Source of the DNA: an uncultured Chloroflexia bacterium
GTDB lineage: Bacteria; Chloroflexota; Ktedonobacteria; Ktedonobacterales; JADMIN01
Assembly (NCBI GenBank): GCA_963718915.1
Contig: CAVRAI010000007.1
Span: 420,001 to 452,000, forward strand
Reading direction: 5' to 3'
DNA length: 32,000 nucleotides
Made by a program: the position numbers and the translations under genes. Shown here in pieces: positions 1 through 32,000 of the stretch (position 1 is its first letter; the number at the start of each line of letters is the position of its first letter). The notes under the pieces were generated by a model that had not been told where the DNA came from, did no database searches, and saw only the letters and a program-made list of their open reading frames with translations.

Positions 1-2406
<2,406 letters not shown>

Positions 2407-2670
2407 GCATTGAAATTAGCCCGGGGGCTGGTCGGAATCATCAGCCTCGATGATCTCGATCAGCCACTGGCGCCAGGAGACGTAGCCGCGCTCGTACTCG
2501 TACTCGATGCCTCTCATCAGCGTCGCGCGAATCGCTTAGTAGCGCGCCAATTGCTCCGCATGCAGACTCGCGTAGGTGCGGGTGAGCCTCAGCGCGCCCA
2601 GAGGGTCGCCGGATGGCCTACGACTGGCCTCGGCCAGCGACGACGGCAGCGTTTGTCTCTGGGGCGTAGT

Positions 2671-4494
2671 CTAATCCGCAGGCTCCAGAATCGATGAAGA
2701 TTCCACCGTCTCGCCCGCTGCGACCGCGCCCTCAGCCACCGTATCTGCCTGGTCTTCCTGCCCGTGGATGTAGCGTTTGCCACGGAAGAACGAGGCGATG
2801 GCGGCGACGATACACATGCCCGCCGCGATGTAGAAGACGGCGTGCAGGCCCACCATGAATGGCGAGGCGATCAGGTTAGGGAAGAACTCCTTGCTGAGCA
2901 GGGCAGCCTGGCTGGATGCCGGCAGCGCGTGCAGCGCCGACGGCGGCAGCAGCGTACCCATCGGGTTGTAGCCCAGGAAGGCGGCAAAGAGTGCGGCGGT
3001 CGGTGGCAGATGCGAGATAGCGGTAGAGAGTGGCGCCGGTAGCCCCGCCTGCGAGAGGCCATTATAGAGTGACGACGGCAGCGCCGCCGCCAGCCCGGCC
3101 GTTACGATGCTGAAGAAGACGCCGATGCTCAGCAGCGATGCCGCGTTCTGGAAGGTCGCGCGCATCCCCGACGCCACGCCGCGATGCTCCGGCGGGACGC
3201 TGTTCATGATCGCGACGGTATTCGGCGCGGCGAACATGCCCAGGCCGAGGCCGAGCAGCAGCAGCAGCGGCGCGAAGACGGCATAGGAGAAGTCGGCGGG
3301 CAGGACAGTCAGCCCCAGGAAGCCGATAGCAGTCAACACCATGCCAAGCGTCGCGAAGAAGCGTGAGCCGAAGCGGTCCGAGAGGATGCCGCTGATCGGC
3401 CCCATGACAATGAAGCCCACCATCAGCGGAATCATATAGATGCCCGCCCAAAGCGGCGTTACCTCGAAGCTGTAGCCGTGCAGCGGCAGCCAGATACCCT
3501 GAAGCCAGATAACGATCATGAACTGCAAGCCGCCCTGCGCCAGCGCCGAGAGAAAAACGCTGAGGTTGCCGAACGAGAACATGCGAATGCGGAACAACTC
3601 CAGCCGGAACATCGGGTGGTCGCTACGCAGTTCGATCCAGATGAAGAGCAGGAGCAGCAGAATGCCCACCACAATCGCCGCGATGACGCCCGGATTGCCC
3701 CAGCCCATCGGCGAGTCGCCATATGGCTCGATGCCATAGGTGATGCCGAGCAGCAGGATCGTCAGCCCCAGTGCGAAGGTCACGTTGCCGGGCCAGTCTA
3801 TCCGCTGGCCGCCGCGAATCGTGGCCGTCTCGCGCAGCATCAGGAAGGCCCAGACTGTGCCAAAGATGCCAATCGGCACGCTAATCAGGAAGACCATGCG
3901 CCAGTTAATCGTGGCAAGAATGCCGCCGAGAATCAGCCCGGCCAGTGAGCCGACGATGGCTGCCACCTGGTTGATGCCCATTGCCATGCCGCGCTGGCGC
4001 GCCGGAAAAGCGTCAATCAGGATGGCGGTGCTGTTAGCGAAGAGAAAGCCCGCCCCCACGCCCTGCACCAGCCGGAAGATGATCATCTCCAATGCAGCGG
4101 TATTCCCCTGGCCCGGCGTCAGAAAGAGCAGGATGCTGCCAAGCGTAAAGACGGCGAAGCCCAGATTATAGAGCTTGACGCGGCCAAAGATGTCTGAGAT
4201 GCGCCCGAAGGTGACGAGCAGCGTTGCGGTGACGACCATGTAGCCGAGCAACAGCCAGAGAAAGTAGTTGGTCTCGCCCGGCGCGAGCGGATTGATGCCG
4301 ATGCCAGTGAAGATGGCGGGCATGGCAATCAGAATGATGCTGGAGTTGACCGTCGCCATCAGTACGCCGAGGGTGGTATTGGATAGGGCAATCCACTTGT
4401 AATTCTCTCCCGGCGGCATCTCATGGCGTCGCTGGCGCGCCGCGCCCGCCGTCTCCCGCACAGTGCTGCTCCTCGATGTTCGTTCGACCGTCAT
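2671..4494 (-). CDS. MFS transporter, DHA2 (EmrB/QacA-like, about 14 TM segments). The start is uncertain (4494, 4419 or 4548).
   Basis: A long hydrophobic ORF with MFS motifs: GRISDIFGRVKLYNLG and the TM1 pattern LGVLMATVNSSIILIAMPAI. An 8-bp hairpin at 4528-4551 argues against the longest start at 4548. Confidence 0.85.
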   Translation of the reverse strand: MTVERTSRSSTVRETAGAARQRRHEMPPGENYKWIALSNTTLGVLMATVNSSIILIAMPAIFTGIGINPLAPGETNYFLWLLLGYMVVTATLLVTFGRISDIFGRVKLYNLGFAVFTLGSILLFLTPGQGNTAALEMIIFRLVQGVGAGFLFANSTAILIDAFPARQRGMAMGINQVAAIVGSLAGLILGGILATINWRMVFLISVPIGIFGTVWAFLMLRETATIRGGQRIDWPGNVTFALGLTILLLGITYGIEPYGDSPMGWGNPGVIAAIVVGILLLLLFIWIELRSDHPMFRLELFRIRMFSFGNLSVFLSALAQGGLQFMIVIWLQGIWLPLHGYSFEVTPLWAGIYMIPLMVGFIVMGPISGILSDRFGSRFFATLGMVLTAIGFLGLTVLPADFSYAVFAPLLLLLGLGLGMFAAPNTVAIMNSVPPEHRGVASGMRATFQNAASLLSIGVFFSIVTAGLAAALPSSLYNGLSQAGLPAPLSTAISHLPPTAALFAAFLGYNPMGTLLPPSALHALPASSQAALLSKEFFPNLIASPFMVGLHAVFYIAAGMCIVAAIASFFRGKRYIHGQEDQADTVAEGAVAAGETVESSSILEPAD

Positions 4495-4591
4495 AGCGAT
4501 GAGTGCTCTCTTCCCGAAAATATGGAAGTCGTGCCGTGATAGTGGCACGACAGCAGGAGACTTTGAGATGAGTCTGTGAGATCCGCAATCC

Positions 4592-4621
4592 AGTATAGTA
4601 TGACGTTGCCGTTTACGTCAA
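4592..4621 (-). promoter_or_regulatory. Candidate sigma70-type promoter for the MFS gene (TTGACG-18-TATACT on the minus strand), overlapping the palindrome TGACGT-N8-ACGTCA at 4601-4620.
   Basis: The reverse complement of 4616-4621 is TTGACG and of 4592-4597 is TATACT. The site sits in an AT-rich divergent intergenic region. Confidence 0.35.
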
Positions 4622-4686
4622 TGTTGTCATCATGCGCTTATTCCCGGAAGTCAGCAAGAAACTACGCATTACTACTGATTATTTAG

Positions 4687-4715
4687 TTGACGAGAGTGCG
4701 TGGCGCCGCTATACT
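4687..4715 (+). promoter_or_regulatory. Candidate sigma70-type promoter (TTGACG-17-TATACT) for the small membrane protein gene
   Basis: TTGACG at 4687-4692, a 17-nt spacer, and TATACT at 4710-4715, about 65 nt upstream of ATG 4781. Confidence 0.45.
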
Positions 4716-4780
4716 GACCCGGTTGACACATCCGCACCGGTGAGCAGGTTGCTCGCCCGTGCCAAAGAGGAGGAATTCTC

Positions 4781-4972
4781 ATGCGTGGTGGTGGCTACGG
4801 TCTTATTGGCCTCGCTGTTCTTATCGGTATCTTTGCGGTGGTGAATCACTTCGTTCTGAGGCTCAACCCTGTTCCTCACTTTAGCACGATTGTTGTGGCC
4901 GTCGGCGTGGTGATAGGCATCGTTGGCCTGGCCATGTCATTCATGGGCGGGCGCTCTGCCGCCACGGCATAA
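4781..4972 (+). CDS. Small (63 aa) two-TM membrane protein, hypothetical
   Basis: A strong SD (AGAGGAGG, about 4765-4772) precedes ATG 4781. There are two clear hydrophobic helices: LIGLAVLIGIFAVV and IVVAVGVVIGIVGLAM. Confidence 0.6.
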   Translation: MRGGGYGLIGLAVLIGIFAVVNHFVLRLNPVPHFSTIVVAVGVVIGIVGLAMSFMGGRSAATA

Positions 4973-5187
4973 TCTCTCCAGGAATTTGCTGGCGAGGCGG
5001 AACTATAGCGTTCTCGCGTCGGGGGTGCGCGCTGGTCTCAGTGAGATTGGCCGCACCCTTTGGGTATGCGCGCCATTCCTAAGCTCTCCTATTTCTCCGA
5101 TCCTGCCAGACAACGGGCCGTTGTGCGATAATGTCCAGCGACGACACCAGTTTCTGTAGCGCCACACATCGGACAGGAGGAGGCGAT

Positions 5188-5943
5188 ATGCCGCTCGCAG
5201 GCAATCTGCGCCAGGCGTCCCTTCTCAATATCCTCAGAACGATTGCCGTCGAACAGCGCGATGGTTGTCTGACGTTGACTCGTGGCCATCTGCGCGCCGA
5301 GATTTATTTCCGCCGTGGGCAGTGGCTGGCGACGGAGCGGGTGCCGGTAGGCCCGCCGCTGACTGAGCAATTCGTCGCAATGGGCTACATGGCGCCAGAT
5401 CAAATCGAGGAAGTGATTCTGGTGCCCTTCGATGAGGCGGCAGTGCTTCCCGACGGACAAATCGTGCAGGCGCTCATGGCCGATGGGCTGCTCACGCGCG
5501 AACAGCTCCAGTATTGGGCGATGAGTGACGCCATCGCGCTCGTCAACGCGATTGCTGGCTGGCCCGATGGCGATTTCTCCTTTGTCGATGGCATCCATCC
5601 GCCGCAGGAACTCGTGCTGGTGCCGATTCCCATCGAGAACATCGTGACGTCGCTTGGGCCGGTCGACCAGCCGCCGAACTCACAGCACTCCGGCCAGAGC
5701 GCCGCCAACATCGCGTTGCGCCCCGACACAGTGCTGACCTTCGCCGATATCCAGGACACGGGCCATATGGTGGAAATCTCGCATGAAGAGTGGGTGGTGC
5801 TGGCGCAGATAGACGGCACGAATCCGCTCGGCGTGATCGCGACAACACTGCAAATGGATGCGCGAATGCTCGTGGATATCGCCTACCACCTGTTGGGCCG
5901 TGGCTTGCTTGTGCCAGCCGTGCCAGCATCCCCTTATGCCTGA
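5188..5943 (+). CDS. DUF4388 (PatA-N-like) domain protein
   Basis: [10 protein letters not shown] lies before ATG 5188. The N-terminus GNLRQASLLNILRTIAVEQRDGCLTLTRG..AEIYFRRGQ matches the DUF4388 pattern from memory. The later WPDGDFSF and EEWVVLAQIDGTNPLGVIA segments are typical of this family. Confidence 0.75.
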   Translation: MPLAGNLRQASLLNILRTIAVEQRDGCLTLTRGHLRAEIYFRRGQWLATERVPVGPPLTEQFVAMGYMAPDQIEEVILVPFDEAAVLPDGQIVQALMADGLLTREQLQYWAMSDAIALVNAIAGWPDGDFSFVDGIHPPQELVLVPIPIENIVTSLGPVDQPPNSQHSGQSAANIALRPDTVLTFADIQDTGHMVEISHEEWVVLAQIDGTNPLGVIATTLQMDARMLVDIAYHLLGRGLLVPAVPASPYA

Positions 5944-7187
5944 GACGTGCTGTTTGTATCCTCCCAGGGCAGCGCGTCATTGAGCAGCAGCGCCGGTACC
6001 ATCTCGCCCTCGGCGACGATGCCCTCACCCTCCGCGATGACCAGATAGGCGGACGCTCCCTGGAGCGACGAGATCAGGTGCGAGTCCTGGGCGCCCGTCT
6101 GACGCGCTTCGAGGATGCCTTCATGGGACGAGAGCCTGACGCGCACGAAATGGCGACGGTCGCCGCGTTCGATGGAACTCCCTGTCAGTCGCGCCTGCAC
6201 CATCGGCCGCTCGACCTGGGCGCAGCCGAGCATCTGGCGGATGGCGGGCCGCCCAAATAGCTCGAACGTGACGGCGGCGGAGGCGGGATTGCCGGGCAGA
6301 CCCAGCAGCGGCGTCTCGCCCAGCAGACCGAAGGCCAGCGGCTTGCCAGGTTTCAGCCGCACCCGCCAGAAATCGATAGTGCCTTGCTCCGCCAGAATCT
6401 GCTTGACGAGGTCATAGTCTCCGACGGAGACGCCTCCTGAGGTCAGGATGAGGTCGGCGGTTCGCGCCTGTTCGAGCTTCGCGCGGATCTCATCGGCACG
6501 GTCGCGCGCAATACCGAGCGGGACAGGCTCTGCCCCGGCGCGCAGCACCGCCGCGATCAGGTACGGCGCGTTAGACTCGCGAATCTGGCCGGGATGCAGC
6601 GTCTCGCCGAGCGGGGCGAGTTCGTCGCCGGTCGCGAGAATGGCAACCCGCGGTCGGCGTCTCACCCGCACTGGATGAATGCCCGCCGCCGCCAGCAGCG
6701 CAATCTCCGCCGGGCCAAGCTGCGTGCCCGCGGCAATCAGGCGCATGCCGGGACGAATATCGCCGCCGACCGGCCGGGTGTTCGTACTCGGGGCAACCGC
6801 CTGGCGCACGGTGACTATGCCATCAGCGACCTCGGTCAGTTCCTGCTGCAGCACCGCATCGGCGCCATCGGGTACGGGCGCTCCCGTCAAAATGCGCACC
6901 GCCTCACCCGCCGCCACGACGCCCGCGTAGACGCGCCCGGCGGGAACCTCGCCCGCCAGCCGGAGCGAGACAGGCGCCTCGGTGGTAGCGCTCTGAGTAT
7001 CCTCCGCGCGCAAGGCATAGCCATCCATCGCGGAGTTGGTGAATGGTGGCGTCTCGTCGTGCGCGATGGCATCCTCAGCCAGAATGCGGTCGAGCGCCGT
7101 GGTGAGCGGAATCGCCTCGGCGGGCAGCGGCGAGTGTGGCGCGATAGCCACCAGGATGCGCGCGCGCGCTTCTTCTACAGTCAGCAT
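5934..7187 (-). CDS. moeA: Molybdopterin molybdenumtransferase MoeA
   Basis: Motifs FTNSAMDGYA, ILATGDEL, TSGGVSVGDYD and LPGNPASA. Start taken as MLTVEEARARIL (ATG at 7187; an alternative upstream ATG is at 7223). Confidence 0.9.
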   Translation of the reverse strand: MLTVEEARARILVAIAPHSPLPAEAIPLTTALDRILAEDAIAHDETPPFTNSAMDGYALRAEDTQSATTEAPVSLRLAGEVPAGRVYAGVVAAGEAVRILTGAPVPDGADAVLQQELTEVADGIVTVRQAVAPSTNTRPVGGDIRPGMRLIAAGTQLGPAEIALLAAAGIHPVRVRRRPRVAILATGDELAPLGETLHPGQIRESNAPYLIAAVLRAGAEPVPLGIARDRADEIRAKLEQARTADLILTSGGVSVGDYDLVKQILAEQGTIDFWRVRLKPGKPLAFGLLGETPLLGLPGNPASAAVTFELFGRPAIRQMLGCAQVERPMVQARLTGSSIERGDRRHFVRVRLSSHEGILEARQTGAQDSHLISSLQGASAYLVIAEGEGIVAEGEMVPALLLNDALPWEDTNSTSQA

Positions 7188-7253
7188 GGCCCTGTCTTTC
7201 TCGCGAAGAGTTTCAGCATACATCCATACTATAGCGCGCCGGGAGGAAGCGCC

Positions 7254-7281
7254 CCAGGCGTCAGGCGTCAGGCGTCAGGCG
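7254..7281. repeat. Heptamer tandem repeat CCAGGCG + (TCAGGCG)x3 at the kinase stop
   Basis: Read directly from the sequence. On the minus strand it places TGA in all three frames (7275-7277, 7268-7270, 7261-7263). Confidence 0.8.
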
Positions 7282-9155
7282 CTGTAGATCGCGAAATTGG
7301 CGAACGCCGCCTCAACATCGTTATCGGGGGTCAGCACGCCCGCGCGGCCAGTCAGCGCCACGCCGCCACGGACCGGCGCCTGGAAGATAAATGCGCCATT
7401 GGCGAAGAGTGTCAGTGTCTTCGCGGTGGGATCCACCAGCACGGCAAGTGTGTTAGTCTGCCCGCCTCCTGGCTTCAGTGAGGGAACATAGCCACTGGTG
7501 AGAAAGACCAGGCCGGTCTCTGGCTGCTGCAACCAGAGTTCAAAGCGCCCTTCCGCAGTGATCAAGTACGAATAATAGGTGTCGCCTTTCTGCGCTGTCG
7601 AGGCGAGAAAGCGCATGCCAGCGTGATCGCTCGCCGCGCCCGCGAGCAGTGTTATATCCACACTGGCGACGTAGGCGCCCTTCGGAATAGGCGCGCTGGC
7701 GGGCATATCGGCGAAGAGCGGCGTCTTCGCGTTGTTGCGCAGGTGCAGCCGGTGGTCTGTGCCGAAAAAGATAGTCTTGCCATTGACTGTCCACGCCGCT
7801 GGATTACCCGTAAGTGTGTCCAAATATACGGGCTTGCCGCCGAGCGCGGCGCGCAACTGCGACTCCGCCTGGCTCTGCGCGTCGAGCGTTGGACTGCTCC
7901 TGACGATGGGCGTGTTCTTGGCGCCAGACGCGGTTGATGGATCGAGGCGCGCGCGTAGGTTGCCAATGCCGGTGATGACGAGTAGCGTGGCGAGCACGCC
8001 GACGAGCAGCAGCCCCGTGATGAGTGTCGCTCGCCGCCGAGAGTTGTTCGGAGCATCGTCCCATGTTTCGGCGACCTTTGGCCCCTCCGACACACGCAGC
8101 AGGCGCTGGATTCGCGAGCGTTGTGGCGTATTGGCGACGACTGGTCTTCTGCCACTTCGTGCCGGGTCCGCCGCGAAGCCCATCTGCGCGAGGGTTCGTT
8201 TTGTCGGCTGCTCTGGCATACGTTCGTCCCAGTCAGCGGCGCCGCTTCTGGTCGGCGGCGCGATGCTCCCCTCGCCGAGCACGGCGTCACTTGCCGAGAG
8301 CGCGTCATCGAGCGCGTGGGCGAATTCGAGGGCATTGACAAATCGCTGTTTTGGCAGTGGCGCCAGCGCATGGAGCAGCACGGCGTCCAGCCCATCCTCC
8401 AGCGCTGGATTGAGTCGTGAGGGCGGGATGATTGATCGGGGCGCGTTGCCGCTCATGATCCTCTGCGCCTCCGCCGAGACTGGCCGGATACCTGTCAGCA
8501 GGTAGTAGGCGAGCGCGGCGAGGCTGTACTGGTCGGACGCTGGCGTTGGGTCACCCTGTAGCTGCTCAGGCGCGACCCACGCAAGCTGCTCGACGGCCCA
8601 TTCCGGCGGCACCGGCCCCGGGTGGAGCAGCGAAGCTATGGCGGCCTGGGCGAGAAAGGCATGGCCAAAATCGCTGATGGCGACAATCGGCGAGCCGTCG
8701 GCGGCGGTACGCATGAACAGGTTGGTCGGCTTGAGGTCGCCGTGCGTCAGCCCCTGCGCATGGATATCGGCGAGCGTGCGGGCGATCTGCGCGACGATGC
8801 TGGTGACGATAGTAGGGCGTAGCGGCAACGTCACGCTGGACTGGCTGCTGTTGAGCGTGTCGCCGAGGGATCCGCCGTGGGCAAACGCCATCACGATGGC
8901 CAGGTCATTGCCCTGGACCGCGTTGCTATAACACGGCAGAATGTGGGGATGCTTCAGCGACGCCGCGAATTGCGTCTGACGCATCAGCTCCTGCGCGACC
9001 GGTTCGCTCCGGGCATCGTGATACACCTTGATGGCGACCTGCCCCGCGACCGGCCCATCGAGTGGCGCCTCCGCAAGGTAGACCTCGCCTGCTCCGCCGC
9101 GTCCTAGCAGCCGTAACAGCCGATAGCCATCGAAGGAGACGCCTTCCAGTGTCAC
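7275..9155 (-). CDS. Membrane-anchored Ser/Thr protein kinase (Hanks type) with a C-terminal extracytoplasmic domain
   Basis: GTG start at 9155 with SD GGAGG. Kinase motifs: GRGGAGEVY, VAIKVY, HGDLKPTNLF (G replaces the usual R of HRD), DFGHA and VAPE. There is a single TM segment (LITGLLLVGVLATLLVITGI) followed by a beta-rich C-terminal domain of about 230 aa. Confidence 0.9.
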   Translation of the reverse strand: MTLEGVSFDGYRLLRLLGRGGAGEVYLAEAPLDGPVAGQVAIKVYHDARSEPVAQELMRQTQFAASLKHPHILPCYSNAVQGNDLAIVMAFAHGGSLGDTLNSSQSSVTLPLRPTIVTSIVAQIARTLADIHAQGLTHGDLKPTNLFMRTAADGSPIVAISDFGHAFLAQAAIASLLHPGPVPPEWAVEQLAWVAPEQLQGDPTPASDQYSLAALAYYLLTGIRPVSAEAQRIMSGNAPRSIIPPSRLNPALEDGLDAVLLHALAPLPKQRFVNALEFAHALDDALSASDAVLGEGSIAPPTRSGAADWDERMPEQPTKRTLAQMGFAADPARSGRRPVVANTPQRSRIQRLLRVSEGPKVAETWDDAPNNSRRRATLITGLLLVGVLATLLVITGIGNLRARLDPSTASGAKNTPIVRSSPTLDAQSQAESQLRAALGGKPVYLDTLTGNPAAWTVNGKTIFFGTDHRLHLRNNAKTPLFADMPASAPIPKGAYVASVDITLLAGAASDHAGMRFLASTAQKGDTYYSYLITAEGRFELWLQQPETGLVFLTSGYVPSLKPGGGQTNTLAVLVDPTAKTLTLFANGAFIFQAPVRGGVALTGRAGVLTPDNDVEAAFANFAIYSA

Positions 9156-9291
9156 ATCATCCTCCGCCTGTTTTCGTATCCGTCAGGCGCGCAACGCAAA
9201 CGGCTACGCGAGCGCTCACGCACCGCCAGTATCAAATGCCGCCTGTCAGGACGTCAAGCAGAGGGGACGATGCGCCTACACGTGGACCAGG

Positions 9292-9373
9292 CGAAGGGTA
9301 TCGTTTGCCTGAGGCATGTGCGCCGTAGTCTTCAGGCCACGGCTCGCCTCAAGCGAGGAAACGATACCCTTTG
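9292..9373. other. Structured intergenic element: a 13-bp perfect closing stem (15 bp with one GU and one CG extension) around two internal hairpins
   Basis: AAGGGTATCGTTT (9294-9306) pairs with AAACGATACCCTT (9359-9371). Inner stems are GCCTGA/TCAGGC (9307-9312/9332-9337) and CTCGC/GCGAG (9343-9347/9353-9357). Confidence 0.3.
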
Positions 9374-9517
9374 GCTCTTTCCTCCCGCCAGTGTGGTGAG
9401 ACCGCAACCACCGCCAGCTACCAACTGCTATACTGTAGCTGATGTGAGCGCTGCGGCGTCTGCTGCCGTCACCTATCAGCCATCATTTACCCGCCAAAGA
9501 TCATCAAGGAGCCAGCC

Positions 9518-10688
9518 GTGGAACTCTCGCGCCGCCTGCAAAGCCTGCCGCCGTATCACTTCGCCGCCTACGCCCGCAAGATCGCCGAGAAGCGCGCATC
9601 GGGCGTAGATGTCATCAGCCTCTCGATGGGCGATCCCGACCTGCCGACGCCGCCCGAGGTCCTCGACGCGCTGACGACTTCCGCGCACGATCCAGCCAAC
9701 CAGCGCTATCCCGAATATGCGGGGATGCCCGAGCTGCGCCAGGCGTATGCCGACTGGTTCAGTCGCCGCTTCGGCGTCACGCTCGATCCCGCGCGTGAGG
9801 TGCTGCCACTGATTGGCTCGAAGGAGGGGCTGGCCCACCTGCCCGCCGTCATCATGAACGAGGGCGATGTCGCGCTGCTGCCCAACCCCAACTATCCGGT
9901 GGCGGCGACGGCGGTGGCGATGATTGGCGGCGTAGCGCATGAGCTGCCGCTCTGCGGAGGAGAACGGCTGGCTGCCTGACCTCAACGCCATCCCGGAGGA
10001 GACGCTCAGCCGCGCCCGCACGCTCTGGCTGAACTATCCCAACAACCCGACGGGCGCCACCGCGCCGCGCGCGTTCTTCGAGGAGGCGGTGCGCTTCGCT
10101 CGTGAGCATGGGCTGCTGCTGATCCACGATATGGCCTACGCCGAGGTCTGTTTCGATGGCGCGCGTCCAGCCAGCGTGCTGGAGGTTGATGGGGCGAAGG
10201 ATGTTGCCGTCGAGCTACACTCGCTCTCGAAGGCGTACAACATGGCGGGCTTCCGCATCGGCGCACTGGTTGGCAATGCCACTGTCGTCGAGGGATTGAC
10301 ACGGCTCAAGAGCAACATCGATACGGGCATCTTCAAGCCGATTCAGATCGCGGCGATACGCGCGCTTGGCCTGCCGCCAGAGTGGGTGGCGGAGCGCAAC
10401 ACGATTTACCAGCGGCGGCGTGATCGTGTCGTGGCCGCGTGCCAGCGCATCGGCCTGCGGGTGGCGACGCCGGAGGCGGGTCTCTACGTCTGGCCGCGCA
10501 TCCCCGATGGTCGCACCTCCACTGAGTTCGCCTTCGATCTGCTCGATCATGCGGGCATCGCCGTCACTCCCGGCACGAATTTCGGCTCGAACGGCGAGGG
10601 CTACGTACGCATCTCACTCACCGTAGCCGACGACCGCCTGGATGAGGCGATGGCGCGGCTGGAGGAGAATATCGCGGCGCGGGCGTAA
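9518..10688 (+). pseudogene. Class I/II PLP aminotransferase (AspC / LL-DAP aminotransferase-like) split by a +1 frame disruption near 9950-9956
   Basis: ORF 9518-9979 ends ...GGVAHELPLCGGERLAA*. ORF 9939-10688 continues ...AEENGWLPDLNAIPEE...NYPNNPTG...SKAYNMAGFRIG. Skipping one nt (about T9953) gives a contiguous HELPLAEENGWLPDL. GTG 9518 has SD AAGGAG. Confidence 0.8.
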
Positions 10689-10801
10689 GCGCTAGAAGGT
10701 AGCTGGCGACTGAAGTCGCGCCTCAATGGCCTGTGGCCACAAAGTCCGCCTGCGCGGACTCACCAGAGTCTGCCTCAATGGCTAGTGCGATAAGGTGAAA
10801 G

Positions 10802-10822
10802 AAACCCGCGACGGCGGGTTTT
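10802..10822. terminator. Hairpin AAACCCGC-GACG-GCGGGTTT(T) between convergent genes; possible bidirectional terminator and part of a repeat unit
   Basis: An 8-bp perfect stem with T-rich flanks on both strands, located between the aminotransferase stop (10688) and the PLP-enzyme stop (11142). Confidence 0.4.
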
Positions 10823-10858
10823 GTGGTCGACCGCAGGGAGGCCGTTCAGGCGCGGTTT

Positions 10859-11082
10859 ATGAACTTTTAGAAATACCTCCGTACAGCGTGCTGGGGTGAG
10901 CCAGCCGGAGCCTGATGTCGTTTTAGAAATAACCCCGTACAGCGTGCTGGGGTGGGCGAGAGCGAGCCGGAGCCTGCCAGCGAATGGGCCAGAGAGAGCG
11001 GGAAATTCGCCGTAGCATTTATGCTACGGCCTGCCTCGCCCGCCACGATGTATGCTGTTCGGAAGAAAACGTAAAAGTTCAT
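10859..11082. mobile_element. Candidate non-autonomous (MITE-like) insertion of 224 bp with 10-bp terminal inverted repeats
   Basis: ATGAACTTTT (10859-10868) and AAAAGTTCAT (11073-11082) are perfect inverted repeats. The flanks CGTTCAGGCGCGGTTT and AACCGCCCGC are contiguous, apart from 1 nt, at 30438-30464. Confidence 0.3.
10865..10976 (+). repeat. Tandem direct repeat, 2 copies (50 and 56 nt): TTTTAGAAATAxCxCCGTACAGCGTGCTGGGGTG...AGCCGGAGCCTG
   Basis: Copy 1 is 10865-10914 and copy 2 is 10921-10976. They differ by a few substitutions and a 6-nt indel. Confidence 0.85.
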
Positions 11083-11141
11083 TAACCGCCCGCTATTTCC
11101 GCGTATCAGATGCGCACCAACTTGTAACAACCGCCCGCACT

Positions 11142-12326
11142 CTACCCCACCTGTTTCAGCGCCTGGTCGAAGTCGGCGATGATGTCGGGCAGGTCTTCCA
11201 GGCCGATCGCCACGCGGATCAGCCCATCGGTGACGCCCGACTTCGCGCGGTCTTCGGCGCTCAGGCCGCCGTGTGAGATCGAGGCGGGATGCGAGACCAG
11301 CGTATCGGCGTCGCCCAGGCTGGCCGAACGCAACGCCATCTTCAGCCCATTGAGCACGCGGTAGGCGACTGGCTTGCCGCCCGCGACCTCGAAGCTGAGC
11401 ACTCCGCCGAAGCCGGGCATGCGCGCCTTTGCCAGCGCGTGCTGCGGATGTGACTCCAGGCCGGGATAGTGGACGCGCGTGACGCCGGGCTGCTCTTGCA
11501 GGAAGCGGGCGAGGCCCAGCGCGTTGGCGCAGTGGCGCTCCATACGGAGCGAGAGTGTCTTGAGGCCGCGCAGCATCAGCCACGCCTCCAGCGGTCCAGC
11601 GCAGGCGCCGAAGTCAATTCGAATAGTGTGCGCCTTGTGAACCAGCGCATCATTTCCGGCGACGACTCCGGCGATCAGGTCGCCGTGGCCGCCGATATAC
11701 TTGGTCGCGCTATGCGCCACCAGATCAGCGCCGTCCTCCAGCGGGCGGGCGAGGTACGGGCTGGTGAACGTGCTATCCACCGCCAGCAGCGCGCCGTGAG
11801 CGTGGGCAATCTCCGCCAGCGCGCGAATGTCGAGTACCGACGTGGTGGGATTGCTGATCGTCTCCGCCCAGATGAGCTTTGTCTCGGGCCGAATCGCCCG
11901 CTCGAACGCCGCGAGGTCGGTGGCGTCGGCAAAGGTGTGGCTGATGTTGAAGCGTGGTAGCGTGCGTGTCAGCAGGCCATAGGTGCCGCCATAGATTTGC
12001 TCGGTCGCCAGGATGTGCTGGCCGCTCTCCACCACCGCCAGAATCGCCGCCGCGACCGCGCCAATGCCTGAGGCATAGCTGGTGGCGGCCTCAGCGCCCT
12101 CCAGGCTGGCGATGGTCTGCTGCAGCGCGTCGGTGGTTGGATTCGAGGCGCGGCTATAGGCGTAGCCAGGCTCTTTGCCAGTGGCGACGCTCTCCTGATC
12201 CTCGGCGGTCTCGAAGGCGAAGCTCGATGTCTGGAAGAGCGGGAAGGCGATAGGCTGGCCTTTGCCGCCGCCGTGATAGTGCACTGTGTGAATCGCACGC
12301 GTCGAGAAACCGCGCCCGTCTGCCAT
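11142..12326 (-). CDS. Cys/Met-metabolism PLP-dependent enzyme (methionine gamma-lyase / O-acylhomoserine sulfhydrylase-like)
   Basis: Motifs [16 protein letters not shown] and [12 protein letters not shown] (the PLP lysine). Start taken as MADGRGF at 12326 (the longest ORF starts at 12383). Confidence 0.85.
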
Positions 12327-12397
12327 GTTTGCGCCCCTTTGTTGCATGTGCCGTTCGTGTTCGTTGGCATGTTTGATCGACATCTGCCATCACTCTG

Positions 12398-13531
12398 TCA
12401 ACAGTGTAGCAGGTTGGAGCAATTGCAGAGGCAGAGGTCACAGCGCTTCTCACGGCAGGCGTGCTGCCAGAGGTGGTGCAGTCCCTGCTGCGCCAGCGCG
12501 CCTCGTGGCAGACGCGCGAGACCGAGCGTGCGCGCCATCTCGCGAACGATCTGGTTGGAGGGCAGCCCCGACCACGACTGATAAATGGCTCGCGCCCGGC
12601 TGGCCAGCGCGCTATCGCCAGTGGTCGCCGCGATGGCCACGGCAAATGGCAGCGCGACGTTGACCGCGACGATAGCCGCGCGTCCCGGAGAGACCGCGCC
12701 CCTCTCCGCAACTCGCAGCGCCGCGAGGAGCGCCCGAACCGCCTGACGTGGCTCTCCGGAGCGGATGACAGGCTCTAGCGCATTCCACGGACCTTTACGC
12801 CGCCAGCGTCCGTACCACGCCAACAGGCCGCGCGCGCGCATCCGCTCGATACCTGGGAGCGACGTATATTCCAGTGAGGATGGACTTGCCGCAAGCAGTG
12901 TCTCGCCCAGCCGTCGGAGCGCCGTGCGGTCGCGTCCGTAACCAAGCGCCTCGGCCAGCGCCAGCCAGAGCACGCGATTGGGATTATCCCATCCATCCTC
13001 AGGTGATACCGATGCGCCGCGCAGTTCATCCTCCAGCCGCCCGGCATGTTCGGCGAAGCGCGCCATCCCGGCGCTGTGGAGCAGTTCAGTAAGCAGCGTC
13101 GCGTTATCCTGTATGGCGATTCCGGCGCAGGGCCAGCGCCAGAGAGTCTCCGCGACGAGCGGCTGAGTCTCACCTAGCACGACTAGCGGCACGGTTCGCC
13201 CGCTGGCAAGCGACGTCTCCGCTGGGTCGCGCGCGCTGCGCTTGAGCACGACATGGAGCGCCAGCCCATTGTAGCGGGGGTCATCAGCGTGGCCGTGTGC
13301 GTGCCACCCGGCAGGGCGAAGGTGCAGTTCGATATCGCCGTAGACATGACTGCCATCGGGACAGGCCAGCACAGCATCGCGAAAGTCTGGGCCAGCGCCA
13401 CCGCCGCGCCTGCCTTCGAAGATCACGCGAAACGTCTCGCCACGCTCGGTCCGCAGCGTCGCCCCGCGCCACACGCCCGCCGACCAGCGCGCCGCCAGCT
13501 CAGCCTCGCGGGTGTGCGTGGTTGCGGGCAT
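12398..13531 (-). CDS. DUF2851 family protein
   Basis: The N-terminal pattern GAGPDFRDAVL....GDIELHLRPAGWHAHGHADDPRYNGLALHVVL matches DUF2851 from memory. SD AAGGTAAGAGG lies before ATG 13531. Confidence 0.8.
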   Translation of the reverse strand: MPATTHTREAELAARWSAGVWRGATLRTERGETFRVIFEGRRGGGAGPDFRDAVLACPDGSHVYGDIELHLRPAGWHAHGHADDPRYNGLALHVVLKRSARDPAETSLASGRTVPLVVLGETQPLVAETLWRWPCAGIAIQDNATLLTELLHSAGMARFAEHAGRLEDELRGASVSPEDGWDNPNRVLWLALAEALGYGRDRTALRRLGETLLAASPSSLEYTSLPGIERMRARGLLAWYGRWRRKGPWNALEPVIRSGEPRQAVRALLAALRVAERGAVSPGRAAIVAVNVALPFAVAIAATTGDSALASRARAIYQSWSGLPSNQIVREMARTLGLARLPRGALAQQGLHHLWQHACREKRCDLCLCNCSNLLHC

Positions 13532-13577
13532 TGTGTAACCTCTTACCTTGCTGCCTGCGGGTACAAGAATGTAATTT

Positions 13578-13716
13578 AGCCTGCCTCATATGGCATGGTT
13601 GGATCCAGGGTTCCCATGCCGTAGGCTGAAGACCTACGGCTAATCCTGCTCGGTCAAGATCCTCTGGAAGGCTGATGGTATGCCGCCCCAGGATTAGCCG
13701 CGGCATTCATGCCGCG
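13578..13716. other. Chain of four overlapping hairpins in a 409-nt divergent intergenic region (candidate leader or ncRNA)
   Basis: H1 is AGCCT..GGCATGG/CCATGCC..AGGCT (13578-13627). H2 is GCCGTAGG/CCTACGGC (13618-13640). H3 is GGCTAATCCTG/CAGGATTAGCC (13638-13699). H4 is CGCGGCAT/ATGCCGCG (13699-13716). Confidence 0.3.
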
Positions 13717-13940
13717 AAGTTGCGATAGGGTAACATTTGCCATCGGGTACCCATCCATGACAAGTTGTCATCTTCGCTGTAAAAAGCGGAAAGGCCGTCT
13801 GACTCCATCATTCTTAGGCGATTGATTGAAGCGACCGCCGCTGGGGTGATATGCTCGGCTAAGGTGCAGCCGCGCGCCATCGGGCCATTGGGCTGCTCCC
13901 CAACTTCAGCGCCTTCAAAGTCGAGGGAGGATATCGCACT

Positions 13941-15548
13941 ATGGCTGTGCTTGAAAGCCGGATAGATCGCAGCGCCCCGGAATATCAGGAGAATCGCGCC
14001 TACTTCGCCGGGCTGATCGAGGAACTGCGCCTGCACACCGAACATGCGCGCCAGGGTGGCGGCGAGCGCGCCATCGCCAGGCATCGCGCCCGCAAGAAGC
14101 TGCTGGCTCGCGAGCGGATCGAGCTGCTCTGCGATCCCGAAACGCCGTTCCTGGAGTTCAATGCGCTAGCGGCGAACGGCATGTATGACGACGAGGCGCC
14201 CTCGGCGGGCATCGTCACCGGCATCGGCGTCGTCGAGGGGCTGGAGTGCGTCATCGTCGCCAACGACGCGACCGTCAAGGGCGGCACATACTTCCCAATG
14301 ACCGTCAAGAAGCACCTGCGCGCGCAGGAGATTGGCGAGCAGAACCACCTGCCCTGCATCTACCTGGTAGACTCAGGCGGCGCGTTTCTCCCGCTTCAGG
14401 CCGACGTCTTCCCCGACCGCGAGCACTTTGGTCGCATCTTCTACAACCAGGCGCAGATGTCGGCCAAAGGCATCCCGCAAATCGCGGCGGTGATGGGGTC
14501 GTGTACTGCGGGCGGCGCGTATATCCCGGCGATGAGCGATGAGACCGTGATCGTGCGCGGCAACGGCACCATCTTCCTGGCTGGCCCGCCGCTGGTGAAG
14601 GCGGCGACTGGTGAGGAGGTCTCCGCCGAGGATCTGGGCGGCGCGGATGTGCATAGCCGAAAGTCTGGCGTCACCGATCACTACGCGCTCAACGATGAGC
14701 ACGCTCTGGCCATCGTCCGCGAGATCGTCGCCAACCTCAACCGGCGCAAGGAGTATCCGTGGGACGTTTTGCCGCCGGAGCCGCCGAAGGCCGACCCGAA
14801 CGATTTGTACGGCATCGTGCCGAGCGATCCGCGCAAGAGCTTCGACGTGCGCGAGATCATCGCCCGGCTGGTGGATGGCAGCCGCTTCCATGAGTTCAAG
14901 GCGCTCTATGGCACGACACTGGTCTGTGGCTTTGGGCGCTTGATGGGCTACCCCGTCGGCATCATCGCCAACAACGGCATCCTCTTTTCCGAGAGCGCGC
15001 TCAAGGCAACCCATTTCATCGAACTCTGCTGCCAGCGCAAGACGCCGCTGATCTTCCTGCAGAACATTACCGGCTTTATGGTGGGCAGGCAGTATGAGGC
15101 GGGCGGCATCGCCAAGGACGGCGCGAAGATGGTGATGGCGGTCGCCAACGCCAATGTGCCAAAGTTCACGGTCATCGTCGGCGGCTCGTTCGGCGCGGGC
15201 AACTATGGCATGTGCGGTCGGGCGTATGGGCCGCGCCAGTTATGGATGTGGCCCAACGCGCGCATCTCGGTGATGGGTGGCGAGCAGGCGGCCAGCACGC
15301 TGCTGACGGTGCGGATGGAGGGGATGGCGGCGCGCGGCCAGACGATGACGGCTGAGGAGCAGGAGCAGTTCAAAGCGCCGACGCTGGCGAAGTACGAGGA
15401 GGAAGGCAACCCCTATTACAGCACGGCGCGGCTGTGGGATGACGGCATCCTCGATCCGCTGGAGACGCGGACGACGCTGGCGCTGGGCATCGCCGCGGCG
15501 CTCAACGCGCCGATCCCGGAGACGCGGTTCGGTGTGTTCCGGATGTGA
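13941..15548 (+). CDS. Methylcrotonyl-CoA carboxylase beta subunit (acyl-CoA carboxyltransferase)
   Basis: Full-length similarity to MCCase-beta-type carboxyltransferases: [57 protein letters not shown] and [30 protein letters not shown] is present. Confidence 0.9.
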
Positions 15549-15561
15549 CCTTACCCCCTAA

Positions 15562-15585
15562 CCCCTCTCCTCGCGAGGTGAGGGG
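15562..15585. repeat. C-tract/G-tract hairpin repeat (CCCCTCtCCTCG CGAGGtGAGGGG) 14 nt after the stop codon
   Basis: A near-perfect 24-nt palindrome. Related copies are at 24394-24418, 30335-30356 and, inverted, at 30468-30490. Confidence 0.7.
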
Positions 15586-15730
15586 AACCAGATCTCCACT
15601 CTCTGAACCCTCTCTCCGCGCGCGTATTGACCGAACTGGCTTCAGCCTGCGGCGCGCCGTTCGCGGCGCCCGATACGCCCAGTGCTGATGTTTTCAATAA
15701 GTGACAATATTAACAAAATGAATATATGTA

Positions 15731-15759
15731 TTGACTTTATTTCACAGCTATGCTATAAA
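15731..15759 (+). promoter_or_regulatory. Candidate sigma70-type promoter TTGACT-17-TATAAA
   Basis: TTGACT at 15731-15736 and TATAAA at 15754-15759, in a very AT-rich patch upstream of the DUF2807 gene. Confidence 0.5.
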
Positions 15760-15782
15760 CTTTGTAACAACACGGCGAGGGG

Positions 15783-16529
15783 ATGAGCAGCTTCTCGCAC
15801 CATTCGCGATCCCAGAGCGGTAGAGAGAGGGTCATGGCTATGGCTACTGGATTTGGACGCATCCTGCGCAACGCTTTTGGCCACGTCGTTGGTTCGGGCA
15901 ATGTTGTCTCCGAGCAGCGCGATGTCGGCGACTTTGACGAGATCACACTGTCGGGGGTAGGTCGGCTTCATATCACCCAGACCGGCAGTGAGTCGCTGAC
16001 TATCGAGGCGGAAGACAACATCCTGCCACTGCTGACCTCCGAGGTTCATGGGCGCCGCCTGGTGTTGGGCACGGAGCCGGGCTCGCATTTCAGCCCGAAG
16101 AAACCCATCCGCTTTACCCTGACCGTCAAAGACCTTTCCGCCGTCCGCCTCTCTGGCGCGGGCAACATTGTGATTCCAGCGCTCGGCACGCCTTCGCTCC
16201 AGCTGGAGATCAGTGGCGCGGGCAACATGACTGTGACTGGGCTGGCGGCGGATAGCCTGGAAGTGACCCTCAGCGGCGCAGGCAGCCTTACCTGTGCGGG
16301 CGAGGCGCGCGACCAGGAGACACGTATCTCCGGCGCTGGCTCCTATCACGGCGAGGATCTTGCCAGCATGACGGCGCGTGTCGTCATCTCCGGGACGGGT
16401 AGCGCCCATGTCCGTGTCAGCGAGCAACTGGATGCGCGGATCAGCGGCGTCGGCAGCATCGTCTATAGCGGCAGCCCGACCGTGCGCAAGTCGGTCAGCG
16501 GCGTTGGGCGTATCTCACAACGCGCATAA
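15783..16529 (+). CDS. DUF2807 (head GIN / putative adhesin-like beta-helix) domain protein. The start is uncertain (15783, 15834 or 15840).
   Basis: Repeated SGAG/SGVG/SGTG rungs (LSGAGNIVI, ISGAGNMTV, LSGAGSLTC, ISGAGSYHG, ISGTGSAHV, ISGVGSIVYSGSP, VSGVGRI) are typical of DUF2807. No obvious signal peptide. Confidence 0.8.
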   Translation: MSSFSHHSRSQSGRERVMAMATGFGRILRNAFGHVVGSGNVVSEQRDVGDFDEITLSGVGRLHITQTGSESLTIEAEDNILPLLTSEVHGRRLVLGTEPGSHFSPKKPIRFTLTVKDLSAVRLSGAGNIVIPALGTPSLQLEISGAGNMTVTGLAADSLEVTLSGAGSLTCAGEARDQETRISGAGSYHGEDLASMTARVVISGTGSAHVRVSEQLDARISGVGSIVYSGSPTVRKSVSGVGRISQRA

Positions 16530-16822
16530 GCGCGGCACGTATAGTGCTATAGACAGGCGCGCATAAGGCGCCTGTCAGGGATGGAACAGAGCGGACTGAA
16601 CAAGCGAGCGGGAACTCTGCGATGGTGGTCGCGGGGTTCTCGCTTTGCTGTGCCAGACCTCACCTCCAGATGCGCCCCGGTCGTGGGCTTGCCGGGCGTA
16701 TTGGGCGGCCTTCATCAACGTTAATACTGATAAGCAATCGCGCTGTGTTCATCGATGACGATATCCTGGCCCTGCCCGAATGCGCGGTTTCCATCGGCGC
16801 GCCGATATGGCACAATGCGCCT

Positions 16823-17461
16823 ATGGCAGAAGAACACGACACACCAGAACAAATGGATGTCATCGGCACAGGGCGGCTGGAAGCCTTCAGCGATGGCGTG
16901 ATGGCGGTCATCATCACGATCATGGTGCTGGAGCTTCGCCCGCCGCCGGGCGCGGAACTGAAAGACCTCATATCACTGGTTCCGAAGCTGCTGGTGTATA
17001 TGCTGAGCTTTGTCTTTATCGGCATCTACTGGAACAACCACCACCACCTGCTGCGCGCAACGCCTGGCATCAGCGGAGGTGTGATGTGGGCGAACCTGCA
17101 CCTGCTCTTCTGGCTCTCGCTGGTTCCAGTCAGCACCGCCTGGGCTGGCGATCATCTCGATGCGCCCTGGCCCGCCGTGATCTATGGCGCGATTGCCCTG
17201 CTGACCGCCATTGCCTATTACATCCTGGAGCGGTTCATCATTCGCGCCAATAAAGGCGCCGATATCGAGCGCGCAATTGGCGCCGACCACAAGGACAAGA
17301 TTTCGCTCGCCATCTATGCGTTCGGCATGTTGCTCGCGGGCTTCGGCCAGCTCGCCCCGGCTGGCTCCATCCTCACCTACCTTCCCATCGTCTCCTACCT
17401 CACCTATGCTGTTGTCGCGGTGATCTGGTTCATCCCGGATCGGCGGTTCACGCGGCAATAA
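16823..17461 (+). CDS. TMEM175/DUF1211 family membrane protein (putative K+ channel)
   Basis: The signature RLEAFSDGVMAVIITIMVLEL is present, with about 6 TM helices. Start taken at MAEEHD (ATG 16823); the ORF-track N-terminal extension looks non-coding. Confidence 0.8.
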   Translation: MAEEHDTPEQMDVIGTGRLEAFSDGVMAVIITIMVLELRPPPGAELKDLISLVPKLLVYMLSFVFIGIYWNNHHHLLRATPGISGGVMWANLHLLFWLSLVPVSTAWAGDHLDAPWPAVIYGAIALLTAIAYYILERFIIRANKGADIERAIGADHKDKISLAIYAFGMLLAGFGQLAPAGSILTYLPIVSYLTYAVVAVIWFIPDRRFTRQ

Positions 17462-17532
17462 TGGCGCCATGCTACAAACGAGGCTTTCCCATCTTTTGCG
17501 TACCGTATCGTCGCCTCACCACAGCACAGGCG

Positions 17533-18876
17533 TCACACATGGGCAGTCTCACACGCCGACGTGGAGGATAGCGCTGATTCCTTGTCCACCAGTGCGGGAT
17601 CCGGCTCGGTGGGGAGCGACCGCAGGCGTGGCAGCGGCGTCGCCAGCAGCGTTACCAGCAGGATGGCGACGAAGCCGCCAGCCGCCAGCCACAGAGTCGC
17701 ATGCAGGCTGAGGAAGGAGGTCAGCCCGCTGGCAAGCAGGAAACCCAGCGCGCCCAGCCCATACGAGACGAACCGCAGACTCGCGCCAACACGGCCGAGC
17801 AGATGATGCGGCGTCACTGCCTGGCGATAGCTGAGCACCAGCACGCTCCAGAGGCCGAGACCCGTCCGCACGAGGAAGTACGCCAGCGTGAAGCATGCGA
17901 CCTCCACGGACACCGGACCCGCCGCAGCCGGAATCAGCAGCCAGGGGATCGTTCCAAAGGTGAAGGCGATGCCGAGCACCGGGCCGAACCGCCCGCGCTG
18001 GCCCAGCCGTGTGGAAATGGTCGAGCCAATCACGCCGCCGACGGCGCCCACCGCGAAGATCGCGCCGAGCGTTCCCGCCCCAAGATGTAGTTCGCGCACG
18101 GCATAGAGGACGAAGACCGTGTCGGCGATACCAAAGAGCATATTCCACAGCCCGCTCATCACCATAATCGCGCGCAGATTCAGGTTGCGCCAGACAACAT
18201 CAATTCCCATGCCGATGTCTCGCAGCAGGCGCCCGCGCTGACCCGGCTGGATGTGTGGCGCTGGCTCAGGGGCGTGAATGGCCAGCAGCGTGATCGTCGC
18301 GACGACATAGGAGATCGCGTCGGCCAGCAACGCCACCGGCGCGCTGAGCAGCTGCACCAGCAGCCCGCCGAGTCCCGGCCCTGCTACCTCCGCCGCCGCC
18401 GCGCTCGTCGCCACTTTGCCGTTCGCCTCCACCAGTTCATTCGAGGTGATGAGTGTCGGCACGTAGGCGAGCCAGGTGAGATCGAAGAGTACGGTGAAGA
18501 TACCGACCGCGAACGCAATCGCCGCCAGCAGCCAGAGCTGCAACAGGCCGAGGATCGCGAGTAGCGGAACCAGCACGATCAAAAGGGCGCGCGTGGCGTT
18601 CGCCAGAATCATCATCGGTCGGCGTCGACGCCGGTCGACCCACGCCCCGAATATCAGCGTGAAAAGGATGTACGGGAGCGCCTCGACGAAGCGGATGAAT
18701 CCCAACTGAGATGCGGTGGCGTTGAGTGTCAGCACGGCGGTTAGCGGCAGGGCGAGCAGCGTCACCTGCGTGCCGAAGAGCGAGACGGTCTCGCCCGACC
18801 AGAAGAGCATGAACGCGCGATGCTTCCAGAGCGTTCCATGTCCCTTCTCATCAGACATATCAGATAGCGTGGACAT
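17533..18876 (-). CDS. MFS transporter (EntS/MFS_3-like, 12 TM)
   Basis: Motifs LWKHRAFMLFWSGETVSLFGTQV and WVDRRRRRPMMILAN. It is hydrophobic throughout. SD GAAGGGG lies before ATG 18876. Confidence 0.85.
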   Translation of the reverse strand: MSTLSDMSDEKGHGTLWKHRAFMLFWSGETVSLFGTQVTLLALPLTAVLTLNATASQLGFIRFVEALPYILFTLIFGAWVDRRRRRPMMILANATRALLIVLVPLLAILGLLQLWLLAAIAFAVGIFTVLFDLTWLAYVPTLITSNELVEANGKVATSAAAAEVAGPGLGGLLVQLLSAPVALLADAISYVVATITLLAIHAPEPAPHIQPGQRGRLLRDIGMGIDVVWRNLNLRAIMVMSGLWNMLFGIADTVFVLYAVRELHLGAGTLGAIFAVGAVGGVIGSTISTRLGQRGRFGPVLGIAFTFGTIPWLLIPAAAGPVSVEVACFTLAYFLVRTGLGLWSVLVLSYRQAVTPHHLLGRVGASLRFVSYGLGALGFLLASGLTSFLSLHATLWLAAGGFVAILLVTLLATPLPRLRSLPTEPDPALVDKESALSSTSACETAHV

Positions 18877-19020
18877 TGAGAGATACCCCTTCTATCGCTG
18901 GCCTGTTTTTGCTGCGAGTTTGTCATGTTTCTCGGAGATGTAACCGTGCTATATTCAAAGTATATGGCGGTATATGCGCCAGCTATATGTCATATTTTTG
19001 CTGAATTACGGAGGCGTGCG

Positions 19021-20043
19021 ATGAAAGAGTTGGATCGCATCCTTGGCATTCTGCTGGCGCTCCAGAGCCAGCGGCGGATCTCCGCACGCCAACTCGCCGA
19101 GCGCTTCGGCGTCTCCACGCGGACGGTCTACCGCGATCTGCAGACGATGAGCCTGCTGGGCATTCCCATCTACGCTGAACGCGGACGCAATGGCGGCATC
19201 CGGCTGCTCGAAGGTTATTTCCTACCGCCGCTGATGTTTACCCGCTCGGAGGCCATCGCGCTGCTGCTCGGCATCATCAGCCTGCGGACGCTGCGCGCCG
19301 TGCCGTTCGAGGCGGATGTGGATACCGCGACGCAGAAGCTGCTGGCGGCGGTTCCGGAACATCTGCGCGTGACGCTGGCGCGCCTGGGCCAGATCATCGG
19401 CGCGGAGATGCCCCCCGCCGACATTTTTCACGCCGAGCCGGACGAGCCAGCCACCACCAGCGATCCCCAGCGCGATGGCGCGACTGTGACCAGCTTCTTG
19501 CAGGCCATCCTCGACGGCGACACCGTCCGCCTGGTGTATCAGTCGCCGTACCGCGACGCGCCGATGACGATGGATGCGGAGCCGCTAGGCATTTTCTGGG
19601 ACCGCGGTCGCTGGTATCTGGCGACGAACAATCCGGGGCAGGGCGACCGCGAGCGGCTCTGGCGCGCCGACCGCGTGACCGGCATCAGCCCGCGTAGTCC
19701 AGTGGAGGAGCGGCGTACCGACTTCGATATCGGCGGTCTGCTTGGGCATGCCTGGCTGCGCACGGCGATGGACGCCTGGCGCACGCGTGCTCCAGTGCGC
19801 CTGCGTATCACCGAGAAACAGGCGCTGCGCCTGCAACGGGACTGGTATTATCGCTTCGCCCAGTATGAGCCAGACGGCGCGGGCAATATGCTGATGACGA
19901 TTGGCGAACAGGATCGCGAACTGGTGCTCGCGCTGGTGCGCTGGCTGGGGCCTGGCGCGGAGCTACTCGCCCCGGCGGCGTGGCGCGATGCGCTGCGCGA
20001 ACAACTCGCGGCAATGCTCCGCCAGCACGACGGCGGCGATTGA
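19021..20043 (+). CDS. YafY-family transcriptional regulator (HTH_11 + WYL domain)
   Basis: The N-terminus is MKELDRILGILLALQSQRRISARQLAERFGVSTRTVYRDLQTMSLLGIPIYAERGRNGG. The WYL core is WDRGRWYLAT. SD GGAGG lies before ATG 19021. The gene is divergent from the MFS gene. Confidence 0.85.
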   Translation: MKELDRILGILLALQSQRRISARQLAERFGVSTRTVYRDLQTMSLLGIPIYAERGRNGGIRLLEGYFLPPLMFTRSEAIALLLGIISLRTLRAVPFEADVDTATQKLLAAVPEHLRVTLARLGQIIGAEMPPADIFHAEPDEPATTSDPQRDGATVTSFLQAILDGDTVRLVYQSPYRDAPMTMDAEPLGIFWDRGRWYLATNNPGQGDRERLWRADRVTGISPRSPVEERRTDFDIGGLLGHAWLRTAMDAWRTRAPVRLRITEKQALRLQRDWYYRFAQYEPDGAGNMLMTIGEQDRELVLALVRWLGPGAELLAPAAWRDALREQLAAMLRQHDGGD

Positions 20044-20171
20044 TTGGTACGAGCGACGAGGCTAGGCGGTTAGCAGCTTCTGACGGTGCGTGGTACACTA
20101 TAAGATGGCCCCTCGCACGAAGACGTGCGGCGCGAGCGTACAAGGGGCGCAACATAATCGAGGCAAGATTC

Positions 20172-23057
20172 ATGGACGCCTGGGATACCTTCTTCGGCCC
20201 AAACGCGGGCTATGCGCAGGAACTGTACGAGCGCTACCTGCAAGACCCCGCATCGGTAGACGCGGCGACGCGCGCCTTCTTCGACGGGGTATCCTCGCCT
20301 CCGTCTGACATTGCGCCCGCTTCGACGCCGCCTGCTCCACCAGCTCCTCCCCTCAAGCGAGAGGTGAGCCAGACGCGCGCTATGGCCACCGGCGGCATCA
20401 CCGACGACGAGATTCGGCTGGCCGTCGGAACGGCGAAGTTGGCCCGGATGATCCGCACCTATGGCCACCTCGCGGCGCGGCTCGATCCGCTGGATACGCC
20501 CCCATTGGGCAACCGTGCGCTCGCTCCCGCCGCGCATGGGCTGACCGAGGAGGATCTGGCGAACCTGCCGACAAGCATCATCTGGCCCGGCGGCGACACT
20601 CACGGGGCGCGCAACGCTCGCGAGGCCATTGCCACATTGCGCGCGATCTACAGCGGCACGCTTGGCTACGAGTTCGCCCATATCCAGGATGAGGACGAGC
20701 GCGCCTGGCTGCACGAGAGTGTCGAGTCCGGCGCATTCCTCCAGCCGCTCGCCGCTGAGGAACGGCGCGAGTTGCTCCGGCGGCTCTCCGAGGTGGAGAC
20801 GTTTGAACGCTTCCTGCACAGCACCTTTACCGGGCAGAAACGCTTCTCCATCGAGGGGACGGATATGCTCGTGCCGATGTTGGACGAGCTGATCCACGAC
20901 GCCGCCGGGGTGCGGACACGCGAGGTGCTGATCGGCATGGCGCATCGCGGGCGGCTCAATGTGCTGGCCCACGTCCTGGGCAAACCGTATGCCCGCATCT
21001 TCTCCGAGTTCCATACCGCCCCAGACAAAGAGATGGTTCCCTCCGAAGGCTCGGCGGGCATCAACTATGGATGGACAGGCGACGTCAAGTATCACCTCGG
21101 TGCGCGCAAAACGGTGCGTGAGAGCGAACTGGCGCAGGTGGCGTTGACGCTGGCCCACAATCCCAGCCACCTGGAGTTCGTCAACCCGGTGGTCGAGGGC
21201 TTCGGACGGGCAGCGCAAGAGCAGCGCGACGAGCAAGGCGCGCCACGGCAGGACGTGGACCGGGCGCTCTGCATCACGATTCATGGCGATGCCGCCTTCC
21301 CTGGCGAGGGCGTCGTGGCCGAGACGCTCAACCTCTCGCGGCTGCCGGGCTACCAGACCGGCGGCACCATACGCATCATCGCCAACAACCAGATTGGCTT
21401 CACGACGGCCGCCGACCAGAGCCGTTCAACCCTCTACGCCAGCGATCTCGCCAAGGGCTTCGAGATCCCCATCGTCCACGTCAACGCCGACGACCCCGAG
21501 GCGTGCCTGAGCGCGGCGGCGCTGGCCCATGCCTATCGCCAGCGCTTCCACAAGGACTTCCTGATCGACCTCGTCGGCTACCGGCGCTGGGGACACAACG
21601 AGGGCGACGAGCCTGCCTTCACCCAGCCGCTGCTCTATGCCCGGATCGCCGAGCATCCGACGGTGCGCGCGCTCTACGCCGAAACGCTGGAGGCGGAAGG
21701 CGTGGTCTCGCCTGCCGATGCCGAGGCGATGCAGCGCGACATCCAGGGACGGCTGAAGCAGGCGTATGATGAGTTGATGGCGGGGCACATCCCGGAGGAG
21801 CAGGCCGCGCTGGAGGAGTCGCCCACGCTGGCGAGCGTCGAGACGGCGGTTCCAGTGGATGAGCTACGAACGATGAACGAGGCGCTGCTGGCACGCCCAG
21901 CGGGATTCACGCCGAATACCAAGTTGGAGCGGCTGCTGGCGCGGCGGCGCGAGGGCATCGAGAAGCCCGGCGGGATCGACTGGGGCTTCTCCGAGACGCT
22001 GGCCTTCGCGGCGATTCTGGCCGACGGCATACCCATCCGCCTGACCGGGCAGGATAGCGAACGCGGCACCTTTAGCCAGCGCCACGATGTGCTCCACGAT
22101 GCGCAGACGGGCGCTGCCTACATCCCGCTCCAGGCGCTGCCACAGGCGCGGGCGTCTTTCGCGATCTATAACAGCCCGCTCTCCGAGGCCTCGGTGCTCG
22201 GCTTCGAGTATGGCTACAGTGTCCACGCGCCCAATACGTTTGTGCTGTGGGAGGCGCAGTTTGGCGACTTCGCCAACGCCGGGCAGGTGCTTATTGACCA
22301 GTTCATCGCGGCGGCGCGGGCCAAGTGGCGTCAGTTGCCAGGGCTGGCGCTGTTGCTGCCACACGGCTACGAGGGCCAGGGGCCAGAGCATTCGAGCGGA
22401 CGGTTGGAGCGCTATCTGCAACTCGCCGCCGAGGATAATTTGCGCGTGGCGAACTGCACGACGGCGGCGCAGTACTTCCATCTGCTGCGGGCACAGGCGA
22501 CGCTGCTCGCCACCGCGCCACGCCCGCTGATCGTGATGACGCCGAAGAGCCTGCTGCGGCATCCCCGCGCCGGATCGAGCCTCGGCGACCTGACCGACGG
22601 CTCATTCAGGCCAGTGTTCGACGATTTCCAGGGCGAGCCTGCATCGGTGCGGCGGCTTATTCTCTGTAGCGGCAAGGTCGTGGTGGATCTGGAGGCGGCG
22701 CTGGACGCGCAGCCAGCATTGCGCGACTGGATCGCGGTGGCGCGGGTAGAGCAGCTCTATCCTTATCCAGAAGAGGCGCTCGGTGCGACGCTCCTGCGTT
22801 ACCCGCATCTGAACGAGGTTATCTGGCTCCAGGAGGAGCCACGCAACATGGGCGCGTGGAGCTACATCGCGCCACGACTGACACCACAGGTTGGCGTGGC
22901 GCTACGCTACGTGGGACGCCCGGAGCGGGCAAGCACGGCGGAGGGTCTGCCCAATGCGCACGCGGCGGAGCAGGCGAGAATAATCGGCGAGGCGCTCGGC
23001 GGCGAGCGGTCAGCAGGGGTAGAGACACGCGAGGGCGAGGGGCAATATGTCGATTGA
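20172..23057 (+). CDS. sucA: 2-oxoglutarate dehydrogenase E1 component
   Basis: Motifs [64 protein letters not shown] and [14 protein letters not shown]. Confidence 0.92.
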
Positions 23058-24372
23058 GATAACGGTTCCACAGCTTGGCGAATCCATTGTCGAGGCGACG
23101 GTTGGGCAGTGGCGCAAACAAGTGGGTGACATTGTAGCTGTGGGCGAACCGCTGGTCGAGCTGGAGACAGATAAGGTCAACGTCGAGGTGAGCGCGCCCG
23201 GCGATGGCGTGCTGAGCAGCATCGTCAGACACGAGGGCGAGACCGTCGGCGTGGGCGAGGTGCTGGCGCAGATAAGTGCGGAGCAAGAGCAGGCGCAGCC
23301 AGCGCGTAAGGCGGCGGCTTCCGCGAAGGCGGCGACCCAGACCGCGCCCGCCGCCAGCAATGGTTCGGCAGCAACGCCAGCAGCAACGCCAGCAGCAACG
23401 CCCGCCGCAACGGAGGCAGCTGAGGCGACTGAGGCGAGTGACGGCTCCCGCGCGACCCCGCTGGCGCGCCGTATCGCCGCCGAGCGGCACATCGACCTCC
23501 AGGAAATCAGTGGTACCGGCAGCGGCGGCAAGATCACCCAGGACGACGTCGAAGCGTATCTCGCCGGACACGAGACGCCTGCGCCAGCGTCGCCGGTTGC
23601 GCCGCCATCCATGCCACGACCCGCGCCGCTCGCACCACCGCAGCCAGCCACTATGCCAGTGACGGTCGAGTCGCGTCGCGAGGAGCGGGTGCGCATGTCG
23701 CGGCGGCGTCAAACCATCGCCAGGCGGCTGGTGGAGGCGCAGCACAACGCGGCCATGCTGACCACCTTCAACGAGATCGATATGTCTGCCGTGATGGAGG
23801 TGCGCAAGCGACGGCGAGACGCCTTCAAGGAGCGTTATAACGTCAGCCTGGGCTACATGTCGTTTTTCACCAAAGCGGTTATCGGCGCGCTCAAGGCGTT
23901 CCCCCGGCTGAACGCCGAGATTCAGGGCGACGAGATGCTGCTCAAGCGCTACTACGACATCGGCATTGCCGTTGGCGTAGAGGAGGGGCTGGTCGTGCCG
24001 GTGCTGCGCGACGCGGATCGCATGTCTTTCGCCGAGATCGAGCAGCAGATCGCCGTCTTCGCGGAGAAGGCGCGCAAGAACCAGCTGACCCTGGACGAGA
24101 TTCGCGGCGGGACGTTCACCATCTCCAACGGCGGTATCTTCGGCTCGCTGCTCTCGACGCCGATCCTCAACGGCCCGCAGGTGGGCATCCTCGGCATGCA
24201 TAAGATTCAGGAGCGGCCTATCGCGCTCAACGGCCAGGTGGTCATCCACCCGATGATGTACGTCGCGCTCTCCTACGACCACCGCATCGTGGACGGCAAC
24301 GAGGCGGTGCGCTTCCTGGTGCGCATCAAAGAACTGGTCGAGGATCCCGAGTCGCTGCTGCTGGAGGGATAA
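23047..24372 (+). CDS. sucB: Dihydrolipoyllysine-residue succinyltransferase (E2 of 2-oxoglutarate dehydrogenase)
   Basis: A lipoyl domain with ETDKV, a peripheral-subunit-binding segment ([26 protein letters not shown]), and a catalytic DHRIVDG. It overlaps sucA by 11 nt. Confidence 0.92.
23368..23412 (+). repeat. 12-nt tandem repeat (GCAGCAACGCCA, about 3.5 copies) encoding the (AATP)n linker of E2
   Basis: Read directly from the sequence. It translates to [15 protein letters not shown] between the lipoyl and PSBD domains. Confidence 0.8.
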
Positions 24373-24393
24373 GCGGCTAACCTCACCCCTCAA

Positions 24394-24418
24394 CCCCCTC
24401 TCCTTGCGGGAGAGGGGG
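24394..24418. repeat. Perfect 10-bp C/G-tract hairpin CCCCCTCTCC-TTGCG-GGAGAGGGGG downstream of sucB (possible terminator)
   Basis: It starts 22 nt after the TAA at 24370-24372 and belongs to the same family as 15562-15585 and 30335-30356. Confidence 0.65.
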
Positions 24419-24721
24419 AGCGAGAGTTGTTCTGATCCTCTGGCATTCTGACTCCCCTCCCTCTATGTCGTTTTAGCATGTGCGACGGACACGGGCATTG
24501 CGGTGTGGGGAGCAGGCCGTAGCGTGAACGCTACGGCGAATGGGCGCATGCGACGGGAGCGTGTGGCGGGGCAATTTGCTGGCAGGCTCCGGCAAGCGCC
24601 CCTCATCAGACCGCTGCCGCGGGCCAGTAATCTGTCCTTCCTATTTTCTGACTCGCATTCCTCAGTTGCCTCTTGCCCTCTGCGTTTTCTCCGCTTTCTC
24701 ACTGACGCTCAGATATGCCTC

Positions 24722-24765
24722 TTGACACTACTAATATAATTAGTTTATATTCTATTCATATTAGT
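24722..24765 (+). promoter_or_regulatory. Candidate promoter (TTGACA-17-TTATAT) with an embedded TetR-type operator palindrome
   Basis: TTGACA at 24722-24727 and TTATAT at 24745-24750. The palindrome ACTAAT-ATA-ATTAGT spans 24730-24744, and a further inverted half-site ATATTAGT lies at 24758-24765. Confidence 0.5.
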
Positions 24766-24797
24766 CAATTGGCACGAATGGAAGGGGTGGAGCAGAT

Positions 24798-25382
24798 ATG
24801 GCGCACCGGGCAGGGCTGGACCGCGCGTCCGTCGTCGAGGCAGCTTTGAAGCTGGTGGACGAGGAGGGCATCGAGCAACTCACCCTGGGGCGGCTGGCCG
24901 AGCGGCTGGGCATCCGCACGCCCTCGCTCTACAACCATATCGCCGGGCTGCCGGGCCTTCGCCACGAGCTAACGCTCTCTTGCGCGCGCGAGTTGCTGGA
25001 CTATCTGACTCAGGCCACCATCGGCAGATCGCGCGCTGAGGCGATTCTCGCGCTGGCGGATGCCTATCGCGGCTACGCCAGAGAGTATCCCAACCGCTAC
25101 CGATTCACGCTCCAGGCGCCATCCGCCGACGACCCTCAACTGGCGGCGATTGCCGAAGAAATTCTTGGCGTCATTCGGGCGGTGCTCCGTCCCTACCACC
25201 TCGGCGAAGAGAACACGGTCCACGCCATTCGCAGCCTGCGCAGCATCGTGCAGGGGTTCGTCTCGCTGGAGATCGCTGGTGGTTTCGCGATGCCCGTGAA
25301 CCTCGACGATAGTTTTCACTGGCTCATCCACCTGTTTATCGCCGGAATAGAGCCAGCAGGTAGTGAGGAAGGAAAGAAGTGA
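24798..25382 (+). CDS. TetR/AcrR family transcriptional regulator
   Basis: The N-terminal HTH is LDRASVVEAALKLVDEEGIEQLTLGRLAERLGIRTPSLYNHI. SD GAAGGGGTGGAG is present. Confidence 0.9.
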   Translation: MAHRAGLDRASVVEAALKLVDEEGIEQLTLGRLAERLGIRTPSLYNHIAGLPGLRHELTLSCARELLDYLTQATIGRSRAEAILALADAYRGYAREYPNRYRFTLQAPSADDPQLAAIAEEILGVIRAVLRPYHLGEENTVHAIRSLRSIVQGFVSLEIAGGFAMPVNLDDSFHWLIHLFIAGIEPAGSEEGKK

Positions 25383-25726
25383 TGATTCTCACCGCGTTGA
25401 AAGGCATCAACCTTGGACTGGCGTTTCTGCTGGAACTGGGCGTGCTGGTAGCCCTGGGTTACTGGGGATTCACCGTCGGGCCAAACACATTCCTGAAGTT
25501 CGTCCTTGGCCTGGGCGCGCCAGCGCTGGCTATCGTCGTATGGGCTATCTTTGGCGCCCCAAAATCCTCGACGCAGTTGCAGGGCGTCGCATACCTCGTA
25601 TTGCAGGCCGTCTTTTTCGGCGGTGGCGCGCTGGCGCTCGTCGTCTCCGGCCAGCGTGGATTGGGTATCGCTTTCGCACTGATTGCGCTGGTGAACTGCA
25701 CGGCGGCGGCCATCTGGCGGCAGTGA
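25379..25726 (+). CDS. DUF2568 (YrdB-like) small membrane protein, translationally coupled to the TetR gene
   Basis: The GTGATG start overlaps the TetR stop (TGA at 25380-25382). The protein has 4 TM helices and the pattern LRFLLEL-like LAFLLELGVLVALGYWG, with WAIFGAPKS. Confidence 0.7.
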   Translation: MMILTALKGINLGLAFLLELGVLVALGYWGFTVGPNTFLKFVLGLGAPALAIVVWAIFGAPKSSTQLQGVAYLVLQAVFFGGGALALVVSGQRGLGIAFALIALVNCTAAAIWRQ

Positions 25727-25845
25727 GTCTGGCTCCTCATTTCCCCTACGCGAAAAATCAGGCCAACACCTGATGGACAGCTACAGCGCATGCCCCCTAT
25801 ACTGTCGGGAAACGGTGTTTCCGACAGCCATGGAGGAGCCACCCT

Positions 25846-27003
25846 ATGGATTCATTGCTGTACTACCCGGGATCGTGGGATAGGCTCACCATCATTGCGA
25901 TGGGACTGCTCATCGCTATCCTGGCGCTCATCTCGATTATCCCCGTATTCGCCCGGCGTCATGGACTGGCGGATCGCACGCTGGCGCTGGCGGGCGGCGC
26001 CAGCATCGGGCTGACGGTCGGGCTGGCCGGGGGTATTGGCTTTCTGGCGCTCCAATCGCGCATTGGCGGGCCTGACTTCTTTCTGGCGCCATACGACATT
26101 CGCGCGGGCCTGCTGTGCGGACTTGGGCTGGGCCTACTGGCGCTGCTGGCAATTGGCGCAATCCTCGCGTTACACAATGCGCCAGCGCTCGGGATGCTGC
26201 TGGGGACGCTGGCTGGTCTGGGTATCTTCCGGCTGATCTTTGGTTCCACAGCGGGCTTCGGCGGCGAGGTCGGGCTGGGCGTCGGACGCGAGGTTGGCAT
26301 CATGTTCGGCACGGCTGGTGGGCTGCTCGGAGCGATCCTCGCCGCGATCATTCTCCTTGCCGTCCGTGCCGCGCGCTCCAGGCCCGCCGCCACTGATACC
26401 CCGATACTCGCGCGTCGTGGTTGGCGCTGGCCGCTGGTCGGGCTGGTGGTGGGAGCGATCATTGCGGCCCTCATTGCCACACTTGGCGCGCAGTTGGGCA
26501 TCTTCCAGTTTCTCATCCCCTACAATGCCCAGATACCCGACGTTGCGCCTGATACATCACCGATAGGCTTGCAGCACGATTTCCTCTTCGGCCTGGGAAT
26601 GTTCGCGATAGGCGGCGCGCTTATCGGCTGTTTTCTCGGCCTGCAATGGGCGCTGTCCCAGGGGCAAGGCGCGCGGCGGTATGGCATCTGGCTTGGCGTT
26701 GGCCTGATCGGCGCGCTCATCTGCGGCCTCTCGTTCGGCCTCGATCATCGCGGCGTCGGCGGCCCGCTGTTAGCCACCCAGGTGCAGGTTCCGCGTGAGC
26801 CCGCCGCCAGCGTGAGCGGTTTGCTGATTGGGCTGGCGGGCGGAGTAGCGCTGGGCATCCTGCTACTGGTCGGCGCGCGTATCACTCGTACGCACGCACG
26901 CTGGCACGACGCAGTAAGGATGGCGCTCGCGCTCATCGTTGGCTTGTTGCTGCTAACGCTGCCCTACTGGTATACGCCTATCTTCGCCATCAGCATCTAT
27001 TGA
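25846..27003 (+). CDS. Polytopic Gly-rich membrane protein, no family recognised
   Basis: SD GGAGGAG (25831-25837) precedes ATG 25846. There are about 9-10 hydrophobic segments rich in GxxxG/GLGLG motifs. Confidence 0.7.
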   Translation: MDSLLYYPGSWDRLTIIAMGLLIAILALISIIPVFARRHGLADRTLALAGGASIGLTVGLAGGIGFLALQSRIGGPDFFLAPYDIRAGLLCGLGLGLLALLAIGAILALHNAPALGMLLGTLAGLGIFRLIFGSTAGFGGEVGLGVGREVGIMFGTAGGLLGAILAAIILLAVRAARSRPAATDTPILARRGWRWPLVGLVVGAIIAALIATLGAQLGIFQFLIPYNAQIPDVAPDTSPIGLQHDFLFGLGMFAIGGALIGCFLGLQWALSQGQGARRYGIWLGVGLIGALICGLSFGLDHRGVGGPLLATQVQVPREPAASVSGLLIGLAGGVALGILLLVGARITRTHARWHDAVRMALALIVGLLLLTLPYWYTPIFAISIY

Positions 27004-27018
27004 CATATGCGCGCCTGT

Positions 27019-28324
27019 TCACGCGCCGCGCGGTAGATCGGCCTCGGCCAACGGCGACGTACCACTGCGCAATGCGTCGCCCTGGATCACGTGCGGCTCA
27101 TAGAGCGGAATCAGGCCGAAGCGCGCCTTCAGCGCCAGGATGCGCCGCACCGACTGGTCAATCCGGTCGGCCGTGATCTGGCCCGCCTTCATCGCGTTCT
27201 TGATCGCCTGAATCATGCCGCGCATCGAGTAGGTATCGAACGCGCCTTCCAGCAGGTCATCCCCAGCCTCTATCGAGAGCACCGCCGCCTGTGGCAGCGT
27301 GTAGTGCAGGGCGATACCCTGCATATAAAGGCTGTCGGTCATCACCACACCCTGATAGCCGAGCTTGTCGCGGAGCGTGCCCTGCACCACTTTTGGCGAG
27401 AGCGTCGCCGGGAGATTCGGATCAATTGGCGGAACGATGACGTGTGTCACCATAATCATGCCAGGATCATCTGCGAGCAATCCCTTGAACGCGGCAAATT
27501 CCGTGGACTGCAACTGGCTCATGGTGCGGTCCATCGTCGGGAGTGTCTTATGGGGGTCGAGGGTGATACTGCCGATGCCAGGCCAGTGTTTGAGGCAGCC
27601 GATGACGCCGTTATCTTGCAGCCCATTGCAGGAATTCGCCCGCATAGCGGTCAACCGTGGTGGGGTCGTTGCCAAAGAGACGATCCCACTCCATGGCGGC
27701 TGGCGTGGTGCGCACGTCCACCACGGGCGCGAGGTTGGTGTTGATGCCGAGCGCCATCATTTCCTTGGCCGCGGTGACGCCCTCATTATAGGCGAACTGC
27801 GGATTGCCGCTTGCCGCCATCGTCTGCGCGGATGGCAGCGGTGGCGCCAGATTGTTATTGCCGAGGCGATCTACGCCGCCGCCCTCTTCATCCATCGTCA
27901 CAAGCATGGGAATCGCGGCGTGCGCCTGGATGGTTGCCAGCATGTCATGAAGCTGCTGCCAGTCGGTGATGTTCTGCTGATAGACAATCATCGCGCCCGC
28001 GTGCATGCCGACGACCATGTTGTCGACGTCCTGACTGTAGGTCTTGTAGGTCGACTCGATCAGAAACAGCTGGCCGAGCTTCTCATCCAGCGTCATGCCG
28101 CTCAGCATCTTCTCGACCGTCTGGTGTATCAACTGTTCGCGCAGCGCGGCCCCCGAGAAGCCGCCGCTCGTCGGAGCCAGCGTGGGCGATGGCAGGACAG
28201 CCTTGACGCCGTTGAGGTCGTTCGGCGCGTGGCCACTCGAAAGCCCGGCGCAGCCCGCCAGCAGCACCAGGCTCAACATCACGATCCAGAGTGACGTGCG
28301 CGGGAAAGTCCGACGCGCAGGCAT
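27019..28324 (-). pseudogene. Glycoside hydrolase family 3 (NagZ-like beta-N-acetylhexosaminidase) lipoprotein, split by a 1-nt frame disruption near 27622-27632
   Basis: The N-terminal ORF (28324-27611) has the lipobox LVLLAGC, MDEEGGGV and RLFGNDPTTVDRYAGEFLQWAAR*. The second ORF (27675-27019) continues with GLQDNGVIGCLKHWPGIG...VVMTDSL. Removing one nt gives AGEFLQGLQDNGV. Confidence 0.8.
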
Positions 28325-28494
28325 ACACCATCTCCCTATTTTCTGGCGCCGCTCACGATTCTAGGGCTATTATGAATCGCCCTGCCTGGCAAGCACCACT
28401 GCTCAACCAGACAGGCTATTGATACCTTCTTACACCTTGTAGTAACGACCTACGACAAATCTCATGCGATTCATATCCACAATGGCCCCGCCAG

Positions 28495-30294
28495 GTGACT
28501 CGCGGGCAGATATGCGGTATAGTAGTGGCGCTTTTTTATGTCTTGTCGCGGACGAAGGGGTCTGGTGTGAGTGATTCGGAGCCTGCGGGCGAATCGCGCG
28601 GAATAGTCATATCTACAGATCAACAACTCGATGTGGTAGCCCGCCACTCAGAACAAACTGATGCAGCAGCAAGGTTTCGCTGGCTCCGTTCCCTTGGCAT
28701 CATCTTTTCATCGCCGTATCGCGAGCTACCACCCGCGCCACGCGGGCGCTGGCCACGTATCGCGCTGGCGCTGGTGACGATCATCGCGCTCGTCTTCGTC
28801 GTTTACTACACCGCCTATACGTGGTCGCTGCTCGACACCTTCCGCTCGAACGCGGAAGATATGGGCATCATGGATCAGGCGCTCTGGAATACGCTGCATG
28901 GGGCCATCCTCCACCAGACGATCTGTAACAGCATCACCGACACCAACTGTCTTGGCGATGTCTCACGCTTTGCCATTCACTTCGAGCCGATCATGCTGCC
29001 GCTCTCGTTGCTCTACCTGTTTGCCCCGACACCCAAAGCGTTGATGCTGCTCCAGATGCTCGTCGTGGCCAGCGGCGTCTATCCCGTCTTCTGGATCGCC
29101 TGTCGTCGCCTGAGCAGTCCACTGGCCGGTCTGCTCTTTGCCATTGCCTATCTCCTATATCCCCAGTTGCAAAGCGCTATCCTGTTCGATTTCCATGCCG
29201 TGACGCTGACGATGGCCTTTCTCGTCTTCGCCCTCTATTTCATGCTGACCAGAAATAACGTTGGGCTGCTGATCGCCTGCGTGCTGGCGCTTTCCACCAA
29301 AGAAGAGGTCCCACTTGATATCGTGATGATTGGCCTCGCCATCCTGCTCTTTCAGCGGCGCTGGAAACTCGGCGCGGGCATTATCGGCCTATCGCTCGCC
29401 TGGCTTGCCATGGCGATCATTGTGATGCACATCGCCAGCCCGGTGGGCCATTCGCCGACCGCCGCGCGCTATGGTTATCTGGGAGCCGATCCGATCCAGG
29501 CGGGCATTTACATCGTCACGCACCCTCTCCAGGTTCTGCGCGAAGAGATGCTCGACGACGCCGGGCTGACGTACCTGAGCATCCTGCTGGGGGCTTTCTC
29601 CTTCCTCGGGTTCGCCAGCCCGTTGACGCTCATCCTCTGCCTGCCGGCACTTTCGATCAACCTCCTCAGCAGCGACGCCAATATGCACGATGGGCTGCAC
29701 CAGTACAGCGCCGAGATCGTGCCCATCATGGTCTTTTCGGCCATCTCCGGCATCGCGCTGTTGCTCGAACTCGTGGCGCTGGGTCAGCGAAAACACGTCC
29801 TCAAGCCCGACGCATTCAGCAATCTGAGGAAATACATCAGCTACGCATTCACACGCCTGCGCCTGAAAACACCCACCGTATCGCGTGTCGCGTTGATCGT
29901 CCTGCTCGTGATTGCGTTCGCCGGATGCCTGATCCAGCAGCGGACGATGAATCTGGAGAATCCGCCAACGTTCCTGGCGCTGGCCTGGCCAACCACCACC
30001 GCGCACAGCGACCTGGCGAACAAGGTCGTGGCCATGATTCCAGCGGATGCCAGTGTCTCGGCGCAGAACACGCTGGTGCCGCACCTGAGTCACCGACGCT
30101 ACATCTATCAGTTTCCCTATGGTGCCGAGCAATCGGACTACGTCGTGCTCGACACTGCGGGATTCATCTACCCCTTCACCGACCAGCACGCCTATGACCA
30201 GAGCGTGCGAGACCTCCAGAGCAGCGGCCTCTTCCGCACTGTTTTCGCGCAGGATGGCTATCTCGTTCTGCAACGCGCCACACCAGGGTCATAG
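28495..30294 (+). CDS. DUF2079 family integral membrane protein. The start is uncertain (GTG 28495 or GTG 28567).
   Basis: The pattern EDMGIMDQALWNTLHG...RFAIHFEPIMLPLSLLYLFAPTPKALMLLQ is typical of DUF2079 from memory. There are more than 10 TM helices plus a C-terminal soluble domain. Confidence 0.8.
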   Translation: MTRGQICGIVVALFYVLSRTKGSGVSDSEPAGESRGIVISTDQQLDVVARHSEQTDAAARFRWLRSLGIIFSSPYRELPPAPRGRWPRIALALVTIIALVFVVYYTAYTWSLLDTFRSNAEDMGIMDQALWNTLHGAILHQTICNSITDTNCLGDVSRFAIHFEPIMLPLSLLYLFAPTPKALMLLQMLVVASGVYPVFWIACRRLSSPLAGLLFAIAYLLYPQLQSAILFDFHAVTLTMAFLVFALYFMLTRNNVGLLIACVLALSTKEEVPLDIVMIGLAILLFQRRWKLGAGIIGLSLAWLAMAIIVMHIASPVGHSPTAARYGYLGADPIQAGIYIVTHPLQVLREEMLDDAGLTYLSILLGAFSFLGFASPLTLILCLPALSINLLSSDANMHDGLHQYSAEIVPIMVFSAISGIALLLELVALGQRKHVLKPDAFSNLRKYISYAFTRLRLKTPTVSRVALIVLLVIAFAGCLIQQRTMNLENPPTFLALAWPTTTAHSDLANKVVAMIPADASVSAQNTLVPHLSHRRYIYQFPYGAEQSDYVVLDTAGFIYPFTDQHAYDQSVRDLQSSGLFRTVFAQDGYLVLQRATPGS

Positions 30295-30334
30295 CGATTG
30301 TTCCTGGCGGCCCTCTCCCCCGCCCCTCCCCCAG

Positions 30335-30356
30335 CCCCTCCCCTAAAAGGGAGGGG
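30335..30356. repeat. C/G-tract hairpin CCCCTCCC-CTAAAA-GGGAGGGG downstream of the DUF2079 gene
   Basis: An 8-bp perfect stem about 40 nt after the stop, preceded by the C-rich run CCCTCTCCCCCGCCCCTCCCCCAGCCCCTCCCC. Confidence 0.6.
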
Positions 30357-30396
30357 AGCCAGAGGATGTGCGAGTTGTCAGGCTCTCTTTGCTCTG

Positions 30397-30464
30397 AACC
30401 CGCGCAGGCGGGTTTTGTGACGGAGCGCAAGCGACGACGTTCAGGCGCGGTTTCAACCGCCCGC
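30397..30464. repeat. Uninterrupted copy of the repeat unit seen at 10802-10858 plus 11083-11093
   Basis: AACCCGC-GCAG-GCGGGTTTTGTG...CGTTCAGGCGCGGTTT-C-AACCGCCCGC. There is a 16-nt and a 10-nt exact match to the 10.8-kb locus and roughly three-quarters identity across the intervening stretch, judged by eye. Confidence 0.6.
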
Positions 30465-30533
30465 ATTCTGGTTCCCCCTCCCCTCGCGCGTAAGGCTTAT
30501 TTTGTGTGGAGGAGAGATTAGAGGAGAGGAGGA

Positions 30534-30731
30534 TTACTCCTCCACCTGATGGCGCTCTTCTTCGATGCGCTGCATGTTCTGGCGGTCGACATAAATCTCG
30601 TAATAAGTGAGCAGGCATTCATTGCAGATATGGACGTTGGGCCAGACGAGAGTGCTGGTGAACAAATGCTCCACCTCAGTGGCACGTTTGCCGCAGTGTG
30701 AGCATCGTGTTATTGTTCTTGTCGTCTTCAT
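30534..30731 (-). CDS. Stand-alone ClpX-type C4 zinc-finger mini-protein (65 aa)
   Basis: RCSHCGKRATEVEHLF....VHICNECLLTYYEI matches the ClpX N-terminal zinc-binding-domain pattern CxxCGK..xEVxxL...x(n)..ICxEC. SD AAGGAAGGA lies before the ATG at 30731. Confidence 0.7.
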   Translation of the reverse strand: MKTTRTITRCSHCGKRATEVEHLFTSTLVWPNVHICNECLLTYYEIYVDRQNMQRIEEERHQVEE

Positions 30732-30798
30732 GCTTCTCTGTCCTTCCTTTGGTCATCTTCCGGGTTCGCCAAAGGTTTAGGAGACCCCCAACACTTGG

Positions 30799-31260
30799 CT
30801 ATTTCTGGAGTGTGCAAGTCTTCCACCCACTCACAGTACCACAAGCTTTCGCTAGCTGAGCGCCCACCATTAAGCTATGCACAATACCGACGCCGATTGA
30901 CGAGAAATTGTCGCCGCTAGCGCCATAAATGCTGGCTGAGACGCGAGCACCGCCATTATTCGCTATGGTAAGGGCCCAACGGGCACTGCATGACCCGGAA
31001 TATTCCAGGTACACAACACCTATGGAGTTGCCGTACTGGTCGAAGACGGTTTTATGGTCGAGTGCCTGTTCCGTCAGGTCGCATCCATCAATATGAGGAT
31101 CATCGCCTGTGCAGTCAGAGCCGCGACAGGCTACATCAGGAGAAGCCTTAGGCACAGAAAGGCCATATGCCTTTACTTGGTACGCCGTGGACACTTGCGC
31201 ACCAACAGCCATCGCGAGCACCAAAAGAACGATGAACAGCCGAGCAATGCGGTGTGCCAT
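30799..31260 (-). CDS. Secreted DUF2690 domain protein. The start is 31260 or 31272.
   Basis: A signal-peptide-like MAHRIARLFIVLLVLAMAVGAQV, then CRGSDCTGDDPHIDGCD...VVYLEYSGSCSARWA, matching the DUF2690 pattern from memory (C.G..C.G.DP...GC...v.LrYS..C...WA). Confidence 0.7.
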   Translation of the reverse strand: MAHRIARLFIVLLVLAMAVGAQVSTAYQVKAYGLSVPKASPDVACRGSDCTGDDPHIDGCDLTEQALDHKTVFDQYGNSIGVVYLEYSGSCSARWALTIANNGGARVSASIYGASGDNFSSIGVGIVHSLMVGAQLAKACGTVSGWKTCTLQK

Positions 31261-31549
31261 AGCGGAGACCATCCCTTCTCTGTGAGGCATGCAGTAACCC
31301 GACTCACAGATACTTGTAACCATGACTCTACATGACACAACCAAACGTACCCTGCACAACAACCAATGTCACGTATCTTCTGTTTGTCTTTTTGACACGC
31401 TTTACAACTGGAGGGGCGTTTTCTGTGTTTCCTGGCACGAAAACGTCCTACGGCGCGTTGGCGAAGGTAGCCAATTGTGTGGCAATATGGCGGAACGGGC
31501 TGGGTTTCCCTCGCATACGCGCCCTAGGGGGAGAGGGCCGACGGCCCAT

Positions 31550-31588
31550 AAAAAAACAAGCGCGACACCGAGGGGTCGGCATCGCGCT
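31550..31588 (-). terminator. Rho-independent terminator of the Fe-S protein gene
   Basis: On the minus strand: AGCGCGAtgCCGAccccTCGGtgTCGCGCT followed by TGTTTTTTTA, starting 20 nt after the stop at 31608-31610. Confidence 0.7.
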
Positions 31589-31607
31589 CGAATGAAATGG
31601 CGGCACC

Positions 31608-32000
31608 TCAGGACTGGTTGAGCACCGGCAGCTTCGAGACGCTCCAGCGATTGTTCGCGCTGCCCGTCTGGAACTGCACCATCGAGATGGCATCCGTTGG
31701 GCAGCGGACGATACAGAGGCCGCAGCGAATGCACTTCTCCTCGTCGATAATCATGTCGGCGCCACCTTCCCAGCTCGTTCCCGCCAGCTGATGGAGCGGA
31801 TCGCCCTTGACGACGCGCGTCAACCCCTGCATGCTGATGCAGTCGTAGGGGCAGATGTCCACACAGCCGCTGCACAGAATGCAGATGGATGGGTCGATCA
31901 TGATATTGAGCTGGCACTGCAAACAGCGCCTCGCCTGGGTAATCGCTTCCTCCGGGCTGTAGCCGGTCTCCGCCTCAGCCGTGATGCTGAAGCGCTTCTG
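31608..32000 (-). CDS. 4Fe-4S dicluster domain protein, C-terminal part (the 5' end lies off-window)
   Basis: The frame is open to the window edge. Two CxxCxxCxxxCP motifs are present (CILCSGCVDICP and CIRCGLCIVRCP), preceded by EEAITQARRCLQC. Confidence 0.8.
   Translation of the reverse strand, partial: QKRFSITAEAETGYSPEEAITQARRCLQCQLNIMIDPSICILCSGCVDICPYDCISMQGLTRVVKGDPLHQLAGTSWEGGADMIIDEEKCIRCGLCIVRCPTDAISMVQFQTGSANNRWSVSKLPVLNQS

Follow-up and report, generated by a model that had tools for sequence, protein, structure and literature searches.

A low-GC gene pair in a Ktedonobacterales-type genome is probably a laterally exchanged cassette whose ClpX-type zinc-finger mini-protein is the front end of a zinc-finger/Uma2 protein

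A two-gene islet in the window, the 32,000-nucleotide stretch of DNA analyzed here, is best read as a laterally exchanged cassette of ~1.1-1.2 kb and of Ktedonobacterales type, in which gene 2, encoding a ClpX-type zinc-finger mini-protein, represents the front end of a zinc-finger/Uma2 protein; we put the probability of this reading at roughly 0.6. Most features of the original prediction were confirmed where it had placed them (Table 1), including the two co-oriented minus-strand genes with their 67-nt gap, both of which proved to be open reading frames. Domain names for both genes are already in public annotation, as NCBI naming calls the orthologues in the sister MAG (L002) a 'DUF2690 domain-containing protein' and a 'ClpX C4-type zinc finger protein'.

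Table 1. Features of the islet and its surroundings, in window coordinates.
Feature	Position	Strand	Description
14-nt inverted repeat, left arm (CGGCCCTCTCCCCC)	30308..30321	.	perfect repeat bracketing the islet
~60-nt intergenic repeat	30397..30455	+	terminator hairpin (AACCCGCGCAGGCGGGTTTTGTG) behind DUF2079 gene; second copy at 10802-10858
recently exchanged core	30470..31310	.	96-99% nt identity to sister MAG L002/DATBIB010000104; flanks ~88%
9-bp inverted repeat GTGGAGGAG/CTCCTCCAC	30506..30545	-	spans stop codon; arms 30506-30514 / 30537-30545
gene 2	30534..30731	-	65-aa ClpX-type C4 zinc-finger mini-protein with long C-terminal helix; ORF; PF06689 match
intercistronic spacer, 67 nt	30732..30798	-	holds mini-gene SD (AGGAAGGA) and 7-bp CCTTTGG/CCAAAGG complementarity
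gene 1	30799..31260	-	153-aa DUF2690-family protein; ORF; PF10901 match
cassette upstream non-coding region	31261..31526	-	presumed promoter and 5' UTR; low GC to ~31450
14-nt inverted repeat, right arm (GGGGGAGAGGGCCG)	31527..31540	.	2 mismatches in right arm in L002
intrinsic terminator of upstream Fer4/Pyr_redox_2 gene	31557..31590	-	15-pair stem + TTTTTTT; outside cassette

The islet had been described as AT-rich, and computed windowed GC and GC3 both placed it outside the host range. GC at 30495-31450 was 0.516, the minimum of all 956-nt windows in the 32 kb (mean 0.631, sd 0.032) and 3.6 sd below the mean; only 0.03% of these windows reach a value as low. GC3 was 0.652 for the mini-gene and 0.545 for the DUF2690-like gene, compared with 0.66-0.86, and mostly 0.74-0.86, for 17 other ORFs. 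Related cassettes on two diverged contigs, L008 and L009, were likewise poor in GC (0.47-0.49; GC3 0.37-0.46) next to neighboring genes with GC of 0.60-0.67, in agreement with the predicted compositionally foreign two-gene module. The cassette thus stands out by its low GC in each of three independent genomic settings.

Divergence from the sister MAG also set the islet apart from its flanks. At fourfold sites, 7 of 110 positions (6.4%) differed in the islet and 138 of 565 (24.4%) in the flanks (Fisher p = 6e-6), and dS was 0.025/0.085 in the islet as compared to 0.36-0.38 in the flanks. The flank gene at ORF27365 used in this comparison is a minus-strand GH3 gene. Together with the low-GC islets of L008 and L009, the reduced fourfold divergence supports recent lateral exchange, and the suggestion that the module was acquired holds on both composition and divergence.

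The protein encoded by gene 1 scored 26.4 bits against PF10901 DUF2690 (cut-off 23), with a match that covered only profile positions 3-59 of 94, and its homologue P0003 scored 24.7 bits over positions 3-83. Its predicted identity as a DUF2690 protein therefore stands above the gathering threshold, marginally and over part of the profile. The start is the ATG of MAHR, and both this start and the SD sequence GAAGGG are kept in L006, a third diverged contig, which has a homologue with 60% identity; other homologues are in L008 and L009, and identical or near-identical copies were found in two MAGs and four Logan contigs. An N-terminal segment (MAHRIARLFIVLLVLAMAVGAQVSTA) resembles a Sec-type signal peptide, and the mature part contains six cysteines. 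Judged by eye for a basic n-region, a hydrophobic core of ~14 residues, and small residues at -3/-1, the arrangement MAHRIAR-LFIVLLVLAMAVGA-QVSTA|Y fits, and the pattern is kept in L006 and L008; the protein is thus presumably exported. Cys50 and Cys149 are both missing in the L008 homologue, which suggests that they may share one disulfide; the other disulfides predicted are Cys45-Cys60 and Cys91-Cys140. The AF2 model, built from a two-sequence alignment, had a pLDDT of 44, too low for use, and a PDB sequence search with the DUF2690-like profile gave no match. The subfamily is tiny, with two clusters recovered by word search among 5.8 billion proteins and two more via gene neighborhood. We found no functional studies in the literature on DUF2690, zf-C4_ClpX, or the 'ClpX C4-type zinc finger'.

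Residues 9-46 of the mini-protein scored 34.7 bits against PF06689 zf-C4_ClpX (cut-off 27), and the Zn ligands Cys10, Cys13, Cys36, and Cys39 (CxxC...CxxC) were invariant across all five aligned relatives. The AF2 model (pLDDT 86) has a helix at residues 37-64. When this predicted model was compared with the PDB by Foldseek, ranks 1-7 were all ClpX: rank 1 was 9a5x, an integrative full-length ClpX-ClpP model, and ranks 2-7 were crystal structures of the E. coli ClpX zinc-binding domain (ZBD; 2ds5-2ds8), on which it superposed with an rmsd of 0.7-0.8 A in five of six cases and 1.7 A in one, with target TM scores of 0.85-0.90. Scores against the ClpX equivalogs NF003745 (22.8 bits, cut-off 359) and TIGR00382 (19.6 bits, cut-off 371) were far below assignment, and Pfam gave no match to Uma2 (PF05685) in the mini-protein. 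The Pfam match, ligands, and predicted fold thus bear out the view that the mini-protein is essentially a ClpX-type ZBD, but the implied origin as an independently evolved free ClpX domain did not hold up, as the protein matches the first 65/66 residues of a zinc-finger-Uma2 fusion protein and lacks its nuclease-like domain.

A word-indexed protein search with the mini-protein alone recovered one cluster, and the link to the fusion was found via the gene neighborhood of a single diverged DUF2690-like match. Three full-length partners, P0085 (209 aa, L006), P0086 (219 aa, L008), and P0063 (223 aa, L009), exceed the cut-offs for both PF06689 and PF05685 Uma2, with Uma2 scores of 29.7 bits for P0085, 46.1 bits for P0063, and 32.3 bits for P0086. 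Each consists of the same zinc finger and helix followed by a Uma2 (PD-(D/E)XK nuclease-like) domain. The mini-protein aligns with P0085 residues 1-66 at 65-66% identity; in tblastn these residues matched 30731-30537 (65% identity), with nothing past that point. P0085, P0063, and P0086 all matched the finger region only, and no Uma2 remnant was detected in the window. DNA homology between the window and L006 is confined to 30542-31285, and protein homology stops at 30537. Because the mini-protein equals residues 1-66 of the fusion and homology ends at its stop codon, we regard it as a domain-loss derivative. Since the three lineages that diverge most all carry the fusion and the mini form is limited to the window/L002 clade, parsimony on an unrooted comparison would favor loss rather than fusion. 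The nuclease motifs are intact in P0063, whose Uma2 part also gave a weak match (27 bits) to the PADLOC-DB 2.0 candidate PDC-S03, and are eroded in P0085 (PEVALF/PDLVAHV) and P0086 (ISVAVR).

The gene pair is known at four distinct loci, namely window/L002, L006, L008, and L009, of which three are short metagenome contigs; the last three are diverged Ktedonobacterales-like contigs, and the cassette has been seen so far only in genomes of Ktedonobacterales type. In L006 and L008, the DUF2690-like gene lies directly upstream of the fusion gene on the same strand, and in L009 it adjoins the fusion gene in an inverted and 5'-truncated form. P0003 and P0085 are encoded on a single 12,022-bp contig. 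The same pair is carried by two MAGs and four independent Logan assemblies, and dN/dS values are 0.17-0.44, which indicates that these are real genes. The proposed co-occurrence of ClpX-type fingers with DUF2690 therefore recurs, but within this narrow subfamily only, as none of 119 other ClpX-finger loci had a DUF2690-like neighbor. A genome-collection scan with the DUF2690-like alignment recovered only the sister MAG, which itself bears the islet, and thus yielded no empty site. In JGI metagenomes, the DUF2690-like alignment had no match, the finger-Uma2 alignment matched nothing but ClpX-like fingers, and no further cassette emerged; among viral contigs, the DUF2690-like alignment again had no match and the finger alignment mostly found phage or prophage ClpX.

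Taken together, these comparisons suggest how the cassette may have changed. In its complete form, gene 2 would encode a cytoplasmic protein in which a ClpX-type zinc-binding domain is followed by a long helix and then by a Uma2-type nuclease-like domain. In the window and the sister MAG, gene 2 ends at the end of the helix, and the Uma2 domain appears to have been lost at the point where similarity to the complete cassette stops. What is left would be a module for zinc-dependent dimerization or peptide binding, as in the ClpX ZBD. Such a protein could probably no longer act on nucleic acid and, of the role that the ancestral protein played in the cassette, would keep at most the half concerned with partner binding or regulation.

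Several elements at the edges of the islet and between its genes were also assessed. Both hairpins that had been noted have real arms, but the folds fared less well. The 7-bp arms between the genes exist at 30746-30752 / 30769-30775, and the intercistronic RNA folds no better than shuffled sequence (z = +0.70, equaled by 151 of 200 shuffles). An A>G substitution in L002 also disrupts one pair of the stem; with the shuffle statistics, this substitution led us to reject the hairpin as a translation regulator. The fold across the stop codon was marginal (z = -1.85; 9 of 200 shuffles); this 9-bp repeat, which is followed by a low-complexity tract that is pyrimidine-rich on the coding strand, marks the end of homology to the full-length gene. 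The strong terminator placed at the islet edge is real but belongs to the neighboring minus-strand Fer4/Pyr_redox_2 gene, which ends at 31608 directly before it. Because the terminator serves that upstream gene, the cassette would need a promoter of its own. A simple scan of the region ahead of the cassette detected no sigma-70 consensus site; the presumed promoter region is 90-97% identical to L002 and has only its last ~25 nt, around the SD sequence, in common with L006. The repeat element proposed as the other border does have a second copy in the window, but at 75-82% identity to L002 it is host-side sequence outside the cassette core. The 14-nt inverted repeat occurs in just two copies in the 32 kb, has a local-alignment score equal to the maximum of 200 shuffles, and is of a motif type that resembles REP-like hairpins elsewhere. 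Direct-repeat scores around the islet were at shuffle level in the window and L008, and L008 has neither an inverted nor a direct repeat around its cassette. In L009, the cassette is enclosed by a 72-nt direct repeat that duplicates the 3' end of a host gene. Aligning the upstream and downstream ends of the cassette across the four loci revealed no shared termini, and no transposase, integrase, or other mobility gene was found at the cassette. Rfam and tRNA scans of the 32-kb window gave no matches, neither window protein matches the PADLOC-DB 2.0 defense-system models, and neither clpX nor clpP is present within the window.

Three other explanations deserve consideration. SspB docks on the ClpX ZBD, as do some substrates, and the isolated ZBD can compete for them in vitro. 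A free ClpX N-domain with the matching predicted fold and ligands might therefore serve ClpXP as a decoy, an anti-adaptor, or an adaptor, perhaps steering turnover tied to the exported partner. We do not favor a dedicated ClpX decoy and judge any such role very improbable. The mini-protein is just ~33-36% identical to ClpX ZBDs and carries a four-residue insertion, and none of the 82 closest representatives is a bona fide ClpX (400-440 aa), the nearest being non-ClpX finger proteins and Uma2 fusions. The domain appears to have arisen at the N-terminal end of a nuclease-like protein, a setting in which a role directed at ClpX would be unexpected, and both the absence of clpX and clpP from the window and the lack of DUF2690-like neighbors at other ClpX-finger loci also speak against it. 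A less remote, though still unlikely, alternative is that the mini-ORF is just the 5' end that remained when a gene was severed at the border of the transferred DNA, functionless and as yet undecayed, so that only the DUF2690-like gene matters. The homology break does coincide with both the stop codon and the end of the high-identity block, and an islet that is young relative to its flanks would be expected to retain an intact ORF even without selection. Two of the three full-length relatives already show eroded nuclease motifs, and the reverse decay in L009, where the DUF2690-like gene is truncated, combined with this erosion indicates that the genes are not strictly interdependent. Nevertheless, the ORF, SD sequence, and four Cys ligands of the mini-gene are intact in both diverged genomes, and the cut lies neatly at a domain border, where the predicted helix finishes, so that the domain left behind can still fold. 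The dN/dS of the mini-gene (0.37 versus L006; 0.25-0.37 overall) also weighs against a remnant, although most of this signal is older than the truncation and the post-truncation branch holds just two substitutions.

An improbable reading, intermediate between these two in our estimation, takes the cassette as mobile in a homing-like manner: a zinc-finger-Uma2 nuclease, targeted by its finger, would spread itself and the DUF2690-like gene into intergenic hairpins or gene ends of Ktedonobacterales genomes and then decay, with the window as the end stage. Uma2 is a predicted PD-(D/E)XK endonuclease, and the family is described as mobile, with signs of multiple transfers (PMC3424549, PMC2701414). 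The three unrelated genomic contexts of the low-GC islet, its divergence below that of the flanks, and the graded erosion from P0063 (intact) through P0085 and P0086 (eroded) to the window (domain absent) are consistent with such a history, as are the direct repeat of a host gene 3' end around the L009 cassette and the perfect inverted repeat of REP-hairpin type that brackets the window islet. However, the four cassettes lack conserved ends, the window and L008 lack direct repeats, and the 14-nt repeat is of borderline significance in DNA where C-rich/G-rich hairpin halves are common. Moreover, nuclease activity is known for no Uma2 protein, viral contigs and JGI metagenomes yielded no cassette matches, and homing leaves the constant pairing of a secreted-protein gene with the nuclease unexplained. 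Were homing correct, the DUF2690-like and zinc-finger-Uma2 pair would be a previously unrecognized minimal mobile cassette, and the large Uma2/DUF820 family would gain its first concrete function.

Under the preferred reading, in which a laterally exchanged cassette has lost the nuclease-like part of gene 2, the islet offers one concrete route, domain loss within a laterally moving cassette, to the stand-alone ClpX-type zinc fingers that are common and unexplained, and it cautions against taking every free ClpX finger for a ClpX regulator. The small, recurrent pair of foreign composition also joins three families, DUF2690, Uma2/DUF820, and non-ClpX fingers, and is compact enough to serve as a test system for all three. 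In practical terms, the finding is of modest importance, as the family is rare and no phenotype is implied.

Comparison with known systems places each part of the cassette. Actinobacterial DUF2690 proteins (PF10901) have a Cys-rich N-terminal motif and an SG.C.A.WA motif in common with the gene 1 protein, whose match is marginal and partial and which, in contrast, is free-standing, bears a signal-peptide-like segment, and occurs in Chloroflexota. The Uma2/DUF820/TT1808 family (PF05685, COG4636), whose members have been proposed to be 'solo toxins', is matched by P0063, P0085, and P0086 at profile positions ~35-170; in these fusions, the finger stands in for profile positions 1 to ~35, and catalytic-motif residues have been lost from two of the three.

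The mini-protein has the CxxC...CxxC pattern and predicted fold of the ClpX ZBD (PF06689; PDB 1OVX, 2DS5-2DS8). It differs from ClpX in lacking the AAA+ unfoldase and in having the four-residue insertion, which lies in the loop that precedes the second CxxC; the ClpX linker is replaced by a helix of 28 residues, and the nearest relatives of the mini-protein carry Uma2 domains rather than ClpX. The same finger is found in small, non-ClpX proteins that NCBI names 'ClpX C4-type zinc finger proteins' (for example P0004-P0084, and short phage proteins in L037, L039, L041, and L043). Most of the relatives recovered have a length of 81-300 aa and two or four fingers, with no protein of 80 aa or less, whereas the mini-protein has a single finger and apparently derives from a Uma2 fusion; pairing with a DUF2690-like gene is restricted to its subfamily. 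Finally, the mycobacterial ClpC2 and ClpC3 proteins are stand-alone Clp N-domain paralogues that act as decoys and are close to the N-domain of the host unfoldase; in concept, such a free N-domain copy is what the original prediction proposed. The window finger, by contrast, resembles many unrelated finger proteins at least as closely as it does ClpX, and its origin probably lies in a nuclease fusion.

Two co-oriented minus-strand genes, one encoding a DUF2690-like protein and the other a 65-residue ClpX-type zinc-finger mini-protein, lie 67 nt apart within 30.5-31.5 kb, as originally noted. The pair is shared with a sister MAG, Ktedonobacterales bacterium DATBIB010000104 (L002/L007), in which NCBI annotates the first product as 'DUF2690 domain-containing protein' and the second as 'ClpX C4-type zinc finger protein', and with four independent Logan assemblies; both are real genes rather than an assembly artifact. 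The mini-protein matched Pfam zf-C4_ClpX with 34.7 bits (cut-off 27), and its AlphaFold model, for which five sequences were aligned (mean pLDDT 86), contained two short beta-hairpins and then one long helix (residues 37-64). The seven best PDB matches to this model were all ClpX: an integrative full-length ClpX-ClpP model ranked first, and E. coli crystal structures of the ClpX N-terminal zinc-binding domain (ZBD) occupied ranks 2-7, most with rmsd values of 0.7-0.8 Å and target TM scores of 0.85-0.90. HMM score, ligands, and predicted fold all place the mini-protein in the zf-C4_ClpX domain family. The protein is not itself a ClpX, and its ClpX equivalog score is far too low (22.8 bits vs 359). 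Because the modeled helix runs through residues 37-64, the segment previously described as an acidic tail is predicted to be a helix end rather than a disordered tail. Short single-finger ClpX-type proteins (78-153 aa) are encoded on IMG/VR contigs L037, L039, L041, and L043, IMG/VR viral contigs also carry numerous full-length ClpX genes of phages or prophages, and PHROG families 5259 and 6797 (function not assigned) match the mini-protein weakly.

Features of the cassette and its surroundings, and acidic motifs of finger-Uma2 proteins.
Feature	Position	Strand	Remarks
DUF2690-like gene	31260..30799	minus	ATG start of MAHRIARLF; 153-aa product
Mini-gene	30731..30534	minus	67 nt after DUF2690-like gene; 65-aa product
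Terminator	31557-31590	minus	directly 3' of upstream Fer4/Pyr_redox_2 gene
~60-nt intergenic repeat	30397-30455		plus-strand terminator inside, for convergent DUF2079 gene; second copy 10802-10858
P0063 (L009)			both acidic motifs kept (APDLAVF...PDLVVEVRS)
P0085 (L006)			corresponding motifs PEVALF and PDLVAHV
P0086 (L008)			corresponding motifs ISVAVR and PDLVAEV

The DUF2690-like gene has a GAAGGG Shine-Dalgarno sequence 13 nt 5' of its ATG, and this start codon and Shine-Dalgarno sequence are also kept in L006, one of three diverged Ktedonobacterales-like contigs carrying the cassette (L006, L008, L009). By eye, the N-terminus of the product passes from basic to hydrophobic to small residues in the manner of a Sec signal peptide, and six cysteines lie within the mature part. 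The Pfam DUF2690 match (26.4 bits vs a cut-off of 23; profile positions 3-59 of 94) makes the protein a marginal family member. Its AlphaFold model reached a pLDDT of only 44, a PADLOC search gave no match, and none of the papers from a literature search on DUF2690 addressed the family. C50 and C149 are missing together from the L008 homolog, which suggests that this pair forms one of three disulfides.

With a GC content of 0.516, positions 30495-31450 are the lowest of the 956-nt windows across 32 kb (mean 0.631, sd 0.032), confirming that the islet is more AT-rich than its surroundings; GC3 is 0.545 in the DUF2690-like gene and 0.652 in the mini-gene, vs 0.74-0.86 in nearly all other ORFs of the window. 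The L008 and L009 cassettes are again low-GC islets (GC 0.47-0.49, GC3 0.37-0.46) between richer flanking genes (GC 0.60-0.67, GC3 0.70-0.77). The islet is a compositionally foreign micro-islet carrying domain-of-unknown-function genes. Between the window and the sister MAG, flanking genes are ~88% identical (dS 0.36-0.38), whereas identity from ~30470 to ~31310 is 96-99% (dS 0.025 and 0.085); differences affect 7/110 fourfold-degenerate sites in the islet and 138/565 in the flanks (Fisher p = 6e-6). For an islet whose composition is so far from equilibrium but which has diverged less than its flanks, the best explanation is more recent shared ancestry, through lateral exchange or recombination later than the split between the two lineages. 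A second low-GC stretch (~0.57), at 4549-5130, coincides with a long divergent intergenic region that separates a minus-strand gene for an MFS-type transporter from a plus-strand ORF of 270 aa. Elsewhere, a glycoside hydrolase family 3 gene (27073-28324, minus strand) is split by a frameshift near 27630, and the intact 417-aa L002 ortholog matches the window in frames -2 and -3 (tblastn); the frameshift marks either a pseudogene or a fault in the assembly.

The mini-protein's origin is illuminated by the diverged contigs. The sole diverged DUF2690-like homolog from the sequence search, P0003 (152 aa, 60% identity), is encoded on L006 directly upstream of 209-aa P0085. The mini-protein aligns over its entire length, up to and including '...MQRIEEGRYHVAE', with residues 1-66 of P0085 at 65-66% identity; the next ~140 residues of P0085 match Pfam Uma2 (29.7 bits vs 27). 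This family, labeled a PD-(D/E)XK 'putative restriction endonuclease', is regarded in the literature as a predicted endonuclease that may be a solo toxin (PMC2701414, PMC3424549). Two more finger-Uma2 proteins, P0063 (223 aa) and P0086 (219 aa), each adjoin a DUF2690-like gene: in L008, a 158-aa signal-peptide protein is encoded upstream on the same strand as P0086, and in L009 the DUF2690-like copy is in inverted orientation, with its 5' part missing. An HMM from the four DUF2690-like proteins found no further copy at 119 other ClpX-type-finger loci, most of which encode genuine ClpX of ~420 aa and a few of which encode short phage proteins. The pairing therefore recurs, in L006, L008, and L009, yet is specific to a narrow lineage. 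In the literature searched, neither the finger-Uma2 architecture nor its constant DUF2690-like neighbor was described.

DNA similarity between the window and L006 is limited to 31285-30542, the protein match to the fusion stops at 30537, the last sense codon of the mini-gene, and no Uma2 remnant was found across the whole window. The three most divergent lineages (33-66% identity) all carry the fusion, and the 65-aa form is confined to the window/L002 clade. The simplest history of the mini-protein is that a longer protein lost its Uma2 domain; by sequence the mini-protein is not a Uma2 member, although its closest relatives are. This tidy and well-supported history would show that a 'stand-alone ClpX finger' can originate through domain loss. 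L009 presents the converse case, with an intact-looking nuclease and a truncated DUF2690-like gene; the two genes travel together, and each can decay independently. A 9-bp inverted repeat and low-complexity tract at the mini-gene stop codon coincide exactly with the homology junction and may be the scar of a rearrangement. The 9-bp stem noted earlier exists, with a marginal fold (z = -1.85, 9/200 shuffles). The 7-bp complementarity between the cistrons also exists; the RNA fold of this spacer is no better than shuffles (z = +0.70), and a substitution in the sister genome breaks one pair.

The strong terminator formerly taken as an islet boundary instead ends the neighboring Fer4/Pyr_redox_2 gene, so the cassette must have its own promoter; a simple scan for sigma-70 sites gave no candidate. 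Three TGACAC/GTCAC-like motifs (ATGACACAAC, ATGTCACGTA, TTGACACGCT) at 31330-31400, in the low-GC region 5' of the DUF2690-like gene, and a GTGACATTG motif common to the window and L006 upstream regions may be promoter or operator elements. The bordering 'repeat element' is a genuine repeat, but one that contains the DUF2079 gene's terminator; its copies hold a terminator-like hairpin (AACCCGCG..GGCGGGTTTTGTG), then ...CGTTCAGGCGCGGTTT. The window holds three copies of GGGGAGGGG, all of them at the islet border, inside 30323-30483.

A perfect 14-nt inverted repeat surrounds the islet (CGGCCCTCTCCCCC, 30308-30321; GGGGGAGAGGGCCG, 31527-31540; the only two copies in 32 kb), with an alignment score that ties the best of 200 shuffles and is statistically borderline. 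In type, the two arms match REP-like hairpins that sit behind other genes (window 24390-24420; L009 351-383), and the islet looks as if it occupies the loop of such a hairpin, a candidate site. These hairpins take the forms CCCTCTCC-loop-GGAGAGGG and CCCCTCCC-loop-GGGAGGGG, also at window 30308-30360. In L009, a 72-nt direct repeat (245-316 and 1603-1674, 65/72 identical) brackets the cassette and is a duplication of the 3' end (last ~16 codons) of a gene for a host membrane protein; it resembles attL/attR of an integrated element, although in this short Logan contig an assembly effect is possible. Together with the low GC in L008 and L009 and the reduced divergence from the sister MAG, these two repeats speak for a cassette that moves. 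Several results speak against a defined mobile element: no direct repeats were found around the cassette in the window or L008, aligned cassette ends were not conserved across loci, and no transposase or integrase gene was found for the cassette. Nuclease-driven mobility is an unproven, if intriguing, hint. A 228-241-aa ORF with Cys/His-rich motifs (L006 24-749, minus strand) adjoins the complete cassette; it is transposase-like by eye only, with no Pfam or other family match. The sister MAG carries a 1.38-kb IS605-type TnpB-only insertion (OrfB_IS605/Cas12f1-like_TNB; L002 17873-19251) between 2-oxoglutarate dehydrogenase E1 and E2 genes, and the window site (23035/23040) is uninterrupted.

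Where the cassette is complete, its finger and helix would serve as the N-terminal module, for dimerization or partner binding, of a Uma2 nuclease-like protein. As sole survivor in the window, this module could not cut nucleic acid, and the mini-protein would keep at most the binding half of the ancestral function. The mini-gene dN/dS of 0.37 relative to L006 indicates purifying selection over the whole history; the post-truncation branch carries just 2 substitutions, too few to show such selection, and a dead remnant is therefore a serious rival to a retained binding module.

We do not favor a third reading, that the mini-protein is a ClpX decoy. Despite its ClpX-like predicted fold, the finger's evolutionary home is a nuclease fusion, no clpX lies nearby, and none of its 82 nearest representatives (out of 1.84 billion) is a true ClpX. 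Compared to ClpX ZBDs, moreover, the mini-protein is ~35% identical and has a 4-residue insertion.
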